From positions 133,265 through 197,264 of the forward strand of contig JAFGAR010000040.1 in the NCBI GenBank assembly GCA_016933575.1: DNA of 64,000 bases. Reading direction: 5' to 3'. Source of the stretch: Candidatus Thorarchaeota archaeon (GTDB lineage: Archaea; Asgardarchaeota; Thorarchaeia; Thorarchaeales; Thorarchaeaceae). Position numbers and translations under genes: made by a program. Below are positions 1 through 64,000 of this stretch, one piece after another. The notes below the pieces were generated by a model. The model made no database searches. It was not told the origin of the DNA and saw only the letters and a program-made list of their open reading frames with translations. Numbering within the stretch: position 1 is the first letter of the stretch; each line of letters opens with the position of its first letter.

Positions 1-393
1 CATCTTGTCAATAGAATCATGGTTTATTCGAGCCCAAATGGGTCCATTCAATAGTTTTGAAAGCCCTACAGCACAATGAGATCTGACCCACGGGCTAACA
101 TCTTTGAGTCCTTTTAGGAGGATTGGAACCGTTTTTGGTTGATGATAGAACGCTAAGGCTTGAGCAGCGGCAATTCGTACGTTAGCAACATCATCATCCA
201 TAACTTTTGTTATATCTTCGATTATTGTAGGATCTGCAACTTCAATTGCTGCAATAAGCGCTCTTTCTCTGACAATATCTGAGGAGTCTGTAAAAGCTTT
301 AATGAGTGCTTTTTTCTCATTTGCGTTCTTTTTTGCCAAGCGTCCAACTTCGTCTGTATCGAATTCCAGTAACAATCTCCTGGTATCAGGCAC
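1..393 (-). CDS. HEAT-repeat protein (3' end beyond window)
   Basis: Read manually: GTG at 393 after GGAGG SD; MPDTRRLLLEF...DSSDIVRERALIAA...DDDVANVRIAAAQALA...LKDVSPWVRSHCAVGL = HEAT/PBS-lyase repeats; frame open to base 1. Confidence 0.85.
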   Translation of the reverse strand, partial: MPDTRRLLLEFDTDEVGRLAKKNANEKKALIKAFTDSSDIVRERALIAAIEVADPTIIEDITKVMDDDVANVRIAAAQALAFYHQPKTVPILLKGLKDVSPWVRSHCAVGLSKLLNGPIWARINHDSIDKM

Positions 394-622
394 TACTACT
401 CCTCCATGGACTAAGTACAATCTTGATGACAATCTGTTAAATAGCCAACTATCTTGTACTCTTATCAGTTGAAATACAGATGCCTGCTTATATCAGTTCG
501 CACTATATATCTACTATTCTCTGATGTCCTATCTTCAAAATCTAAATCGAGATACTAGTCATGATTTTTTCAGCACAAAACTAGCGAATGAGTTTTAGGT
601 ATGATAATTTGCCTAATAACCG

Positions 623-1432
623 GTGGTAATTGTGAAACAAGATCGCGGTTTAGAATCCTTGAAAGTAATTCTCTTCATGACACTTATGCTTCTAATCGTA
701 GAGATATCACCAGTTATGTCGAAAATATTCACGGGTGACTTATACGCTCTCGTTGGAACACTTGTCTTTTTTGGTACCTTTTTCTTCATGTATATAGTAC
801 TGGAAATCTTCGTTCATTGGGACCAAACTTCCATCACAGAACTAGGTGTTGATTTTGATGATAAGACCATTTCACATATTACCATAGGAGCAATCGCTGG
901 AATAATCGCTGCTGTTGTTGTGATAGCATTTGCCTATTTCTTTGGGGGTCAATTGAGACCTGCTGATGAGATTACTACTGACTTACTTCTGAATGAAATT
1001 ATCATTACTACTCCAACAGCATTTTTCGAGGAACTAGCCCACCGGGGGTATATACTTCCCAAGATTGAGAATATACTTGGTCAAACAAACGCAATTCTGA
1101 TTAGTTCGATCTTTTTCTCATTACTTCATTTTAGCTGGTGGGCAACGCCAGGATTTCCGCTTTACCTTATTGTAATCTTTTCTTTCAATATATTTCTTGG
1201 TGGCGTGGTACTCTCACTCAGCTACTACTGGTCTGGGAAAAAACTCTGGGCGCCAATTTCATTTCACTTTGCATGGAATATGATTGCGTACATGATTTTT
1301 CCAAACTATCCACGAGTCCCAGTTCTTCAACCAGAAATCTTTCAAATTGAATGGGGAATTACTACGATTGTGGGTTTCTTTATTGGACTCTCAATTCTCT
1401 ATGCATTCTTAGCGAATAAAAGAAAAATGTAG
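623..1432 (+). CDS. CPBP/CAAX (Abi) intramembrane glutamic endopeptidase
   Basis: Multi-TM; EExxxR (FFEELAHRG), FSLLH and HFAWN motifs. Confidence 0.9.
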   Translation: MVIVKQDRGLESLKVILFMTLMLLIVEISPVMSKIFTGDLYALVGTLVFFGTFFFMYIVLEIFVHWDQTSITELGVDFDDKTISHITIGAIAGIIAAVVVIAFAYFFGGQLRPADEITTDLLLNEIIITTPTAFFEELAHRGYILPKIENILGQTNAILISSIFFSLLHFSWWATPGFPLYLIVIFSFNIFLGGVVLSLSYYWSGKKLWAPISFHFAWNMIAYMIFPNYPRVPVLQPEIFQIEWGITTIVGFFIGLSILYAFLANKRKM

Positions 1433-1463
1433 GGAGCTAACAGCCTGTTAGCTCCTCTTCTTT
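1433..1463. terminator. Palindromic hairpin terminator between convergent genes
   Basis: GGAGCTAACAG-C-CTGTTAGCTCC (11-bp arms) followed by TCTTCTTT. Confidence 0.6.
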
Positions 1464-2176
1464 CAATAGTCTTGCCCAATCACGATATCATCTGGTCTTG
1501 CGACCAGCATAGTCATTCCAGTGATACCAACAATAACAACTCTCTCTCCAGTTTTAATTGGAGGTCCTGTTGTTTTTGCCCACCAAATCTCTGCTCCAGT
1601 CTTTACTTTCCCCTTTGGATTAATATCGCTAATGGCATGAATATCTGAGTATTTGAACTGCGAGTATGCAGGCCACTGATCATAATCCCTCAGGAATACA
1701 AAATAGAGTATCATCATGCATCCTACCGTTCCTGCCATGATGTAAACAGTAAGTTGTCTTGTCGGGTCAATGAGAACTGAGAGAAAGATAGCAATTCCAT
1801 AGATGGGGAAGAGCTTCAAAGACACCTTGGCATCTATGAATCCTCCTTCAACAAAACTACTACCTCCCGTGAATACGGTGAACATGATATACAAGACGAA
1901 ACCAATTACTAGTAACATCCAGTATTCGAATACAATCGGTTCTGGACTGAATAGATTTGTATAGAATACTTCCATCACAAAGAGAATGACGACTAATGGC
2001 ACTGTGACCTGCGCCATAGCCTTTCCAGTTGCTGGTTCGAGTGTTATCACTAATAGAGTTAGAATGACAGCTAGTAAAATCAAGCCTACGAGTGGGTCAA
2101 TCAAGAAATAGGTCATGACCATACTCAACATTGAGAACATGATCATGACAACAAAGATTTTGATCCACGCATCCAT
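1463..2176 (-). CDS. NfeD-family membrane protein (TM region plus C-terminal OB fold)
   Basis: C-terminal INPKGKVKTGAEIWWAKT...GERVVIVGITGMTMLV; adjacent to SPFH gene. Confidence 0.8.
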   Translation of the reverse strand: MDAWIKIFVVMIMFSMLSMVMTYFLIDPLVGLILLAVILTLLVITLEPATGKAMAQVTVPLVVILFVMEVFYTNLFSPEPIVFEYWMLLVIGFVLYIMFTVFTGGSSFVEGGFIDAKVSLKLFPIYGIAIFLSVLIDPTRQLTVYIMAGTVGCMMILYFVFLRDYDQWPAYSQFKYSDIHAISDINPKGKVKTGAEIWWAKTTGPPIKTGERVVIVGITGMTMLVARPDDIVIGQDY

Positions 2177-2200
2177 TCAATCACCTCCACAATTGCTGGT

Positions 2201-3043
2201 CTATCTCTCTCCGGGATCTACCATTCCTTTGTTTGGAGGTAGCTTCAACCCGCCTGTCCCAGCAGACATTGCTGCTGCCACACCTGTTGTAGTACCTACT
2301 TCAGGTATGTTAGTTGGCACCATAATTATCAGGTTTGCATTCTTTGAAATCTCTTGCATGATGTTCCATGTTCTGAGAACAAAACCAACTTGGGACTCCT
2401 CGTATCTCTTTGCAGCTTTCAACATATTTTCTGCAGCCTCGAGTTCAGCCTGAGCCAAGATGATTCTTGCTCTTCCTTCTCGATCTGCCTGAGCTTCTCG
2501 ACTCATTGCATCCTGCAATGCTGATGGGATGACGACATCTCGAATTTCAACACTAGTTACTTTGACTCCCCAGTGTTCTGTCTTTTCATCAATGAGTTCC
2601 TGCAAATGTTGAGCAATTGTGTCACGTTCAGAGAGTAGCTGGTCTAGTGTAACCTTACCAGTAGTTTCTCTCAGTGTTGTCTGTGCTCCTAGTTCAACAG
2701 CCACAGTATATCTTTCAACACTTAGTATCGCTTTCTCAACATCAATAACTCGGAAATACATGACTGCATCGACTACCACAGGTACGTTATCCTTTGTCAG
2801 AGACCTCTCTGTCTTGAAGGCATAAGTCAACAGTCTCAAAGAGACCTTCATAGCAATTCTATCAAGAATTGGTGTAACCCAGATAATCCCTGGTCCTTTT
2901 ACTGCCTTATACTTTCCAAGCCTGAGTATTGCAACACGCTCCCATTCTTTCAGAACCTTGATCCCGCTAGCGACGAACATCAGGATAAAGAATCCTAAAA
3001 CAACAATGAGCCCTAATATCAATGTGTAAGTATCAAATTGCAA
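2201..3043 (-). CDS. SPFH/band-7 (stomatin-like, slipin) protein
   Basis: N-terminal TM; EWERVAILRLGKY...GPG, TKDNVPVVVDAV, WGVKVTSVEIRDV, AQADREGRARII. Confidence 0.95.
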   Translation of the reverse strand: MQFDTYTLILGLIVVLGFFILMFVASGIKVLKEWERVAILRLGKYKAVKGPGIIWVTPILDRIAMKVSLRLLTYAFKTERSLTKDNVPVVVDAVMYFRVIDVEKAILSVERYTVAVELGAQTTLRETTGKVTLDQLLSERDTIAQHLQELIDEKTEHWGVKVTSVEIRDVVIPSALQDAMSREAQADREGRARIILAQAELEAAENMLKAAKRYEESQVGFVLRTWNIMQEISKNANLIIMVPTNIPEVGTTTGVAAAMSAGTGGLKLPPNKGMVDPGER

Positions 3044-3134
3044 TTTTGTTTACTCCTGTCCACAACATCTTGTGTAGATTCTCAACAGAATCCTCGCAAG
3101 AATTCTGCATCAAGTGAAACTTTCCCCTGAGAGC

Positions 3135-3977
3135 TTATGAAGCTTCGTCTCCATGCGATATGTCCATAGAATCGTAAACTTGCGATTGGTCCAATAAACT
3201 CTCAAATGGCGTCTTTCTGAGAGCCTTATCCAATGCTAATAGCACGGCAGTTATTACAAAGGTTACTGCTATCCTCTCCAAGGGATAAACAAAAGCTGCA
3301 CCATTGTATATTCCTGCTAGCGCATCAATAGGAAAACTAAGGGCGAAGACAAAATAGTACGCTGCGGTTGTTCCCCCAACCAGACTATCTGCAAGTAATG
3401 AGATGAAGCAGAGGATCCAAAGAGAAAAGAATGTATTCTCAGGTTTTGATTCACTTAGTTTCATGCTCTCTCTTAGCCATATTCCTGTTTGTGGTATTAT
3501 ATACAGACCAACCATTATCATTGCGATAACATGGAGCCAAATATAACTCAATGCTGCTAAACCAATGGGTCCTATGAGGAATGCAAAAAATGTGGTTCCA
3601 TAAACGATTAGAACAACCTGAGGCCTTTTTGTTCTCAGGCAACCTGCGACTAGAGCTCCTGCTGCAGGTGCTATAACTGGAACGATTGGTCCTAGGATAC
3701 CTCCAATATTAAAGAGAATGACTCCAAGTCCTGAACCAATAGTGACTGAAACTGTTCCATAGAATGGTCCGAGGAGAAAACCAATCATAACCGCAGTAAC
3801 GAGACCAATTGATATGAAACCTTCTCCACTTGTGAGCATAAAGAGAGGGAGCATAGTCATGACAAGGTGTAAAGCGGCGAAAATGCCTGTTAAGGCCCAG
3901 TAAAATGTAGGAGAACTCCTGTAATCTTGCAGTTGTAAACCTCCAGTTTTTCCACTACTACTTCGGAGAAAACTCAT
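3135..3977 (-). CDS. Polytopic membrane protein, ECF S-component-like
   Basis: About 7 TM; ALTGIFAALHLV...GFLLGPFYG pattern typical of S components. Confidence 0.55.
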   Translation of the reverse strand: MSFLRSSSGKTGGLQLQDYRSSPTFYWALTGIFAALHLVMTMLPLFMLTSGEGFISIGLVTAVMIGFLLGPFYGTVSVTIGSGLGVILFNIGGILGPIVPVIAPAAGALVAGCLRTKRPQVVLIVYGTTFFAFLIGPIGLAALSYIWLHVIAMIMVGLYIIPQTGIWLRESMKLSESKPENTFFSLWILCFISLLADSLVGGTTAAYYFVFALSFPIDALAGIYNGAAFVYPLERIAVTFVITAVLLALDKALRKTPFESLLDQSQVYDSMDISHGDEAS

Positions 3978-4040
3978 CCTAAAAATGATGCTTCCACTAT
4001 TTGAAGGTGCCCAATATTCTTGTTAAATGCAAATCTGTGA

Positions 4041-4985
4041 CTAGCTACTTGATGAGGCTGCTATCCAGAAGAATAAACCACCGAGAATCCATACAAATAA
4101 TCCTGCACCTAAAACGACACCTAGTGTTGCTCCTAGTCCTGATGAACCAAGGTTAACGTGCATGTTTGTAAATCGCTTGAAACCACCAATGTACTTGGTT
4201 TCATAGTCGCAGTGAAACTCCTTGTCAGTTATCGCACCGCAGATTTCGCAGACGTATCTATTCTGAAAGACTGCTCCTAACAAGCTGTCTATATTGCATC
4301 CTATAAATGCTGTAAGCACAGAGAGGGGTATCAAGAACAGTACATAGTCCATTGTGACAGTTCCCTCCATTGTCATGATTCCTGGGATCCAAGTTGGAGT
4401 TAGAACTGCAAACAGAATGGCTATTACTCCAATAAAAAGGCCTGCAAATAATGCAACGCCTTCTCCGAGAAGTGAAACTGCTCCTATTGTACCACTAGGT
4501 ACCTTCCGTCTAAGATTTGTGATGAGTCTTGGTTTACTCTTGCTAAATACTCCCACTTCACTTGCCAGGGTGTCTGCACTTGTTGTAGCAACTGAACCCA
4601 CATAGCCACCAAATAGGAAGAATGGCCACCCAGCTGCAGCTAAATCTGGAGTAAGTGATGCAATGTACATCGCTACTGAGAACATCATGGGTATGATTCC
4701 ACTACCAAATACATTCACCCATGATCTCTTTCCCTTACCCTCTTGGGCTACATTCTTTACTACTTTAGCTTTGTATTTGTATTTTGTAGCAAGACCTGCG
4801 CTCATAAAGAAGAAGAGGATGATGACGAATGCTGGGACTCCTCCAGTGTACCAAATTGTGAATCCAACGACAAAAGCACTAATGAGACCTGATATATCAA
4901 CAAAATGGAGTTTGTAAGCTAACGCTCCAACAATACACATTACCAATAATCCGGAAATGGCCGGATGCATGAGCATCTCAAACAT
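4041..4985 (-). CDS. DUF92 (TMEM19-like) membrane protein with C-terminal Zn-binding insert
   Basis: KRSWVNVFGSG, ADTLASEVG, GAVSLLG, DSLLGAVFQ; CEICG...HC. Confidence 0.9.
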   Translation of the reverse strand: MFEMLMHPAISGLLVMCIVGALAYKLHFVDISGLISAFVVGFTIWYTGGVPAFVIILFFFMSAGLATKYKYKAKVVKNVAQEGKGKRSWVNVFGSGIIPMMFSVAMYIASLTPDLAAAGWPFFLFGGYVGSVATTSADTLASEVGVFSKSKPRLITNLRRKVPSGTIGAVSLLGEGVALFAGLFIGVIAILFAVLTPTWIPGIMTMEGTVTMDYVLFLIPLSVLTAFIGCNIDSLLGAVFQNRYVCEICGAITDKEFHCDYETKYIGGFKRFTNMHVNLGSSGLGATLGVVLGAGLFVWILGGLFFWIAASSSS

Positions 4986-5331
4986 TCATTACACATCCAT
5001 GTTTTTTTGCAATCAAACTTCGGTCATATCAGAGCAAATCGATACGAATGTTCTATGAGTATATATCAGGTCCTAGTAATGTCGCCTGATTACCAATCTG
5101 CGGCCCAATTACTGCATTTATACGTTTGCCTTAAGTATGATTACAATTCGCTTTTTATTAGCCAATATAACCATTTTCCTCTGTACTTCGGCATTAGTCG
5201 AACAGTAAATCCGTGAACTTGAAATCGACAATGGCCGTAATCCTTCGTTCGAAACAAAAAAGAAATATGAATGCTTTATTTCAAGAAAAAAGGATTATGA
5301 GTGTTTTATAGTCATATAATTCTATGCTCAT

Positions 5332-8300
5332 CTAATACACTGTGAATTGCTTCTTCACGATGTCTAACGCCCGTGTTGGTAGATCCCGATCATTCTGTGA
5401 AATCATGGCATCTATGTAATAACCTGTGACTACATCAATAGGAGGAGTTAGCCATTTGAGGCTTACATTATTCTCTCTTTCCCCAGTGAGTGGAATCTCA
5501 AATTCCTTGACGATATCTCGTCTTGACATAACTCGGAGATGTAGTTTGAGATCTTCTAGACCCTCCCGTATACTCTCAATTTTCATTGTTATGTTAATAT
5601 GACTTAGTCTTGCGACTAATCCAGGGATCTCTTCTCCTGATTCGTTCTTAATTGAACATCGAATTTTGAAAATGGGTTTCTCAATTGCCTTGATTTTGAA
5701 ACGTTGACTGCTTTCAGATGATTGTCCACCACATTCCACAAGGGCTTTGACATGTGCAGTACTCATCTCTGCACCCAGTGGTACACGAAATGGAACAGGT
5801 ATGATTTTTGTTTTCATGGATTCTAATCTTATCACTCTTTGAAGTAATAGAATTGTACCAGCAATAGACTCTAACTGTACGGTTAGATTACAATCTTGTT
5901 CCTTCAATAGATTACTATCCAGTTGTATTGTGAGCTGTATCATCTGGTCTGGATTCGTGAAATTTGGAAGTCCTTGAAATGTTATTTTTGCAATATCAGT
6001 GGTTGGCCCTCCAACAAGATCGATTTCTACAGATCTCTTATCCATCTCCATCTCAGCATATACTAAAGTGGCAACCAATGTGACAGATTTTGGATTCGTG
6101 ATTGACTTTGGCGCTGGAATGACTAATGGTCCAAATGCAAATGATAGATTTCTACTCTGTTTTACTGACTGCCTTAACGCGATATGTTCTTCGCCATCAG
6201 GAAATACAAGAGTCAGAGAAAGGAATGCTGGGTCTCCCTGCTCTGTGTTTCTCCTTATTCTAAGCCAACCTGATATTTTTCCCCCAACATGAGAACGCTG
6301 AGGCACACGTATTGAGTCAATGTTGACTCTGGTAGTTACATGATCTATACTGAAACGATCTGATTCAGTCGAGGTTATTGTCTTTCCCCCTTCTACTAAT
6401 CGCAATCTAATCCTGCCTAGTCTATCTGCTTGAGAACTAGCTTCGATTTGAGGCACTCTCCAATGAAAAGACGAGTCCTTTTCATGAAAATCATCATATT
6501 GAATTGTTTCAATTTCACGAACGGTTTCTGAATCAGAAATGAACTCAATGATGATTTTTGCTGATGGACCAACTAATCTGTTGCTATCACTAAGTACGAT
6601 TGTACCTGAAAGATACTCGCCTGGTAAATAATTATTACTCATATCCGCTTCAAGAATAATCTGAGGTCCTTTTCTAACAAAACCAACATAGAATGGTTTT
6701 GAAGTTCCTTCGGCAATCTCTTGCCCCTCTTCATTCATGAGTCTCATTTGAAGAACGCAACGTTCAACTCCCTCAGCTATATCTGGAGGAATAATAAGCG
6801 ATGGGAATTGTGAGCTATCAAAAACCGAGACCTCTCTTCCTTCAATTTCAATTACTTCAGTAAAACCTGCAAGAATACTGCCTAGACTTGGTGAAAGGAT
6901 ATTCATCTGACAGCTGACGAATGATTTGGATGGGTAGTTAGTCTCTATCTCCGCGTTAAATAATACCGGCGTCTTCCCGTCTGCAAATTGAGTAGTTGTC
7001 CCTGGTTTAATCGAAGCTCTCATCCAATACATGTTAATTGTACTATTGAGATTGATATGGCGTCCAGCAAATCCAACTTCTGCAATTATGTTGTATGCAG
7101 AAACCCCTTTCCGTGTTTCGAAAGTAATACGAGAAACATGAATCTCTCCGCTTTCGACACTATTGATGGGCAATACATTTGATTCAAGTATGTTTCTCTC
7201 TGAATCTTCTATCGAATATGAAAGAGTCAGATTTTCGAGATTTCTACCAGTCGAATTTCTGATAAGAATAGTAAACTCAGCTTCTTGTCCAGCAAATGTG
7301 CGGTCTGTATCCGTAACGATCTCAGGCTCTAATCCCTTCCACCAACACAACCATGTAGGAAGATGAGGCGTTCCCTCAATTGGATCATACAACCAGTTAG
7401 TACTACACTCGCGCGTGATTTCTTCAAGGCGCTTCAAGAGAACAACCATATTGAAGTCTGATTTTGCATAAACATCAAGCTGGAAATCAGCTTCAGTTGT
7501 ACGATGTTCAGTAAATTCACTTCCAAAAATCGAAACTAATAATGCCTGCATGAATGGGTTTTCAATGACTTTAAGCTCATCTAATTCTTCTCTAATTAGG
7601 TAGAGCATGGAGCTAACAGCATCTCCAAGGTATCTATTTCTTTTTTCCAAGTTGATGTTTCCATCATCAGCAATTTGATGATTGTAAATCATCTGAAATT
7701 CATCTTTTCCGTCACTTGGTCTAAATGGCCCCCAGAGACCTGCATTAACCGCAGAAGCTCGATTTACACTAAGCGATTTTGCTCCGATATCTGGTATTAC
7801 TTGTCCTCTCTCTATCATTCTTTTTGCCTTGAGAGCGAGAGCTTGTAGAATCAATGCAAGTCCCATTCTTCTTGGGATACTCAATTGTGTATCAAAAACA
7901 CGTAATTCAATTGTGCCATAATCTGTATAGGGATAACAGTCAACCATTCTTGAATAGCTTCTATTAACATGTCTTGCAAAAGCTTCTTTGTCAGTTTCTC
8001 GAATATATGGGATGAGTTCAAACTCGTTTGTTGGTCCCATCTGTGTTGTGTTCTTAAATAACCGAATTGATCTTTTGCAACGAGGTGCTCGGACTTTTCC
8101 CTTTTCATCAATCGAAATCTCATCACTAGGTTTCTTATTTTCAAAAGGTGAGTTTACCGACAGCGCAATCAAGTGTGGTATGAAATTTCTAATCATATTG
8201 TATACAGCAATCTTGGTAGGCTCAGCTATATCTGGACTCAGGATATGATGGTGCTCTCCAAAAGATAGGTTCCTCAAATATTCCTGAGTTGGATTGAGTC

Positions 8301-8766
8301 CCGTTGATACCAGAATGGCTTGGGAGTCTCTTGGAAGGGATTCATATGAGATTGCTAACAGATTTTGCATCCACCATGCTAACTCTTCTAATGTTGTGCA
8401 AGGCGGTGTCGCAATCTCAAGTATCCATGTCAGACTAACAACGTTCGGATCATGTCCAAGAAGAGTATATTCTTTTGGTTCTCCAGATGGATCTTGGTAC
8501 ACTACTACGATTCTAGATCCTCTCTCTCCTTCTTCTGTCTGAGCTGATTGTGAGTATTTTCTTCTCACCGATTCAATTGAGGATGCACGTATTTTCTTAT
8601 CTAGAAGCCCTTTTGCATTTGATACGATTTTATCAAAAATCTCTAGGATCTCCTCTCCTCTAATCCACGTTCCATCTTTTCTAATTACCTGAAGCTCAAC
8701 CTCAATCCCATGGGGAAAAGGCAATTGCATCTCCACAGATGGCAAAGTTGAGCTCAATCGTAGCAC
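5332..8766 (-). CDS. Glutamate--cysteine ligase family 2 (carboxylate-amine ligase) domain fused to multiple Ig-like beta-sandwich domains
   Basis: GIEVELQ, EIATPP, GEHHH, SVNSPF, GTIELRVFD in the N-terminal ~330 aa; beta-rich CARDB/Ig-like repeats from about aa 480. Confidence 0.8.
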   Translation of the reverse strand: MLRLSSTLPSVEMQLPFPHGIEVELQVIRKDGTWIRGEEILEIFDKIVSNAKGLLDKKIRASSIESVRRKYSQSAQTEEGERGSRIVVVYQDPSGEPKEYTLLGHDPNVVSLTWILEIATPPCTTLEELAWWMQNLLAISYESLPRDSQAILVSTGLNPTQEYLRNLSFGEHHHILSPDIAEPTKIAVYNMIRNFIPHLIALSVNSPFENKKPSDEISIDEKGKVRAPRCKRSIRLFKNTTQMGPTNEFELIPYIRETDKEAFARHVNRSYSRMVDCYPYTDYGTIELRVFDTQLSIPRRMGLALILQALALKAKRMIERGQVIPDIGAKSLSVNRASAVNAGLWGPFRPSDGKDEFQMIYNHQIADDGNINLEKRNRYLGDAVSSMLYLIREELDELKVIENPFMQALLVSIFGSEFTEHRTTEADFQLDVYAKSDFNMVVLLKRLEEITRECSTNWLYDPIEGTPHLPTWLCWWKGLEPEIVTDTDRTFAGQEAEFTILIRNSTGRNLENLTLSYSIEDSERNILESNVLPINSVESGEIHVSRITFETRKGVSAYNIIAEVGFAGRHINLNSTINMYWMRASIKPGTTTQFADGKTPVLFNAEIETNYPSKSFVSCQMNILSPSLGSILAGFTEVIEIEGREVSVFDSSQFPSLIIPPDIAEGVERCVLQMRLMNEEGQEIAEGTSKPFYVGFVRKGPQIILEADMSNNYLPGEYLSGTIVLSDSNRLVGPSAKIIIEFISDSETVREIETIQYDDFHEKDSSFHWRVPQIEASSQADRLGRIRLRLVEGGKTITSTESDRFSIDHVTTRVNIDSIRVPQRSHVGGKISGWLRIRRNTEQGDPAFLSLTLVFPDGEEHIALRQSVKQSRNLSFAFGPLVIPAPKSITNPKSVTLVATLVYAEMEMDKRSVEIDLVGGPTTDIAKITFQGLPNFTNPDQMIQLTIQLDSNLLKEQDCNLTVQLESIAGTILLLQRVIRLESMKTKIIPVPFRVPLGAEMSTAHVKALVECGGQSSESSQRFKIKAIEKPIFKIRCSIKNESGEEIPGLVARLSHINITMKIESIREGLEDLKLHLRVMSRRDIVKEFEIPLTGERENNVSLKWLTPPIDVVTGYYIDAMISQNDRDLPTRALDIVKKQFTVY

Positions 8767-9438
8767 CTACAGAAATGATGTTGCCTCTAAAATCTCTATG
8801 ACTTTTTCAGAATTTTCCGCTAGTGATTGTGAAAGGGTCAATTCAAGAACCATCACATTGTCCAAGTTTTGAGCATATCTCATTATCCTGAATGTCAATA
8901 ATCCTCCTCCAAACTCACCTTCGTCTCGCAAAACTTGCAATCCTAGTTTCTCAAGTCGATTACTAAATTTCTCAATGTCCTCCAATCTACCAGTTCTATA
9001 TCGCATACCCATTATAATCGTATTTTCTTTATCATTCATGATATGTAACTGCGACCATCTTAGATTGAATATGAAAGAAACTGGGGATCTTACTACTTGT
9101 GACTCTATTATCTTCATAATGGCATCGCATGTTTCTGGTGACTCACTACGGTCTGCATACTTGATCATCGATGGTAAATTCAGTCCCTTTCCAGTTGCTT
9201 GATTTAAAACGAAATTGATTGGATCTCCCTTTATGAGGCCTGTTGGGGCACATACTATTCCTCTCACAGCTCCAGGAGTCAGAGTACCATTAGAAGAAAA
9301 ATCATCAACAAACAACTCGCTCTCTACAGGCTTCAATACATTGTGAATGTCAAAGAGTTTCTGAAGCGTTCTCTCAAGAACATTCTCTGCCCTCTCAATC
9401 TCTTGAAAGAGGCTACTCTGTTTATTTGAGCTGCTCAT
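8767..9438 (-). CDS. Hypothetical protein, possibly a degenerate N-formylglutamate amidohydrolase-like fold
   Basis: Abuts the ligase gene with no gap; GEFGGGLLT...VMVLELTLSQSL resembles the FGase F-x-GG-x-IT...Q-x-E motif. Confidence 0.5.
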   Translation of the reverse strand: MSSSNKQSSLFQEIERAENVLERTLQKLFDIHNVLKPVESELFVDDFSSNGTLTPGAVRGIVCAPTGLIKGDPINFVLNQATGKGLNLPSMIKYADRSESPETCDAIMKIIESQVVRSPVSFIFNLRWSQLHIMNDKENTIIMGMRYRTGRLEDIEKFSNRLEKLGLQVLRDEGEFGGGLLTFRIMRYAQNLDNVMVLELTLSQSLAENSEKVIEILEATSFL

Positions 9439-9526
9439 AGATTCAGACCACTCTCAGGTACAATTGACTAATCAAGAATCCTGACCAATCGTTATTATCT
9501 TTACTAGCTCTATATAGAAAAGACTC

Positions 9527-9964
9527 TCATTCATCTGCAACTAGATCAATGAGTTCTTTGATTTTCAGTTTGAGTTCTCTCAATCGATACCAAGTTGATT
9601 CTCTCCCACTCTGTTCAACAAGTTTCCTGATCAAGATGCCATAGTCCATACCTGCTAGGTCTCCTAATAGAACTAATGCCCTCTCTGTTTTGAAGTGAGA
9701 TTGATTCACTCTTCCATCCCTGAATCTGATTATTAATGGTTCCAAGGAACGCTCTGCTGAATCAATTTCTATCAATGCCCCTCGATAATGACTCTTTGGA
9801 TCTTTGATTGCATATCCCCCAATGAGAGGTGTCATTCCAACACCCAAGTCGCCTTTACCAATCTCATCCAGTGCATCCATAGCTTTCTGAAAGAAATCTT
9901 CTCCGTCGGTAAGACATTTGTTTATAGCTCGTAAGGTGCGCGGTCTATCAGTATCGTTACTCAT
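9527..9964 (-). CDS. Hypothetical helical protein
   Basis: 145-aa ORF with AGGTGA SD; co-oriented with neighbours. Confidence 0.7.
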   Translation of the reverse strand: MSNDTDRPRTLRAINKCLTDGEDFFQKAMDALDEIGKGDLGVGMTPLIGGYAIKDPKSHYRGALIEIDSAERSLEPLIIRFRDGRVNQSHFKTERALVLLGDLAGMDYGILIRKLVEQSGRESTWYRLRELKLKIKELIDLVADE

Positions 9965-10040
9965 TCTATCACCTCATAGGAATAAAACGGGAAAAGGAGT
10001 GCTCACGGATGTAGCCCTTGATACATCCGTGATTCTCGAT

Positions 10041-11099
10041 TTAGAGCTGTACTTCAGGCAATTCGCCTGCAAAGTGACAAGCCACAAGGTGTCCATCACC
10101 CATGTCTCTATCTTCAGGTATTTCTCTAACGCATATCTCTTGTGCATAGGGACATCTCGGATGGAACCTACAACCTGGTGGAACATTGATTGGACTTGGA
10201 GGTTCACCCTTCAAGGACTCGACACGTCTCTTGACTGTGGGGTCTCCTGATGGTACAGCTGATATCAGAGCTCGAGTGTATGGGTGCATTGGGTTGAAAG
10301 CGACCTCATGTGCAGGACCCATTTCCATTACCTTGCCGAGGTACATAATCCCGATTCTATCAGCAATGTATGTTGCAACAGCAAGATCGTGAGTGATGAA
10401 GAGGTAAGTAAGTCCCAGTTCTTCACGCAGGGTCAGCAGTAGATTGAGAATTTCTGCTCGAATTGATACATCGAGCATTGATACAGGCTCGTCTGCTACC
10501 ATAAACTCTGGATGAAGAATAAGTGCTCTTGCAACAGATATTCTCTGTCGCTGACCTCCAGACAGTTCGTGAGGATATCTATCAATGTAATCCTCAGCTG
10601 GGGTTAGAGCAACACTTTCCAATGCCTCCAAGACTCTTTGTCGTCTCTGACTTGGTGAGAGTGGAATCTTGTGAACCATGAGTGGTTCTTGGACAATGCT
10701 GAATATACTCTGTTTTGGATTGAGTGACTCATATGGGTCTTGGAATGTGATCTGCATTCGTTTTCTCAATTCTTTAATCTCATTTCTATCCAGAGTTGCG
10801 AGGTTCTGACCTGCATAGATGACTTCTCCATCTGTTGGAATCTCGAGATGGAGGATGCATCTGCCTGTTGTTGTCTTTCCACAACCAGACTCTCCTGCAA
10901 GTACAAGTACCTCTCCCTTCTTTATATCGAATGAAACACCATCGACTGCTTTAACGAAGAGTTCTTGTCTATACAACATTGAGGAGAGAAAACCAGTGTT
11001 GACTGCAAACCACTTTCTCATGTTCCTGACTGCAATCAGAGTTTCGCCGTCTCTAATGTCAGTGGAACCTTGTAGAATTCTTGATTCGTCTATTGTCAT
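10041..11099 (-). CDS. oppF: Oligopeptide ABC transporter ATPase
   Basis: GESGCGKT, LSGGQRQR, ADEP, HPYT...GCRFHPRCP (oligo_HPY). Confidence 0.95.
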   Translation of the reverse strand: MTIDESRILQGSTDIRDGETLIAVRNMRKWFAVNTGFLSSMLYRQELFVKAVDGVSFDIKKGEVLVLAGESGCGKTTTGRCILHLEIPTDGEVIYAGQNLATLDRNEIKELRKRMQITFQDPYESLNPKQSIFSIVQEPLMVHKIPLSPSQRRQRVLEALESVALTPAEDYIDRYPHELSGGQRQRISVARALILHPEFMVADEPVSMLDVSIRAEILNLLLTLREELGLTYLFITHDLAVATYIADRIGIMYLGKVMEMGPAHEVAFNPMHPYTRALISAVPSGDPTVKRRVESLKGEPPSPINVPPGCRFHPRCPYAQEICVREIPEDRDMGDGHLVACHFAGELPEVQL

Positions 11100-11105
11100 T
11101 ATCAA

Positions 11106-12095
11106 TCACTCCAAATTTATCTCAATCTCGCCTCTAAGCTGCTCTGCAAAGTGACATGATACGAACCTATCTGGCTCAATCTCCATAGGTTGAGGATCTT
11201 CCTTTGAACAGATATCCTGTGCATACGGACATCTCGGATGGAACCTACAACCTGATGGCGGAGAAATCAGATCTGGTGGCGAACCAGGGATTGATGTTAG
11301 TTTCTTTTGTTCAGCTTTTACCATGCTTGGAATCGCACCTACAAGACCAGTAGCGTATGGGTGGACTGGATCCTTGAAGACTGATACTACATCAGCCAAC
11401 TCTACGATTTTCCCAGCATACATGATTGCTGTCTTATCGCAAGTTTCAGCAATGACACTCAGATCGTGTGTGATTAGAATGAGTGAGAGTCCAAGATCTT
11501 TCTGAAGCTTTTGCATCAACTTCAAAATTTGAGCCTGGATTGTAACATCTAGTGCTGTGGTTGGCTCATCTGCAATCACAAGATCTGGGTTACACGCAAG
11601 AGCCATGGCAATCATGGCCCTCTGACGCATTCCCCCAGAAAACTCGTGGGGATAGTTGTGAATACGACCGGGATCTAGACCGACCATCTCAAAGAGCTTA
11701 GCACAACGGTCTAGCGCTTCCTCCTCTGTCACATTTTCGTGCATAAGGATAGCTTCAGCAATCTGTTCTCCTATCTCGAAGACTGGGTTCAACGCATTCA
11801 TAGCGCCTTGGAAGACGATAGCAACGTTCTTCCAACGGATGTCCCTCATCTCCTTTGCGGTCTTGCGAATTAAGTCGTCACCCTTGAAGTAAACATTTCC
11901 TCCAACTATATTCGCTGCAGGTGGAAGAAGCTGCATAATTGAATACGCCAAGCTTGACTTTCCACAACCAGACTCACCTGCTAGTCCCACAGACTCACCA
12001 GGTTCCAATGTTAGGGAAACGTTGTCGACTGCTTTCACAAGACCCTTCTGTGTTTGATAATACATCCTTAGATTTCGAATGTCCAGCAAGGGCAT
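11106..12095 (-). CDS. oppD: Oligopeptide ABC transporter ATPase
   Basis: [24 protein letters not shown], oligo_HPY; ATG at 12095 after AAGGAG. Confidence 0.95.
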
Positions 12096-12277
12096 GATTG
12101 TACACTCCTTCGAGCCAATAGTGGCCACGGGTATGGCATCTGCCTCACCCTTATTGAAGTAGCAACCTTTAGGGTCGGCTTAAATATGTTGCTTTCAAAG
12201 ACATTCGTCCCAGATTGTTACGTAGAGTCGGGTACACATCTGATACACAATCAGTTGACTATAGTGAACTCTAATTT

Positions 12278-12304
12278 TCTAGAAAGTAACTCCTACTTTC
12301 TAGA
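12278..12304. promoter_or_regulatory. Perfect inverted repeat in the divergent opp intergenic region (candidate operator)
   Basis: TCTAGAAAGTA-ACTCC-TACTTTCTAGA. Confidence 0.4.
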
Positions 12305-12461
12305 CACCGCCTGATTAGAAAAGGTAAAAGGGAGTTCGGCAAAGACACTATTGTTGATAAAGATGTCAAGAATGGCTGTCAGATCATTTCCTAGAACCCG
12401 TAATAAACCACAGAAACGAATCCTTTTGATTCCATTTATTCTAATGTTTGGTGGATGGGCG

Positions 12462-12686
12462 ATGACATTCATCCAGATTCTCCAATTCATCGGATCAATC
12501 ATCGCCTTGACTGGAGCTCTTACTACCTTCCTGGTTGGAGCTGTTTTTGCTGATTTATGGGCTGCTGAGCGACGAACACGTCAAATGATTGAAGCGCGTC
12601 GTGCAGAAGGTCAAGAAACACAAGTTGAGGATATTGAAACTCACGATATCAAGGATCCTTTTGAAGAAACTTATGATGAAGAATGA
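12462..12686 (+). CDS. Small single-TM protein with acidic tail
   Basis: Likely start MTFIQ after GGTGG; hydrophobic helix then acidic C-terminus. Confidence 0.6.
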   Translation: MTFIQILQFIGSIIALTGALTTFLVGAVFADLWAAERRTRQMIEARRAEGQETQVEDIETHDIKDPFEETYDEE

Positions 12687-12901
12687 TTGTATCTCTATCT
12701 AAACGATTGGAGAACTTATTAAATATAATTAATCATTCGTCTTGTGCTCCTTTTTCTTTTGCACACCCGAACCATTGCCTTTTTTAAGCGAAATTTTCGC
12801 TCTTTCACCATCCATATGAGATAAGAGAACTATTCTTCTCATTTGAGTGAGGGACCCTCATTCATCTGAGAATGTATAGTCAAACTAGCGGAGGATTATA
12901 T

Positions 12902-14476
12902 TTGTCCGGATCCAAAAAAGGTTGGAGAGACAGTAACTGGTATGTAAGTATTACTGGTTTCTGGAGAGAATATCGCAAACACAGAATTGGTCTTGTTGGA
13001 CTGGCTCTGATAATAATTTTTGTAGGAATGGCGATTTTCGCACCAATATTGGTAACACATGATCCCACGCCGCAAGCAAAGGTTGCTCCCACATATCTTG
13101 CTCCATCGTGGCTATCCGTGTTTGACCCTAACGGTGTTGTAACAGGTGATTTACTGACAGATCCAAATCTAGAAGAAGCACCACTCATCGTGACGAACGG
13201 GACGAGCACAGAATTCAGTGGTGTTCATGTTCCAACAAGCGAATCGAATAATCACAGCTATGTGAATTTAACTTGGTCACATACAGCTGGCAATATGCTT
13301 GATTATAATGTAGACCCTGAGAATATCCTGCCAGATTACAATGATTTTGTGTATTTTGAGCAGAATTTTACTTGGCCCTACAATAATAATCCAAGTGACG
13401 TGAATATGTCTATCTCTTTCGGGACAACCCTCACAGGAGACTTTGCTCCTGGTGTACAACTTAGTAATAATCTGATGTTTCGAGTCTATGTCTGGCTTAT
13501 AGATTCTAGCAATCAATGGACAAAGGTCTATGAATCGAGAGAGGCAACTTATGTCGAAGCCATCCAAGAGAAACGAATCAGTATGAACTATCTGAGCATA
13601 AAGGATGTCTTTGGTGGCATGGTTCTTGTTAATGGTACTCAAGAAGACCCATCGAATGATGTTCGAGTTCTTGTTGGCCTATCTCCTTATCGCTATTTCA
13701 ATGACACAGTGACTTATGGAGATCCATGGAGTTTCTATAATGGTAATGTCACCTTTACCTTTACGAGTCTTAAGATGATTGCATACGGTAACTACTTTGG
13801 TCTGATGGGTTCAACTAACTGGGGTGCTGATGCATATTCCCAACTCATCTATGGTAGCCGAATCTCTCTGATTATTGGTATTCTTGCAACCGGTCTTTCT
13901 ACAGCTCTTGGTGTAATTGTAGGAATGGTTGCTGGTTATTTTGGAGGAAAAGTCGACGAAGTACTTATGAGAATTGTTGACTTCCTTCTTGTCATTCCAG
14001 GATTGCCGCTTATGATGGTGCTTGCAGCGTTTCTAGGTGCATCTATAGGAAATATCATCATAGTCATCGCGATATTGGGATGGACCGGAACGTCTCGGTT
14101 GATACGGTCTCAGGTCTTGGCAGAAAAGAATAAAGCCTATGTCGAATCAGCAAGAGCTATCGGAGCCTCAGACACCTATATTATGTTCCGACACATTCTA
14201 CCCAATGTCACTCCTATTTTATTCGCAAATATCACTCTTGGAGTCGTTGGTGCAATCCTATCTGAGGCTGGTCTCTCATTCCTTGGACTGACCGATCCTG
14301 AAGATCCTAGCTGGGGAAGGATGCTTGCTGACGCACGCACTGGAGGCGCCTTCAGTACTGGAGCGTGGTGGGTAGTACTCTTCCCGGGGTTGATGATCAC
14401 TCTGCTCTCACTTGCATTTACATTTGTAGGGCATACATTGGATCAAGTTCTGAATCCAAGACTGAGAGAAAGATAA
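12902..14476 (+). CDS. oppC: Oligopeptide ABC permease with large extracellular insertion
   Basis: OppC N-terminus, MGSTNWGAD...GSRISL, EAA loop YVESARAIGAS, SWG.ML, NPR; TTG after GGAGG. Confidence 0.93.
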   Translation: MSGSKKGWRDSNWYVSITGFWREYRKHRIGLVGLALIIIFVGMAIFAPILVTHDPTPQAKVAPTYLAPSWLSVFDPNGVVTGDLLTDPNLEEAPLIVTNGTSTEFSGVHVPTSESNNHSYVNLTWSHTAGNMLDYNVDPENILPDYNDFVYFEQNFTWPYNNNPSDVNMSISFGTTLTGDFAPGVQLSNNLMFRVYVWLIDSSNQWTKVYESREATYVEAIQEKRISMNYLSIKDVFGGMVLVNGTQEDPSNDVRVLVGLSPYRYFNDTVTYGDPWSFYNGNVTFTFTSLKMIAYGNYFGLMGSTNWGADAYSQLIYGSRISLIIGILATGLSTALGVIVGMVAGYFGGKVDEVLMRIVDFLLVIPGLPLMMVLAAFLGASIGNIIIVIAILGWTGTSRLIRSQVLAEKNKAYVESARAIGASDTYIMFRHILPNVTPILFANITLGVVGAILSEAGLSFLGLTDPEDPSWGRMLADARTGGAFSTGAWWVVLFPGLMITLLSLAFTFVGHTLDQVLNPRLRER

Positions 14477-14488
14477 GCACATATATTC

Positions 14489-14540
14489 GGGTAGGTGAGT
14501 AACAAACTCCCTACCCACATCCCTTCTTTTTCTTACTTTT
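14489..14540 (+). terminator. Hairpin plus U-tract terminator after oppC
   Basis: GGGTAGGTGAGT-AACAA-ACTCCCTACCC then CTTCTTTTTCTTACTTTT. Confidence 0.7.
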
Positions 14541-14644
14541 CCATCTCGCCGCCTTGAACACTATGCTTATTAGGCAGATAGGCGAGTTTCAAACCATAGT
14601 ACTTAGTGTCGCTAGGTACTGTCAATAATGGAGTGAGTCTGGTA

Positions 14645-15706
14645 ATGGGACTTAGAGAATATATCATACGAAGAAGCATCTACATGTTTCTCCTAGTAGT
14701 AGCTGTAGTTTGTTTCAACTTTTTCCTGTTCCGACTCCCAACGTTCTTGTATGGGGCTAGTCCAGTTAGCCTGATGCTCAGCGACGAACTTCGTCGTAAT
14801 CTGACGCAAGACTTGCTTGAATCCATGTACGCGAACTTCGGTCTCGTACCCGATCCAGATATTTTCGATTGGATCTATATGTTCTGGCGATATCTTGTCA
14901 GCATGTTCACAGGCAACTTTGGAGTCTCATTCTTGACACAGCGACCAGTGATGGACTCGATTGTAGAACGCCTACCCAACACACTCCTATTGATGGGTAC
15001 TTCTTCAATGGTTTCTATCTTGCTTGGCATCTACACTGGTGTCAAAGTGGCTGCTGATCCTGGTTCTCGAAAGGATGTCAGTGCAGTCACGGTAGCCCTC
15101 TTCATCTACGCTTTACCTGTATTCTGGTTAGGCATGATGCTCTTGCTGATCTTTGGATTTATGCTTCCGGAGTGGACACAAGCTGTTTGGGGAGTCCGTA
15201 TAGGATTCCCGCAGTTTGGTACTATCAGTTATGATGTCTGGGAGCTTGCAAGAAACAATCCACTGGGGGCTCTTATGGTCACTGCAGACGTGTTGCACCA
15301 CCTATTCCTACCCATGATTACTCTCGGTGTAGGTGGGTATGGTGGATACTTCCTCTACATGCGTAATAATCTCATTGACGTCATGACTGAGGATTATATC
15401 CTGACAGCACGTGCAAAGGGTCTCGATGAGAATCAAGTGCTCTACAAGCACGGTCTCAAGAACGCCATGCTACCAATGGTTACAATTATCGCAATGAACT
15501 TTGGATTCCTCATTAACGGAGCAACGCTTACAGAAACGGTGTTCACGTGGCGAGGTCTGGGGCGATTCATATTTGACAGTCTGTTGTTGATGGATTACCC
15601 AGTTATCCAGACCATCTTTATGATTATTGCAATCACTGCAATCTTGGCGAACTTTGTAGCGGACTTGCTATACGGAGTACTAGATCCAAGAATCAAGTAC
15701 GGGTAG
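14645..15706 (+). CDS. oppB: Oligopeptide ABC permease
   Basis: GNFGVSF, RLPNTLLL, DYILTARAKGL, DYP, DPRI. Confidence 0.95.
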   Translation: MGLREYIIRRSIYMFLLVVAVVCFNFFLFRLPTFLYGASPVSLMLSDELRRNLTQDLLESMYANFGLVPDPDIFDWIYMFWRYLVSMFTGNFGVSFLTQRPVMDSIVERLPNTLLLMGTSSMVSILLGIYTGVKVAADPGSRKDVSAVTVALFIYALPVFWLGMMLLLIFGFMLPEWTQAVWGVRIGFPQFGTISYDVWELARNNPLGALMVTADVLHHLFLPMITLGVGGYGGYFLYMRNNLIDVMTEDYILTARAKGLDENQVLYKHGLKNAMLPMVTIIAMNFGFLINGATLTETVFTWRGLGRFIFDSLLLMDYPVIQTIFMIIAITAILANFVADLLYGVLDPRIKYG

Positions 15707-15716
15707 TCGTTGAACT

Positions 15717-15752
15717 GAGGTGGTCGTATTACGACCCCTCTCTTGTTTTTTT
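15717..15752 (+). terminator. Hairpin plus U-tract terminator after oppB
   Basis: GAGGTGGTCGTA-T-TACGACCCCTC then TCTTGTTTTTTT. Confidence 0.7.
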
Positions 15753-15948
15753 CATATTCTCATACAAAGATTGAATTTGCAAGGCCAATAACTTCGTTGT
15801 TCTATTTTTTTATTCGATAAACATCTAATCAATTATAACTAATGCTCACATATACACAACGCTTACAGGATACAAAATCCTTTTATTGACCACTAGTGAA
15901 AGTCCCGTATCCGAAATCGACTCGGAACGGAAAGGAGATAGAGAGAAT

Positions 15949-17802
15949 ATGCTTGATCGTAATAAGCGACTGGTAGCTATCACTCTCACCGTAGCATTTC
16001 TTTTTATGGCAATATCACCTGCAATATCAACTGCAGTAGATGTGCCTGCTGATTTGAACTACGGTCCATATGTAGATAAAATCGTCTACAAAGTGATATC
16101 AAACCAGGACCAAAGGATCCTCGCTCTCCAATCTGGCGAAATTGAAATGGACAATAGCTTCTTTGATCCAGTTCACCTTCCCACTTTGGATGCAGATCCT
16201 GATATAGACATTTTCAGCGCTATTAGAAACGGATATGGTCACATCACTATTAACTGTCGTGACTATCCATTGAACATTAGCGGTCTGAGAAGAGCCTTTG
16301 CATTTGCGTTTGACAAGACACGAGTCACCGCAGAGATCTTGGATGGCTTTTCGCAAGAGCACGACTCATTAGTGCCCTACCCGAATGGCTGGTGTGTTGA
16401 GGACCAATTCGGCTACCACTACTACACAGCTCAGGTAGCGATTGGCAACCAGATACTCGATGATCTTGGATTCGACATCGACCCGGTCTCCGGGTACAGA
16501 AACGCACCAAATGGTCAACCCTTCGACATTGAGATCGAATACGCATCATCATCAGCTGAGATTGCTGGTGGTACTGCTCAGATTGGTGTGGATGCTCTCA
16601 CAGCACTTCACATCAATGCTCGAACCCGTGCTGCAGACTTCAACGAGTACATCTCAAGGCTAGACAGCCATGGTAATTATGACATGGTCTTCTACGCTGT
16701 GAACTTCTACAGCAATGATGTTGACTGGCTTGCCTATGAGTACTGGTCCGAGTACGCAAATACTCCCTACCAGAACCCAACCAATTTCAGGAACTCAACA
16801 TATGACGGCTACAGACAGGATCTCCTCTACGGCACAACCTATGAAGAAATCTATGCTGCAGCGAAAGGCATGCAAGAGGTCCTCCAGTACAATGTCCCGA
16901 GACTTGTTTGCTACGAGAACACTTACATGCAAGGTTACAGGAACGATAAGTTCACTGGCCACGTTGAGGACCTTGGTCGGTACATCACTGGTCCATGGAC
17001 CATGCGAAAGATCCACAAGATCGATGGTACTTGGGGTGGTACACTTCCAATCGCAATCAGCGAGGAACCAGACAGCTTCAACATCTACGTAACCAACTCT
17101 GCTTACTCTGCAGCTATCTTGGAGAACCTCTGGCCATCACTATATGGCTTTGGTCCAGACCTTAATCCATATCCTGATCTTGCAGAGAACATGATAACTG
17201 AGACTCATGCAGAAAATGCGGCAGTTCCAGCAGGTCACACTCGATTTATCATTGATATTGTCCAGAATGCAACCTGGAGTGATGGTACACCGCTCACAGC
17301 GAATGATGTAGCATTCTCATTCACCTACGCATTTGAAAGCGGAGCGCTAGGTAACCCAGCTGGTACAGACATCGGTGACCTAGTCGGTGCAACTGCACCA
17401 ACTCCATACCGCTGTGTGATCGAGTTCAACACTGAGTCATACTGGCACTTCTCCAACTTCGCATACGATACTATTATTCCACAACATATCTTCAACGATG
17501 TCGATGGAATTGGTTATGCTGGTTGGAACACCTGGAACCCAGTGTTCGATCCTGACGTGCCCAACGTGAACTGTGGTCCATTCAAATTCACCGACTTTGA
17601 AGCTGGTGAATTTTATGAAGTTACATGGAACCCATTGTTCCACTATGCTCCACCAAACCACGACAACCCAACAACTGGCGGTGAAACTACCACAACAACC
17701 ACTGGTGGTGGCTTCAACACAATGTTGGCAATTGTTGCTGGTGCTGTTGGTGCAGCAGTAGTCATCCTCGTTGGTGGCTTTGTACTGCTCAGGCAGAAGT
17801 AG
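15949..17802 (+). CDS. oppA: Peptide ABC substrate-binding protein (family 5), circularly permuted, C-terminal TM anchor
   Basis: Signal peptide; LQSGEIEM, LRRAFAFAFDK, PDLAE, WSDGTPLTANDVAFSF, GPFKF; Thr/Gly linker plus TM. Confidence 0.9.
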   Translation: MLDRNKRLVAITLTVAFLFMAISPAISTAVDVPADLNYGPYVDKIVYKVISNQDQRILALQSGEIEMDNSFFDPVHLPTLDADPDIDIFSAIRNGYGHITINCRDYPLNISGLRRAFAFAFDKTRVTAEILDGFSQEHDSLVPYPNGWCVEDQFGYHYYTAQVAIGNQILDDLGFDIDPVSGYRNAPNGQPFDIEIEYASSSAEIAGGTAQIGVDALTALHINARTRAADFNEYISRLDSHGNYDMVFYAVNFYSNDVDWLAYEYWSEYANTPYQNPTNFRNSTYDGYRQDLLYGTTYEEIYAAAKGMQEVLQYNVPRLVCYENTYMQGYRNDKFTGHVEDLGRYITGPWTMRKIHKIDGTWGGTLPIAISEEPDSFNIYVTNSAYSAAILENLWPSLYGFGPDLNPYPDLAENMITETHAENAAVPAGHTRFIIDIVQNATWSDGTPLTANDVAFSFTYAFESGALGNPAGTDIGDLVGATAPTPYRCVIEFNTESYWHFSNFAYDTIIPQHIFNDVDGIGYAGWNTWNPVFDPDVPNVNCGPFKFTDFEAGEFYEVTWNPLFHYAPPNHDNPTTGGETTTTTTGGGFNTMLAIVAGAVGAAVVILVGGFVLLRQK

Positions 17803-17816
17803 ACTATTGTAGTTTA

Positions 17817-17850
17817 AAGGGGACAATTGTCCCCTTCCCCTTTTCTTTTT
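17817..17850 (+). terminator. Palindrome plus U-tract terminator after oppA
   Basis: AAGGGGACAATTGTCCCCTT (20-bp palindrome) then CCCCTTTTCTTTTT. Confidence 0.75.
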
Positions 17851-17951
17851 CAATTTTTATAGTATTCAATAGAGTTGATTGTCTTCTCAGATTGCGTTAA
17901 AGATAGTCTCTTTAATAGTAATTACAATCAAAATGTTGAGGATGCAAAGCA

Positions 17952-18824
17952 TTGAATATTGAACGATCACGGTTGAACATCATCGCAATATCATCTCTTC
18001 CTTTGATAATTGGTACTGCATTAGCTTTGATGATTCTTGATTCAGCAACGATTGGCGACATTCTCAATATGAATTTGCAACCTATTACAATCGTTGATCT
18101 ACTAATCCAAGCAGGAGTATCTGCTGGTCTTGGTACTTTGATTGTGCTTTCATTATTCTATGTAATAGAACGAAGAGGTCCAGGTGCCAAGAGAACGATT
18201 ATTGCTCTAGTTGTATCTCCAATATTGACAGCTTCGTTCTTCCTTCTTGGACAGTCATTACTTCTCATTCTATTCAAAGGAACATCAAACTCCCTTGTAC
18301 CTAGTATTCTCTCCTTTGCCACTCTAGGAGTTTTACTGATGTCTTTTGTTTTTATCATGATGGATTCAGTACCCCCTATAATGAAAAATCTCTTCGTAGC
18401 CTTTTACGGAAGTGTCTTTGGTACATTTCTTGGGGTCATGTACATAACTGCAAGCATGTTCGTACTTGTCATTGTGGTTGTTCTTGAAGATTATTTCCTC
18501 ACAAGACATTCACCTGCCGCTAATGCTGCATTACTAATTGATACTCCGGGTGAGGATCCATTCGATTATACTCGAATTCAATCGAAGAGTGCAGCAGTAG
18601 GCGTGGGTGATTATATCACATTCTCATTGATATCTGCTCATTCATTGATTTTCTTTCCATTTCATGTATGGTTGATGTCTGTTTTCTTGGTTCTGGTAGG
18701 AATTACAATAAATGCGACAATCCTCGCGAAAGAGAATCAAATCCTTCCAGGAATCCCACTACCCGCAATTATGGCACTATTCCCATGGGTAGTTCACATC
18801 ATCAGTTATGGTTTCTTCCTATGA
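17952..18824 (+). CDS. Presenilin/signal-peptide-peptidase-like GxGD intramembrane aspartyl protease
   Basis: About 9 TM; first Asp in VLEDY, VGVGD, PAL-like LPGIP. Confidence 0.7.
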   Translation: MNIERSRLNIIAISSLPLIIGTALALMILDSATIGDILNMNLQPITIVDLLIQAGVSAGLGTLIVLSLFYVIERRGPGAKRTIIALVVSPILTASFFLLGQSLLLILFKGTSNSLVPSILSFATLGVLLMSFVFIMMDSVPPIMKNLFVAFYGSVFGTFLGVMYITASMFVLVIVVVLEDYFLTRHSPAANAALLIDTPGEDPFDYTRIQSKSAAVGVGDYITFSLISAHSLIFFPFHVWLMSVFLVLVGITINATILAKENQILPGIPLPAIMALFPWVVHIISYGFFL

Positions 18825-18882
18825 AAGCTGCGCGGAGCGTAAGTCAAATATGTGTCAACGAAATTTCGATGTGTGATGTAAT

Positions 18883-19425
18883 ATGATTGCTAGCGAACGA
18901 ATCCAAAATATTATCCTTGTTGTTACAATAATCACAGCAATCATAAGCTCAGGGTTCCTTGTTGGAAATGCTGCTTACTATGGCGGGAGTTACGCACTTG
19001 CTGGTCGTCTAGAGGTCAATTTGACTGATATTCATGTAAGCAACGTTAATCCCACAAACGAAACACTCAATCCTGGTGTAGTTCTGACTTTCACCTTGGC
19101 AACATCTGCAGAAACAGAAGGCAATGTCCGCATAACGTTCATGGGTGCTGCTTTAACACTCAATGACGATATACTATCTTACATGGCTTTTGCATATACG
19201 CCTGCTGTTGTCAATCAATATCTCTATCCCTCCTTTAATGTAAGTGTATCTATGAGTCAGACTGCGAATGAGGATGCTGATAGACATACAATTATTGATG
19301 CATATCTTGCTGACACCTGGCATTGGGAAATAGTGTTCAGGTATTCATTCATAATCTTCGATGAGCCTGGCTCAATTATGTGGCGATATATCTACTTCAA
19401 TACAACTCAATTTACTCTGACATGA
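18883..19425 (+). CDS. Membrane-anchored extracellular beta-sandwich protein
   Basis: N-terminal TM, beta-rich, N-x-S/T sequons. Confidence 0.7.
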   Translation: MIASERIQNIILVVTIITAIISSGFLVGNAAYYGGSYALAGRLEVNLTDIHVSNVNPTNETLNPGVVLTFTLATSAETEGNVRITFMGAALTLNDDILSYMAFAYTPAVVNQYLYPSFNVSVSMSQTANEDADRHTIIDAYLADTWHWEIVFRYSFIIFDEPGSIMWRYIYFNTTQFTLT

Positions 19426-19450
19426 TGTATCTGTCTGTTACGAGTGCAGA

Positions 19451-20458
19451 TTATAGTCGTTTCTTAAGTTCGCTGATCTTTTCAACCATCAAGGAATCTG
19501 TTCCATTGATGTCAGCAAGTTCAACTGAAACGCTGTCTAGATAATGTGTTAGACTCAACATTTCCTGAATAGCAGAATCGCCTTTTGCAAATATTTCAAT
19601 TGTTCTAAGACCCATATTTTCGTAGACACTTTTTGTTACATCAAACCGTTTAGCAATTCTAGGATGATATTGAGTGCTTCTTAATAGGATCGGCAATACT
19701 GAGGTCCGATACTTGTTTGCAAAACCTTCAATTTCATTATGATTTGCCTCTGGTAACTCCGAATAGAAGGCGACTGATTTTGAATTCTCATTGATTTGGC
19801 ACTTTGCTCTGTATGCCACAGGAATCAAGTGTTCCGCACCCATGAACAAAGGAATACTGTTGGATATGGACTTGATTATTTCAATTGGCAATTCAATCCA
19901 TTTTCCCCATTCATCTGATGATTTGACTAGGAATGATGATATCGTTTGAAGGTCCGTAGTTACTAGATTCAATAGCTTTTCAGTGACCGGCAAGACAGCT
20001 GATAGAATAAGGGGTAGAGCTGCTCGTGGTTGCAAACCACCAGGCAACTGTATAATCGTTTCATTCTTTCTCTCAGACATCTCTCCGCCAGATGTGATCA
20101 AAATTCTTCTAGCACCACTTGCTGTTGCATTATCCAAAGCTGAGAGTGTTTCTTCAGTATTTCCTGAATAACTTACAGCAATAACAATCCAATTCCGTCC
20201 AACACATTTTGGCAAGACATAATCTTTGACAACCATCATGGGTATTTCTGAACTAGACTGAAGTATCGCCTTTGTGTAGCTACCAGCAATTGAACTCCCG
20301 CCCATGCCAATGAAACATATCCCAACAATTCCCTCTTCTTCATATTCCTTACAAATCTTGGTAAGATTTGAGTCCAACTCAATAGAGCTTAGTAATTGGG
20401 GAAAATGAGTCACCATATTTCTCATATTATCCAATTTAATTGTGCTAGGGAGTGTCAT
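19451..20458 (-). CDS. Bifunctional phosphoglucose/phosphomannose isomerase (SIS)
   Basis: GMGGS, SYSGNTEET, QPRAA, QINENSK, PEANHNEIE. Confidence 0.93.
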   Translation of the reverse strand: MTLPSTIKLDNMRNMVTHFPQLLSSIELDSNLTKICKEYEEEGIVGICFIGMGGSSIAGSYTKAILQSSSEIPMMVVKDYVLPKCVGRNWIVIAVSYSGNTEETLSALDNATASGARRILITSGGEMSERKNETIIQLPGGLQPRAALPLILSAVLPVTEKLLNLVTTDLQTISSFLVKSSDEWGKWIELPIEIIKSISNSIPLFMGAEHLIPVAYRAKCQINENSKSVAFYSELPEANHNEIEGFANKYRTSVLPILLRSTQYHPRIAKRFDVTKSVYENMGLRTIEIFAKGDSAIQEMLSLTHYLDSVSVELADINGTDSLMVEKISELKKRL

Positions 20459-20595
20459 TTTTCAATCGCTCATATACAACTCAGTTCCATAAATGTAGTT
20501 ATTGTTCATCCTGTAGAAAAATTTTCAATAAAGACAAGACTAAAGTAATCCTGATATTTCGACCTACTAGCCAATAATCTATTGGAGGTATACCT

Positions 20596-21087
20596 ATGGG
20601 TGTGATGAAGACTGCAGCTGTGAAAGGCATAATTCCATCTGGGAATAAAGTGAGTGAACTTCGATCTAATCTTCTACGATTAATAACAGAAACATCCATT
20701 GTTCTTGATGAGCGATTTGGTTCTGATGGTCTTCAAGCGATTGAAGAGATTTTTAGAAGATTGGGTGAAGAAGATGCAAAGGCAATGAAGGAGCGTCTTG
20801 GTTTTGGAAACTCATTAAAGGATGCTCTTGATGCATGGATGGTTATCGGTCATATAATGGGATCAAAAATGGAACCAACTTGGGTGTCCGAGAAAAGAGT
20901 TGAAGTAAGTCATAGTTATTGCCCACAACACGAGGAATTCATGAAACGTGGCAAGCTTTACTGCAATCAAGCATGCTTACCATATGTTGGTGCGATTGGT
21001 GAGAAAATAGGCCTCGGAGTTAAAATGGATGTTGTTCGTCCTGCGGATGAGAAAGATACCTGCATCAAAGCCCTATATGTACCATAA
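20596..21087 (+). CDS. V4R/ATC-hydrolase-like Cys-containing protein
   Basis: HSYCP...YCNQAC...DTC pattern. Confidence 0.55.
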   Translation: MGVMKTAAVKGIIPSGNKVSELRSNLLRLITETSIVLDERFGSDGLQAIEEIFRRLGEEDAKAMKERLGFGNSLKDALDAWMVIGHIMGSKMEPTWVSEKRVEVSHSYCPQHEEFMKRGKLYCNQACLPYVGAIGEKIGLGVKMDVVRPADEKDTCIKALYVP

Positions 21088-21098
21088 ATCAAGAATGC

Positions 21099-21740
21099 GT
21101 GAAACTCTTGGAATCAACTAGATTTGAGTTCGAAGTTGAAGAATTGACATTAGTAGGTATATTAAAGAAACCAGATATAAATTCCAATACTGCTGTCATT
21201 CTTCTTCACCCTCATCCACTTTATGGTGGAGATATGAATAATCATGTTGTAAGAGAGATGGAATCTCTCTTTCTCAACCTGGGATATACTACTCTCCGTT
21301 TTGATTTTAGAGGAACACAATCTCATCCTAAGGCATTTTCTGGAATATCTGGAGCTACGAAAGATGTTGATGAAGCTGCTATCGCTCTAGAAGATAGAGG
21401 TATTTCAATCAACGGTGTTATTGGTTACTCATTTGGAGGATCGACCACTCTCCGTTTTGCTTCGAAAAAGTCTCTGAACTTCATTATTACACTGAGTGCT
21501 TCATATACTCTACTTTGTGAAAATGAGTATCATTCAAATGAGTTATCATCCATCAAATGTCCCGTTCTTATGTTTCATGGGATATCTGATGATATGGTTC
21601 CATTCATGGATATGAATTCAATTTCACAATTATTGACCTGTCCTGTAAAATTGGTTGGTTTGGATCAAGAAAATCATTTTTACCAACAATCACTTGATCT
21701 TGTTAAAGACGAGATACGCACTTTTATCAATAGTATGTAA
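21099..21740 (+). CDS. Alpha/beta hydrolase
   Basis: HPHPLYGG.M.N, RFDFRG, GYSFG, D...HF. Confidence 0.9.
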   Translation: MKLLESTRFEFEVEELTLVGILKKPDINSNTAVILLHPHPLYGGDMNNHVVREMESLFLNLGYTTLRFDFRGTQSHPKAFSGISGATKDVDEAAIALEDRGISINGVIGYSFGGSTTLRFASKKSLNFIITLSASYTLLCENEYHSNELSSIKCPVLMFHGISDDMVPFMDMNSISQLLTCPVKLVGLDQENHFYQQSLDLVKDEIRTFINSM

Positions 21741-21804
21741 GGATTTGTTACCTCAGGGTTAGCCTTAAGTAGCCACTTTTTTGAATTTACGCAGGGAGTA
21801 TACC

Positions 21805-22488
21805 TTGTTGAAGGCCTTTGTATTTGATATGGATGGAACAATAACCGAACTCTCACTCCCATTAGAAGCAATGCGGCAAGATACTAAAGATTACTACATC
21901 AATAAGGGTCTACCTAGTGAATTGCTCGAGGCTGCTGATGGTATCTCTAGTTCTACAGCGAAGGCAAGAGACTATTTTCTTTCAAAAGGCATCAACCTGA
22001 ATGAATGGAATCAAATGGAAACAGAAGTTGATATGATTCTCAGCCAGCATGAAGGATTTGCTGCACAGTCTGCTAGACTATTGGATGGTACTCTGGATGT
22101 GGTAAAGAAACTCAGGAAACTTGGTTTCAGTACTGCTATTCTTACAAATAATGGTAGGTCTTCTGTCGATAAGATTATGGAACAAATTCCATTAGTAGAT
22201 TATTTCGATATTATCCAGACCCGTCACGAATCACCTCGCCCCAAGCCTTATCCAGATGGCCTTCTGAAAATAGTTTCTGATTTGGGTCTTAACAAGAATG
22301 AAATCGTCTATGTTGGGGATGCATTGATAGATGCAACAGCTGCAAAACGGGCTGGTATAGAATTCTGGGGTGTAGCAACCGGAGAAACACCTGCGCAGGC
22401 TTTGGTCAAAGCTGGAGCCTCCAAGGTATTTCCATCTCTCAATGGTATCTTAGAAGAGTCAACTTCTAGAATGCAAAAGTATGATTGA
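21805..22488 (+). CDS. HAD-family phosphatase (phosphoglycolate phosphatase-like)
   Basis: FDMDGT, TNN, KPYP, VGD...D. Confidence 0.9.
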   Translation: MLKAFVFDMDGTITELSLPLEAMRQDTKDYYINKGLPSELLEAADGISSSTAKARDYFLSKGINLNEWNQMETEVDMILSQHEGFAAQSARLLDGTLDVVKKLRKLGFSTAILTNNGRSSVDKIMEQIPLVDYFDIIQTRHESPRPKPYPDGLLKIVSDLGLNKNEIVYVGDALIDATAAKRAGIEFWGVATGETPAQALVKAGASKVFPSLNGILEESTSRMQKYD

Positions 22489-22508
22489 ATCCCTTGTCCA
22501 TTTGTTAA

Positions 22509-22542
22509 GTCAGCAAAAACGTTGCTGACTTATTGTTCTTTC
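22509..22542 (+). terminator. Hairpin terminator
   Basis: GTCAGCAA-AAACG-TTGCTGAC then TTATTGTTCTTT. Confidence 0.55.
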
Positions 22543-22702
22543 GCTATCTAGTAAGAATCAACACGGATTTGTTGCATCTGTCATCTTCATTGACTGATAT
22601 CCGTAACCGGCTTGTGGCCTTGTTAGAATGCAACTCTGGAGAGCTATCTTGATGAATACTATCTGACTGAAGGTTATATACGGTTTCGCGTCTATTTCTA
22701 TT

Positions 22703-23152
22703 GTGACAGGCAGTATTTCAATATTCGAAGAAGTAAGCACGCAACTTGAGGTCAACGACCAAATGACAATTGATGAGGGAACATACTTAGTATTGCGTTC
22801 AGCATCTGGAGCATTCACTTGTAGATATCCTCCTGTGCCTCGTATTTGGAACTCAGTTGACCGACCACATGTTGCTCTTCTTCTGCCTGATACTAAAGGT
22901 ATCTTCACAGTATTTCTCTCGCAGCCTGAACATAGTGAATTTCCACGAAGCAAGAAACTTGATACTGTAGATCTCAATACACTACCATCAAAATCTATCA
23001 TTGAAATCCGGCATAATAATGCACACTATGCCTATTATCGTCGGGATAACGGTTCTTGGACAAAAGTCGCTGAGGCTAATGATCCATTCGTTGTTGAAGT
23101 ATTTTCTCATGGTTATGCTCCAATTGTAATGAATCTTATTCCCACGATTTGA
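22703..23152 (+). CDS. Hypothetical protein
   Basis: 149-aa ORF, TTATATA box about 25 nt upstream. Confidence 0.65.
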   Translation: MTGSISIFEEVSTQLEVNDQMTIDEGTYLVLRSASGAFTCRYPPVPRIWNSVDRPHVALLLPDTKGIFTVFLSQPEHSEFPRSKKLDTVDLNTLPSKSIIEIRHNNAHYAYYRRDNGSWTKVAEANDPFVVEVFSHGYAPIVMNLIPTI

Positions 23153-23222
23153 ATCAGCTACTAGTTTATCAATTCTAGAAGAAGCAAATCAATATTGGGT
23201 GTGGTAGCGGGATAATTTTGAA

Positions 23223-23321
23223 GGTGTGAGGAGCGCAAGGAAAAAAAGATTGCATGGTTGTTTGCTTGAGGAGAGGATGTGTGTTAGGATTTCAGGAGGG
23301 AGAAATGCGCTCCTCAACATC
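23223..23321 (-). ncRNA. Candidate sRNA 1: terminal stem with CU-rich loop
   Basis: 11-bp perfect arms 23227-23237/23306-23316; minus-strand loop UUUCUCCCUCC...CCUCUCCUC; TTTTTATATG about 26 nt upstream. Confidence 0.5.
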
Positions 23322-23522
23322 TATCAATATTATTTTACTTAATTTACATATAAAAATTATATGATTTATGAAATCACCAATTGATTTTACACCTTGCAAG
23401 ATTTTCATCTTCATCAACTAATTTGGCGTGGAAACCACTGATCACACCATAATTTCTCTAGTAATAATATTCGCAATCCGACATTTGCTTAAATGTATTC
23501 ATAACTATACTCTATTAGAATT

Positions 23523-23600
23523 AGGGGGCCTTTCTCTCTCAGAAGCGTTTCTCTCCTTCCATGTTCTCTTTGGGCCCCCTCTCTCTCAACACTATTTTTT
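23523..23600 (+). ncRNA. Candidate sRNA 2: terminal stem with CU-rich loop
   Basis: AGGGGGCC/GGCCCCCT stem; loop UUUCUCUCUC...UUUCUCUCCUUCC; TTAAAT at 23489; T6 at end. Confidence 0.5.
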
Positions 23601-23727
23601 CAGAGATCATCATGTTGATATCGAAATATCATTCTTCTCACGATACTCATGTTCTCGTGCCAATAATTGAATAATAGTATAGGACAGTTACACTTATATC
23701 CTAATATGAACTATTATAATATGGACT

Positions 23728-23840
23728 GGGGGTCCGAAACGACCTTCACAAATCTGTTCAATCTCCTCTCCTCTCTCTCCCTAACGTCCGACCGAACCGC
23801 GAATTCTCGTTTGTTCTCAGGACCCCCTCTCTCCTCCTTC
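23728..23840 (+). ncRNA. Candidate sRNA 3: terminal stem with CU-rich loop
   Basis: GGGGGTCC/GGACCCCC stem; loop CUCCUCUCCUCUCUCUCCC; CTTATA at 23693. Confidence 0.5.
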
Positions 23841-23901
23841 TAATGTGTGACATACAATTATTCAACAGCCAGCAAGTTTTAAAGGAGTTACTTCTGGTGC
23901 C

Positions 23902-24414
23902 ATGCCAAGGCGAGAAACCGTGTCTGTGGCAAAGAAAGCAATTGATAGCTCACTTCGACGAATTCTTAATTACACAGCAGAAATTATCATGTCCATCATT
24001 TTACTAGTAATACTCTGCATACCCCTAATGTTCACTATTCCCATGTGGTTTCAATATGTCGTGCTTGGCGCACCACGGTTTAATTTGTCACTTGATCCTG
24101 TGATATGGTTTGGTATGGATGGAGCACTCTGGGTAACACTATTTCTTGGTCTCGTGAGTTTCGGAATATCATACGTTTACATTCTCAAGATGCACCCTGG
24201 TATCTCTTCAGCTAGTGATAAGGTATCTGATGCCGAGTTATCTCTAGAAGCGGATGAGGATAGCCTTGAAGAAATCGAAGATGAAGATATCCCATCAGAA
24301 GAACTGATAGAAGATGAAGATATTCCACTTGAAGACCAAGAGGATGAAGATACGCCTGTTTCAGACATAGATGAAGAAATCCTTGAAGAAGATGAAACCG
24401 AGGACGAAGAATAA
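23902..24414 (+). CDS. Two-TM protein with long acidic repeat tail
   Basis: Hydrophobic N-half; three EE(x)IEDEDIP-like repeats. Confidence 0.75.
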   Translation: MPRRETVSVAKKAIDSSLRRILNYTAEIIMSIILLVILCIPLMFTIPMWFQYVVLGAPRFNLSLDPVIWFGMDGALWVTLFLGLVSFGISYVYILKMHPGISSASDKVSDAELSLEADEDSLEEIEDEDIPSEELIEDEDIPLEDQEDEDTPVSDIDEEILEEDETEDEE

Positions 24415-24430
24415 TTCTTCGTCTCTGCTT

Positions 24431-25246
24431 CTATTTCTTTTCCAATTTTATTTTAGTTGATAAATTATCAACAAGAGCTGAAAATGATTTTGAAACTATA
24501 GACTCTGGTTCTTCCATGACAAATGGAGTGCCTTCATCACTAAGCGTAATCACTCTTGGGTCAAGTGGCAATGTGCCAAGATGTTCTATTCCATATTCTT
24601 CAGAAGCTTTCTTAGCTGCACCTTCGCCGAAGATTTTGTAAGATTCGCCACATTTTGGGCAGACAAATTCAGCCATGTTTTCTATGATACCTAAGACTGG
24701 AACTCCCATCTTTTCAACAAGTTGAATGGCTCTTCTTGCATCTAAAACAGCTACTTCTTGAGGGGTTGATACGATGATAACGCCATCAATATCTGGGATT
24801 GATTGTAGAATACTTAGAATTTCGTCTCCAGTTCCAGGCGGAAGGTCGACAACAAGCATATCTAGTTCTCCCCACTTGACATTGGCCAAGAATTGACTAA
24901 TAGCTTTTGCTACCAATGGGCCTCTCCAGGCTACTGCGTCATCATCCTTTCGTAATAGAAATGCCATACTCATGACTTTCACATCAAGAGGTCCGAGGAT
25001 TGGATCAATAAAGTCCCCCTCTGCAGTTGGATGTTGTCCTTCTAATCCGAGTAATTTGGGTACGTTAGGACCGTAGATATCGACGTCCAGTATTCCCGAT
25101 GAATATCCTCGCATCGCAAATGATATAGCAAGATTGGTTGCAACAGTTGTTTTGCCAACGCCACCTTTACCTGATAAAACAACTATCTTATGTTTGATAG
25201 ATTTCATATTCTCTGCGACTTCTGGAGGAACTAATGATTTTGCCAT
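24431..25246 (-). CDS. mrp: Mrp/Nbp35/ApbC Fe-S cluster carrier ATPase
   Basis: SGKGGVGKT, DVDIYGP, WRGP, DLPPGTGD, ENM...CPKC. Confidence 0.95.
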   Translation of the reverse strand: MAKSLVPPEVAENMKSIKHKIVVLSGKGGVGKTTVATNLAISFAMRGYSSGILDVDIYGPNVPKLLGLEGQHPTAEGDFIDPILGPLDVKVMSMAFLLRKDDDAVAWRGPLVAKAISQFLANVKWGELDMLVVDLPPGTGDEILSILQSIPDIDGVIIVSTPQEVAVLDARRAIQLVEKMGVPVLGIIENMAEFVCPKCGESYKIFGEGAAKKASEEYGIEHLGTLPLDPRVITLSDEGTPFVMEEPESIVSKSFSALVDNLSTKIKLEKK

Positions 25247-25310
25247 GGTTATCGAAGCTGAGTCGCTTGTTGATTTCTAATAAAATATCGCATACGTCCA
25301 AAAATCAATT

Positions 25311-26135
25311 TCATTCTGTGCCATTGAATCTATTCAATATCTTTCTTGCGAGATGTTCATTTGAAGCTGCAACAAAGCTCATCATCACATCCGGATTCAA
25401 TTTGGTATGAAACCGGTTTCCCTCGGAATCAAGGACGAATCCACCAGCTTCGTTGACCATGTGTGTTCCTGAGAGATGGATTATTGGAAGCATACCTCGG
25501 AGATCTACCATACCATCAAGAAATCCAGAGGCAGTCCAACATAGATCAAGAAGATTGCTGGCTGTCCTTCTTGTGTCTTGGAGTGAGCTAATTGTTTTAG
25601 TTGAGTTTTGAATGAATGTGGCGTCCCGTGTCTTCTTTGTATCATAGGATACAATTGCCTCTTCCATTGGTACTGGATTCGCGACATGAACCGATTTCCT
25701 GTTCCTTGTGACGCCTTTTCCTGATATTGCAATATAGCACTCATCAGTAAAGACCGATTCAATTATACTCAATTCTGCATCATCTGAGGTCATGATATCT
25801 TTGTAGGGAACAATTGAGATGCCAATCGTTACTAACGGAATCCCTCTCGCAAGATTAGCAGAACCGTCGATTGGATCAACTAGTGCCAAGTATTCTGGTT
25901 TCTTCTCACTCTGGATGTATCCTCTTTCCTCGGTTAAAATAGCAAAATTAACATCAGAACTTTGTAAAATAGAAATAATCTCATCTTCCGCTTTGAGATC
26001 AAGAACTAGTGTTTTATCTCCATATGGATTGACGGAGCCTGATTTTGCTTTAGCCTGTTCCAGATTTTCAAGAATGCATCTCTTTGCAGTGATCACTGCC
26101 TCCTGAATTGTATCTAGTATTGTCATATCCATCAA
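25311..26135 (-). CDS. Inositol monophosphatase/FBPase family
   Basis: TEE, DPIDGS, EAGG. Confidence 0.88.
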   Translation of the reverse strand: MMDMTILDTIQEAVITAKRCILENLEQAKAKSGSVNPYGDKTLVLDLKAEDEIISILQSSDVNFAILTEERGYIQSEKKPEYLALVDPIDGSANLARGIPLVTIGISIVPYKDIMTSDDAELSIIESVFTDECYIAISGKGVTRNRKSVHVANPVPMEEAIVSYDTKKTRDATFIQNSTKTISSLQDTRRTASNLLDLCWTASGFLDGMVDLRGMLPIIHLSGTHMVNEAGGFVLDSEGNRFHTKLNPDVMMSFVAASNEHLARKILNRFNGTE

Positions 26136-26337
26136 GCTCAGCTTTTCTTTTGCCTTGTAGCTTGTAAATAGTTATCCTAATGGTTTTGTTATTGTATCTT
26201 CATTGTTCTTTACTAATGGTTTCTGAACGAGTACCGATATTATTTTGCTGTATTTGTTAGATACTTAGCCAGTTAGACAATACCTTAAATGGTTCAAAGC
26301 ATGAAATTAAATCGTAAAGAATACCATGGTGAGTTCA

Positions 26338-27003
26338 ATGGGTTTCCTAAGTGGTAAGAAGAAAGTTGATGCCGAACGTGGAATTCTCGAGATGAAGGGC
26401 ACAATGAATGCATTGACCCTTAGAGTCAGGCGACTTGAGACTAGAATGGTTGAGGAGCAGAAATCCGCAAAGGAAGCTATGTCAAAGGGAAACCGCTCTA
26501 TGGCTCGTTCTCACCTCAGTATTGTAGTAGATCTTGAAAATAGAAAGGCTAGATACCAGCAGCAGTTCCTGACTTTGGAGACCGCACTTCTTAATTTAGA
26601 GGAAGCAAAAACACAATCAGAAGTACTTCGAGCCTTCAGTATTGCCAATGACGCTCTTACGGAGGCAAGGTCTCTACTAAAGCCTGAAGAAATCCAGACT
26701 CAACTTGATAGACTCTCTGAATCCTTTGAGCACATCTCGATAGCTGGTGAGTTGTTATCAGAAGACCTCACTGGTGCAGATTCAACAATTGAGATGGAAG
26801 AGCGCGTTGACCGTGAGCTTGATGCAATGGAAGCAGAGATTCTATTAGAGAAAGAAGGTGTGCTTCCGCCACTTGAAGCTGAGGGTGGGAAGAAACTTGG
26901 CGAAGGCACTGCAGAGACTGCGGGTGAAAAGCGGATTGATGACCTTCTTGCTGAACTTGAGAGGGAAGCCCGTGAAGAACGCGAGAGGGAAGCTGAGGGT
27001 TAA
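26338..27003 (+). CDS. ESCRT-III Snf7-family protein (Vps20/32/60-like)
   Basis: MGFLSGKKK N-terminus, basic helical hairpin (AKEAMSKGNRSMARSHL), acidic C-half, EERVDRELDAMEAE, LPP and terminal IDDLLAELE helix. Confidence 0.8.
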   Translation: MGFLSGKKKVDAERGILEMKGTMNALTLRVRRLETRMVEEQKSAKEAMSKGNRSMARSHLSIVVDLENRKARYQQQFLTLETALLNLEEAKTQSEVLRAFSIANDALTEARSLLKPEEIQTQLDRLSESFEHISIAGELLSEDLTGADSTIEMEERVDRELDAMEAEILLEKEGVLPPLEAEGGKKLGEGTAETAGEKRIDDLLAELEREAREEREREAEG

Positions 27004-27041
27004 GCTTCACTTGTATCTTTTTTCCACAGGTGCTATGTATT

Positions 27042-27686
27042 ATGGATATTCAATTAGTTGTCTTCGACGTTGATGGCACTCTTACTCAACACAGTAGCAT
27101 ATGGTGGCGATTGCATGAGCTATTTGGTACCACCAAAGAAGGTAGAGTATACTTCGACCAATATTTTGCAGGCAAGATAAATTACCAACAATGGGCTGAT
27201 TACGATGCTGCTCTTTGGACTGGAAAACCAGTGGATATCGTTCTAGAAGCTGTGAGGAATACAAAGCTTGTCCCAGGGGCTCAAGAAGCTGTTTCAATAT
27301 TAACTAAGCACAATATTCATTCAGCTATTCTTTCTGGTGGATTAGACATTATGGCTGATGACATAGCCGAACGAATCGGTATCGATTATGTGTTGACCAA
27401 TAAACTTGGACGAAAGAATGGATTCTTGACCGGGACTGTAGAAAATGTCATTGGTTGGGCAGAGAAAGCTGAGCATATTGGTAAAATTACGGATCATTTT
27501 GGTGTGACACTCAAGCAGACCGCGTTTATTGGTGATGGGCGTAACGACATAAGTGTCTTTTCTGTTGTTGGACTCTCAATCGCATTTAATCCCGAACATC
27601 AAGAGGTAGCTGAAGCAGCCAATGTTGTCGTGAGAGAGAAAGATCTTCGCGCTATCCTTCCTCATATTATATCGGAGTACCAGTGA
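27042..27686 (+). CDS. serB: Phosphoserine phosphatase-like HAD (IB)
   Basis: FDVDGTL, SGG, K, GDGRND. Confidence 0.75.
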   Translation: MDIQLVVFDVDGTLTQHSSIWWRLHELFGTTKEGRVYFDQYFAGKINYQQWADYDAALWTGKPVDIVLEAVRNTKLVPGAQEAVSILTKHNIHSAILSGGLDIMADDIAERIGIDYVLTNKLGRKNGFLTGTVENVIGWAEKAEHIGKITDHFGVTLKQTAFIGDGRNDISVFSVVGLSIAFNPEHQEVAEAANVVVREKDLRAILPHIISEYQ

Positions 27687-28821
27687 TTAGCAGAACAAAG
27701 ACATACACCTGTAGAAGTATGATCATTGCTCCTTCAAAGAAATCTAGTTTGTGATCGTCTGTAATTGCTCGTTTCAAGAACCACAGACTCCCTGCAATTA
27801 CTATTATCTGGAATAGAACATAGCGGTCCAATGGTACTGGTACAAATATTCCAATACCACCCATAACAAGTAAGACAATCTGGAGTACACCTCCAATTAG
27901 ATTACCTACTGCAAGTCCAACTTTTCCTTTTGATGCTGCTATCAATGCAATTCCATGTTCTGGTAATGCTCCTGCCGAACCAAGAATGAGGGCTGCCACG
28001 GTTATATGGTTGACACCTAGTAATCCAATTGTTGTGGCATGTTCCTCTAGAAGAATCTCAACGGAGTTTGTCAGTATTTCGCCAGCGAAGAAAATACCGA
28101 CGAATCCCATAATAGTTAGAATAAGGGCACTTTTCTTGAAGTGACTCGATTTTGCAGGAACACTATTTTCAGTGACATCTCCAGTTGCTAGTGACCAGGA
28201 ATAGATTATGTATGAAAGGAACAGAACAAAGGCTGCAATTGGAGGGAATTTTGGATCAATCGGTGCATTTGGTCCTATAATATCTACAATTCCCAGAGCG
28301 AACATACTGACCAGTGCTACTATGGTCCATCTGATTAATACAGAGTCTTTCCTGATAGCTTCTGCTGGAACCTCCATATCTGGAGCGCCTTTTGTTGAAA
28401 TGACGATTGTAAGTCCCAGCAAGAGCATATTGAAACCAGCTGCAATAAGAACCGAGAGAACTGCAATATCTAGCAAATCTGGATTGCCACTTGACCATCC
28501 GGTGTAAGCTGCTATTCCACTAATTACAGCCTCTGGCATGTTACTAGCTAGGCTGGATAACATTCCTGCCATATATGCAGTGTACCCAAGATGTCCTGCC
28601 ATGCTTTCCATTCCTTCGACTGCCCATTCTGATGGTCTGAATGCAAGCCATATGCCCACCATAATACCAAGAATCAGTACCAATGTAGGTTCAATACCCG
28701 TGAGTCGAAGATAGAAATAGACAATTATTAGGAAACCAATGACAGCGAATTCCTTCTTTCCTGCTACTAGGGACTCTCTTACTCCATGAAAATGTGTGGT
28801 ATCATTGGTCAGATCTTCGAT
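27667..28821 (-). CDS. Ca2+/cation antiporter (CaCA family); start probably upstream of the ORF-track TTG
   Basis: Alpha-repeat motifs SNMPE and GALPEH...GNLIG; frame stays open 55 codons upstream of 28683 and encodes another TM helix. Confidence 0.8.
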   Translation of the reverse strand: MEDLTNDTTHFHGVRESLVAGKKEFAVIGFLIIVYFYLRLTGIEPTLVLILGIMVGIWLAFRPSEWAVEGMESMAGHLGYTAYMAGMLSSLASNMPEAVISGIAAYTGWSSGNPDLLDIAVLSVLIAAGFNMLLLGLTIVISTKGAPDMEVPAEAIRKDSVLIRWTIVALVSMFALGIVDIIGPNAPIDPKFPPIAAFVLFLSYIIYSWSLATGDVTENSVPAKSSHFKKSALILTIMGFVGIFFAGEILTNSVEILLEEHATTIGLLGVNHITVAALILGSAGALPEHGIALIAASKGKVGLAVGNLIGGVLQIVLLVMGGIGIFVPVPLDRYVLFQIIVIAGSLWFLKRAITDDHKLDFFEGAMIILLQVYVFVLLITGTPI

Positions 28822-28901
28822 TTTTGATTCCCCCAGGTCAGTTATTTGCTAGAACCGTTTTTCAAAATGATTGCTAATAATAATGATGGTTCCTAGTATT
28901 A

Positions 28902-30086
28902 TCACAGCTTAATGTTCGTATATCTTGCTCCGTTTCCTGTATTAAGAAGAATTACTTCTTCATCAAAATCGATTGCACCCGATTCAATTAGATTTCTAAG
29001 GCCTGCAATCCCCACAGCGCTCTCAGGACAGATATCAAGTCCTTCTAATTTGCCTACCATCCTTCTAATTGGAGCAATATCCTGATCTGCCACAGCAACT
29101 GCTCCTCCTCCTGATTTTCTAATAGCATTAAGTATCTCTCTCCCAGCAAAAGGACTTGGAACTCGAAGGCCAAGTGCCGTTGTGTCTCCATTCACCCAAG
29201 GTTCAAGATTATCAGTACCCTTTTCAATTGCTCTGACGACAGGTGCACATCCACCACTTTGTGCAGCATAGAGTCTTGGTCTTTCACTTCCAATCAAACC
29301 CAATGCCTCTAATTCTTCAAATGCTTTCCAAATTCCGATGATTGCCGTTCCTCCACCTGTGGGACATATTATGACATCCGGAACAGACCACCCCATCTGT
29401 TCAGAGATTTCAAATCCGAGAGTCTTCTTTCCCTCAACTCTGTATGGTTCTTTCGTAGTGGAGAGATCAGTCCAATCTCCATTTCGTTTTCGCATTTCTT
29501 GCCCTGCTTCAGATATCGTTCCTTTTACACGAACTATTTCTGCACCAAATAAGGTACATTGCTCGAAGAATGGTTCTGGAGTATCATCAGGCATGAAGAT
29601 GTGAGCTGATACACCCGCAGCTGCACTATACGCACTTGTTGATACAGCGGCATTTCCAGCTGATGGAAGACCAAAACTCTTGGCACCTAATTCGAGGCTT
29701 TTTGATATTGCAACACAGAGACCCCTATCTTTGAAACTCCCTGTCGGATTCTGAGCCTCATCTTTGATTCTTAACATCCTCAAACCAAGATGCTTTCCCA
29801 ATTGTCTCGAGAGAAGAAGAGGTGTCCACCCTTCACCAAGGCTAACAACGTATGATGGGGATTTCACAGGTAGCAGTTGAGAGTATCTCCACATTGAGTT
29901 CATCTCAGATGGAAATACCTCAGTATCAATTTCCTCTCTGACACCACTCATATCATATACTACAAACAAGGGAGACCCACATACACAATATGTTGCTAAA
30001 TTGTCTGCTGAGTGTTTCCTTCTGCATTGCGGACACTCAAGATGGGAAATATGAGAAATCAATAGAAATACTCCACCTCTAGACAT
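28902..30086 (-). CDS. thrC: Threonine synthase (PLP, fold type II)
   Basis: N-terminal Cys knuckle, SLGEGWTPL, NPTGSFKDRG, PTGGG, NTG. Confidence 0.85.
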   Translation of the reverse strand: MSRGGVFLLISHISHLECPQCRRKHSADNLATYCVCGSPLFVVYDMSGVREEIDTEVFPSEMNSMWRYSQLLPVKSPSYVVSLGEGWTPLLLSRQLGKHLGLRMLRIKDEAQNPTGSFKDRGLCVAISKSLELGAKSFGLPSAGNAAVSTSAYSAAAGVSAHIFMPDDTPEPFFEQCTLFGAEIVRVKGTISEAGQEMRKRNGDWTDLSTTKEPYRVEGKKTLGFEISEQMGWSVPDVIICPTGGGTAIIGIWKAFEELEALGLIGSERPRLYAAQSGGCAPVVRAIEKGTDNLEPWVNGDTTALGLRVPSPFAGREILNAIRKSGGGAVAVADQDIAPIRRMVGKLEGLDICPESAVGIAGLRNLIESGAIDFDEEVILLNTGNGARYTNIKL

Positions 30087-30194
30087 TATTTATTCGGTCT
30101 ACTTATAGATAAGCATGTAGGATTGTTTGAATGGACACCCTTATTTATTGTTAAAGACCCATGTCCTGTATTATAATTCAAAGGTGCGACATAC

Positions 30195-31394
30195 TTGGGC
30201 CAGCTGAAACGTACTACACTGCCTTTTACAGCAATTGTTGGTTTAGATAAGTTAAAGCTAGCCCTGATTCTAAACGGAGTGAACCCTCAAATTGGTGGTG
30301 TCCTGATATCTGGTCCAAAAGGTACAGGTAAGACCACTGTTGTCCGTGCTTTGGCTGATTTACTTCCAGAGGTTGACATGATAGATGAATGTCGTTTTGG
30401 TTGTAATCCTGAAAATCCTGAACTCTATTGTGAAGATTGTCGATCACGATTAAACAATGGTCAAAAGTTGAGTTCTATAAAGAGAAAGATGCGTGTCGTC
30501 AATCTACCGTTATCAACAACGGAAGATAGACTGATTGGTTCTCTCGATATCGAGCAAGTCCTTCAACAAGGAATACAGGCTCTAAGACCTGGAATTCTTG
30601 CTGAAGCTCATCAAAACGTATTGTATGTTGATGAAGTGAATCTACTCCCTGACCATCTTGTTGATGACCTTCTGGATGCAGCCGCAACCAAGATCAACAC
30701 AATAGAACGCGAAGGCATCTCAATCTCTCATCCTTCTGATTTTGTACTTATAGGCACAATGAATCCCGAGGAAGGTGAGTTGAGACCTCAGCTATTGGAC
30801 CGTTTTTCTCTTCATGTTGCAGTTGGTACAAATCATACAATCGAGGATCGAATGGAACTTGTACGGAGAAATCTTGCTTTCGAAAGAGACCCTTCCCAGT
30901 TTCATGACGATTGGTCCGCTGAACAAGAGAATCTAAGAATGAAGATCGAACGGGCAAAGGAGCTACTAGACCAAGTCACTCTCTCTGAATCTAATCTCCG
31001 AGCAATCGCTCTTGCTTGCGATGCTCTCGAAGTAGATGGTGTCAGACCGGATATTGTGATCAGTAAAACAGCTATCACTCATGCCGCTCTAGAAGGTCGT
31101 ACTGAAGTGACATTAGAAGATATGAGACTAGCATCTCAACTTGCATTGAGTCACAGAACTCGTAGAGGTGGTCTCCTTGAGCCTCCTTCTTCAGACGATA
31201 TTGATCGTGCAATAACAAAAGCCTCTGAAGTTGCAAAGAAGAACGACCGTCGAAAATCACCAACTGAAGTTCCCAAAGAAGAAGATGAAGAAGGGGAAAA
31301 AGGAGAACGTAGAAGTGGAGGGCGCTTTGGGCGACAGTCTGGATTTGCTCAGTACGGGAGACAAGAGGGCAAAAAAAAACGCCCGGTAAAATAA
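30195..31394 (+). CDS. Mg/Co-chelatase subunit I-like AAA+ ATPase
   Basis: PFTAIVG, GPKGTGKT, LYVDEVNLL, MNPEEGELRPQLLDRF; ends in a charged linker with an A9 run. Confidence 0.92.
   Translation: MGQLKRTTLPFTAIVGLDKLKLALILNGVNPQIGGVLISGPKGTGKTTVVRALADLLPEVDMIDECRFGCNPENPELYCEDCRSRLNNGQKLSSIKRKMRVVNLPLSTTEDRLIGSLDIEQVLQQGIQALRPGILAEAHQNVLYVDEVNLLPDHLVDDLLDAAATKINTIEREGISISHPSDFVLIGTMNPEEGELRPQLLDRFSLHVAVGTNHTIEDRMELVRRNLAFERDPSQFHDDWSAEQENLRMKIERAKELLDQVTLSESNLRAIALACDALEVDGVRPDIVISKTAITHAALEGRTEVTLEDMRLASQLALSHRTRRGGLLEPPSSDDIDRAITKASEVAKKNDRRKSPTEVPKEEDEEGEKGERRSGGRFGRQSGFAQYGRQEGKKKRPVK
31371..31379 (+). other. Predicted -1 frameshift site (A9; A_AAA_AAA)
   Basis: 0-frame stop 4 codons later; -1 frame open from here through 32869. 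Confidence 0.7.
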
Positions 31395-32869
31395 GAAACC
31401 CTCAAGGAGATCCCATCAAAGGCACTATCTGTGCTGTGATGATGGTCATGATTTTTTCATATTTTCTTTGGATTATTGTCAGTCCAATCAACTGGTTGTT
31501 TGGCTATTGGATTCTCCAATTTCCACCAATTCATGTTGTTATTATCGATACGATTGTTTTTGCGCCTCTCATGTGGCGACTTGTTCGTAAATGGTTGGAA
31601 GTAATGACCCGCAGGAAAAGTGGTCCTACGGCAGGGATTGACACACTAGAACCTGGCAAAGCGCAACCTGAATCTGGAGATGAATGGGGATTAGCTACTC
31701 GTCCATATACTCCAGAAAAACCTAGTCTGATCACTGGACCCAAATCTGATATCCGTGATTCTCCATTTGGTTTGGACAATGGTTTCTTTGTGAAGTCTCC
31801 TGACATTGACACTGGAGAAGAATTGTTTGACACAGAGAAATTAAGGCGTCGAGCCATTATTCGTTCTCGCGTGACTTCAGGAGGTTGGATTCACAAAAGA
31901 GTCAGTTCAAGGACAATGGGTTCTCTGAAAGGTTCTGACACAATGAAACATGGTAGACCTATTCGTTCAAGGATACCTAGTAGAGAGATTAGCAATATCC
32001 ATCTACCATCTACAATCATGGCCGCAATTTCGAGAAGTGGTCGGTCAGATGAATTTCCAATTATAATCAGCAGGGAGGATGTCCGTGAAAGTGTCTTTAC
32101 CGGGAAGACACCTCTTACAATCATTCTAGTGATTGATGTCAGTCTATCCATGAAAGGAAGCATGGATGTGGTCCGACAATTCTTAGAACGAATTGAGAGT
32201 GAAACGAGAGGTTCCAAGGATCGGACTGGAATAATTGCGTTCAAAGATAGTGGAGCTGTCGAAGTTCAGGCACCTACGACAAATTGGAATAAGATCTATA
32301 GAGCATTGGGTCGTCTAAAGGTATCTGGCTTAACACCACTTGCTGAAGCTCTCAGAAAGGCGATGGAAACAATCCGGCGAGAACGAATGCGAAGCGACAA
32401 TATTGAACCGCTGATAATTGTCGTTTCTGATTTCTCTCCAAATATCCCCCTTGCCCAATCTGTAGGACCCGGACACAGTCAGTATACACCAGTTCAGGAC
32501 CTGATTCGGACCTCTCGAATAATCCGAAAGGCGAAGGTTCGACTTGCTGCTGTCAATGTTAATCCTGAGCAAGCAAAATGGCCTAAGTTTCTGAAACGCC
32601 CTTATCATGAAGCATTAGAACTAGCAACAATGCTCAGGACCAGAAAAGAAGGTCTTGATGATCCAATTGAAACTATTCTTAGTGTTGATGAATTTCGAAA
32701 GACATTTGGAGCGTATCTGGTCGCTAGAACTGCTGGTGGTCGTGCCTATCTCTCTCGTGAACTACTCAGAGAAAAATCAATACTCGGTACAATTCTAAAT
32801 ACAGCTCAATCGAAGTCTCGTTTAGACATAGCCCAACTACGAGAGGTTGATTCATACCTTCCGAAATAA
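31379..32869 (+). CDS. ChlD-like C-terminal part: two TM helices plus vWA domain, likely translated by -1 frameshift
   Basis: MIDAS DVSLS, GLTPLAEAL, VVSD; ChlD-like GRPIRSR...IHLPSTIMAA...REDVRE; hydrophobic N-terminal pair. Confidence 0.85.
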   Translation, partial: TPGKIRNPQGDPIKGTICAVMMVMIFSYFLWIIVSPINWLFGYWILQFPPIHVVIIDTIVFAPLMWRLVRKWLEVMTRRKSGPTAGIDTLEPGKAQPESGDEWGLATRPYTPEKPSLITGPKSDIRDSPFGLDNGFFVKSPDIDTGEELFDTEKLRRRAIIRSRVTSGGWIHKRVSSRTMGSLKGSDTMKHGRPIRSRIPSREISNIHLPSTIMAAISRSGRSDEFPIIISREDVRESVFTGKTPLTIILVIDVSLSMKGSMDVVRQFLERIESETRGSKDRTGIIAFKDSGAVEVQAPTTNWNKIYRALGRLKVSGLTPLAEALRKAMETIRRERMRSDNIEPLIIVVSDFSPNIPLAQSVGPGHSQYTPVQDLIRTSRIIRKAKVRLAAVNVNPEQAKWPKFLKRPYHEALELATMLRTRKEGLDDPIETILSVDEFRKTFGAYLVARTAGGRAYLSRELLREKSILGTILNTAQSKSRLDIAQLREVDSYLPK

Positions 32870-32923
32870 TGCTGTAAGAATTGCATTCTCGATTAGATTA
32901 TTAACGATGACTCAGTTTCCCAC

Positions 32924-33030
32924 GTGCGCGTATGACTGATAAATGTCTGATGTCATAGTGAGCGAGGAGAGCCCCGTAAGGGTTTCTATGAATTTGCTTT
33001 TCATGCATCAGACACAAGTCATACGCGCAC
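32924..33030 (+). ncRNA. Box H/ACA pseudouridylation guide RNA with K-turn; predicted target 23S rRNA H69 (E. coli U1911 equivalent)
   Basis: Lower stem GUCUGAUG/CAUCAGAC; ACA at 33014-33016, 14 nt from the top of the pocket; K-turn (UAU bulge, GA/GA pairs) below a GUAA tetraloop; 5' guide GUCAUAGU complements ACUAUGAC; outer perfect 14-bp stem. Confidence 0.7.
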
Positions 33031-33051
33031 CTTCATAGGAGATTAAACCAG

Positions 33052-34062
33052 ATGCTACCGGGCAAAGTACCAGCAGAAATTCTACAGAGTATTGTGTTTT
33101 CACATCTTGGAAAAAGTGATCCCTCAGTAATCTTAGGCCCGGGACTAGGAGAAGACGCCTCCCTCATCCAAGTTGGTGATCAAATCATTGTTGCTGCAAC
33201 AGATCCAATTACAGGATCCGTGGAGGATTTGGGGTGGCTTGCAGTGCATGTTAATGCGAACGATATTGCAACTTTCGGAGTCAAACCTAGATGGTTTCTT
33301 GCAACGATTATGCTTCCCAAGGGCTTCAAGACGAGTGAACTGCAAAAGATAATGCTACAAATTGATAGCGCCGCCAAAGCGCTTGATATTGCTGTGGTCG
33401 GAGGTCATTCCGAAATTACAGAGAAACTTGAACAACCTATTATTGTAGGTTTTATGATGGGTCTCACTAAGGAAGGTCAGTATGTAACATCAAGCAGTGC
33501 ACAGCTCAGTGATGCCATTATTCTCACCAAGACTATAGGTATTGAGGGTACTGCAATACTAGCAGCAGAAGGGAAGAAGTATCTCTCTAAACATCTTTCT
33601 AAAGAGACTATCCAAGCAGCCCGTGATTTGCGAGAGCAAATAAGTGTAGTCAAGGACGGAGTTGTTGCTTTCGAAACCGGTTATGTTCATGCGATGCATG
33701 ATCCAACAGAAGGTGGTCTCTCTGGTGCGATTCATGAAATGTGTGATGCTAGTGGTCTGGGATTTGAGATTAATTTTGAAAAGATTCCGATAAGTGAACC
33801 TACAAGAGAAATCTGTGAATTACTTGAAGTGAATCCTCTCGAATTGATTAGTAGTGGTTCTATGATTATTAGTTGTGACTTGGAAAATACCAATTCTGTA
33901 ATTCAATCTTTAGAATCTAATGGAATCCAGGCAACAATGATTGGCACACTGATTGAGGATCCTCACCATCGGAAAATTCTCAAAGCTGGTCAAGTTAGCG
34001 ATTTAGCGAAACCTGATAGCGATGCTCTTTGGGAGGCTATTAAAAAAATCAATCCGCCATGA
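33052..34062 (+). CDS. AIR synthase-related (PurM/HypE/ThiL superfamily) protein
   Basis: GEDAS, TDPITG, NANDIA, GGHSE, MHDPTEGG. Confidence 0.88.
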   Translation: MLPGKVPAEILQSIVFSHLGKSDPSVILGPGLGEDASLIQVGDQIIVAATDPITGSVEDLGWLAVHVNANDIATFGVKPRWFLATIMLPKGFKTSELQKIMLQIDSAAKALDIAVVGGHSEITEKLEQPIIVGFMMGLTKEGQYVTSSSAQLSDAIILTKTIGIEGTAILAAEGKKYLSKHLSKETIQAARDLREQISVVKDGVVAFETGYVHAMHDPTEGGLSGAIHEMCDASGLGFEINFEKIPISEPTREICELLEVNPLELISSGSMIISCDLENTNSVIQSLESNGIQATMIGTLIEDPHHRKILKAGQVSDLAKPDSDALWEAIKKINPP

Positions 34063-34828
34063 ATTTTCTTAACGTTTCAATGTCTCTTTCATGAATAAAC
34101 TCAATTATGACTGGAGATAGTGAAATGTTATTTTTTACCAGAACTTCATACGCGTCAGTTCCCTCTGGCGGATCGGTTTCAATCCCAAGATACCAAAAAT
34201 AAGGTCGACCATTTGGATCAACTCTTCTTTCAACTTTATTATGCATTCTAATTTTTGTTGGTTTTGTTACCACCAATTCACTAGTATCCGATAAATCACA
34301 TGGGAAATTCAAATTGAGTAGGTCTATTCCTTTTGGCATTCCCTTGTCAAGTACTCTCATGACAATATCCTTTGTCATTCGACACACAATTTCACATTCT
34401 CGTGTCGAACCTGTAGAATCAAACCACTCTTGGGGTGATGCTTCACGCGATACAGCAATCGCTGGAATTCCTCTAATAGCCGCTTCAAATGCAGCACCTA
34501 CAGTCCCACTTGTAAGCATGCTTTGATAGCCTAGATTCGCTCCAGTATTGGGACCCGAAACAAAAATATCAATATTCTCAAAGAATGATTCTGCAAGAAT
34601 AACGGAATCTGCGGGGAGTCCATCATGACTGACAAAAGTGTAACCATTCTGCTTGTGTTGTTCTGTGATTCTTATTGGGCTCTTTAGCGTAAGTGCTTTC
34701 CCTGATGCACTCCTCTGTCCATCTGGGACTACTACGAAGAGCTCTACATCTTTACTCAAGACTTCCGCAAGTTTCAAGAGACCATCACTTCGCGGACCAT
34801 CATCGTTCGTTAAGCAGACTCGATACAT
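34049..34828 (-). CDS. surE: 5'/3'-nucleotidase SurE
   Basis: LTNDDG, SGPNTGANLG, SGTVGAA, DPNGRPYFW. Confidence 0.95.
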   Translation of the reverse strand: MYRVCLTNDDGPRSDGLLKLAEVLSKDVELFVVVPDGQRSASGKALTLKSPIRITEQHKQNGYTFVSHDGLPADSVILAESFFENIDIFVSGPNTGANLGYQSMLTSGTVGAAFEAAIRGIPAIAVSREASPQEWFDSTGSTRECEIVCRMTKDIVMRVLDKGMPKGIDLLNLNFPCDLSDTSELVVTKPTKIRMHNKVERRVDPNGRPYFWYLGIETDPPEGTDAYEVLVKNNISLSPVIIEFIHERDIETLRKFMAD

Positions 34829-34891
34829 CAGAAACCACTCTTAATAATCAATGAGCATGTCGTTGTAGAATACTGATAAGAGTGGTGATAT

Positions 34892-34928
34892 GAAAAAGAA
34901 AAGGTTGTGGAAGCATTAGAGCTTCCAC
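34892..34928 (-). terminator. Hairpin plus U-tract terminator of the histone gene
   Basis: GTGGAAGC-6nt-GCTTCCAC then (minus strand) AACCTTTTCTTTTTC. Confidence 0.7.
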
Positions 34929-34955
34929 TCCCGGCATCGTGAGATTGTCTTCTAT

Positions 34956-35126
34956 TTAAAGGTCGTAAGGCTTGAGAGTCTTACGCTTATTCTCGTTAGT
35001 CCTTTTAGCTGCATGGTCAAGGAATTCGCCAACCTTCTTGTCCAAAGCAGCATAGAAGTCTCCACTAACTTGGAGGTTCTTTTTCTTAGCATAGTCTTGA
35101 ATTGCTTTCTTAACGACAAAACTCAT
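34956..35126 (-). CDS. Short histone-fold protein (56 aa, truncated alpha3)
   Basis: Not in ORF track; MSFVVKKAIQDYAKKKNLQVSGDFYAALDKKVGEFLDHAAKRTNENKRKTLKPYDL; RKTxxxxD motif; GGAGGAGTGA SD; CTTATAAG box. Confidence 0.9.
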   Translation of the reverse strand: MSFVVKKAIQDYAKKKNLQVSGDFYAALDKKVGEFLDHAAKRTNENKRKTLKPYDL

Positions 35127-35420
35127 TGTCTACATCACTCCTCCTAAGAGTGCTCTAGAATGCGTTCTAGTCCCTTATAAGGCTTTACAGAGATGTCAAT
35201 TTATCGGCGCGAAATGGCTATTTTAGTGAATTTGCGCATTTTGAAGCAAAAATTGGCTTTTCCCACTTGAATTGTCATTCTTTCCATAACTGAAGAAGCT
35301 AGGTCCATTCAATATAGCATCAGTGCACCCATTCTCTTTCGCTGATAATAACCTCAAAACATCTAAAAGACTGCATCACTTTGTGAAATCAGATATGTGG
35401 TTCTGAGGTGAGAATATAGA

Positions 35421-36203
35421 TTGAGATATGCTCTTGGAGTCCTTATCGGTGCTTTGATTCCCGGTATCATTTTTATGGGAGCCGCTGCAATCAAGATCGC
35501 TGGAATTGGCGCAGATGCAGTAGTTCGTGCTGCTCTATGGAGTGTCTATACTCTATGGTTCTTACTCAGTATCGTAGTATCAGCTACTATTCCTATCATC
35601 GTGTATTTCGCAAAGAAGGACCTGTTTCGTGAATTCTTAATTTATGAAGCTGGAGGTTTTGGATTCTTCTCCCCTCTCTGGCTTTTCTTTGCAACCGAAA
35701 TCTCTGGAAACTCTTGGACAAGTCTTTTCATCTATGGAATCACTCAAGGTCTAATTGGCCCTGGTCCTGAAGGCAATTTAGTTGGAATCGATATCAGTAA
35801 TTCATTCTTGATACCTATCCTCATACTATCTATGATCCTTGGGATCATTTTTCTAAATCCGTCTTTTGTAGCAAAGCATAGTCAGCCTTCCGAATTACCA
35901 GAGTTGACTGCACTCAAGAAAACAAGTGCACCTACTGAAGAAGAGGAAATGGAAGCTGAGATGCCTGATGTAGCTCCTCCTGTCACAACAGTTGACAGTG
36001 TTTCAAATCTCAGGGATATTTTAATTGAATTGGGTACAACTGATCCGATTATCAATTTGATTCTCAATGCAGGAATCGGAACCACAACAGAGTTTGTTGC
36101 AACAAGTCCTGATCAGTTAGCTAATCTAACTGGAATTGACAAACGGGCTGCTGAGACTCTGTTAATCTCAGTTCAGAAGAAACTCTGGTTCAGCGATATT
36201 TGA
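35421..36203 (+). CDS. Membrane protein with C-terminal helix-hairpin-helix domain
   Basis: About 4 TM; LNAGIGT...LANLTGIDKRAAETL. Confidence 0.75.
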   Translation: MRYALGVLIGALIPGIIFMGAAAIKIAGIGADAVVRAALWSVYTLWFLLSIVVSATIPIIVYFAKKDLFREFLIYEAGGFGFFSPLWLFFATEISGNSWTSLFIYGITQGLIGPGPEGNLVGIDISNSFLIPILILSMILGIIFLNPSFVAKHSQPSELPELTALKKTSAPTEEEEMEAEMPDVAPPVTTVDSVSNLRDILIELGTTDPIINLILNAGIGTTTEFVATSPDQLANLTGIDKRAAETLLISVQKKLWFSDI

Positions 36204-36210
36204 TAGGGTC

Positions 36211-36957
36211 CTACTCATGATACAAGTCATATAGTGCATCAAGAGCAATTGTGACTAAGTCGTCTATAGGTGGCTTTCCAACAATCTTACTTTCTTTCTC
36301 AATATTTTCACCGATGGCCACACATATCGCACCGACTCTTACATTCCGAAGTTGCCCTATTACAAATAGAGATGAAGCTTCCATTTCTGTTGCAAGAACT
36401 CCAGCTTGTTTCATTAAATTCCACTTTTTGCGCATCGATTCAGGATCTGCAACATATGATGAATGCTCACTATAAAATGCATCCTTGCTATGACCTATAC
36501 CTACATGAAAACGACTACCCCGTTTTTGAGCAGTTCTCGCTAATGTCATCACAACTCCTGGATCTGCAACAGCTGGAAATTCAATAGGAACATACTGCCT
36601 TGATGTTCCTTCATCTCGAACAGATCCTGTAAATATTACAACATCCCCTGAGTGAACCTTATGACTAATTGCTCCTGTTGTACCTACTCTGATGAAGATC
36701 TTGCACCCAATCTTGATTAACTCTTCAAGAGCAATTGCAGCTGACGGGCATCCAATGCCTGTTGAACAAACACCAACTGGTACTCCCTTCCACGTACCTC
36801 TGAAGCTCCAATATTCGCGACATTTTGCAACCTCAATGGGATTTTCAAAAAATGTGTTTGCTATTTTCTTTGAACGATCTGGGTCGCCAGGCAGCAGAAC
36901 TAACGCAGGCATTTCACCTTTGTTAATTCCGATATGATATTCCTTCTCTGATTCCAT
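36211..36957 (-). CDS. Uridine/purine nucleoside phosphorylase (PNP/UDP family)
   Basis: PGDPDR, REY, GIGCPS, RVGT, EMEA. Confidence 0.9.
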   Translation of the reverse strand: MESEKEYHIGINKGEMPALVLLPGDPDRSKKIANTFFENPIEVAKCREYWSFRGTWKGVPVGVCSTGIGCPSAAIALEELIKIGCKIFIRVGTTGAISHKVHSGDVVIFTGSVRDEGTSRQYVPIEFPAVADPGVVMTLARTAQKRGSRFHVGIGHSKDAFYSEHSSYVADPESMRKKWNLMKQAGVLATEMEASSLFVIGQLRNVRVGAICVAIGENIEKESKIVGKPPIDDLVTIALDALYDLYHE

Positions 36958-37081
36958 TCTTCAACACAGACGCGCTGGTAGACCCACCTGAGAAAAGGAT
37001 TTCGTATTAGCCCCCCTTTTCTGTTTCATTCATTGCATATAATGTTTAAATCTCCTTCAATCCAATCAATCAATTGAGCGG

Positions 37082-37312
37082 GTGAAATTGAATGAAGAAC
37101 TGACAGAAATACAACTACATATTCTCTTGATAATAGAAAATGACACAAAACGTGCTTCTGCAATCACTTCAATTTTATCCAGTCATCATTTGACATGCAA
37201 TCAAAATCAAGTGATTCAAGCTCTTAATGACCTGAAGAAGAGGAGATTTGCAGTAAGAAGTACATCGAAGGGATGGTCTGCGCGGAGAAGAGCTAATGAA
37301 CCTCCCAGATAG
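37082..37312 (+). CDS. Small winged-helix protein
   Basis: LTEIQLHIL...VIQALNDLKKR...W; TTTAAAT box upstream. Confidence 0.55.
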   Translation: MKLNEELTEIQLHILLIIENDTKRASAITSILSSHHLTCNQNQVIQALNDLKKRRFAVRSTSKGWSARRRANEPPR

Positions 37313-37320
37313 TAGTTCTC

Positions 37321-38313
37321 TTAAGAATCAAGGAAATCAACAATAGTATCTGCTACATTGTAACAAAGATTCTGATTTTCCTTACAGAAGATTTCATTAT
37401 TCACAGTATTTGATGTAACAATCTTTCCATTGCATTTCTCAATGAGGCGTTCCAATAATTCCTCGCCTCGTTCTATCAATGGGACCACGTGAGCAACGGC
37501 TAACACAACTTCTTTGGCGCCTTGATCCAATAGCCTGTCTCGAGCCTTTAATAGCGTACTCCCACTCTTTGTGAGATCGTCAATTACAATCACATTTAGA
37601 TCTTTAACATCAAGGTTTCCATGGAGTTCAACTCTATATGAGTTGGTCCTACTCTTTCCAAAACCATCTATTTTGTATCGCTCTTGAGCTCCTTCATCTG
37701 GAGCAACAATAACACAATCATCAAACGCAAACTCTCTTTTGGCGTGTTCTACTAGGTCCGGAATCACATCAACTATCTTGTACAATCCTCTATCTTTGAG
37801 ATTTTTAACCCAGTCAAGACTATCTGGAGCATGCGGACTTACTACATACATCTTATTGCAAGCTTTTGATATCGTTTCAACTGCCCACCGACCAGATGCA
37901 GCCTCTCCAGTTTCAAATGATTTATCCTGCAAAGCAAATGGTTGAAATGTCAAAACGACCTCCACACTTTTTGGGGGCGGCACAGGTGTACATTTGTACT
38001 GCTTATGCCCCGTTTTCTCTACTTCAAGTGGTCTGGAAAGCATGTCCAAAATTAGTAACAGTTCAACAACTCTATCTGATGTAGTATACTCCTCTGCCTC
38101 TGCAGGTCCTGACCCTGTACAACTTTGCACAACAACAACACGTCTTCCAGAGAGCTGAGCAACCTTACCAATTTTGACATAGATGTCAGCATTTGGAAAC
38201 ATACGCTTGTGGTCATAATTTAGGTCCGAGGTATACACCCGAAAACCAAGTTCCTCAAACCTACTCTCAAGGTGTTCTGCTCCGCTTGCTAAAATGACAT
38301 CATAGTCTTTCAT
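37321..38313 (-). CDS. Divergent ribose-phosphate pyrophosphokinase/phosphoribosyltransferase
   Basis: FPNADIYV, QDKSFETGE, APDEGA, IDDLTKSGSTL. Confidence 0.75.
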   Translation of the reverse strand: MKDYDVILASGAEHLESRFEELGFRVYTSDLNYDHKRMFPNADIYVKIGKVAQLSGRRVVVVQSCTGSGPAEAEEYTTSDRVVELLLILDMLSRPLEVEKTGHKQYKCTPVPPPKSVEVVLTFQPFALQDKSFETGEAASGRWAVETISKACNKMYVVSPHAPDSLDWVKNLKDRGLYKIVDVIPDLVEHAKREFAFDDCVIVAPDEGAQERYKIDGFGKSRTNSYRVELHGNLDVKDLNVIVIDDLTKSGSTLLKARDRLLDQGAKEVVLAVAHVVPLIERGEELLERLIEKCNGKIVTSNTVNNEIFCKENQNLCYNVADTIVDFLDS

Positions 38314-38482
38314 TACTAGCACCGTCAAATGTGGCCAAAATCTCCGCCTTAAAGATGTTTGTCCCTCTCAAAATATGTTGTTCTTCAGTTCTAGAGCCAA
38401 ATTATTGAAATAGACTCTCTGAGGAATAACCTAAAATAAATGTCGTACAAAGAAACCTTGCTACTATAGGGCTGTGCTTTGA

Positions 38483-39184
38483 TTGAGTCTGACTGCAAGA
38501 GAGCTTTTACAGAAGCTTGCAACTGATACGGGTCTATCCTATCACTCAATAGCTAGACGTGTTAATCGATTGATGGAAAAAGGCACGGGCTTGCTGGAGT
38601 CTGTTCAAATAATTGCGAAAGAACAAAAACTCAATTCTAAGAAGTATAAGATTAATCCTGTAAAGATTGTTGAAGAGGCTGAGAAGATACTTAGAGAGGA
38701 TTATACTCAGACCTTGATGATATCTGCAGTACTAGGTCAGATGGTTGAATCCAAAGGGAATGATAGATTTCCGCCACCTGCTTTTTTTGCATTTATCGAG
38801 ATGTTATCTATAATCTCCGATGCTCGAAAAGATCGAAAGTCTGAAACCTCGATTGAGATAGAAGAACGAACAACCCGAATTATTGAGTTAATGACAACAC
38901 TTGTATCTGTTTTATGTGAGTGGTCTGAGCAGGGTATTGTAGGTGTTTCTGCCGATTGTCCGGATTCACTTAGAGAGATGGCTCGTGCAGTCTTTAGGAA
39001 GACCAAGCTGCTTCAAGGTGGTCTATGGACTTGCATTTCTTGCGGTAACATTGTTGAACTACGGGAAACAAGAGCCTTGATGTGCCAAGAATGTGATAAG
39101 AATGTATCAAGTAAGATATCCCTTGAGGAACGCTTTGAATCAATGGGCGGCAGAAATCGTACTGGATATGGCCGAACAGGTTAG
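38483..39184 (+). CDS. Hypothetical protein with C-terminal Zn ribbon
   Basis: CISCG...CQEC. Confidence 0.75.
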   Translation: MSLTARELLQKLATDTGLSYHSIARRVNRLMEKGTGLLESVQIIAKEQKLNSKKYKINPVKIVEEAEKILREDYTQTLMISAVLGQMVESKGNDRFPPPAFFAFIEMLSIISDARKDRKSETSIEIEERTTRIIELMTTLVSVLCEWSEQGIVGVSADCPDSLREMARAVFRKTKLLQGGLWTCISCGNIVELRETRALMCQECDKNVSSKISLEERFESMGGRNRTGYGRTG

Positions 39185-39193
39185 ATTATAGTT

Positions 39194-39835
39194 TCAATAT
39201 GGCAAGCTCAAATCAAGTCCTTTCTCTAATAATTCAATAGCATTATCCACTTCTGACTTTGTCACAGAAATATCATCTACCTGAAGAAGAAGATCTTGTT
39301 CTTGAGATTCTTCCAAAAATATTACAACCGGATCCAGACCCGAAACAGGTCCTGCGCTCATCAATGGTGCTGTTACACCGTCATAGAAATCTCCTCTACC
39401 CAGAGGAATTTCCATCCTTTTCAGCAACCTATCTCCTTTCTTAGAAATCACCTGTCCGCAGGTTGGTCCATCATGGGTAACGAATGAGAATACGAATCTC
39501 GTGGGAATATTTCCTCGTAGGTAGAAGAGCATGTCTGTCATCCAATCATATTCTTTAACCATCACGTCGCCAAAAATTAGCATCAATTCATTTGATACCA
39601 TCGCATGCACTGGTACTACAGGTGCTTTCATATCCACGGGATAACGATTCCATGCTGAGAAAGCAGGGGAGTTGAAAATGAATAGGGTTTCGAATTCACT
39701 TCTTTCATAGAGGTGTCTACAAAGAGCCTGTCCCATCGGATTAAGTCCCATAATGACTGAGTAGGTCTCTGTTACTTTTTCCTTCTTATAGACTTCAAGG
39801 ATTGGCGAAATCCATTCCTGCTCAAATGTTGGCAT
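39194..39835 (-). CDS. Hypothetical, possible proteasome assembly chaperone (PAC)-like fold
   Basis: G...G.AL..HL near the N-terminus and GVTAPLM resemble the PAC2 family. Confidence 0.45.
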   Translation of the reverse strand: MPTFEQEWISPILEVYKKEKVTETYSVIMGLNPMGQALCRHLYERSEFETLFIFNSPAFSAWNRYPVDMKAPVVPVHAMVSNELMLIFGDVMVKEYDWMTDMLFYLRGNIPTRFVFSFVTHDGPTCGQVISKKGDRLLKRMEIPLGRGDFYDGVTAPLMSAGPVSGLDPVVIFLEESQEQDLLLQVDDISVTKSEVDNAIELLEKGLDLSLPY

Positions 39836-40004
39836 GTTAATTAGCCCAATTTACGAACAACACCGTTTCTAATGACTCTTCGTGTTACTTCATCTAATCC
39901 TGTTGAGATTCAATCAGACCTTTTCCAGGTAAATGACCCATCCGATTCATTTATACGGAAGCCCGGTCGACCCGACTCGTCTAACACTACTGGTGTGTGT
40001 GAGT

Positions 40005-41351
40005 ATGGACAAATACATAGAGAGTGTTTACAATAGGGTTGTCGCTAAGGACCCCGATCAGAAGGTCTTCCATCAAGCAGCGTTGGAAGTACTCGAATCT
40101 CTTGAACCTGCTATCAAGAAATATCCAAAGTACGAAGAGTTCTCTATTTTAGAGAGAATCACTGAACCTGAGCGTATAATTCAGTTCCGTGTTCCTTGGA
40201 AGGATAAAGATGGAAAGATACAGGTCAACAGAGGATATAGAATACAATTCAACTCCGCTATTGGACCTTACAAGGGAGGTCTCCGACTTCACCCAACAGT
40301 GAATCAAGGTGTGCTGAAATTCCTAGGATTTGAGCAGATCTTCAAGAACAGTCTGACAACACTGCCAATGGGAGGTGCTAAGGGTGGCTCAGATTTTGAT
40401 CCTAAAGGCAAGACTGATGCAGAAGTAGAGGGTTTCTGCGAGAGCTTCATGCTTGAACTCTATCGTCATATTGGTCAATTCATCGACATACCTGCTGGAG
40501 ATATAGGCGTTGGTGGTCGTGAAATTGGCTATCTTTATGGAGCTTACAGAAAGATCACAAACCACCATGGTACAGGTGTTTTAACTGGTAAAGGTGGTGG
40601 CTGGGGCGGATCATTAATTCGACCAGAAGCTACTGGTTACGGTTGTGTGTACTTTGTACAAGAGATGCTCAAGACTAAGAAAGAAGATTTGAAGGGTAAG
40701 ACAGTCTGTATTTCTGGTTCAGGCAATGTCGCTCAATATGCCACTGAGAAGTGCATTCAACTTGGAGCAAAGGTCATCTCCTCGAGTGATTCTACTGGTT
40801 GGATTCATGATCCTACTGGTATAACTCAAGAAAAGCTTGAGTGGGTAATGGACTTGAAGAACAATCGAAGAGGCAGAATCAAGGAATACGCTGACCACTT
40901 CAATGTTGATTATTCATCCACAGGAAGTCCCTGGAGTCTTAAATGTGATATTGCTCTACCATGTGCCACTCAGAACGAAGTGGATGCTAAGGAAGCAAAA
41001 GCACTAGTTGACAATGGTGTCATGGCAGTCGGTGAGGGGGCTAATATGCCCACTGTTCCCGAGGGTGTCGAAATCTTCTTAGAGAACAAGATTCTCTACG
41101 GTCCTGGTAAGGCTGCTAATGCTGGTGGTGTATCCGTTTCTGGGCTTGAGATGGCTCAGAACAGCCAACGTTTCTTCTGGACTCGTGAAGAAGTCGATGC
41201 AAAGCTACACCAAATCATGCAGAACATTCATGCCAATGCTTACAAGACATCTGAGATTTTCGGTGTCAAAGGTAATCTAGTTGTTGGCGCAAACATTGCA
41301 GGCTTTATGAAAGTAGCCAATGCAATGATTGACCAAGGTCATGGCGCATAG
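40005..41351 (+). CDS. gdhA: NAD(P)-specific glutamate dehydrogenase
   Basis: GPYKGGLR, MGGAKGGSDFDPK, DIPAGDIGVG, RPEATGYG, GSGNVA. Confidence 0.97.
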   Translation: MDKYIESVYNRVVAKDPDQKVFHQAALEVLESLEPAIKKYPKYEEFSILERITEPERIIQFRVPWKDKDGKIQVNRGYRIQFNSAIGPYKGGLRLHPTVNQGVLKFLGFEQIFKNSLTTLPMGGAKGGSDFDPKGKTDAEVEGFCESFMLELYRHIGQFIDIPAGDIGVGGREIGYLYGAYRKITNHHGTGVLTGKGGGWGGSLIRPEATGYGCVYFVQEMLKTKKEDLKGKTVCISGSGNVAQYATEKCIQLGAKVISSSDSTGWIHDPTGITQEKLEWVMDLKNNRRGRIKEYADHFNVDYSSTGSPWSLKCDIALPCATQNEVDAKEAKALVDNGVMAVGEGANMPTVPEGVEIFLENKILYGPGKAANAGGVSVSGLEMAQNSQRFFWTREEVDAKLHQIMQNIHANAYKTSEIFGVKGNLVVGANIAGFMKVANAMIDQGHGA

Positions 41352-41363
41352 ACAATATAATTT

Positions 41364-41402
41364 TGCAGGGTCTAGCAAAGATCCTGCATCACTTTCTTTT
41401 TC
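41364..41402 (+). terminator. Hairpin plus U-tract terminator after gdhA
   Basis: TGCAGGGTCT-AGCAA-AGATCCTGCA then TCACTTTCTTTTT. Confidence 0.7.
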
Positions 41403-41418
41403 AAATATCTAATGAAAA

Positions 41419-42024
41419 TCAGCTTCTAATAATCTGAAGCAATTCGGCTAATCTTCGTTTGACATCAGATTCAACGGTACGAAGCTCTGCAAGTTGACGA
41501 ATCTGCTCAATTCTCTTCTGCCGATATTCAGCCTCAGATATTTTGTTATTTCTCCTAGCAATCTCAATCCTATCAGATTCAAGATTAATCTCAGCTCGTC
41601 GAGCTTCTGTGAGGTCAAATCCCTGCTTAAGGCTCATCCATTCAATCATCGCATTGCTCTTTTCCTGCTCTATTCTAGACCGTCTCTCTCTCTCAATCTC
41701 CAACTGTTTGAGTTGTTTATTGGCTGATCTAATCTCTTTTTGAATTTCATAGAGTCTTGCCTCAACTTCTCGCTTTACTTGAATCATCTGAGTTGATGTA
41801 GCCCACTTCTCACGATAGAGGAAAATATGTTCCTTTTCTGTAATCGACCCCGAGGTTAGTTTCTTATCAAGATCATTCAATTCTTGCTGAATTTCACTAA
41901 GCTGATGTTTCAATTCGTCATAGGATTTCTTTAGAGAAACCCACTCTACGCTATATTGACTAAGAACCTCTTTGGGATCTATGGAGAATAGATCATCCGG
42001 GGAAGCGCCTTCTCGATGACTCAT
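41419..42024 (-). CDS. Internally duplicated coiled-coil protein
   Basis: Two ~100-aa units, each EW.SLK...I.E.E(H/Y)...V..RL.E....IRS. Confidence 0.8.
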   Translation of the reverse strand: MSHREGASPDDLFSIDPKEVLSQYSVEWVSLKKSYDELKHQLSEIQQELNDLDKKLTSGSITEKEHIFLYREKWATSTQMIQVKREVEARLYEIQKEIRSANKQLKQLEIERERRSRIEQEKSNAMIEWMSLKQGFDLTEARRAEINLESDRIEIARRNNKISEAEYRQKRIEQIRQLAELRTVESDVKRRLAELLQIIRS

Positions 42025-42184
42025 ATGCGGTAATTCTCCTATCTGACGATAAAGTTTGATATGTTCGCATCGATTTAAGACATTCCCTTTCGTCTTGATG
42101 CCTACATATGAATTGTATCCTTATCTTAATACAGACCTATCCTCTTAAGAGGTACAAGTTTTCTTGTATACCTGTGTGAAAACC

Positions 42185-43252
42185 ATGAAGATTGAGATGA
42201 ATCTTCTACCTCATGAAAAATTGAAACAAAAACCACAAGATGTTCTCAAGATACCATTTGGTACGGTTTTTACGGACCATATGTTTTCAATGCATTATTC
42301 TGGGAATTCATGGCATGAAGCTAGGATCCATCCTTATGCTCCTCTGGAGTTAAGTCCTGCTGCTCTCTGTCTGCACTATGGCCAGGGGATTTTTGAGGGA
42401 ATGAAGGCATATCGTCGTGATGGACGAGTCCTTCTCTTTAGACCTGAGAAAAATATTGAACGATTCAATATCTCTGCTGCTAGAATGGTGATGCCTGCAG
42501 TTGAAATCGATTTTGTTCTTGATGCCCTTAAAGAACTATTACGAGTCGAACGAAATTGGGTTCCAGATGCTCCTGGGAGTTCACTCTATATTCGACCGAC
42601 AATGATTGGAATTCAGGCAAAACTGGGTGTTAAACCTTCAGAAGAATATCTGTTCTTTATTATTCTCAGTCCTGTAGGTCCATATTTCAAAGAAGGATTT
42701 AGCCCAGTGAACATATACGTAAGCACTGAACATGTTCGAGCAGTCAGAGGTGGAGTTGGGGCTGCCAAAACGATTGGTAATTATGCAGCAAGCCTCTTTG
42801 CTGGAACTGAAGCAAGTAAGGTTGGATATTCGCAGGTTCTTTGGTTGGATGCTCTTGAACTCAAATATATTGAAGAAGTTGGAACAATGAATCTCTTTGT
42901 TAGGTTCGATGATGAACTTGCCACACCACCACTTACAGGCTCAATACTTGCTGGAATAACAAGAGATTCAGTTCTAACAATAACCAAAGATATGGGTATG
43001 AATGTTAAAGAGCGATCTATATCTATTGATGAAGTAATTGAAGGATTAGACTCTGGTAAAGTAATAGAGATGTTTGGATGCGGAACAGCCGCGATAATCG
43101 CACCAGTTGGCTCCTTATGGTATAAAGGAAAACCCTATGCAGTTTCTAATGGAAAGACTGGTGAACTCACTCAACATCTCTTCGATGAACTAACAGGTAT
43201 CCAATCCGGTGAACGTGAGGACCGATATGGGTGGATTGTTGATATCGATTGA
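42185..43252 (+). CDS. ilvE: Branched-chain amino acid aminotransferase
   Basis: LHYGQGIFEGMKAY, LYIRP, AKTIGNY, EEVGTMN, ILAGITR, GTAA. Confidence 0.96.
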   Translation: MKIEMNLLPHEKLKQKPQDVLKIPFGTVFTDHMFSMHYSGNSWHEARIHPYAPLELSPAALCLHYGQGIFEGMKAYRRDGRVLLFRPEKNIERFNISAARMVMPAVEIDFVLDALKELLRVERNWVPDAPGSSLYIRPTMIGIQAKLGVKPSEEYLFFIILSPVGPYFKEGFSPVNIYVSTEHVRAVRGGVGAAKTIGNYAASLFAGTEASKVGYSQVLWLDALELKYIEEVGTMNLFVRFDDELATPPLTGSILAGITRDSVLTITKDMGMNVKERSISIDEVIEGLDSGKVIEMFGCGTAAIIAPVGSLWYKGKPYAVSNGKTGELTQHLFDELTGIQSGEREDRYGWIVDID

Positions 43253-43258
43253 AGCTTT

Positions 43259-43642
43259 CTATAGATCAAGCTCTCTTCGTTCTGCATCAGAGACTTCTGG
43301 TTCTTCACTGTCAAGTGAGTCCCATGCTGGTGGTGGGTCTAATGTTGGTTCATCACTACTAACTTCGTCAAGTGCTTCATCATCTGCTATTTCATATTGT
43401 TCCATTATCTCTGGTGGAAGTTCTTCCTCTTCTTCTTCTTCCTCCTCCTCCTCTTCAGGTTCAATTAATCTGAACTCTCTGACTAGTTTTCCTTCTTCTA
43501 TTCTTTCGAGGAGTAGTCGGAACATCCGTTCAACCACAACACTCCGACCTTTTGCTTCAAATTCAATGTTACCGATTTCGAACTCTATCTCAGCATAGTC
43601 CGATTTCTTACCTTTTTTGTCTTTAATTTCATCCTCCGACAT
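43259..43642 (-). CDS. Small acidic hypothetical protein
   Basis: ATG at 43642 (MSEDEIK); short beta-beta-alpha core plus poly-Glu. Confidence 0.65.
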   Translation of the reverse strand: MSEDEIKDKKGKKSDYAEIEFEIGNIEFEAKGRSVVVERMFRLLLERIEEGKLVREFRLIEPEEEEEEEEEEEELPPEIMEQYEIADDEALDEVSSDEPTLDPPPAWDSLDSEEPEVSDAERRELDL

Positions 43643-43759
43643 TGTACACAACCTAAAATTCGTAAATGCTCCAGCCTTAATAAACAATGTAGGCATTGCA
43701 TAAATATCATCGTTGCCAAAGCATTTTAGTGTGAATTCATCAGAACTACACTCCTCGAG

Positions 43760-44275
43760 GTGACACCTTTGCCTTCACAATTGATGGTTGACATGAATCG
43801 TTGTACTGGTTGTCGCATCTGCGAATTAGCTTGCTCTGCAAAACATGAGGGCAAATTTCAGCCAAGTCTCGCACGGCTGAAGATTGTACGATATGATGAT
43901 CTGGGTCTTGATATCCCTAATGTATGTGGGCCCTGCGAGACTGCACCGTGCGTTGATATCTGTCCCGTTTATGCGATGCGTCGAGATCCTATCTCAAAGA
44001 TGACCTTTATTGATGAAGACAAATGCATCCTCTGCAAATCATGCGTTGGTGCTTGTGTAAATGGAGTCATCCTTCTCGATACAGTGAGAATGCGGATCAT
44101 CAAATGTGATCATTGTGGTGGAGACCCTGAATGTGCAAAGGCTTGCCCAACTGGTGCAATAAGTTACCAACCTGTTACATCCCTTTCCTCAGTAGATCGT
44201 CATGGAAAGATATTGACCTATCTAAAGGAAATTGACCGTACAGAGAAAACACAGGAAATGAGTGGAGCTGAGTGA
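43760..44275 (+). CDS. 4x[4Fe-4S] ferredoxin subunit (DmsB/HydN-like)
   Basis: CTGCRIC...C, CGPC....C...CP, CILCKSC...C, CDHC.....C...CP. Confidence 0.93.
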   Translation: MTPLPSQLMVDMNRCTGCRICELACSAKHEGKFQPSLARLKIVRYDDLGLDIPNVCGPCETAPCVDICPVYAMRRDPISKMTFIDEDKCILCKSCVGACVNGVILLDTVRMRIIKCDHCGGDPECAKACPTGAISYQPVTSLSSVDRHGKILTYLKEIDRTEKTQEMSGAE

Positions 44276-46167
44276 GCTTGACTGGTGGTTATACAGGAAA
44301 AATCTTGCGTGTCAACCTTACAGACGAAAACTTCCAAGTGGATTCCCTCCCAAAAGAATGGATTCGTGATTTTATTGGAGGCGATGGTTTTGGAGCAAAA
44401 CTCCTTTTCGATGAAGTCCCTGCAAAGACAGACCCTTTGAGTCCAAGTAACAAGCTCATAATTGGTACAGGACCTATCACTGGGACAATGTGGCCCATGA
44501 GTGGAAGGACCGTCTTTATTTCAAAAGCACCTCTAACAGGTATCTGGGGCGAAAGCCACGTGGGTGGACACCTTGGACCTGAATTGAAATATGCTGGATA
44601 TGATATGCTTGTTGTTGAGGGAAAGTCTGAGAAACCTGTCTATATCAGTATTGAAGATTCTAATCTACAGATTCTGGATGCAAAGCATCTATGGGGCTTG
44701 ACAACGGACAAGACGACTAGTGAAATAAAGACTGAACATCATAATCCCGATATTCAAGTAGCAGCAATTGGTCCGGCTGGTGAACGACTTGTACGTTATG
44801 CATCTGTTATTGTGAATTATGCACGAGCCGCTGGTAGAACTGGAATGGGCGCAGTACTTGGGAGTAAGAATGTGAAGGCAATTGCCATTAGAGGTACCGG
44901 TGCTGTCGAAGTTCATGACCACGAAGGTTTTGTCAACCTAGCCAAGGAGGCACACTCTAAGGTTCGGATAAATCCCCAAGCTCGAGAAATGGGAAAGTAC
45001 GGTACTTGGGTATTAACCGCTGTAAAACAGGAGATTGGTGAACTACCCACCTATAACCATCAAACTGGTGTCTTTGATGGTTGGGAGAAACTTAGTGGTG
45101 ATTACATTCGTCCTCGATATACTGTAGCTGATAGAGCTTGCTTTGGTTGCAGTCTCGGATGCAAGAAGGTGAATTATATTGCAGAAGGACCATTCAAAGG
45201 CACATTAGAAGAAGGTCCTGAATACGAAGGCTTGATGGCTTTTGGCAGTTCACTTGGTATTGACGACTATGCGACAACACTGAAAGCAAATCAGATATGC
45301 AACAAATATGGAATGGATATCATATCTGCAGGAGCAACAATCGGGTTTGCAATAGAGTCATTTGAAAAAGGTGCTATAACTGAGGAAGATACGGGTGGAT
45401 TAAGGCTCCAGTGGGGCGATAGAGAGCAAATCATTCACCTCTTAGAAATGATTGCTAAACGAGAGGGTTTTGGAGAGCTTCTTGCAGAAGGAAGTAAGAA
45501 AGCCGCTGAAACTTTGGGACGAGGTACCGACAAATTTGCGATTCACGTTAAAGGTATGGAAGTCTCAGGACAAGATGGTCGGACTCATAGAAGTATTGCT
45601 CTTGGCCACGCAACGGGAGCTCGGGGTGCAGACCATCTACGAAGCCTAGTGGTTGTTGATCAATTGGGCTACGAGGATGTTGCTGCAAAGAGATGGGGAG
45701 CTGATAAACTTCCAGAAATCATCGATCCATATACTGAGAAGTACAAAGCGAATGCTGTATTTGAGTCAGAGAATGCCTATTGCATTCGGGATACACTCAT
45801 TGTGTGTTGGTATTCTGTTTCGTGGCCCCCAATTTTTTGGATGGAAGATTTCGCTAAAATGCTACCTCTTGCAACAGGTGATTCATTTTTTGGTAAGGTG
45901 GAAAATCTAACGAAGATTGCTGAACGTCAAGTCACTCTAAAACGGCTCTTCAATGCTAGAGAGGGGATTACAAAGAAGGATGACCAGCTTCCTGATCGAT
46001 TTACTAAAGATCCAATGCCTGAAGGTCCTGGTAAAGGGCAAATAGTAAATCTTGAACCTATGCTGCGTGACTACTACTCATTAAGAGGTTGGGATTTAGA
46101 AACCGGACTACCAACTACAAAGACTCTGAAACGATTATCATTAGAGTGGGCTGCCGCCCACCCATAA
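44272..46167 (+). CDS. aor: Tungsten aldehyde:ferredoxin oxidoreductase family
   Basis: GYTGKILRVNLT, KAPLTG, GRTGMGAV, CFGCSLGC, EYE, RGADH; 4-nt overlap with the ferredoxin gene. Confidence 0.93.
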   Translation: MSLTGGYTGKILRVNLTDENFQVDSLPKEWIRDFIGGDGFGAKLLFDEVPAKTDPLSPSNKLIIGTGPITGTMWPMSGRTVFISKAPLTGIWGESHVGGHLGPELKYAGYDMLVVEGKSEKPVYISIEDSNLQILDAKHLWGLTTDKTTSEIKTEHHNPDIQVAAIGPAGERLVRYASVIVNYARAAGRTGMGAVLGSKNVKAIAIRGTGAVEVHDHEGFVNLAKEAHSKVRINPQAREMGKYGTWVLTAVKQEIGELPTYNHQTGVFDGWEKLSGDYIRPRYTVADRACFGCSLGCKKVNYIAEGPFKGTLEEGPEYEGLMAFGSSLGIDDYATTLKANQICNKYGMDIISAGATIGFAIESFEKGAITEEDTGGLRLQWGDREQIIHLLEMIAKREGFGELLAEGSKKAAETLGRGTDKFAIHVKGMEVSGQDGRTHRSIALGHATGARGADHLRSLVVVDQLGYEDVAAKRWGADKLPEIIDPYTEKYKANAVFESENAYCIRDTLIVCWYSVSWPPIFWMEDFAKMLPLATGDSFFGKVENLTKIAERQVTLKRLFNAREGITKKDDQLPDRFTKDPMPEGPGKGQIVNLEPMLRDYYSLRGWDLETGLPTTKTLKRLSLEWAAAHP

Positions 46168-46181
46168 ATGGTAAATTGTAA

Positions 46182-47138
46182 CTACATGCGAATATAGTCC
46201 ACTCGATGTGGATTACCACATGATGGGCATGCATATTGATCGGGACCAATCCAATCTATCTGCTCCCATGTCATGGGTGCCCCGCAATGTACGCATCTAT
46301 CTTTGATGACTGGTTTCACAAAGACAGTACCTACACCGGCACTTCCACTCGTTTCCATACTCTGTGTTGTTTCGGTTGCAACATGACTTGGCGTTAGTTT
46401 GGCAAGGTCACTCCCTTCGTACTGACTAAGAGGATGATGTGGTACGATATAGCTATGGGGGCGAATTAACCAATCCAATCGTTCGCTGACCATATCACCC
46501 CAGGCCCTTGTTTGCCAGACAGTAACCATGTGATCTTGTCGTGGAACGCGACCTCTGATCTCAAATTTTCCATTAGTTGCTTTGATCTTCAGTTTATCGC
46601 CTCTTGATTCGAATGTTTCAACCATGTATAGTGGGAAGATGAATAATTTACGACTCTTCATATCCATCTGGTACAGTCTGTAATTTGTGAGAATGAAGTT
46701 GTCAGGATAATATGTGAATACTTCTTCGCCTTTAATCCAAGCAAATGTCTGATAAAAGTGTCTTGAGAAGGGCCTATGAAAACCAATAGAGATCCACCGA
46801 TTATATGGGTGGTCTGGGTGGACAAAAGGCACTCCACTGACTTCACATATCTTTCTTTGAGTACCAACTGTTAAACCGTCGAACTCCCTGAAACCAAGAG
46901 CTGCTCTCATCTCTTCTCTCTTTGGCATAGCGCCTACAATATTGACAATACCATTAACTACTTTGAACATGGCTGAATTTGGAGTCAGCTTATATTCCTT
47001 AATGATATGTAATGGGAGACTTATGCTAGTTCTTGATCCTCTATCAAATTGGATCAATCTGTAGTTTGTAACAATGTACTCCTGATGTTGAGCTAGTACT
47101 CGTTCATTTTCAATTGGAATATAGGTTAAGGATGACAA
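46182..47138 (-). CDS. Tandem PH/GRAM-like domain protein with C-terminal Zn ribbon
   Basis: Repeats YIVTNYRLI...PLH / FILTNYRLY...PLY; CVHCG...CPSCG. Confidence 0.65.
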   Translation of the reverse strand: MSSLTYIPIENERVLAQHQEYIVTNYRLIQFDRGSRTSISLPLHIIKEYKLTPNSAMFKVVNGIVNIVGAMPKREEMRAALGFREFDGLTVGTQRKICEVSGVPFVHPDHPYNRWISIGFHRPFSRHFYQTFAWIKGEEVFTYYPDNFILTNYRLYQMDMKSRKLFIFPLYMVETFESRGDKLKIKATNGKFEIRGRVPRQDHMVTVWQTRAWGDMVSERLDWLIRPHSYIVPHHPLSQYEGSDLAKLTPSHVATETTQSMETSGSAGVGTVFVKPVIKDRCVHCGAPMTWEQIDWIGPDQYACPSCGNPHRVDYIRM

Positions 47139-47237
47139 TGTAAATCACACCAACTGCATCGTTATGGTAACATCTCTAAAGGAACTTTATTGGAATTAAA
47201 ATCTTGGCTGTACGAGGCCGCACAGCCCGATGGTTCT

Positions 47238-47540
47238 CTAGACCTGCATCTGCCGAGGAATCGATACATAAAGAACATCTTCGAATCCAAGTATTCCATG
47301 CCCACTTGGATTCACTAGTTTTACATAATCATCGAAAACATCCTCAACTCGAACGTTGGGTATCTTCGCTAGAGTATCCTTCTGCATGTATCTCAAGTAT
47401 ACAGTGAAGGTTTGTCCTGTTGTCTTTAAATCTTGGAAAATGCTCTTCCAATCTGGCAAGCTGTCTTTCCTCCTTATCTCAGTTTCATCTGTATAACCAT
47501 TTAATACTTGCTGCTTAGGTACCTTGAAGCCTTCCATCAT
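47238..47540 (-). CDS. Small protein, possible Sm/SH3-like beta-barrel
   Basis: Helix then TVYL...VRVEDVFDDYVKL...ILGFEDVLYVSI; GC hairpin downstream (47206-47227). Confidence 0.6.
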   Translation of the reverse strand: MMEGFKVPKQQVLNGYTDETEIRRKDSLPDWKSIFQDLKTTGQTFTVYLRYMQKDTLAKIPNVRVEDVFDDYVKLVNPSGHGILGFEDVLYVSIPRQMQV

Positions 47541-47982
47541 ATGTAGTCAAAGGAGTTAACCCTAGATGAAGAAATACCTCTTTTACTCTCTTCATCAATG
47601 CTGTTGTTCTGTTTGTACAAAACAGATGAGTTGAGCACGAACTCCGACAATCAGTTGACCCAAATCCCCTTGGTCCTGGTAACATATCTTCAATCTGCTT
47701 TATACCATGGGCTAATTCACACTCGACAGATTCCAAGCTTTCTGACCAGATGACCGATTTCAATGTGGCTCTCTCCTTGAGAAGGTAGTCTATATGCCAA
47801 AATAGCTTCTTGTCTTGACGAAAATGCCTTTGTATCCTTTTCTCAAGACTTGTCGATCCTTCTCCCATTGCGGATCCAACATAGAGGTAGGTTCCTGAAT
47901 CAATCGTGGGTCTTCCAATAGATTTTATGTCTAGAATCAACTCATTTGGTATTTCGATAATGAGCACATATGCTCCCTTCAT
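47515..47982 (-). CDS. DUF123 GIY-YIG (Uri) superfamily protein
   Basis: KGAYVL, YLYVGSA, RH...WHIDYLL, ECE, FGSTDC..C.THL. Confidence 0.9.
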   Translation of the reverse strand: MKGAYVLIIEIPNELILDIKSIGRPTIDSGTYLYVGSAMGEGSTSLEKRIQRHFRQDKKLFWHIDYLLKERATLKSVIWSESLESVECELAHGIKQIEDMLPGPRGFGSTDCRSSCSTHLFCTNRTTALMKRVKEVFLHLGLTPLTTYDGRLQGT

Positions 47983-48089
47983 TCTATACCACTACACATG
48001 GCGCAATGAACATTTTCTGACCAATAGCCTTGATAAGCTCTCCCTCTGCGATATTATCATAAGGACTGATATCGTGAATATGCTTAGAC

Positions 48090-49037
48090 ATGGCATCAAT
48101 TGAAATCATACCGGGCATTAATGTTGTTCGCGGGAAATTTGCAGGAGAATTTGGATTCATCGCCTGTTACCTGGTCATCGATGAAGGAGAAGCACTTGTT
48201 ATTGATCCGGGAACTGCAGGAGACCCCGGTGATAGAATTGAAAAAACAATGAAAAAATTTGGCCTGAATCCGAAGAGTGATCTTATTGGTATTCTTTGTA
48301 CACATGGCCATCCTGACCATGCAGGAGGCGCAGGCCGGCTAAAGAAATCCACTTCTGCACCTATCATGATTCACTCCAATGATGCAGAACTATTGCGAAA
48401 CCCACAGTCATTCTTTGCAAAACGGTTGATAATGGATCGTGCAACTAGATTATCAATGAAACTGGATAAAGGACCACTTCGAATTAATTATCGAGGTCTC
48501 GAACCTGATGTACTTCTTTCAGATGGTCAAAAGATACGGGTAGGTACAAAAACCCTCGATGTCATCTTGACCGGAGGCCATTCTGGCGGGCATTGTGTTC
48601 TCTACGAAGGGTCACAAAAAATCCTTTTTTCCGGAGATGAAATAAACAACTTTCCGAATGATCCCAGGAAGTTCTATGTTGATCTAAGTGGTAGTATGGT
48701 CTCTAAATTAGCTGCTATAAACCGGTTGTCGAAGTTTGATATTGAACATCTTCTTCCATCTCATGATGTGCCCTATCTCTTTGGTGAAGCGCACCTTCAA
48801 TTCGAATCAGTTCGAGATGGAATAGTACATCTTCAAGATACAATTCTATCTCATCTTGGAGCCAGAGGAGATGCCGACATCGAGCAGTTAGTCTTCGATA
48901 TCAAACAATCACGAAGTGTACCAATCCCTGAGAGTTATGATGCTTTATTAGCAACAACTATTCAAGTTGTACTTGAGGGTCTCGAAGAAGCTGGATTAGT
49001 TAGGCATCTTGGAAAAGGAATCTGGGATAAATTGTAA
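48090..49037 (+). CDS. MBL-fold metallo-hydrolase with C-terminal wHTH
   Basis: THGHPDH, GHSGGH, SGD, PSH. Confidence 0.9.
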   Translation: MASIEIIPGINVVRGKFAGEFGFIACYLVIDEGEALVIDPGTAGDPGDRIEKTMKKFGLNPKSDLIGILCTHGHPDHAGGAGRLKKSTSAPIMIHSNDAELLRNPQSFFAKRLIMDRATRLSMKLDKGPLRINYRGLEPDVLLSDGQKIRVGTKTLDVILTGGHSGGHCVLYEGSQKILFSGDEINNFPNDPRKFYVDLSGSMVSKLAAINRLSKFDIEHLLPSHDVPYLFGEAHLQFESVRDGIVHLQDTILSHLGARGDADIEQLVFDIKQSRSVPIPESYDALLATTIQVVLEGLEEAGLVRHLGKGIWDKL

Positions 49038-49141
49038 TAGATAGGCTACGCGCAAGCTAGATTCAAATGAAAGCGGTTGATTACTTACAAATCCATAGAA
49101 TGGAATGTCTCCGCAATCGATATTGAAATGGAGGACACATC

Positions 49142-51784
49142 TTGAGTAGTAGGATTCGAAGAGATGTACAGACACAGAGTACAGTAGAGGCTATACGGAT
49201 GGCATCAGCATCCGTTCTGGGATCTACAACCGGATTGGGATATCCAGTGGGTAGTGCAATGGGCGTTGGCAGTATGCTTGAGCAGCATTCTGACACAGTA
49301 TCAATGAATATTGCTCCCCTCATATTCTCTATTCGTGATACACTCATGTCTTCAGAAGGCTTGGAGCTACTGTCTATAGAATGGAACTTGGAACGCAAGC
49401 CCGGTCCCGGTGTATTACCAGAGCAATTAGTCGTCACTGGTGGTTCTGAAGGAGGAGTGGGCTCTCATGCATGTATTCTTACATGGGAGAAAGGAGTTGT
49501 TGATCCTTTCAAAATTGACCAGTATGTTAGTACTCTCTCTAAGAAAATTGGCGATATCGAGTCTGCGGTAATAAATAATGAGATGAATTATGAACTTGAA
49601 GGACTAGCGATAATTCAACGATTTGTTGATAGACTTAATCGTGTCCTTTTCGTTGATATGATTGACCGAAGATTCCAAGGATCTTGGGATTCATTTCAAA
49701 TAAAATCCGAACATGTTGATATTGAAGCAATTGCCAAAATGTCTGTATATGATGATTTTACATTATTGCCTCCTGGATTGAAAATATCCGCTCGAAAGAG
49801 CTTGGATTTTAGGCTCCCTTCATTTACCAGAGGAGATTTGGTGGACCACTTCCAGCATAGAGTATTGACTCCAAGTGCTATCGACACCTTGACTAGAATT
49901 GTTCCTGAAACAGGTCAAGCTATTCTTGAAGAAATGAATACCTACGCCTATGCTATAGAAGAAACTGATGTTGTGGAAGGCGTGATACTAGTATTGAAGG
50001 AGTATCTTCAGACTGATTCAGTGACTCTAACAGATTTTGAAATAACTAAACCAAAAATTGCGGAGTTTTCAAATCACTTGAAAGATACCATTGATGCGCT
50101 GGATAGTATCGTGGAACAACACATTAGTTCCGGTAAGAATCTCGGTGTCGAGGAGCATGAAAATGAGCTTCTACATGAAATACAAGATAAAAGTGACCGA
50201 TTTGATGGTGTCAAAAGTACACTTGCAATAGCTCTTATCAAGGAATTAATGAAATCTGTTAGGCGTGAAGCAATCGATGCAGAAGAAGTACGTGCTTGGC
50301 AGCTTAAGAGCACATTGAGTTATGCGGTGGCACATGCTAAGAATGTAAGTAATTACTTTTCAGAGGAACTCGATCAATATCTTGTTTCATCGGCTGCTAA
50401 GAGTGCTTTCTTCACTGCGTTACGCGATTTTCGCCAAGAAATTATCCAGAAGGGATTGGACTCCACTGAAACAATGCTCTTTGAGAAATTCTATGCTGAA
50501 GTGCGTTCACAACTAAATGCTGCTTTTTCAAGAAAGACGTATGGAGGGCTCCAGTACAGTGGTTTCAAACAGATGATGGATGCAATCACACGAGAGATGA
50601 TTGATTCCTTCAAGCATATTGATGTCTGGAATCTGATTGACTTTTCTGATGTTGCTGACATTGCTCGTTCTGAGATTCAAAAGAAACATTCAGTGCCATC
50701 ACCTGATGGAGCTCTAACAGCTGATGGCAAAGCTCTCATGGATTTATTGACTGAATTTCAAACCGCAGTTTCTGATATTATTCCTGATGTTGCTGATACA
50801 ATATTATCAAAACCATTGATTCGCCGGATGATTGAAAAAATGAAATCCGACGGAACAAAGTTGGTAGATGAACTGGCTTCAGCCCTTGAAGGAGCTGGAG
50901 AAAAATCAGATGAATGGAGAAAGGAAGCTATGAGCTGGGTTGAAGGTTTCAGAGAGAGTGTCGATGAAACCAAATCTCAATCTGAAAGCTTCTTAACACT
51001 CCTCCAATTTGTTCACGAGCTACTTGGTGAGGTCGTATCTGCAAGTGCTATGGCTGATCGTGTCAAGATTGAAGCAGATAAGAGGGAGGCTGTCTTTCAG
51101 ACAAAGTTCAATGAATGGCAATCAATCTGTACTGAAATTGAATCGGAGAATGAAAAGATTCGGGAACGGAGGAGAAGACGGGAAGAATTGATTTCAGAAC
51201 TAACAAATCAGTATGACGCAGATATGAAGTCTTATGAACAGGCAGTCCGGGAGTATCAGGGAAAACTCGAACAAAGAAAAAGTGCCGAGGAAGCCGCCCA
51301 GGATGAGGTCATTGGCACAGTTGAGTTACCACCTTTACCTGTTGAACCACTCAAACCGAAGGATATACAGCCAAGAATCGATGAAATCAAGAATGAGTAT
51401 CCTGCAGAATCTGAGAAGTCCTTTCCACCTGAACCTCAACCTGAACCAAGCTTACGCTATCATGTTGAACTTCGTGACTTGTTATATGATAAATTAACCG
51501 AGCTCAAAGAACGCGAAACTGATATGGAAGAAACATTTGCAAAGCGGATCTTACGGCTTCAATCTGAAGGATTGGGAGTCGCTTCACAAATAAGTCTGAA
51601 TATTGGTGATGATTTCTTAGAGTATCTTAAGGGGTCAAGAATCCGAAGTCTAGGAAGGTTATTTCCTAGAATTTCCCGAGTATTCCTGAGGGATCCGAAA
51701 GAGCCAGATTTACTATTTCTAGTTACATACGAGCATTATGATGGAAATCTAACAGCATCAATAGGGAGTACTTTTCTGAGGTGA
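49142..51784 (+). CDS. Large hypothetical helical/coiled-coil protein
   Basis: 880-aa ORF, GGAGG SD; long coiled coil with Pro-rich segment; no recognisable catalytic motif. Confidence 0.85.
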   Translation: MSSRIRRDVQTQSTVEAIRMASASVLGSTTGLGYPVGSAMGVGSMLEQHSDTVSMNIAPLIFSIRDTLMSSEGLELLSIEWNLERKPGPGVLPEQLVVTGGSEGGVGSHACILTWEKGVVDPFKIDQYVSTLSKKIGDIESAVINNEMNYELEGLAIIQRFVDRLNRVLFVDMIDRRFQGSWDSFQIKSEHVDIEAIAKMSVYDDFTLLPPGLKISARKSLDFRLPSFTRGDLVDHFQHRVLTPSAIDTLTRIVPETGQAILEEMNTYAYAIEETDVVEGVILVLKEYLQTDSVTLTDFEITKPKIAEFSNHLKDTIDALDSIVEQHISSGKNLGVEEHENELLHEIQDKSDRFDGVKSTLAIALIKELMKSVRREAIDAEEVRAWQLKSTLSYAVAHAKNVSNYFSEELDQYLVSSAAKSAFFTALRDFRQEIIQKGLDSTETMLFEKFYAEVRSQLNAAFSRKTYGGLQYSGFKQMMDAITREMIDSFKHIDVWNLIDFSDVADIARSEIQKKHSVPSPDGALTADGKALMDLLTEFQTAVSDIIPDVADTILSKPLIRRMIEKMKSDGTKLVDELASALEGAGEKSDEWRKEAMSWVEGFRESVDETKSQSESFLTLLQFVHELLGEVVSASAMADRVKIEADKREAVFQTKFNEWQSICTEIESENEKIRERRRRREELISELTNQYDADMKSYEQAVREYQGKLEQRKSAEEAAQDEVIGTVELPPLPVEPLKPKDIQPRIDEIKNEYPAESEKSFPPEPQPEPSLRYHVELRDLLYDKLTELKERETDMEETFAKRILRLQSEGLGVASQISLNIGDDFLEYLKGSRIRSLGRLFPRISRVFLRDPKEPDLLFLVTYEHYDGNLTASIGSTFLR

Positions 51785-51789
51785 AATGA

Positions 51790-54228
51790 ATGGCAAGTTC
51801 TTGGGTCTTAAAAACACGACAGGGCAGTGAGGCAGGAAAAGAGATTCTTCTTAGAGAGGCTCTTGTAACTCATATGCGAAGCACTCGAGATCGTCAGCTC
51901 TTTGCTGAAATTCTGAGTGAAACTCAACCTCTGGAGGATGTATTTTCATTCTTTGCATCATTCTACCTCCATAGCTACCAAGGAATTCGATTGCTTAGTG
52001 CCTCTGATTCTCCAGAACTCACAGGCGAAGGCAAGGATGAATTAGGTCATGAAGAACGGCGTCAATTGGAACTGGAAGTGCGCCAATTATTTGGAGACAA
52101 ACAAAGAGAAGAAGTTGACATCGCTCGAATTACCAGTGAATTGACATTAGAACTATGTGATAGGTTGGTCGATACTACACCTTCTCCAGAAATCTTTCAG
52201 ACAATAATTGAGATTGTCAAGAAGTATCTTGGGAAGATTCCATCCGAGTATTCTCCTAATCATGACATTGATCTTATCATTGAGATAACAGGTTGGGGGA
52301 AAGAATGGAGAAATGACCTTTACATGAAAGCCTCAGGACTGAAAGAGAGTGCTTTATCACTAAGAGAAGAATTGCTTAGAGAACATCCCTCTGAAGTTCC
52401 TGAGACCACTGTTCTAAAGATGGGATTAGAGCGAATCTATGGTCGAGTAGAGTACGCTAAGAGTCGATTAGTCACTACCCAAATTCCACCTCGAGGCTGG
52501 GATGAAATCACTAAAGCAATTTCAGAACGATTCTGCAAGAACGGGGAAGAATTGAATGGTGTTAAGCAGGCACATAGAATCAGACTAGAATTTCTTGAAG
52601 CAATTGATGAGGAGTATGACATTCCCACAACAATTGAAGACTATGAACGACGACTTGGTAATGTAGTGATTGGACCTGTTGCGGACATGCTATCCAATAA
52701 ATCAGATTTCATCTTGGATACTCTATCTCATCTACTCAGTATAGAGTCTGATGATTTGAAGGCACAGCTTCGCAGGAAAGGCATTGATGATATGTCCATC
52801 ATTGGGCAAGGTTTGAAATCACTTACAGAAGAAGAAGAAGAAGTTCAAACCGGACCCCAAATCAGTAAAGATGAAATGGAAATGCTTGAGCGTTCATTGA
52901 AGGCTTTGGAAAAGCTTGAGAACACTCTTGAACGACCCGTCAAAGGATTATTACGTTCAAGAGGAATGAGAGCTTCTGAACTTGACAAGATATCCATCAA
53001 TCTTTTCTTAAAAGACCATTCGAGTTTGGTCGGGATTGAGATTGAAGTTCTTGAGGAAATGAAGAAGAAGATGCGAGTTCCTCCTCCAGAAGAAATGAAA
53101 CGGCTAATCGAGATCCGAGAACAAGTAAAGAGTGGAGCTTTGAGTTCTCTGGGTATTTCCACTGCACAAGATTTCAGTAAACAGAGAATCGAAGAGGAAA
53201 CTATTGCCTCGATTCGTCTGGATATAATCTGGCATTTCACCACGAGTATTATCACAAATCTAACACGTGTTGTCGAATCCTACATTCGCTCTAAACAGGA
53301 TCTACTTAGGATAAAGGCTCTTTTGAAGAGTATATACGAGGACACAGATGTCACCCTTCAATTTCTAAGAGAGGAGATACTGATAGATCTAGCTTCAATG
53401 CGTATCTATGAGATGAAAATAGTACATCCCGAACTCGATGCAACCGGAATTTGCACTTGGATGCATGCTCGTCTATCAAGTAAGGATATGATGGCTGCAA
53501 GGAAGGACCTTGAGAATACTCCAAGTCCTGCTTTCGAAGGCATTGTGGACAAACCTCTTGAAATGGATAGCCTCGAATATGATAACTATGCAATAGCCTT
53601 TGACATAATGCAACGTTTTCTGAAGAAGGAACGGCTCGAGAAAATTGCCAAGGAAGAGTACGCATTTGAAGTAAAGCAGAAGGAGCAGGTGGCAATTAGC
53701 TCAAAGAAGGAATCAATCGATGTTTTGATGTATCTACATAACAAAGCTCGCACGGTGTTTCGTGCAATAAGTAGAGTTGGCACAAAAGGTCTTGAATGGT
53801 CTCCAACTGATACAACTAAGTGTGCTAATCTCTTGGCATACTACATCAAAACAAATCGAGGGAGAAAAATCTGTAGTGCTTGCGGTACTGTACCTAAGGA
53901 CAATAAATGTCCGCAACATGGTACCTCTTTCATCAAAGATGCTAATGATATGGAAAACCTATCGATATTCATGATGAGGTCCCTCTATGAAATAAAGGAT
54001 GGGCTTGCCGCTGGTGCTGAGCAGATGCCCTGGGATAAGGCTAAAATAAGCATAGACCGCGAGATTGGAATCCTAAAGCGGAAGGGTAAATTGACATCAA
54101 AGACTAATTTGAAAGAGTTACTTCCTGGTGAGATCAACTATATTGTCGGTCCCGCTATTTGTGAGATTGTTGGCAAATACTTCAATGAATCATTGGTCTA
54201 TGCTGCACGTCGCGCAGACATTGCATGA
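51790..54228 (+). CDS. Large hypothetical helical protein with Zn ribbon
   Basis: 812 aa, 5 nt after previous gene; CSACG...CPQHG. Confidence 0.85.
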   Translation: MASSWVLKTRQGSEAGKEILLREALVTHMRSTRDRQLFAEILSETQPLEDVFSFFASFYLHSYQGIRLLSASDSPELTGEGKDELGHEERRQLELEVRQLFGDKQREEVDIARITSELTLELCDRLVDTTPSPEIFQTIIEIVKKYLGKIPSEYSPNHDIDLIIEITGWGKEWRNDLYMKASGLKESALSLREELLREHPSEVPETTVLKMGLERIYGRVEYAKSRLVTTQIPPRGWDEITKAISERFCKNGEELNGVKQAHRIRLEFLEAIDEEYDIPTTIEDYERRLGNVVIGPVADMLSNKSDFILDTLSHLLSIESDDLKAQLRRKGIDDMSIIGQGLKSLTEEEEEVQTGPQISKDEMEMLERSLKALEKLENTLERPVKGLLRSRGMRASELDKISINLFLKDHSSLVGIEIEVLEEMKKKMRVPPPEEMKRLIEIREQVKSGALSSLGISTAQDFSKQRIEEETIASIRLDIIWHFTTSIITNLTRVVESYIRSKQDLLRIKALLKSIYEDTDVTLQFLREEILIDLASMRIYEMKIVHPELDATGICTWMHARLSSKDMMAARKDLENTPSPAFEGIVDKPLEMDSLEYDNYAIAFDIMQRFLKKERLEKIAKEEYAFEVKQKEQVAISSKKESIDVLMYLHNKARTVFRAISRVGTKGLEWSPTDTTKCANLLAYYIKTNRGRKICSACGTVPKDNKCPQHGTSFIKDANDMENLSIFMMRSLYEIKDGLAAGAEQMPWDKAKISIDREIGILKRKGKLTSKTNLKELLPGEINYIVGPAICEIVGKYFNESLVYAARRADIA

Positions 54229-54321
54229 TTTCAATATTTGATTTGACTTGTGATTTTTTCAACAAGTGTGCAAACGAAGCCCATTTATACGAGCCAGCTC
54301 GTGCAAGGTCTTGGTGATTTC

Positions 54322-55719
54322 GTGAATAAGTTTGTGCCAAAAGGGGTTATGCCTGCGCTTGTGACGCCATTCACTAGAGACGGCGATATTAGTGAGGATG
54401 GTTTCAAACAAGTTATTGATTATACTATCAGTAAAGGTGCAACTGGAGTCGTTCCAGCTGGAACAACAGGAGAATTCTCCTACATGCGAACCGAGGAACG
54501 AAAGAAGCTCTTGAAACTCACAATTGAATATGTTGATGGTCGTGTTCCAATTATCGCTGGTACTGGTCAGCACAGCACAAAGGCATCAGTCGATTTAACC
54601 AAATATGCAAAGGATATCGGTTGCGATGCTGCTTTAGTAATCTCACCATATTTCCTAAGACCTACTGATAAAGGGTATTATGAGCATTATGAAACAATTG
54701 CTAGGAAGGCTGATTTACCAGTAATTATGTACAATATACCTCAATGCACACTTGGAGTACTCACCTCGAATGTTGTTGAAGATTTAGCTGAAGTAGATAA
54801 TATCGTAGGCATTAAAGATAGTAGCGGCAATGTCCCATACATCCTTGAACTTATTCAGAAAGTTAAAGGTAAGATCGAAGTCATTGTTGGTGCAGATGAA
54901 TGTTTCATGTCTGCAGTTGCTGCAGGATCAAATGCAGCAATTCTTGCATCGGCTAATCTTATTCCTCACATCTGGCTTGATATTATGAAACACGTGAGAG
55001 CGGGTAAGATTGATGAAGCTGCCAAGCTCCAAAATTCTGCTCAGACCTTGGCTAGAATCATCTTGAAGAATGGAGCAGCACCACCAGTTAAAGCTGGTCT
55101 AAGAATGATGGGTATCAATGCTGGAAAAAGTAGAATGCCTCTTGATTCAGGAGGAACTTTAACTCCAGAGATAAAAGAAGAAGTTCGTCTTGAACTTGAG
55201 AAACTGGGAGTTCTGGAGCGTGCCAAGTCACCTCCTATTCAAGAAGAAATTCACATCTTAGAAATACTCAAAGAACAGGGAATATCAATTGAGGACGACT
55301 CGAACATACTGGATGCTTCAGCAGCTAACGATACAGTTTCTGTCGGTATTGTCTCAGGAGCTAAGAATGGAGCACTAGGTCGTGCTTTTGTAAGACTGTT
55401 GACAATGGCAAAGACAGGTCATGAAGCTCTGACAGTAATTCTCGAGCCCAATCTACCAGTACGTCCGAGTAGCTTGATGTTGCCCACAAGAAAGATCGAA
55501 TCAATGAGACAAGCATCACTCTTCTACGGACCTGTGCAGTCCGGTGCAGCTCGTGCTATAGCGCATTTTCTTGAAAAACGAAAAATACCTGGAAAATCGA
55601 TCAAGAATGATATCATGATTATGGCGTTAGACATCGACTTGAACACCAGAGACAGGCGTGATCTCACTGCTGCAACACAGAGTGCTGTTGAAACCGCTTT
55701 AGCAGAGATATGGAGGTAG
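54322..55719 (+). CDS. DapA/NAL-family aldolase fused to a Fae-like domain (paralog A)
   Basis: GTTGE, YNIP, GIKDS; C-terminal GHEALTVILEPNL.VRP..L, FYGPVQ (Fae motifs). Confidence 0.85.
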   Translation: MNKFVPKGVMPALVTPFTRDGDISEDGFKQVIDYTISKGATGVVPAGTTGEFSYMRTEERKKLLKLTIEYVDGRVPIIAGTGQHSTKASVDLTKYAKDIGCDAALVISPYFLRPTDKGYYEHYETIARKADLPVIMYNIPQCTLGVLTSNVVEDLAEVDNIVGIKDSSGNVPYILELIQKVKGKIEVIVGADECFMSAVAAGSNAAILASANLIPHIWLDIMKHVRAGKIDEAAKLQNSAQTLARIILKNGAAPPVKAGLRMMGINAGKSRMPLDSGGTLTPEIKEEVRLELEKLGVLERAKSPPIQEEIHILEILKEQGISIEDDSNILDASAANDTVSVGIVSGAKNGALGRAFVRLLTMAKTGHEALTVILEPNLPVRPSSLMLPTRKIESMRQASLFYGPVQSGAARAIAHFLEKRKIPGKSIKNDIMIMALDIDLNTRDRRDLTAATQSAVETALAEIWR

Positions 55720-57204
55720 ATGAGTATGTATGAAGGTAATTATCGGTTTCAAGGTGTCTATCCCGCACTTGTGACACCCTTTGATGAGAATGGAATCAAT
55801 AAGAAACAATATCGTGGACTGATTGAATATGTGATTAAAGCTGGTGCCACTGGAATTGTACCCTGTGGAACTACTGGTGAATTTACTAGCATGAAATTTG
55901 ATGAAAAGGTCGAAGCTATCAAGATTGCTTGTGAGGTGGCAAAAGGACGTGTTCCCGTTCTTGCAGGAACTGGTGCAGCATATACTAGTGACGCAATCAA
56001 ACTCACACGTCGAGCAGCTGAACTCGGTGCATCTGCAGCTTTAGTTGTATCTCCATACTTTCTAAAACCCTCTTCGAAAGAAATCTACGAGCATTTTGAG
56101 AAAGTTGCAAATAACAGTGAGATACCAATCATTGTCTATAATATACCTCAAGTCACTGGTGTTCCAATACATTGGACGCTCGTTGATGGATTACGAGAGA
56201 TTGATGGAATTGCTGGGATGAAAGATTCAAGTGGTGACCTAATCAATCTAACAACAATTCTAGTTCGTCGACCTGAAGGATTCCAAGTTATGGTTGGCCA
56301 CGATGAGGTAGCTCTTCCTGCCCTTGCAACAGGTTGTGACGGAGCAATTCTTGCCAGTGCTAATGTGTTCCCTGATAGATACATCAGGATGCAGGCAGCA
56401 CTAGCAACAGGTGATCTCAAAGGAGCAATGATTATTCAGCGAAGCATTCAGAAAACTGTCCGCATCTTTGTAAACAAGGGCGGCGGAATGGCAGTCAAAG
56501 CTGCGCTTAATATGATTGGTGTTCCTGTTGGTGATGCTAGACGTCCTCTCCAAATCGGTGACTCTCTTGACTACGGTGATCTTGATGAGCTTCGTGCTTG
56601 TCTCGAAGACTTACAGATGATTCCACGAGGTCCTGTCACGTTCAAGATGCATGGTCGTTCACTTGTCGCGGAGAATTATCCCAAGGCCGTGGGTATGGTC
56701 CCTGATACAATAGAGGATCTCACTCTTCTTCATGGAGAAGCTCTCTTTGGAGGGGATAGTGATGTAGCCCATGTGGATCTAGTTCTCGGTATAAAAGACG
56801 GTCCAATGAGTGAGGCTCTTGTTAATGCTGGTAAGATAGTCGACGACACACATCCTTCGAATGTCATCAAAGACCTCGAGTTGACGACTGTCTTTGCTCC
56901 AACTGTCACTATAACATCTGAGAGTCACAAGAAGATGGTGTATGAGGTTGCACAAAAGGCTGTGGCAGATGCTGTGAAGAGGACAATTACCGACATGATC
57001 ATCCCTGAAGAGATGATTAAGGATCTTGTCCTAGCTGTGAATGTCTTTGTTCACCCAAGTGCAGCTAATCCAAAACGAGTGCACATCAATAATTTCATTG
57101 CTACAAGGCATGCGATACGCCGTGCTATTGAAGGTAGACAGAGTGTTGATGAGATTATCAAAAGAAAAGATTCAGCTAGGCATCCATTTGCCTACGGACC
57201 CTAG
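55720..57204 (+). CDS. DapA/NAL-family aldolase fused to a Fae-like domain (paralog B)
   Basis: GTTGE, YNIP, GMKDS; C-terminal GEALFGG..VAHVDL.LG.KDGP, VFVHP.A, N..AT..AI.RA, RHPF (Fae motifs). Confidence 0.88.
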   Translation: MSMYEGNYRFQGVYPALVTPFDENGINKKQYRGLIEYVIKAGATGIVPCGTTGEFTSMKFDEKVEAIKIACEVAKGRVPVLAGTGAAYTSDAIKLTRRAAELGASAALVVSPYFLKPSSKEIYEHFEKVANNSEIPIIVYNIPQVTGVPIHWTLVDGLREIDGIAGMKDSSGDLINLTTILVRRPEGFQVMVGHDEVALPALATGCDGAILASANVFPDRYIRMQAALATGDLKGAMIIQRSIQKTVRIFVNKGGGMAVKAALNMIGVPVGDARRPLQIGDSLDYGDLDELRACLEDLQMIPRGPVTFKMHGRSLVAENYPKAVGMVPDTIEDLTLLHGEALFGGDSDVAHVDLVLGIKDGPMSEALVNAGKIVDDTHPSNVIKDLELTTVFAPTVTITSESHKKMVYEVAQKAVADAVKRTITDMIIPEEMIKDLVLAVNVFVHPSAANPKRVHINNFIATRHAIRRAIEGRQSVDEIIKRKDSARHPFAYGP

Positions 57205-57482
57205 GATAGTTTCCGCAAGTATGAATTTGCTCTCAGTATAAGATTGTGGCCATTTGTTAAGTGGCTATTGACCGAGATAAAACGAAAAAGAGTGTCACAT
57301 ACATTAATGAAAAAATACTAATCCTGTGTCTTCCAGAGTTGCTTTCTAGTGCGCTCCTAAGTCATTTTAAGCCAGCTCATCGTCTGATTCTTCTATATAT
57401 ACCACAATGCAGTATGATATCTTAAGTCTTGCATCCCTCTTAGACTGTCGCGTCATCACAACATCCGTCGGAGAAGCGAGCA

Positions 57483-57653
57483 ATGGCTGAAACTTACATC
57501 ATATGCATCAGCGACATCCCCTCTCGAAAAATACGCAAAAGTGTTCGCGGGTTCCTCGAGAATGAGGATGTCGCAGTTGTCATTGATGATGGACAGACAC
57601 TCGGAGTAACGCTCGAAAAGAACCGGCTTGTCATCAGGCCTGATGACCTGTAG
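57483..57653 (+). CDS. Small hypothetical protein (56 aa)
   Basis: Not in ORF track; MAETYIICISDIPSRKIRKSVRGFLENEDVAVVIDDGQTLGVTLEKNRLVIRPDDL; GGAG upstream; C-ending codon bias; hairpin plus T-tract at 57723-57755. Confidence 0.65.
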   Translation: MAETYIICISDIPSRKIRKSVRGFLENEDVAVVIDDGQTLGVTLEKNRLVIRPDDL

Positions 57654-57772
57654 ATCATACGAAGAGGTTGCGATTGGGCAATCGATTCTCTCTCCTCCCA
57701 ACGTAACTGCTCCACGATTTTGGTGTGAGTTTCAGCCCACACAAATTTTCTCTTTAAATGTTGAAAATAAAA

Positions 57773-57845
57773 TGGCAAATCTCAGCTTGCTCTTGGTTCG
57801 TCATCGCCTTAGCTCAGACAGGGGTAACGGCCTCATCGATTGCCA
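57773..57845 (-). ncRNA. Box C/D 2'-O-methylation guide sRNA
   Basis: UGGCAAU-CGAUGA(C)-GGCCGUUACCCCUGU-CUGA(D')-GCUAAGG-CGAUGA(C')-CGAACCAAGAGCAAG-CUGA(D)-GAUUUGCCA; terminal stem; U-tract follows; D' guide complements 16S h11 GGGGUAACGGCC. Confidence 0.88.
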
Positions 57846-57885
57846 CATATGTGTTGTATATCTTTCCTTATGAAACTGCGCAATA

Positions 57886-59067
57886 ATGAATCAGAACCTT
57901 ATTAGCGTAGAAGACTTCAGGTCTGAATGGGTGAATACTCTCATGAACCAAGCAAGAGTCCTGTCACTTCTGAAAGAGCTAATTGCTACAAACTCTGAAA
58001 ATCCTCCAGGACATGAAGCTGAGGTTGCAAAAGTACTTCGCGACCATATGGAGGCTCATGGGATTTCATGTGTTTCAATCGGTTCTAACGAACGTCCAAA
58101 CCTAATCTTTTCTAGCCATGATGGAGAACGAGGGTCTCTTGTAATGCATGGACATATGGACACTGTTCCTGTCGGAAATCTTGAGAATTGGTCATACAAT
58201 CCATTCAGTTCCGAAATTAAAAACGGATTACTCTATGGTCGAGGATCTTGTGATATGAAAGGACCTGTAGCCGCGATAGCAGAGGCTCTCATTATCTATA
58301 CTGAGGAGCGACACAAGCACCCTCTCTTAGTTCTTAATACATCTGATGAAGAGAGTGGGTGTTCAGGTGCTGAAGAAGTAGCAAAGAGTAACGAGCTCAA
58401 AGGTGTAAAATACGGAGTCTGTGCTGAACCTACCAATCTCCAAATTCTTGTAGGCGAAAAAGGTCTCTTCTGGTCCCGTGTGATTGCCAATGGAAAATCC
58501 GCCCATGGTTCTCGACCCGAGGAAGGTGTTAATGCAATCTCTCTGTGTATGGATGCTATCAGAATTCTCACATCTAATCAATATCCATACGAAACGGACA
58601 AGCATCTGGGTTTCCCAACAATGAATATTGGAACCATTAAGGGTGGCATAAAGGTCAATGTTGTTCCTGATAATTGCGAAGCTCAATTGGATATGCGAAT
58701 AGTAAAGGGTCAGACCCCTGAAGCATTGATCGATCTTATGAATGAACGTCTATATGTTGCTGGATTATCAGACCGAGTGAATGTGCAGTACATCCATGGG
58801 AAACCTGCAGTCTTGACTCCTGAAGATTCAGATATTGTCAAGATTGCTGCTAATGCAGTAGAATCAGTGACAGGAACTCGTCCTGAATTGGGTGTTGCTA
58901 CCTATGGTACTGATTGTTCTGTCTTGCAGCCAAAGAATGGCATTCTTCATGTGATATGTGGTCCTGGTTCCATTGAGCAGGCTCATCAGCCAGATGAATT
59001 CATTCACTTGGATCAGCTTTACCAGTCAGTAGATATCTATCTCGCCATTGCAAGGTCGTTTGACTAA
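57886..59067 (+). CDS. M20 ArgE/DapE-family deacylase
   Basis: GHMDTV, GRGSCDMKG, DEE, EP, AHGS, QAHQPDE. Confidence 0.93.
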   Translation: MNQNLISVEDFRSEWVNTLMNQARVLSLLKELIATNSENPPGHEAEVAKVLRDHMEAHGISCVSIGSNERPNLIFSSHDGERGSLVMHGHMDTVPVGNLENWSYNPFSSEIKNGLLYGRGSCDMKGPVAAIAEALIIYTEERHKHPLLVLNTSDEESGCSGAEEVAKSNELKGVKYGVCAEPTNLQILVGEKGLFWSRVIANGKSAHGSRPEEGVNAISLCMDAIRILTSNQYPYETDKHLGFPTMNIGTIKGGIKVNVVPDNCEAQLDMRIVKGQTPEALIDLMNERLYVAGLSDRVNVQYIHGKPAVLTPEDSDIVKIAANAVESVTGTRPELGVATYGTDCSVLQPKNGILHVICGPGSIEQAHQPDEFIHLDQLYQSVDIYLAIARSFD

Positions 59068-59068
59068 C

Positions 59069-59854
59069 CTATTTGTTCATACGAACTGCTCTCTTAGCTA
59101 TAAGTGTGGCAACTGAAGCCGCTCCAAGACCATTGCCGATATTTACCACAGCAAGTCCTGGAGAGCAAGATTGTAGCATCGAAGCCAAAGCAGTTTCTCC
59201 TTTCCCACCATATCCATATCCTGTTGGTACTGGTACTCCAATCACTGGTATATCTATGAGAGCTGCAATCACTGTTGGTAATGCTCCTTCCATCCCAGCA
59301 AATACAATCACTGCATCTACATCTTTGGCTATGATTTCCTTCAATGGTTCAATTAGTCTATGGATTCCGGAAACTCCGACATCATAGAATGAAATAACAT
59401 CGACTCCCATAAGTCGTGCAAGAGCCTCAGATTCATTTGCATAAGGGATGTCCGATGTTCCAGCAGTTACAATTGCGATTCTGCCTTCTTTCTTAGACGA
59501 AATCCAATTCCCTGTAGAAATCAGGACCGACAAGATTGGGTGCCTACCCATTACCTCTATCTGGTATCTCGACATGTTTTCCTTAAGACTGACTAATTTT
59601 TCACTTGTCATTCTTGTTACAAGTACTACTTCCGTTTTTTCTAGCATTCCTTTTACTATGTCAATGATATCAACAATATCCTTGGAATCTGCAAAAACAA
59701 CTTCAGGAATTCCGCTACGATTTCCTCTATCTACATCAATTTGTGCGATACTCCCGACTCTATCAAGAGCTAGTGTTCTAATTCGCTTTTCAGCCTCTTC
59801 AATCGATATCTCGCCACTAAGCAGATTGTCCAGTATTTTTCTTGTATCTGACAT
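59069..59854 (-). CDS. larB: Nickel-pincer cofactor biosynthesis protein LarB (PurE-like)
   Basis: DVDR..R.G.PEVVF, AGTSD, DVGVSGIHRL, AGMEGALP, PTGYG, VVNIGNG. Confidence 0.9.
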   Translation of the reverse strand: MSDTRKILDNLLSGEISIEEAEKRIRTLALDRVGSIAQIDVDRGNRSGIPEVVFADSKDIVDIIDIVKGMLEKTEVVLVTRMTSEKLVSLKENMSRYQIEVMGRHPILSVLISTGNWISSKKEGRIAIVTAGTSDIPYANESEALARLMGVDVISFYDVGVSGIHRLIEPLKEIIAKDVDAVIVFAGMEGALPTVIAALIDIPVIGVPVPTGYGYGGKGETALASMLQSCSPGLAVVNIGNGLGAASVATLIAKRAVRMNK

Positions 59855-59962
59855 CGATTTCACCAAGGATATTTGTTTTCCATCTCAATAGGAGAAACTT
59901 TAAAGTTGACGTTGTGTTGATTTTCTTTGCTGGATTGATATACCCTAGCAGAGGGGCAACCA

Positions 59963-60472
59963 TTGATGCAAATACTTGACCTCTTAACCGACCCATTAGT
60001 CTTAATCATCATAGCTTGGATTGTGGCTGTAGTTGCTGCAGGAGTTTGGATTCGTCGACCCAAAACCAAGGTAGTAAAAGTCAAGGGTCCTTTAATGAAA
60101 CCAATTGGAAAGATGATTGTTGATATTGAGAGAGGGAAAGACCTGACCCCTCCTCCAACAAAACCAAGGCAGGAAATAATTACTGAATTGTTCACCTCAA
60201 AAATGAATGCTATAGGTCTTGAACCATCACTTGATAGTGGGTATATTCCAGTTTCTCATACTCCTCTAGCTAGATTCCTTAAGGATCGCGGAGTTGCTGA
60301 TGATACAGTAAGTGCTATTATTGCAGGCTTAATGGAGGAGGATACTGAAGAAGCAGTGCGAGAGATTATTGATGCAACTGCTGAATCACCTGAAGTCAAT
60401 CTTGTTGGTTCTGAGTTGGAGAAAGCAAAACAGCTTGCTGTTGATGAATGGAGAAATATGAGAGGTCAGTAG
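59963..60472 (+). CDS. Single-TM hypothetical protein
   Basis: N-terminal TM followed by RRPK; helical domain. Confidence 0.7.
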   Translation: MMQILDLLTDPLVLIIIAWIVAVVAAGVWIRRPKTKVVKVKGPLMKPIGKMIVDIERGKDLTPPPTKPRQEIITELFTSKMNAIGLEPSLDSGYIPVSHTPLARFLKDRGVADDTVSAIIAGLMEEDTEEAVREIIDATAESPEVNLVGSELEKAKQLAVDEWRNMRGQ

Positions 60473-60492
60473 AAATTGAGGGGTTATCCCGA

Positions 60493-61218
60493 ATGACCGA
60501 GCTTCTGCATATGAAAGATAATTATCTACGAGAATTTGATGCACAAGTGCTGGAAACTGGAGTTGACTATGTAATTCTTAATTGTACAGCATTTTATCCT
60601 GAAGGTGGCGGTCAATCAAGCGATACTGGATTTTTATCAGACGGTTCAAGAGAAGTTCGAGTCAAATCTGTGAAAAAGATAGAGGGACGAATCCACCACG
60701 TTCTTGAAGGTTCTCCTTTCAGTGAGGGATCAAAAATACATGGCCAGATTGATTGGGATTCTCGTTACAAATGCATGCGATTCCATACTGCTCAACATGT
60801 TCTATCCCGATATCTTCAATTGAATTATGGTGTTGAAACCGTTGGTAATAGCATTTCACCAAATGAAAGCAGAGCTGATTATGCTCCATTAGAGTTATTT
60901 GATGATGAGATGAAGCGCGAGGTTGAAGCTGGTGTCAATTCGATTCTGAAGGATAATATTGATGTTCAGATACTCTTTATGCCTCGCGATGAAGCTATTT
61001 CTTTTCTCAATGAGAAAGGTTATCAAACTCGTTATCTAGAGATGGTCCCTAAGTCAGTAAGAGAATTCAGAGTACTAGTAATTGGTGATTATGATGCAGC
61101 ATCTTGCGCAGGAACTCATGTTGCGAATACCCGCGAAATCGGTGAGATTCGTATTGGCAAATCCAAGAATGTAGGTGCTGGAAAACGTCGCATTTACTTC
61201 ACTCTGGCTGACTCCTAA
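60493..61218 (+). CDS. alaX: Alanyl-tRNA editing protein AlaX-M
   Basis: TAFYPEGGGQ.SDTG, HTAQH, CAGTHV. Confidence 0.93.
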   Translation: MTELLHMKDNYLREFDAQVLETGVDYVILNCTAFYPEGGGQSSDTGFLSDGSREVRVKSVKKIEGRIHHVLEGSPFSEGSKIHGQIDWDSRYKCMRFHTAQHVLSRYLQLNYGVETVGNSISPNESRADYAPLELFDDEMKREVEAGVNSILKDNIDVQILFMPRDEAISFLNEKGYQTRYLEMVPKSVREFRVLVIGDYDAASCAGTHVANTREIGEIRIGKSKNVGAGKRRIYFTLADS

Positions 61219-61286
61219 ATGGTACAATTACACAACAGCCAACAGTTTTATGCATCATCGAATAGAAACTAGGTAGTGTGAGACTA

Positions 61287-62576
61287 ATGAGAGCGCTTGT
61301 GCTTACTGCTGGAGAAGGTCAACGATTACGTCCTTTGACTAATCATCGGTCAAAATCTATGTTGATGATTGCAGGAAAACCAGTCCTGCAATATATTATT
61401 GACAGTCTTGTTGAAAATGGAATACATGATTTAGTTATTGTAGTTGGTCATGGACGGGAGGAACTTATTGACCACTTCCAGATGGGTGGCGAAGAAGTTC
61501 GTATCAAATATGTCATCCAACATAAACAGGAAGGCGCTGAGTCTGCTATTCTCACAGCTAAAGAGGAATTAGAAGAAGACGATGAATTTCTTCTAGTCAA
61601 TGGTGATGTCCTCGTTGAACCTGAAATGGTATCTAGAACTCTTGAAAATCATAAAACCGTTGATAGCGATGTTTCTCTATTAGTGACCCTAGTTTCCAAT
61701 CCTGAGCAATTTGGAACTGTGAAGATTAGTCCTAATGGTATTGTTGAGAATCTAGTCGAGAAAGGTGGTCCTGATCGTTATCTGAGTAATTACGCAGTTG
61801 CTGGAGTTTCTGTTTTTAGCAGAGAGACTTTGGAACTTCTAGACAAAAACAAGACGATGGAGAAAACCTTTGAGGAGCTAATTCAGAAGGGTAAGAAAGT
61901 ATCCGCGGCTGTCTGGGAAAAAGAATGGGCTGAATTTACGTGGCCTTGGGATATTTTGAATGCTAATAGAATTGTTATGGATAGACAGCTTAGAGGGAAA
62001 GGAAGTTTCATTTCAGAGTCTGCTGATGTCCATTCGAGCGTAGTAATCGAAGGTTCTGTCTTTATTGATGAAGGTTGCATTGTACGACCCCATACGACAC
62101 TCAAAGGACCAATTTATGTTGGAAAACAGGTCTATATCGGAAATAGTTCCCTTATCCGTGATTATAGTAGTCTTTGTGATGGCGTTCGCATAGGGTATGC
62201 TGTTGAACTCAGAAATACGATGGTGTTTGACCGAGTCAATCTTGGTAGAATGACATACCTAGCTGACTCAATAATTGGTGCAGATACATGCATTGAAGCA
62301 GGAGCTCAACTATGGAATTGGAGACCAGGTGGTGAGCCTCTATTCCTAAAGGAAAAGGATGAGATTATCCCAATCCCTCTACAGAAATTCGGTGCAATTA
62401 TTGGCGATAATGTTGTGATTGGTGTGAATGCCTCAATCTATCCAGCTACTAGAATTGGTGGAAATAGCTCGATTTCAGCAGGATGTGTAATAACCGAAGA
62501 TATCCCTCCCAACACAGATGTTGTCTTGGACCAAAAATTGAAGTTCTTTGAAAGAAAGGACACCTCGAAATGTTGA
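61287..62576 (+). CDS. Sugar-1-phosphate nucleotidyltransferase/acetyltransferase (archaeal GlmU-like)
   Basis: LTAGEGQRLRPLT..RSK, NGD, VEK, hexapeptide left-handed beta-helix. Confidence 0.9.
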   Translation: MRALVLTAGEGQRLRPLTNHRSKSMLMIAGKPVLQYIIDSLVENGIHDLVIVVGHGREELIDHFQMGGEEVRIKYVIQHKQEGAESAILTAKEELEEDDEFLLVNGDVLVEPEMVSRTLENHKTVDSDVSLLVTLVSNPEQFGTVKISPNGIVENLVEKGGPDRYLSNYAVAGVSVFSRETLELLDKNKTMEKTFEELIQKGKKVSAAVWEKEWAEFTWPWDILNANRIVMDRQLRGKGSFISESADVHSSVVIEGSVFIDEGCIVRPHTTLKGPIYVGKQVYIGNSSLIRDYSSLCDGVRIGYAVELRNTMVFDRVNLGRMTYLADSIIGADTCIEAGAQLWNWRPGGEPLFLKEKDEIIPIPLQKFGAIIGDNVVIGVNASIYPATRIGGNSSISAGCVITEDIPPNTDVVLDQKLKFFERKDTSKC

Positions 62577-62588
62577 GAATATATTCTC

Positions 62589-63230
62589 TTAGTATGAACC
62601 AATTTCACCACCATTGACATATACAAAGGTCATATCACCTTTCTCCAATAGAGATATTTCTATGTTGTTCACTGGAAATGAAGTCGTGAATTCATATCCA
62701 TCAACTCGTATTTTTGTCACTTCTTGATCTTGCTTAACAAGAATATCATGATGTTTGAAATGTTGTTTTGACCTTCTCTTTGGGATTAATCTCATCTTGG
62801 TCAGTAGTGCATCCAATTGGCTAAGTTCATGTTTCGATAAATGTTTACGAATTGAGGAATAGCCCAAGTACAGATCTTTTCCATTCTGAATAATATGATC
62901 TTCATATTTGCCTGTTAGTATGCGTTCAACAGCAAGGTACGGACCTAGTCCTCTCTTGATTACATCTATGTCCGTCGCAGTTTCAGAAACACATGCTGAA
63001 TTGGTATGACTCATTTCATGAGATAATAGACCAATCAAAGCCGCTTCATGCCATTTTCTAGTGGTATTGTTGCATTTGATTGCTATTTCTTGGAGGTTTT
63101 TTGACCAGCTTATCACCGCAAAGCTTGACGTTTTCCCATAAACTGCGAGGATATTACTACCGATTAACTCTGAATAAGCATAACTTTTTAGCTGATTGAC
63201 CAACCTCATCAAATCATCGTTAGGCTTCAT
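62589..63230 (-). CDS. Hypothetical HExxH (zincin-like) protein
   Basis: GLLSHEMSH...ETATD. Confidence 0.65.
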   Translation of the reverse strand: MKPNDDLMRLVNQLKSYAYSELIGSNILAVYGKTSSFAVISWSKNLQEIAIKCNNTTRKWHEAALIGLLSHEMSHTNSACVSETATDIDVIKRGLGPYLAVERILTGKYEDHIIQNGKDLYLGYSSIRKHLSKHELSQLDALLTKMRLIPKRRSKQHFKHHDILVKQDQEVTKIRVDGYEFTTSFPVNNIEISLLEKGDMTFVYVNGGEIGSY

Positions 63231-63335
63231 ATCGATTTCTTCCCATTCGAATTGACAGACTAATGAGCATCTTTAAAAGTCAAACTCAAGTTTTCGGGTT
63301 TGACCTAGTGAGCGGTATCTAGGAGAGTAATTATC

Positions 63336-64000
63336 ATCAGCAAGAAGAAATGGGGCAAATCAGCCACCAAGACCGAGAAGACAATTCGCGACGCGATTCC
63401 AAAAGCTGAGACATTAACTGGAATCAACGAGTATCTAGGCAAGGCTAGGTCTGTTACTTGCTACGATCTTGCCAATCGTTTCAATATTCGGATGAGCGTT
63501 GCTCGTAAGATATTGAGAGAGAAGGAAGCAAAGGGTGAGGTCATCCCCTATATCCGCGAAAGTGGTTTTGTCGTCTATACAACACCTCACGAAATGGAGA
63601 AGAGAGAAGGTGGAGTACCTATCATGATCTCTGATGCACTTGAAGAAGTTGCATCTTCTGTAACAGCTGAACCTGTTATTGATGATGAGATGGAGATTGC
63701 ACTTGCTGCTGCAGGCACTCCCGGTGCAGTAAAACCAAGCAAGCTTGCTCGAAAACGAAGAGAGGCTGGTGAAAAGAAGGAACGAAAAGATGTTCGACCT
63801 GAAGTAATAGTCGAACCTCTAGAACCAAGTCCTGTAAGGGTTCCTGAGCTCAGATCTGAATCTCCTAAAAAGGTTGTAGAAGAGAAGGAAGAGAAGCCAA
63901 AGAAAGAGGTTTCGAAGAAGGCAGCTGAGAAGAAGGAAGAGAAGCCAAAGAAAGAGGCTTCGAAGAAAGCAGCTGAGAAGAAGGAAGAGAAGCCAAAGAA
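63336..64000 (+). CDS. rps25e: Ribosomal protein eS25 with long Lys/Glu-rich C-terminal extension (partial; non-AUG start)
   Basis: Not in ORF track; SKKKWGK...VTCYDLANRFNIRMSVARKILREKEAKGEV...VVYTT matches the eS25 winged helix; frame open to window end. Confidence 0.85.
   Translation, partial: MSKKKWGKSATKTEKTIRDAIPKAETLTGINEYLGKARSVTCYDLANRFNIRMSVARKILREKEAKGEVIPYIRESGFVVYTTPHEMEKREGGVPIMISDALEEVASSVTAEPVIDDEMEIALAAAGTPGAVKPSKLARKRREAGEKKERKDVRPEVIVEPLEPSPVRVPELRSESPKKVVEEKEEKPKKEVSKKAAEKKEEKPKKEASKKAAEKKEEKPK
63883..64000 (+). repeat. 48-bp coding tandem repeat (KEEKPKKE[V/A]SKKAAEK), at least 2.4 copies
   Basis: AGAAGGAAGAGAAGCCAAAGAA at 63883, 63931 and 63979. Confidence 0.9.

Follow-up and report, generated by a model that had tools for sequence, protein, structure and literature searches.

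The locus and its three elements

The DNA analysed here, referred to as the window, is a stretch of 64,000 nucleotides corresponding to contig C5:133265-197264 of an archaeal MAG of 3.47 Mb that is 85% complete. Within it, a gap of 749 nt without a conserved ORF extends from the stop codon of a 149-aa gene (23152) to the start of a gene for a 170-aa membrane protein (23902). The original prediction had placed three elements in this gap, one on the minus strand and two on the plus strand, each with its ends paired in a GC-rich stem of 8-11 bp and with a TATA-like box upstream. All three elements (designated E1, E2, and E3) were recovered where they had been placed, with stems of 11 nt, 9 bp, and 8 bp, respectively, and with boxes about 26 nt from the predicted starts. 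The gap had also been described as lacking a credible ORF; this holds in that no ORF in it is conserved, and ORFs of 41-80 aa do lie inside. The features of the locus are listed below.

22703-23152: flanking gene encoding a 149-aa protein without a Pfam match
23210-23325, minus strand: E1, candidate small RNA of about 115 nt; 5' arm 23306-23316, 3' arm 23227-23237
23347-23356, minus strand: E1 promoter, TATA box TTTTTATATG on the minus strand; genus consensus ACAATTMTTATATAC
23453-23495, plus strand: conserved block upstream of E2 and TATA box (CTTAAATG at 23488-23495)
23518-23600, plus strand: E2, candidate small RNA of about 80 nt; 9-bp stem, 23523-23531 with 23572-23580
23693-23700, plus strand: E3 promoter, TATA box CTTATATC
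23723-23846, plus strand: E3, candidate small RNA of about 120 nt; 8-bp stem, GGGGGUCC (23728-23735) with GGACCCCC (23820-23827)
23902-24414, plus strand (as E3): flanking gene encoding a 170-aa membrane protein without a Pfam match

The arms of E1 form a perfect 11-nt inverted repeat enclosing a CU-rich loop (23238-23305); a U7 tract precedes the 3' arm, which is followed by the 3' tail ACACCUUCAAA. The loop of E2 carries the motifs UCUCUCUCAGAAG and UCCAUGUUCUCU, and its tail reads CUCUCUC before a T6 terminator at 23595-23600. In E3 the CU-rich loop contains an optional internal hairpin, and the 3' tail CUCUCUCCUCCUUCU includes CCUCC. Two resemblances pointed out earlier are present, namely the string GGGGG(U)CC...GG(A)CCCCCUCUCUC shared by E2 and E3 and the similar loop starts of E1 and E2 (UUUCUCCCUCCUGAA versus UUUCUCUCUCAGAA). 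The claim that the elements bear CUCC or anti-Shine-Dalgarno (anti-SD) tracts needs one correction: exact CCUCC is found in the E1 loop (23295-23299, minus strand) and in the E3 3' tail (23833-23837), its only two occurrences in this genome's copies, and this genome's E2 lacks it; the genus-consensus E2 has CCUCC.

The TATA boxes place the predicted starts 4-9 nt before each 5' arm, and the spacing from box to arm is almost fixed in the alignments of 13-22 homologues per element. The E1 box, which precedes the predicted start by about 26 nt, is nearly invariant in 13 homologues, and CTTATAT in the E3 box is invariant in the genus (19 homologues). For E2, the genus consensus of the promoter is TAGTAA..CCGCAATCTGACATTTGCTTAAATAT, with the TATA box appearing as GACATTTGCTTAAATAT in homologue alignments; this block is kept across 22 homologues and the sequence farther upstream is not. 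The portion before the E2 TATA box (23453-23487, TAGTAA...CCGCAATCYGACATTTGC) extends about 45 nt past the box, contains an imperfect palindrome (GCAA..TTGC), and is probably a transcription-factor site. A regulon search revealed no second copy of any of the three promoter blocks in the genome. An 'Omnitrophota' contig matching the E2 promoter string was rejected as a chance match to a bacterial promoter.

RNA folding of the CU-rich strand gave the end-to-end stem as the dominant structure, with the loop mostly open. Fold z-scores for this strand were -5.0 for E1, -3.2 for E2, and -1.65 for E3, the last of which means that the E3 fold is not significant by itself. The 3.47-Mb genome was also scanned with a descriptor consisting of a perfect 8-bp GC-rich stem and a loop of 30-140 nt with at least 62% pyrimidine and a CUCC sequence. 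Nine matches were obtained, three of them being E1, E2, and E3 inside 750 nt; the cluster is therefore not a chance product of composition. The same scan returned a stem-closed element at 737-803 (minus strand) of contig C207 of this assembly (G000), with a 9-bp stem (GGGGGUGAG...CUCACCCCC) and a partly pyrimidine-rich loop. It lies on a small GC-rich contig, has no visible TATA box, and may be contamination or an unrelated element.

Conservation, covariation, and gene status

A DNA search of 40 relatives recovered all three blocks at 70-83% identity in genomes of the same genus, and the trio occupies the same spot in this genus, to which Thorarchaeota SMTZ1-45 belongs, as well as in further genera of the family. 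Outside the conserved blocks, the flanks are diverged and unalignable, with indels. Loop motifs are nearly invariant, comprising CUCCCUCCUGAAAU and AUCCUCUCCUCCUCAAGCAACCAUGC in E1, the two motifs of E2 given above, and CAUCAUGAAUaCUGUCACUCCCUCC in E3. Covariance models detected E1 in 17 of 27 genus genomes and in seven other genera, E2 in all eight genus genomes and 16 of the 26 family genomes of a phylum-wide sample, and E3 in 24 of 27 genus genomes at E<=1e-5, with more diverged copies of E3 at the same spot in other genera. Matches of the E2 model beyond the family were taken as false, since the stem was missing in most of them and the flanking genes were missing from the roughly 2-kb locus in all. 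About 10 of the 27 genus genomes, a subclade (G001, G012, G017, and others) that retains E2 and E3, lack E1 or carry it in degraded form. In genome G010, E1 is inverted and has a wholly different stem (GGGGCGCGGGAGG with CCUCCUGUGUCCCC).

The models also cross-match, that of E2 finding E3 and that of E3 finding the E2 and E1 loci, at about 17-33 bits, scores that low-complexity composition may inflate. The earlier suggestion that the elements are paralogous is thus partly borne out: common descent or a shared design of E1, E2, and E3 is plausible from sequence comparison.

Gene order across the genus is HAD hydrolase, 149-aa gene, E1 (opposite strand), E2, E3, 170-aa gene, and Mrp/NUBPL ATPase. 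Eight loci belonging to other genera of the family show this order in full or in part, and some of these loci lack the 149-aa gene and E1. In the loci compared, the trio always sits between the orthologues of the two flanking genes (149 aa and 170 aa); the surrounding genes are housekeeping or uncharacterised ones, and none linked to the locus is a candidate partner. There are 171 homologues of the 149-aa protein, and all those with an organism name are from Thorarchaeota or Promethearchaeota. Its true start is probably M21, which would give a protein of 129 aa, and its predicted fold was unusable (pLDDT 41). In the 170-aa protein, transmembrane segments are accompanied by a very acidic tail at the C-terminus. 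The gaps between E1, E2, and E3 are an insertion hot spot in the loci of relatives L010, L011, L012, L015, L022, and L026-L028, where the inserted genes encode an MFS transporter, a radical SAM protein, an FKBP, a DUF6054 protein, and several proteins of 315-526 aa without a Pfam match.

This arrangement bears on an improbable reading in which E3, and perhaps E2 by read-through, would be the 5' leader of the membrane-protein gene at 23902-24414, its CU tracts masking that gene's own Shine-Dalgarno (SD) sequence (AAGGAG at about 23882). In this genome E3 ends 57 nt before the gene, on the same strand and with no T5 terminator between them, and the same gene lies downstream of E3 in all relatives checked. 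However, the spacing between E3 and the gene varies between 57 and about 600 nt from one genome to another, with an intervening ORF in some, most relatives have a T5 run 15-20 nt past the stem, and E1 has the same design on the opposite strand. The genes inserted between the elements, together with the variable distance from E3 to the gene, point to three separate transcription units and not to one leader.

The stems show covariation across the relatives. In E1, compensatory (two-sided) changes were found in eight of 12 pairs, and 95% of cells were paired; this covariation was reached by none of 500 shuffles, and when the partner was slid by 1-3 columns the signal fell to about zero. In E2, two-sided changes affected four of 10 pairs (for example, GGGGGCC/GGCCCCC versus GGGAGCC/GGCUCCC), the slid controls being less clean here owing to the G and C runs. 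The E3 stem is mostly invariant, with U-A alternating with U-G. Stem sequences in other genera differ yet still pair, as in E3 (GGGUGACCC with GGGUCACCC), and E1 there has added internal hairpins whose sequences are swapped between species with pairing retained. Counts of G-U versus A-C in the stems were 9:1, 48:10, and 8:0. An excess of G-U over A-C is expected only on the strand that acts as RNA and so favours the CU-rich strand, in agreement with the side on which the TATA boxes lie. These observations also weigh on the proposal that the elements are not RNA genes and that the conserved inverted repeats act at the DNA level, as protein-binding sites or mobile-element remnants. Such a role is very improbable given that G-U wobbles are tolerated on one strand only, the distance from TATA box to stem is fixed, stems of different sequence in other genera still pair, and the elements are single copy without target-site duplications or repeats.

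Other identities were examined in turn. No match was obtained with Rfam 15 at gathering thresholds in the 64-kb window, and relaxing the cutoff to E<=10 for positions 23100-23950 yielded six chance-level matches only, the best of which reached 19.7 bits where the threshold is 80. Small-protein genes were rejected, as no in-frame ORF of at least 12 aa is common to the 27, 16, and 19 distinct homologues, and indel lengths within the elements are not divisible by three. Remnants of MITEs or other repeats, which had been raised as an alternative, were likewise rejected. The covariance models match only this locus in the genome, there are no flanking direct repeats or target-site duplications, and the elements are not MITEs because they are single copy and fixed in position across the family. 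They are not C/D box sRNAs because a C box (RUGAUGA) is absent from E1, E2, and E3; the sole Rfam C/D match scored 11.8 bits (E=8) and was on the opposite strand.

A resemblance to Y RNAs lies in the pairing of the 5' and 3' ends into a terminal helix and in the pyrimidine-rich internal loop. Vertebrate Y RNAs start with GGUCCGA, a string that the 5' end of E3 resembles, and most E3 copies in the genus start with GGGGGUCCGAA. Eukaryotic and bacterial Y RNAs bind Ro60. The TROVE/Ro60 gene is, however, absent from this genome and from all 28 genus genomes, under a search that matched the positive-control genomes, and there is no match to Y_RNA or any other Rfam model even at E<=10. The missing Ro60 gene effectively refutes a Y-RNA-like identity, which is given almost no weight here.

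The absence of a conserved ORF, of repeat copies, and of Rfam matches indicates that E1, E2, and E3 are very probably genuine small RNA genes, absent from existing catalogues and confined to a single Asgard family, a judgement based on comparative sequence analysis. Contigs of two metatranscriptome runs from the same study matched nothing at 22300-24700, and the DNA run that may be the source likewise gave no match there; these outcomes do not bear on expression either way. The original prediction of undescribed RNAs is upheld by the lack of Rfam matches and conserved ORFs, by the covarying stems and single-copy state, and by the promoters and loops conserved at the same spot in genus and family. 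The genes are new, and their general kind (CU-rich, anti-SD-like) is already known.

Target searches and possible modes of action

The mode of action considered best supported, and held tentatively as plausible, is a trans-acting anti-SD mechanism. The comparisons above show gene status, strand, stem, and conservation; that the genes are transcribed, which mRNAs they target, and how translation responds is what we infer. Three independent genes, each with its own archaeal TATA promoter, would give rise to structured noncoding RNAs of about 80-120 nt. A GC-rich helix would join the 5' and 3' ends and hold open a conserved, largely unpaired pyrimidine-rich loop, with a CU-rich 3' tail following. 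The exposed CU tracts, including CCUCCU, would pair through short seeds with purine-rich SD regions of mRNAs and thereby dampen or adjust the initiation of translation. Protection of the RNA ends would fall to the terminal helix. The U-tracts preceding the 3' arm in E1 and E3 may be where an Sm-like (SmAP) protein is recruited; the genome has three LSM-domain genes. When this mechanism is weighed together with gene status as one combined best explanation, its probability is put a little short of even.

The setting is consistent with such a role. SD usage in the genome centres on GGAGG, often as GGAGGUGA, with a peak at -16 to -12 from start codons. The rRNA genes are absent from the MAG assembly and the 16S rRNA of one relative was therefore used; its 3' end reads GGAUCACCUCCU, which includes CCUCCU. 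The same CCUCCU occurs in the genus-consensus loops of E1 and E2, and in E3 the loop has CCUCC and the 3' tail CCUCCU. The elements thus share with the anti-SD class predicted, largely unpaired CU-rich or CCUCC tracts in an SD-using organism; conserved target leaders with complementarity above composition, also a feature of that class, were not found.

Loops were compared with 3336 start regions by duplex energy and by contiguous matches. On neither measure did the real loops outperform shuffled ones; their complementarity to these regions is accordingly a matter of composition. The earlier proposal that the RNAs act in trans on SD leaders gained no support from these comparisons, the oppA leader cited for it included, and the best candidates are not conserved. 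An extended complementary site was found neither in this genome nor recurring in the genus. Individual candidates were rejected as follows. A gene on contig C142 with a 13-nt perfect match to an E1 motif is absent from the other 27 genus genomes. A gene at C5:43241 with a 13-nt match to E2 (CCAUGUUCUCU) spanning its start codon has a leader that is not conserved in 21 orthologues. The oppA leader ranked 83 of 3336 by energy with E2 and 72 with E3, against 32-1066 for shuffles. In the histone start region only an 8-nt string, AGGAGGAG, matches the loops, and it is an extended SD. With 16S rRNA as partner, the best run was 13 nt including two G-U pairs, about the chance level, and is absent from this genome's E3. 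With no target standing out in these searches, the anti-SD idea is one drawn from composition and analogy.

The leader of the oppA-like gene (gene 15949-17802, leader 15899-15951) was found to be unusual in its own right. Its sequence, AUCCGAAUUCGACUCGGAAcGGAAAGGAGAUAGAGAGAAyAUG, is almost invariant in the orthologues near this locus in 11 other genus genomes, whereas variation is seen both upstream of the leader and in the first codons. It consists of a small hairpin (CCGA/UCGG) and a 19-nt stretch, purine except for one U, that runs into the start codon. It is possibly a cis-regulatory leader, and no other gene of the genome carries it.

The main rival to the anti-SD mechanism, unlikely in itself, is that the RNAs bind protein, as a sponge or RNP scaffold, through their invariant loop motifs and U-tracts. 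Under this explanation they would titrate or carry a protein without pairing to mRNA, the candidates being SmAP/Lsm, a KH-type protein, or a factor specific for the 3' end of 16S rRNA. Conservation of the loops, non-CU segments included, goes far beyond what a short degenerate seed needs, and the strictly conserved segments CAGAAG, CCAUGUU, and AAGCAACCAUGC are unexplained by SD pairing. These segments and the U-tracts (U5-U7 before the 3' arm in E1 and E3) fit protein binding about as well as an anti-SD role. The three LSM genes and the failure of the target searches to yield a specific or conserved RNA target point the same way, and three similar adjacent genes recall multi-site sponge RNAs, of which the CsrB/RsmZ type is an example. 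Against protein binding, the locus has no linked partner gene (the genes inserted in relatives are unrelated transporters and enzymes), no RRM protein and no Ro60/TROVE was found, and the unusable fold of the flanking 149-aa protein offers no partner. A further, doubtful reading holds that the RNAs imitate the 3' end of 16S rRNA, with a helix that precedes or encloses single-stranded CCUCCU-type sequence, and would either throttle SD-dependent initiation globally or act as decoys for a factor recognising the 16S tail.

Relation to known small RNAs and significance

The closest parallel in layout is provided by the cuckoo/CcsR sRNAs (RSs0680, alpha-r14; Rfam RF02344) of Alphaproteobacteria, which expose the CU-rich anti-SD-like motif CCUCCUCCC and have been proposed to act as anti-SD single strands toward purine-rich leaders, the choice between global repression and specific ribosome-binding sites being undecided (PMC4615179). 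In both cases several similar small RNAs are clustered in a conserved intergenic spot beside a gene of unassigned function, which is an analogy of layout only, and both have a CU-rich anti-SD-like motif, with stems that vary by compensatory mutation around a constant loop motif. In contrast, the bacterial cuckoo/CcsR RNAs consist of 2-4 tandem hairpins with CCUCCUCCC in small apical loops, whereas the Thorarchaeota RNAs are archaeal, each having a TATA promoter to itself and presenting the tracts in a single large loop that an end-to-end helix closes. The motif CCUCCUCCC is absent from the window copies of E1-E3, and none matches RF02344.

In AbcR1/2 and in the Firmicutes sRNAs with C-rich seeds (RsaE/RoxS type), unpaired C/U-rich seeds pair with the G-rich SD regions of many mRNAs. 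E1-E3 have C/U-rich tracts like these that are predicted to be unpaired, but the former are bacterial, have other folds, and have experimentally defined targets, whereas no target of E1-E3 rose above shuffled controls. Among archaea, sRNA162, sRNA41, and sRNA154 of Methanosarcina mazei are independently transcribed intergenic sRNAs that act on the 5' regions of mRNAs and mask ribosome-binding sites. They share with E1-E3 an archaeal origin and, as predicted here, independent transcription; they differ in having specific extended target complementarity, none of which was found for E1-E3, and there is no similarity in sequence or structure.

Asgard archaea are the closest prokaryotic relatives of eukaryotes, and no described regulatory small RNA of these archaea was found in the literature searched. 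E1-E3 represent three well-supported candidate genes, with clear promoters, covarying stems, and conservation at the same spot across the family. Should they bind protein, they would point to an undescribed RNP. Whichever mode of action applies, the covariance models can be used for annotating about 90 genomes of the family. If the RNAs act on SD sites, they would represent a bacterial-style anti-SD riboregulation that arose independently in an Asgard lineage, and if they mimic the 16S rRNA 3' end they would form a family-wide layer of translational control in Asgard archaea without a described archaeal counterpart.

Follow-up and report, generated by a model that had tools for sequence, protein, structure and literature searches.

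Genes in which chlD is frameshifted, the fs-chlD genes, were reportedly described by Antonov in 2020. AAA+ ATPases are also found with vWA proteins in chaperone pairs such as RavA/ViaA and CbbQ/CbbO. Other pairs of this type are NorQ/NorD (PMC9976466), CoxD/CoxE (PMC3471820) and CobS/CobT (bioRxiv 10.64898/2026.10.09.757910). Recoding of chlD-type genes at poly-A sites has been published and tested in E. coli (Antonov et al. 2013, PMC3711429; Kuznetsov et al. 2022, PMC9227772), where 'magnesium chelatase' cassettes showed 63% frameshifting with A11, 40% with A9 and 10% with A7 (PMC3711429). The statement in an earlier sequence-only reading of this DNA, that programmed frameshifts giving both I and D subunits are known for chlD, is therefore backed by the literature. 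Two products are likewise made from dnaX, the gene for tau and gamma, through a -1 frameshift on A_AAA_AAG in E. coli and transcriptional slippage on an A9 run in Thermus thermophilus (PMC3711429).

The locus described here, from an Asgard archaeon of the Thorarchaeota, lies on the plus strand of a 64-kb window, i.e. the whole stretch of DNA that was analysed. Its zero-frame ORF (ORF1, 30195-31394) starts at a TTG and encodes a ChlI-type AAA+ ATPase of 399 aa (TIGR02030, E 6e-119), the translation of which contains the Walker A motif GPKGTGKT at residues 40-47 (30312-30335). The 3' end of ORF1 reads GGC AAA AAA AAA CGC CCG GTA AAA TAA, so the stop (31392-31394) comes four codons past an A9 run (31371-31379), the putative slippery recoding site; this stop overlaps an ATA codon of the -1 frame, specifying the Ile of ...KIRNP.... 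In the -1 frame no stop intervenes between about 31311 and 32869, the reading being ...QKKTPGKIRNPQGDPIKGTICAVMMV... into the vWA ORF, which the ORF listing places between a GTG at 31436 and 32869. A -1 shift on the A9 run is computed to join residues 1-395 to a continuation of 496 codons plus stop (31379-32869), giving a long product of 891 aa. The end of ORF1, the run, the open -1 frame and the 399-aa and 891-aa products all match what the sequence-only reading had set out. No other homopolymer of at least eight bases occurs in the window, in whose long ORFs only 55% of the Lys codons are AAA.

The preferred interpretation, to which a probability of roughly 0.8 is attached on the basis of sequence comparisons, is that this is a single recoded gene of the ChlI/ChlD superfamily, from which a short soluble AAA+ protein and a long AAA+-TM-vWA protein would be made by slippage on the A9 run. 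The sequence data establish the anatomy of the locus, the conservation of the run and of the frame relation across the family, the coding-type evolution of the start-less stretch and the absence of CobN from the genomes searched; the production of both products, their ratio, topology, co-assembly and function are inferred. Standard decoding would give the 399-aa soluble ATPase, and a fraction of events would slip on the run into the -1 frame, either because the ribosome slips by -1 on A_AAA_AAA or because RNA polymerase adds one A, or by both routes. In the resulting 891-aa protein the same AAA+ module would be followed by a two-helix hairpin, a linker and a vWA domain with a MIDAS. The short and long products probably co-assemble into AAA+ rings, as the analogous ChlI/ChlD, CobS/CobT and MoxR/vWA chaperone systems suggest, and the number of membrane-tethered vWA arms in each ring would depend on the efficiency of slippage; such a machine would act on a client located at the membrane, rather than on a subunit of the CobN/ChlH type.

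In the long product, hydrophobicity was assessed with the Kyte-Doolittle scale in 19-residue windows. Helix 1, at residues 411-431 of the fused protein (31424-31486), reaches 2.44 and is kept in relatives; helix 2, at residues 439-464 (31508-31585), reaches 1.6-1.8. Both are helical in the AlphaFold2 model with pLDDT of 76-84, the second corresponding there to residues 32-59 of ORF2, the -1-frame ORF. The two hydrophobic helices claimed to lie directly after the shift site are thus found by both approaches. Helix 2 is followed by the Arg/Lys-rich flank RLVRKWLEVMTRRK, and because both flanks of the hairpin are basic, an N-in/C-in arrangement is inferred, in which the AAA+ and vWA domains should both face the cytoplasm. 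As the hairpin sits in the linker region, only the long product would be anchored. The conserved linker (31613-32119) contains no Pfam domain and is mostly disordered in the model (pLDDT below 50 for ORF2 residues 60-126 and 144-189), and many of its residues are invariant in an alignment of relatives (A2). The vWA domain (32120-32575) is matched by PF13519 and PF00092, and includes a MIDAS motif, DVSLS (32135-32149), that fits the pattern DxSxS; D234, S236 and S238 are invariant in the same alignment. A Foldseek search with the ORF2 model returned only generic vWA folds, NorD among them. Purifying selection on the -1-frame ORF is evident from a pN of about 0.15 against a pS of about 0.8, at which level synonymous sites are saturated across relatives.

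The level of variation at the junction was studied in 62 species of the Thorarchaeia family, the gene being present in 15 of the 16 genera searched, though not found in nine of the 17 genomes of one genus. All genomes compared are metagenome assemblies, and the run lengths are those of the consensus. The A-run and -1 frame, noted in one genome by the sequence-only reading, are kept in 55 of these species, across 15 genera, on runs of A7 to A11 (A9 in 43 of the 55); the remaining junctions are in frame (five) or in the +1 relation (two). Run lengths at this same place are A9 in 44 of the 62 junctions, A10 in 12, A11 in four, and A8 and A7 in one each. In four of the five in-frame junctions the run has one A more than in a -1 junction whose surrounding sequence is otherwise near-identical (L004 compared with L005, L044 with L040, and both L029 and L070 with L032), and the fifth, L061, differs from L060 and L065 in the bases after the run as well. 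The natural in-frame versions form open frames of 893-913 aa, and one database protein of 880 aa is likewise fused. These comparative data support the earlier proposal that one locus specifies a short soluble and a long anchored product via the A-run.

If there were instead two separate genes, the TM-vWA protein would be started independently, at the GTG or ATG of helix 1 or by termination-reinitiation at the codon overlapping the ORF1 stop. Database gene calls have this form, listing 'VWA domain-containing proteins' of 492-513 aa, and an ATG ATG at the start of helix 1 is kept in most relatives. However, helix 1 begins four codons 5' of the first GTG/ATG, and no SD-like motif could be seen by eye at a working distance upstream of the ATG ATG. 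Furthermore, in 42 of 53 out-of-frame loci ATG, GTG and TTG are all absent upstream of the conserved RNPxGDPIKG, and in nine more the sole start is a GTG created by the TGA stop; this GTGA overlap could allow termination-reinitiation at those nine loci. Across 58 loci, the codon overlapping the zero-frame stop is ATA in 27, GTA in 18, GTG in nine and another codon in four, and such variation among relatives implies that it is not a conserved start; in 49 of the 58 it is ATA, GTA, ATT, GTT or GTC. Over the 57 nt that run from the zero-frame stop to the first vWA-frame ATG, the ATG included, variation is concentrated at third codon positions (summed values of 1.65, 0.71 and 6.47 for the successive positions of vWA-frame codons), a pattern of coding-sequence evolution in that frame for the approximately 12 codons 5' of the ATG ATG. 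That this start-less stretch evolves in such a way makes both independent initiation and assembly error unlikely. The fused in-frame relatives and outgroups also show the long protein to be the functional unit, and two independently started genes are consequently considered an unlikely explanation.

Two other readings concern the run itself. One is phase variation at the DNA level, with the long product being switched as an A is gained or lost during replication. DNA polymerase is also prone to slip on poly-A tracts (PMC3711429), the run varies from A7 to A11 between species, and the five in-frame and two +1 states, with a single A separating four of the former from their closest -1 junction, are as this would have them. 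Yet free switching predicts something other than the same one of three frames in 55 of 62 consensus sequences, and two related species of genus g25 share the in-frame state, one of them with a run interrupted by G, which argues that the state is inherited rather than flickering; phase variation therefore appears quite improbable. It may be observed that phase variation is compatible with slippage during expression. The other reading attributes the frame break to a homopolymer error in sequencing or assembly, or to decay of a fused gene into a pseudogene. Every sequence does derive from a MAG, and there are A10 versions that are in frame. Among assembled contigs of sequencing runs, the probable source run gave none matching this stretch, and a second sediment run gave two short ones, of which one ends at 31366, just short of the A9; no RNA run was recorded as containing the stretch, and two metatranscriptomes of the same study gave no matching contig. 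Against this reading, 55 species genomes, each assembled separately, show the same -1 state, which in some species is still preserved through compensating changes (GGT CAA... with A10; A11 plus G), while ORF2 is without stops over about 490 codons and has a pN far below its pS. Error or decay is hence regarded as extremely unlikely, and the single recoded gene remains the preferred reading.

The assignment of the AAA+ module to the ChlI type, by both Pfam and NCBIfam profiles, raises the question of whether the products serve as I and D subunits in a genuine Mg or cobalt chelatase of class I, with the CobN/ChlH subunit encoded elsewhere. The best NCBIfam matches are TIGR02442 ('putative cobaltochelatase'), BchI-ChlI and BchD-ChlD, and ORF1, the sole ChlI-like gene of the source genome, matches the solved ChlI structure PDB 6l8d at E 9e-103. 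All of the NCBIfam scores are nevertheless under the curated cut-offs: ORF1 scores 397.1 bits with TIGR02030 (BchI-ChlI; cut-off 466.95 bits), the fused homolog L004 300.8 bits with TIGR02031 (BchD-ChlD; 499.55), and, with TIGR02442 (779.45), the in-frame L004 and the outgroup L021 score 568.8 and 549.9 bits. A profile search with PF02514 (CobN/ChlH) did not detect the family in the source genome, in agreement with the sequence-only reading, which had found no chelatase H/CobN gene nearby; nor did any of the 87 genomes searched from the class (24 of them high-quality) yield a match, as against five of the 14 control genomes searched alongside. A membrane hairpin occupies the linker, whereas G029, a soluble homolog of the TIGR02442 type (682 aa), has no TM helix, and no tetrapyrrole genes were present among the neighbours scanned. 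A true chelatase is thus very unlikely. ChlI/ChlD-like genes of uncultured archaea, e.g. in Bathyarchaeota, have been interpreted as pointing to chelation for chlorophyll or B12 (PMC7110647); that reading should not be carried over to the present locus, because the class as sampled is without CobN/ChlH and the protein is predicted to be membrane-anchored.

No functional clue could be drawn from the gene neighbourhood. In all of the family the genes on either side are those for threonine synthase and SurE and a PurM/HypE-like gene, but this flanking block is syntenic as a whole and the Asgard homologs outside the family have unrelated neighbours, so this line of evidence was rejected. Membership of the MoxR class was assessed with PF07726 (AAA_3) and PF20030 (bpMoxR), for which scores of 20.7 and 23.5 bits were obtained, both under the 27-bit cut-offs; the locus may work like the MoxR/vWA systems, yet it is no member of that class.

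At the canonical spacing of 5-9 nt no conserved stimulatory RNA structure was found: RNAalifold applied to 17 junctions produced one 6-bp helix (-3.4 kcal/mol) with almost no covariation, and when the 45 nt that follow the run were folded for each of 60 loci, the mean z was -1.0 and the shapes were inconsistent. The GGGAG remarked upon by the sequence-only reading does lie 10 nt upstream of the A9 run (31356-31360), but relatives have other letters there, and it was rejected as an SD-like stimulator. A CUCC-GNRA-GGAG hairpin abutting the run occurs in only part of the genus and was rejected as a conserved stimulator; a hairpin containing GGUGAUCC, which lies some 19 nt downstream, cannot be separated from the effect of the GDP codons and was also set aside.

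Homologs beyond the family provide some indication of how the junction arose. Those in other Asgard archaea consist of one ORF each (876-900 aa), in which 2-4 TM helices occupy the corresponding position, and in three TM-type homologs of this kind that were read as DNA there is no A-run at that position. Among about 25 representatives at 50% identity, with sources named as Thor-, Prometh- and Hodarchaeota and Bathyarchaeota, proteins of 770-1060 aa have a Walker A motif near residue 40, 2-6 TM helices at about residues 370-560 and a C-terminal vWA domain, all in one frame. The 891-aa long product shares this layout of the Asgard and Bathyarchaeota ChlI-TM-vWA proteins. The outgroup genome G035 has the fused TM form, lacks an A-run where the two parts join, and holds no second gene close to the ChlI type, its sole other AAA+ match being weak (E 1e-7), which implies that the short product is not always needed. 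In an outgroup, the Lys patch flanking TM helix 1 (KKK) is spelled AAG AAG AAA. The run-less homologs outside the family suggest, at the level of sequence, that the slippery site had an independent origin. A broader proposal, put forward tentatively and given slightly less than an even chance, is that Asgard archaea and Bathyarchaeota share an undescribed membrane-tethered family of ChlI-type AAA+/vWA proteins unrelated to tetrapyrrole metal insertion, in which a Lys patch became a poly-A site in the Thorarchaeia independently of fs-chlD, with run length setting the ratio of free motor to anchored form.

One consequence is for annotation. About 60 Thorarchaeota species would receive an 'AAA ATPase / Mg-chelatase ChlI' gene and a separate 'VWA domain protein' gene, the latter being the name that the vWA half already has in databases. 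These two annotated genes are very probably one recoded gene, the main long product of which is a membrane protein. The junctions also constitute a large natural series, spanning A7 to A11 and the -1, in-frame and +1 states in 15 Asgard genera, from which one could learn how the length of the run adjusts the proportion of two products, and which kind of slippage, ribosomal or transcriptional, is at work in this lineage.

In comparison with ChlI/ChlD (BchI/BchD), the AAA+ module is very close to ChlI and the long product has the ChlD order of AAA+, linker and vWA. The linker of ChlD is acidic and Pro-rich; here a TM hairpin takes its place, ChlH is not found, and the long and short products have one and the same AAA+ domain, with no degenerate copy in the former. 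The AAA+/vWA chaperone pairs, several of which act on membrane or metal-cofactor enzymes, similarly combine an AAA+ ring with a vWA adaptor that carries a MIDAS, docks onto this ring and engages the client. Their ATPases, however, are of the MoxR type rather than the ChlI type, and the Thorarchaeia locus has no linked client gene and would join motor and adaptor in one polypeptide via the membrane hairpin. With dnaX the likeness is one of logic, in that slippage on an A-run lets one gene yield two AAA+ products with their N-terminal ATPase module in common, an arrangement that works equally with an in-frame or an out-of-frame long form; E. coli dnaX has its long form in the zero frame, whereas in Thorarchaeia the long form is usually the shifted one, and the family and function are unrelated. 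The fs-chlD genes resemble the locus in having a ChlI-type AAA+ domain and a vWA domain, the latter usually in the -1 frame, with a poly-A slippery site where the two domains meet; each gene gives two subunits, one short and one long, and in-frame fused relatives exist. They differ in that the Thorarchaeia proteins score under the TIGR02442 cut-off and in that CobN/ChlH was not found in any genome of the class searched. The principle of slippage is already published; the lack of a CobN/ChlH partner and the membrane anchor are not, and it is the two-helix hairpin in the Thorarchaeia linker, by which the long product alone would be anchored, that further sets this locus apart from fs-chlD.

The ChlI-type AAA+ gene (ORF1; 30195-31394, + strand, 399 aa) ends GGC AAA AAA AAA CGC CCG GTA AAA TAA, and this 3' end carries a run of nine adenines (A9; 31371-31379, + strand) that is the only homopolymer of at least 8 bases in the 64-kb window, where AAA makes up only 55% of the Lys codons in long ORFs. 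The vWA-containing ORF (ORF2), in the -1 frame relative to ORF1, is listed as starting at the GTG at 31436 and extends to 32869 (+ strand), leaving a 182-nt gap to the next gene. The -1 frame is open already from about 31311, the gap before the ORF2 start reading QKKTPGKIRNPQGDPIKGTICAVMMV, and the computed product of a -1 shift on A9 is 891 aa. Re-reading and translating the sequence showed every detail of the sequence-only reading on the ORF1 ending, A9, the open -1 frame and the 399 and 891 aa products to be accurate.

The proposed ChlI-like and vWA identities also hold, with Pfam, NCBIfam and solved structures in agreement. ORF1 has Pfam matches to AAA_5, AAA_lid_2 and Mg_chelatase, and matches TIGR02030 (NCBIfam, E 6e-119), positions 2-350 of TIGR02442 and solved ChlI structures (E 9e-103); ORF2 matches positions 401-613 of TIGR02442 and contains a vWA domain whose DxSxS MIDAS motif is intact. 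A four-Cys insert in ORF1, CRFGC...C..C (residues 66-82; 30390-30440), lies just past the Walker A region and may be a small metal-binding knuckle. The two hydrophobic segments said to follow the shift site directly are found 3' of A9, with Kyte-Doolittle values of 2.44 and 1.6-1.8, and AlphaFold2 models both as helices (pLDDT 76-84), followed by a conserved, largely disordered linker and then a confident vWA fold.

Close homologs carry source names from Candidatus Thorarchaeota, which assigns the window to this Asgard lineage. Orthologs of the vWA-frame protein, sharing 54-82% identity with it, are present in 72 of the 87 class genomes searched and in 15 of the 17 genera. Conservation of the A-run and the -1 frame is evident from a survey of the junction in 62 species-level genomes: 55 have the -1 relation (A9 in 43, A10 in eight, A11 in three and A7 in one), five are in frame (A10 in four, A11 in one) and two have a +1 relation. 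Four of the in-frame junctions have one extra A relative to a -1 junction nearly identical around the run (L004 versus L005, L044 versus L040, and L029 and L070 versus L032); in the fifth, L061, the bases 3' of the run also differ from those of L060 and L065. The in-frame state is common to two related species of one genus, and is thus inherited there. Across the species surveyed, synonymous sites have reached saturation (pS ~0.8 versus pN ~0.15). Judging from these junctions, the A-run can be neither neutral nor an assembly artefact, since it is strictly kept in the same one of the three frame relations, and the recoded locus appears real and well supported by the comparative evidence.

The two +1 loci, L002 (genome G017) and L059 (G063), consist of one A9 that has lost the G just upstream and one A8. 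For these loci, another kind of slip, with one A deleted or two added, would be the sole route to the long product; alternatively, they may represent errors or decaying copies. In genus g25 the gene was not found by the class-level search in 9 of 17 genomes, including ones that are 88-92% complete, and so seems dispensable; this contrast between presence and absence is useful for co-occurrence analysis.

Three lines of evidence favour translation of the vWA frame from the run, and make it unlikely that this frame initiates independently of ORF1. In the 57-nt stretch that starts at the zero-frame stop and ends with the first ATG, variation falls mainly at third codon positions of the vWA frame (summed variation of 1.65, 0.71 and 6.47 at positions 1, 2 and 3), and the vWA-frame peptide RNPxGDPIKGTIC is conserved among relatives. 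Upstream of this peptide, 42 of the 53 out-of-frame loci lack any ATG, GTG or TTG, and, of 58 loci, 49 have ATA, GTA, ATT, GTT or GTC as the vWA-frame codon that overlaps the zero-frame stop. Furthermore, helix 1 begins ahead of the first ATG in the vWA frame. In nine further out-of-frame loci the sole start candidate is a GTG arising from the zero-frame TGA stop, and termination-reinitiation at this GTGA is conceivable for that subset.

The shift from the run may be transcriptional, ribosomal or both. The A_AAA_AAA heptamer is present in every phase of any run of at least nine adenines, hence the phase of the run is uninformative. A classical stimulated frameshift is disfavoured: folding the junctions revealed no conserved RNA structure at canonical spacing, and the GGGAG upstream of the run is not conserved in the junctions of relatives. 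Transcriptional slippage is suggested by run lengths that are nearly always at least nine and by the tolerance of in-frame and +1 states. Ribosomal slippage, which may act together with it, is suggested by one species in which A9 is gone (now AAG AAA AAG AAA) and only CCA AAA AAA TAA, a correctly phased A7 heptamer by the stop, is kept, with the relation still -1. Its sister species in the same genus has two sites in series, A9 followed by CCA AAA AAA TAA adjoining the stop; the two loci of this pair are L054 (G065) and L051 (G066). In E. coli, 'magnesium chelatase' cassettes frameshift at 63% (A11), 40% (A9) and 10% (A7) (PMC3711429).

In other Asgard families the whole protein is encoded in one frame (876, 889 and 900 aa), its parts arranged as in the long product: AAA+, two to four TM helices, vWA. 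None of these three has an A-run at the equivalent junction, and one of them has AAG AAG AAA at the corresponding Lys patch. Among 1.8 billion cluster representatives searched, about 25 clusters share this layout, at lengths of 770-1060 aa. Those that carry names are from Thor-, Prometh- and Hodarchaeota and Bathyarchaeota, where the annotation goes no further than 'AAA family ATPase', 'ATP-binding protein' or 'VWA domain-containing protein'. These homologs show that the functional unit is the long membrane-anchored protein, and the slippery run was probably acquired within the Thorarchaeia family.

No CobN/ChlH gene had been noticed near the locus, and none was found when the search was widened to the class: PF02514 was detected in 0 of 87 genomes (24 of high quality), against 5 of 14 control genomes run alongside. 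All scores against NCBIfam chelatase models, including that of the natural fused homolog, fall below cut-offs, and no tetrapyrrole genes occur among the neighbours scanned. On this evidence the locus does not encode a conventional class I chelatase. The genome has no ChlI-like gene besides ORF1, and this one locus would thus have to supply both components of the ring. Gene neighbourhood synteny is uninformative on function. A PurM-superfamily gene (HypE/SelD/ThiL-like; 33052-34062), below all NCBIfam cut-offs, lies 3' of the locus in all of the family; this does not establish a link in function, because the whole family block is syntenic and this neighbour is missing at the three outgroup loci read, whose flanks are partial.

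Work by Antonov from 2020 reportedly also concerns poly-A recoding of chlD-type genes. Such recoding has already been published (PMC3711429, PMC9227772). What is new relative to the literature searched, in which neither is described, is the membrane hairpin, making anchoring dependent on recoding, and the absence of the large chelatase subunit across the class as sampled. ChlI/chlD-like genes in Bathyarchaeota MAGs have been taken as possible chlorophyll synthesis (PMC7110647), an interpretation that may need a second look because some homologs there are TM-containing AAA+-vWA fusions.

Lys- and Arg-rich regions border the hairpin on either side, and from these the AAA+ and vWA domains of the long product are both predicted to face the cytoplasm. 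In the likeliest working model, the locus encodes an AAA+/vWA chaperone that is tethered to the membrane and serves in remodelling or cofactor insertion, and in which slippage efficiency would set the number of ring subunits bearing the anchor and vWA arm. In principle, such a machine would resemble the chaperones NorQD (PMC9976466), CoxDE (PMC3471820) and CobST (bioRxiv 10.64898/2026.10.09.757910).

Follow-up and report, generated by a model that had tools for sequence, protein, structure and literature searches.

We propose that two adjoining genes of a Candidatus Thorarchaeota archaeon, here referred to as A and B, together encode a heteromeric, bifunctional enzyme, one subunit each, in which a composite Fae site is combined with a non-DHDPS aldolase, and we consider this the probable reading of the data. 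In this model, A and B probably function only jointly, and the enzyme probably connects the one-carbon carrier of archaea with a 2-oxoacid. Of the pocket, the loop with EPNL and the glutamine of YGPxQ would come from subunit A; subunit B would add the strand bearing GEAL, the histidine of AHxDL and the C-terminal arm with RHPF. Each A:B pair would then hold one complete H4MPT/formaldehyde site.

Two adjoining genes encode aldolase-Fae fusion proteins

The window, i.e. the entire 64,000 nt stretch of DNA analysed here, comes from Candidatus Thorarchaeota archaeon (GCA_016933575.1, contig JAFGAR010000040.1, positions 133,265-197,264 of the forward strand). Within it, A and B are two adjoining ORFs on the + strand, each coding for a DHDPS-family barrel and a Fae domain:

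54322 (GTG)-55719, + strand: gene A, 465 aa, DHDPS-family aldolase and the Fae half with the PNL/Gln face; another possible GTG start is at 54250
55720-57204, + strand: gene B, 494 aa, DHDPS-family aldolase and the Fae half with the His face
55712-55722, + strand: A/B junction, with GGAGG at 55712-55716, the A stop codon TAG at 55717-55719 and the B start codon ATG at 55720-55722

As described in the initial annotation, the paralogues abut with TAG directly followed by ATG, a layout that appears compatible with translational coupling. The intergenic gap measures 0-24 nt across every orthologous locus, and orthologues across Thorarchaeota are 65-78% identical for A and 72-87% identical for B. 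The neighbours of the pair (M20 deacylase, LarB-like and AlaX) are conserved as well; because the whole region is conserved across Thorarchaeia, this adjacency is uninformative with respect to function.

The Fae motifs are divided reciprocally between A and B

The Pfam Fae profile (PF08714) matches A (7e-25) over positions 12-135 of 159 and B (2e-29) over positions 2-158, and the bit scores of 88.3 and 103.4, respectively, are above the gathering score of 27. The alignment to Fae 1Y5Y spans 155 residues of B (E = 3e-18) and 99 residues of A (E = 8e-9). The two domains and the motifs kept in them are:

55333-55704, + strand: Fae-like half domain of A (aa 338-461; profile 12-135/159)
55444-55467, + strand: EPNLPVRP of A (aa 375-382)
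55525-55539, + strand: YGPVQ of A (aa 402-406)
56734-57189, + strand: Fae-like half domain of B (aa 339-490; profile 2-158/159)
56734-56745, + strand: GEAL of B (aa 339-342)
56767-56781, + strand: AHVDL of B (aa 350-354)
57043-57063, + strand: VFVHPSA of B (aa 442-448)
57088-57105, + strand: NNFIAT of B (aa 457-462)
57178-57189, + strand: RHPF of B (aa 487-490)

Thus, the Fae motifs are divided reciprocally between A and B, and the complementarity originally noted for the two domains is confirmed by alignment to 1Y5Y and other Fae proteins. A has VSVGI (55336-55350) at the AHxDL position and DIDL at the VFxH position, and neither the GEAL strand nor an RHPF arm at the C-terminus is present. 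In B, a 5-residue deletion replaces the PNL loop, and YEVAQ is found where Fae has FGPAQ, i.e. FGP is lost; that the Thorarchaeota B proteins still have Gln at this position is a point against a clean split. His351 of B aligns with Fae His22 and Gln406 in the YGPVQ motif of A with Fae Gln88, which we take to be key residues of the solved Fae (1Y5Y), the histidine of AHxDL presumably being the proposed acid catalyst of Fae.

When scored for seven Fae motifs (in order, GExL, AHxDL His, PNL loop, FGPxQ Gln, VFxH, NxY and HPF arm), A gives 0011000 and B 1100111, and the full set is obtained only when A and B are summed. The same pattern is found in all tandem pairs scored (22 Thorarchaeia loci, L051, L052, L053, L092 from Bathyarchaeia and the Baldr locus L100), which uniformly give 0011000 for the upstream gene and 1100111 or 1100101 for the downstream gene. 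Among the 46 single-fusion loci of Lokiarchaeia, Bathyarchaeia and Hodarchaeia, 42 give 1111111 and three 1101111, while the remaining one (L095, Bathyarchaeia) is an odd read-through frame. Moreover, the invariant columns in 48 A-type and 46 B-type domains coincide exactly with the retained motifs.

A predicted composite site at the A:B interface

The complex model of the two Fae domains has a score of 0.90, the best of three controls reaching 0.14; among solved complexes 58 of 80 reach this mark, among mismatched pairs 2 of 110. The runs share at least 83% of contacts and the partner pLDDT is at least 86. Some of this score may be owed to the model having memorised the solved homopentamer of Fae (1Y5Y). 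In the modelled interface, positions 78-86 (EPNL) and 107-112 (YGPxQ) are on the A side, and positions 39-43 (GEAL), 52 and 54-56 (AHxDL) and 187-191 (RHPF) on the B side. A has no equivalent for 15 of the 45 B-interface residues, nor B for five of the 44 A-interface residues, and the unused Fae faces are less conserved in both proteins (A, 0.65 vs 0.78; B, 0.76 vs 0.84). The idea of an obligate A:B pair with one composite Fae site, put forward in the initial annotation, thus gains support that is entirely in silico: the split is identical in all tandem pairs, from at least five lineages, with the singles being intact, and the modelled interface unites the retained motifs while the unused faces are partly deleted.

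We also considered that the Fae domains are dead remnants serving as a hetero-oligomerisation or regulatory module of an ordinary pyruvate aldolase by which no formaldehyde is handled, although H4MPT binding as an effector would perhaps still be conceivable. In line with this, both proteins miss the cut-off of 118.05 bits of the Fae equivalog model TIGR03126 (A, 80; B, 116.7), conserved Fae segments are lost in both, and the high-scoring modelled interface is equally compatible with a purely structural role. However, the invariant residues are active-site signatures of Fae (AHxDL His, GPxQ Gln, PNL loop and HPF arm) and not of packing alone, A and B jointly restore the full motif set of the single-copy forms, and the fusion is found only in families with Mch. 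On balance, we regard dead remnants as unlikely.

The aldolase halves and a possible reaction

Both barrels match Pfam DHDPS (A, 1e-79; B, 1e-72):

54340-55188, + strand: aldolase barrel of A (aa 7-289; Pfam DHDPS)
54460-54477, + strand: GTTGEF of A
54730-54750, + strand: YNIPQCT of A
54808-54828, + strand: GIKDSSG of A, with Schiff-base Lys165
55747-56553, + strand: aldolase barrel of B (aa 10-278; Pfam DHDPS)
55867-55884, + strand: GTTGEF of B
56137-56157, + strand: YNIPQVT of B
56215-56235, + strand: GMKDSSG of B, with Schiff-base Lys168

GTTGEF, YNIP and KDSSG are retained in both aldolase halves (49 A, 56 B and 46 single proteins), and from these motifs each barrel is predicted to have all it needs for catalysis as a pyruvate-type class I aldolase (Schiff-base Lys) of the DHDPS/NAL family. 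The position of the DHDPS Arg, aligned to ynvpgRs of 1XKY, is occupied by Cys in A (YNIPQCT) and by Val in B (YNIPQVT). As claimed at the outset, both copies are therefore without this Arg, and its replacement by Cys or Val extends to 151 of 151 checked members of the aldolase-Fae family. The signature YNIPQ(C/V)T corresponds to no assayed PF00701 subfamily, and the NCBIfam models for PF00701 subfamilies other than dapA (N-acetylneuraminate lyase, KDG aldolase, KdgD and HpaI-like) all score far under cut-off, e.g. 156 bits vs a cut-off of 382 for nanA and 112 vs 390 for Arch_KDGaldase.

We infer the chemistry and direction of the reaction as follows. The enzyme would carry out an aldol step that produces or consumes formaldehyde and is coupled to methylene-H4MPT, and in the simplest case the reaction would be pyruvate + methylene-H4MPT + H2O <-> 4-hydroxy-2-oxobutanoate + H4MPT. 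For a pyruvate aldolase, 4-hydroxy-2-oxobutanoate is the sole formaldehyde-yielding aldol product. Nevertheless, 4-hydroxy-2-oxobutanoate as the substrate is a guess, and no sequence feature singles it out. The signature and the scores under cut-off would also suit a composite-site enzyme with another 2-oxoacid or aldehyde as carbon acceptor or donor, for instance in PanB-like hydroxymethyl transfer from methylene-H4MPT to 2-oxoisovalerate or in the cleavage of a 2-keto-3-deoxy sugar acid. We find this quite unlikely: Fae chemistry is formaldehyde-specific, and a pyruvate aldolase would then lead to 4-hydroxy-2-oxobutanoate by textbook chemistry. The PanB-analogue idea, in particular, is weakened because the same genome has a canonical PanB (383 bits), leaving no gap to fill.

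The proposed H4MPT-coupled A:B enzyme has a matching genomic context. Mch is present in the window's own genome (414 bits) and, in 151 Asgard genomes, the tallies of Fae-domain genes and Mch are nearly equal family by family, with the aldolase-Fae fusion restricted to families with Mch. The postulated link to H4MPT is thereby supported in silico.

Distribution and origin of the tandem pair

The aldolase-Fae fusion family is present in at least 246 archaeal species genomes. The A-B tandem is found in ~35 Thorarchaeota loci, wherever enough DNA is present, and in 53 of the 57 Thorarchaeia genomes with a Fae match; because of this recurrence, the tandem arrangement is not due to chance. Paralogues commonly occurring alone would have argued against a pair, but the single matches in Thorarchaeia (4/57) are all cut by contig ends.

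In a full-length tree, the B-types form one clade (SH-aLRT 99), as do 15 of the 16 rows labelled A-type (SH-aLRT 99). The sixteenth is L095, the read-through single-copy gene from Bathyarchaeia, which is placed among the singles. In trees of the aldolase columns, trees constrained to keep A or B as one group surpassed the free quick tree in likelihood (p-AU 0.67 and 0.66). The free tree unites the two long branches of L051; given the better fit of the constrained trees, we regard this as long-branch attraction. Together, these trees are consistent with an origin by an ancient tandem duplication, a single event that would have copied a one-gene aldolase-Fae fusion whose Fae domain was whole, as in the genes still present in Lokiarchaeia and Bathyarchaeia; the faces outside the A:B contact would then have decayed.

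Duplication could also account for the adjacency if A and B were independent homo-oligomers with different jobs. Both aldolase halves look complete, and DHDPS-family enzymes are normally homotetramers. However, the two genes are never apart and their spacing of 0-24 nt is kept in all lineages, each Fae half is without invariant parts of the pocket, and a homomeric Fae contact would require the deleted face; independent functions are thus highly improbable.

The DapA annotation and four-carbon amino acid metabolism

A and B exceed the TIGR00674 (dapA) cut-off of 206.15 bits (223.8 and 227.1, respectively), the nearest solved structures to both barrels are all DHDPS, and the window's own genome has an Asd-aspartokinase operon, hence aspartate semialdehyde is made, but it is scarcely credible that either protein is a genuine 4-hydroxy-tetrahydrodipicolinate synthase (DapA) with an accessory domain because the Arg that binds aspartate semialdehyde is absent family-wide and dapB is above cut-off in none of 61 Thorarchaeia genomes (each at least 80% complete). 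Searches of the window's own genome (85.5% complete) likewise did not find dapB, and asd is present in 14 of the 61 genomes vs 57 for the aldolase-Fae pair. The assessment "probably not DHDPS" in the initial annotation is thus supported. Several hundred archaeal genes of this kind carry a DapA annotation. On this evidence, the label is wrong, and it introduces a spurious step of a "lysine pathway" when the metabolism of Asgard archaea and Bathyarchaeia is reconstructed.

Thorarchaeia also have holes in the pathway to threonine, with homoserine dehydrogenase in 4 of the 61 genomes, thrB in none and ThrC in 51. The alternative homoserine kinase model TIGR02535 gives ~300 bits in 51 of the 61, under its cut-off of 446 bits, and these matches are probably a related phosphoglycerate mutase. 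The suggestion that the enzyme belongs to amino-acid catabolism found no support, and an anabolic role accounts for the pathway holes no less well. We speculate, with considerable reservation, that four-carbon amino acids are made by an undescribed C3 + C1 route with aldolase-Fae as its entry, which would stand in for the aspartate pathway in Thorarchaeia and perhaps also in Lokiarchaeia and Bathyarchaeia. In this route, pyruvate and methylene-H4MPT would give 4-hydroxy-2-oxobutanoate, which would be converted to homoserine or O-phosphohomoserine and then, via ThrC, to threonine. If true, the route would explain why most Thorarchaeia genomes have ThrC without homoserine dehydrogenase, without ThrB and mostly without Asd.

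Comparison with known systems

The Fae active site sits between neighbouring subunits. The fold and signature motifs of Fae from Methylorubrum extorquens (PDB 1Y5Y/1Y60) are the same as in the Fae domains of A and B; however, Fae is a stand-alone homopentamer of ~170 aa with both faces in each chain, whereas A and B have one face each and are fused to an aldolase. The Fae-Hps proteins of methanogens and many Asgard archaea (NF009833) likewise combine a Fae domain with a formaldehyde-releasing or -taking aldolase in organisms with H4MPT, and frames of ~400-460 aa for Fae-Hps are present in other Asgard families of our sample. By contrast, the aldolase partner in A and B is an N-terminal class I Lys-Schiff-base barrel of the DHDPS family instead of a C-terminal OMPDC-type Hps, and each of the two paralogous chains carries one part of the Fae site. 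A and B score 67 and 94 bits with NF009833, missing its cut-off of 274 bits, neither contains PF00215, and no Fae-Hps was found in the 61 Thorarchaeia genomes.

Lokiarchaeia, Bathyarchaeia and Hodarchaeia have undescribed single-gene DHDPS-Fae fusions (e.g. P0125 and loci L077-L125) that belong to the same family as A and B. They share YNIPQ(C/V)T, GTTGEF and KDSSG with the Thorarchaeia pair and their Fae part is 40-48% identical to that of B, but they consist of one gene with a whole Fae domain, while the pair is the duplicated, subfunctionalised form. DapA (TIGR00674; PDB 1XKY, 1DHP) has a barrel 30-40% alike, with GTTGE, the Tyr of YNxP and the Schiff-base Lys in common; unlike DapA, A and B have no equivalent of Arg138, have PYF for PYY in the window's copies, carry a C-terminal Fae domain and occur in a lineage without DapB. 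A full-text literature search found no paper on a DHDPS-Fae fusion; the one possibly relevant article, PMC9723716, mentions no more than a stand-alone Fae.

The pair presents a clean natural case in which an inter-subunit active site has been divided between two paralogues once they had arisen by duplication; sister lineages retain the ancestral form, an intact single gene. Asgard archaea are the closest archaeal relatives of eukaryotes. If the proposed reaction is correct, the enzyme would represent a new tie between the H4MPT branch of the Wood-Ljungdahl pathway and central carbon or amino-acid metabolism, and a natural equivalent of the aldol step between pyruvate and formaldehyde, which, as far as we are aware, has until now been exploited solely in engineered pathways of formaldehyde assimilation.

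A conserved protein beside the fusion gene

A conserved protein of ~428 aa usually adjoins the single-gene fusion in Lokiarchaeia and Bathyarchaeia; in Thorarchaeia, its gene adjoins that of a ThrC::PadR protein. We considered this protein as an obligate third partner and rejected it because each occurs without the other in Asgard families: families f5 and f19 have the protein but neither Mch nor the fusion, and families f12 and f13 have the fusion but not the protein. By sequence, the protein has no match in Pfam, NCBIfam or PDB. Its AF2 model has a pLDDT of only 68; Foldseek returned nothing for it at E <= 0.001, and VIA-align matches generic TIM barrels only (Z ~9). This TIM-barrel protein might supply a missing step of the C3 + C1 route.

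Tandem aldolase-Fae fusions with complementary Fae domains

The window is part of contig C5 of G000, a metagenome-assembled Thorarchaeota (Asgard) genome that is 85.5% complete, and carries two adjoining genes, each encoding a DHDPS-family aldolase barrel followed by a domain related to the formaldehyde-activating enzyme Fae:

54322-55719, + strand, gene A, 465 aa from GTG (alternative GTG at 54250)
55720-57204, + strand, gene B, 494 aa

The TAG of A runs into the ATG of B without a gap, and GGAGG lies 8 bases 5' of this ATG. Pfam recognizes the DHDPS-family barrel in both (A, E = 1e-79; B, E = 1e-72) and the Fae domain C-terminal to each barrel. Of the 159 positions in the Fae profile, A covers only 12-135 and B covers 2-158. 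The initial annotation was right in calling two abutting aldolase-Fae paralogs. The paired feature is real and unusual.

In alignments to Fae 1Y5Y, other Fae and Fae-Hps, the Fae domain of A retains EPNLPVRP and YGPVQ, has VSVGI at the AHxDL position, lacks the GEAL strand and falls short of the RHPF arm at its C-terminus. The Fae domain of B retains GEAL, AHVDL, VFVHPSA, NNFIAT and RHPF, while a five-residue deletion replaces the PNL loop and YEVAQ stands at the FGPAQ position. These alignments agree in every detail with the motifs listed initially, and the retained motifs are the invariant columns among 48 A-type and 46 B-type Fae domains, i.e. those of upstream and downstream genes of such pairs. 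In the Fae structure that Acharya et al. described in 2005, His22 is reportedly the proposed acid catalyst, Gln88 is said to flip upon binding and the C-terminal arm reportedly gains order. In the alignments, their counterparts are His351 of B, Gln406 of A and the RHPF arm of B, respectively.

By contrast with the Fae halves, neither aldolase barrel is degenerate. GTTGEF, YNIP and the Schiff-base Lys (K165 in A, K168 in B) are kept in both, and likewise in all A-type, B-type and single-gene proteins checked. The closest solved relatives of both barrels are DHDPS, and both proteins pass the NCBIfam dapA cut-off. Three results speak against a DapA identity: the aldolase-Fae family has Cys or Val throughout in place of the aspartate semialdehyde-binding Arg; dapB reached its cut-off in none of 61 Thorarchaeia genomes and was not found in the 85.5% complete G000 either; and only 14 of the 61 genomes have asd. 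G000 does have an operon (L126, G000:C131:21915-25433) in which an archaeal-type Asd (416 bits), the type counted in those 14 genomes, is encoded together with a 242-aa protein without a known family and an ACT-domain aspartokinase, and no recognizable consumer of aspartate semialdehyde (Hom, DapB) was found in G000. The third DHDPS-family gene of G000 is of another type (GNTGEF/VGVKY) and likewise not DapA. The DapA annotation is therefore unsupported, in line with the earlier view that the aldolase is probably not DHDPS.

A or B alone qualifies neither as Fae nor as DapA. The pair resembles Fae-Hps in that Fae is fused to an aldolase that would handle formaldehyde, and would work like it, but it lies outside that family. 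Full-text searches found no paper on a DHDPS-Fae fusion. New here are the rule across phyla that single-copy forms are intact while tandem forms are split, the grouping of A-types and of B-types into clades, the analysis of deletions in the unused faces, the finding that Fae and Mch co-occur, counts for dapB, hom and thrB, and the neighbor of ~428 aa.

A predicted A:B interface with one composite site

A complex model of the A and B Fae domains, computed with alignments supplied, scored 0.90, while the best of three controls scored 0.14. Among 80 solved complexes, 58 attained the mark of the A:B model, as did 2 of 110 mismatched pairs. Runs agreed in at least 83% of contacts, with partner pLDDT of at least 86. 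With a solved structure of the Fae homopentamer available, the high score may stem from likeness and need not prove binding; the informative part of the predicted complex is its orientation. The modeled interface brings the retained motifs together: A contributes 78-86 (EPNL loop) and 107-112 (YGPxQ), B contributes 39-43 (GEAL), 52 and 54-56 (AHxDL) and 187-191 (RHPF), and the Asn of A's PNL contacts the Ala-Leu of B's GEAL. When each face was mapped onto the other paralog, 15 of 45 B-interface residues had no counterpart in A and 5 of 44 A-interface residues had none in B. Conservation is lower in what remains of the unused face (A, 0.65; B, 0.76) than in the used face (A, 0.78; B, 0.84). The orientation and the deletions agree with a single directional A:B contact forming one composite pocket, and with neither a ring nor homomeric Fae contacts. 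The hetero-oligomer with a split Fae site that had been proposed from the sequence is thus well supported in silico.

Single-gene fusions are intact and tandem fusions are split

An exhaustive search with the Fae part of B uncovered DHDPS-Fae fusions in further lineages, and scanning genomes with an alignment built from the fusions found carriers in 246 species genomes from Thorarchaeota, Bathyarchaeia, Lokiarchaeia, Hodarchaeota and Baldrarchaeum. We scored seven Fae motifs in each fusion ORF at 77 loci. Among 46 one-gene loci, 42 had all seven, three lacked only the PNL pattern used for scoring, and one was an odd read-through frame. In every tandem pair (22 Thorarchaeia loci, L051, L052 and L053 from further lineages, L092 from a Bathyarchaeon and L100 from Baldrarchaeum), the upstream gene alone had PNL and GPxQ, and the downstream gene alone had the remaining five motifs (four in two loci). 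No pair with two whole Fae domains and no lone half was seen among the 77 loci. As a separate observation, P0144 in the representative library is a 5740-aa protein with 19 separate Fae-like stretches.

In the full-length tree, B-types form one clade (support 99), as do A-types (support 99) except L095, a single-copy Bathyarchaeia gene that the motif rule misfiled as A-type and that groups among the singles. On the aldolase columns, which leave out the Fae columns carrying the trait, trees holding A-types or B-types together were likelier than the unconstrained quick tree (p-AU 0.67 and 0.66). The clades and this test therefore agree with a single old duplication and subsequent spread, and repeated convergence need not be invoked.

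Conservation of the pair in Thorarchaeota

In a search against 5.8 billion proteins, B-type proteins occupy the top ~110 rows; nearly all those with names are Thorarchaeota '4-hydroxy-tetrahydrodipicolinate synthase'. Wherever the contig extends far enough, A lies immediately 5' of B (43 species-level loci; 65-78% identity to the window's A, 72-87% to its B), and A and B are ~33-35% identical to each other. A Fae match occurs in 57 of 61 Thorarchaeia genomes, 53 of which have exactly two, the pair; where there is a single match, a contig end interrupts the pair. Neither stand-alone Fae nor Fae-Hps was found in the 61 genomes. Synteny is kept across Thorarchaeota, with two large proteins lacking a known family, A, B, the M20 deacylase and AlaX:

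49142-51784, + strand, 880-aa protein, charged/helical-rich, no Pfam family
51790-54228, + strand, 812-aa protein, charged/helical-rich, no Pfam family
57886-59067, + strand, ArgE/DapE-family M20 deacylase (TIGR01910, 247 bits)

The large proteins directly precede the pair in nearly all loci, and the deacylase follows it in most, after inserts of varying length. Because the whole surroundings are kept, the neighbors tell little about function. An aldehyde:ferredoxin oxidoreductase (AFOR_N and AFOR_C; 44272-46167, + strand) lies 8 kb 5' of the pair; its substrates could in principle be aldehydes, formaldehyde among them.

Link to H4MPT and possible chemistry

G000 encodes Mch, and genes with any Fae domain co-occur with Mch by family: the two sets of tallies are almost identical in a single sample comprising 151 Asgard genomes (f1, 35/37 vs 36/37; f9, 33/34 vs 33/34; f5, 0/18 vs 0/18; f19, 0/9 vs 0/9; f20, 1/3 vs 1/3). 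For a pyruvate-type class I aldolase, formaldehyde would be the sole aldol partner served by an Fae site, and 4-hydroxy-2-oxobutanoate would therefore be substrate or product. We hypothesize that A+B cleave or synthesize this compound. A PanB-like reading is weakened because G000 has a canonical PanB. Neither homoserine dehydrogenase nor thrB was found in G000, whose window encodes a canonical threonine synthase:

28902-30086, - strand, ThrC (PRK08197, 492 bits)

Among the 61 Thorarchaeia genomes, homoserine dehydrogenase occurs in 4, ThrC over its cut-off in 51 and canonical thrB in none. This context, with hom, thrB and asd scarce and ThrC common, hints at the synthesis direction, although the absences are from MAGs and alternative enzymes may exist.

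A neighbor of the single-gene fusions

A strongly conserved protein of ~428 aa (78% mean column identity in alignment A5 of Thorarchaeia, Loki, Bathy and Hod sequences), without a sequence match in Pfam, NCBIfam or PDB, is predicted to fold as a generic TIM barrel:

L104:3798-5081, Loki
L087:3626-4912, Bathy
L129:1492-2769 (G000:C51:1765-3033), G000

Its gene adjoins the single-gene fusion in 36 loci from two phyla, immediately 5' on the same strand in 24 Loki and Hod loci and divergently 5' in 12 Bathyarchaeia loci; it also lies near the Bathy pair L092. The G000 ortholog (68% identical) is away from the pair. Of 151 Asgard genomes, 87 encode the protein; because these include members of families that lack Mch or the fusion, it is no obligate partner. 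In at least 14 Thorarchaeia genomes, its gene is divergently adjoined by one for a 497-aa ThrC (PRK08197, 338 bits) with a C-terminal PadR-like winged-helix domain (L127:1159-2649, - strand). Finally, a contig filed as 'Candidatus Nanopelagicaceae bacterium' (L114, DATKTW010000104.1) has the Loki-type 428-aa gene and an aldolase-Fae fusion in Loki order and is probably a mis-binned archaeal contig.
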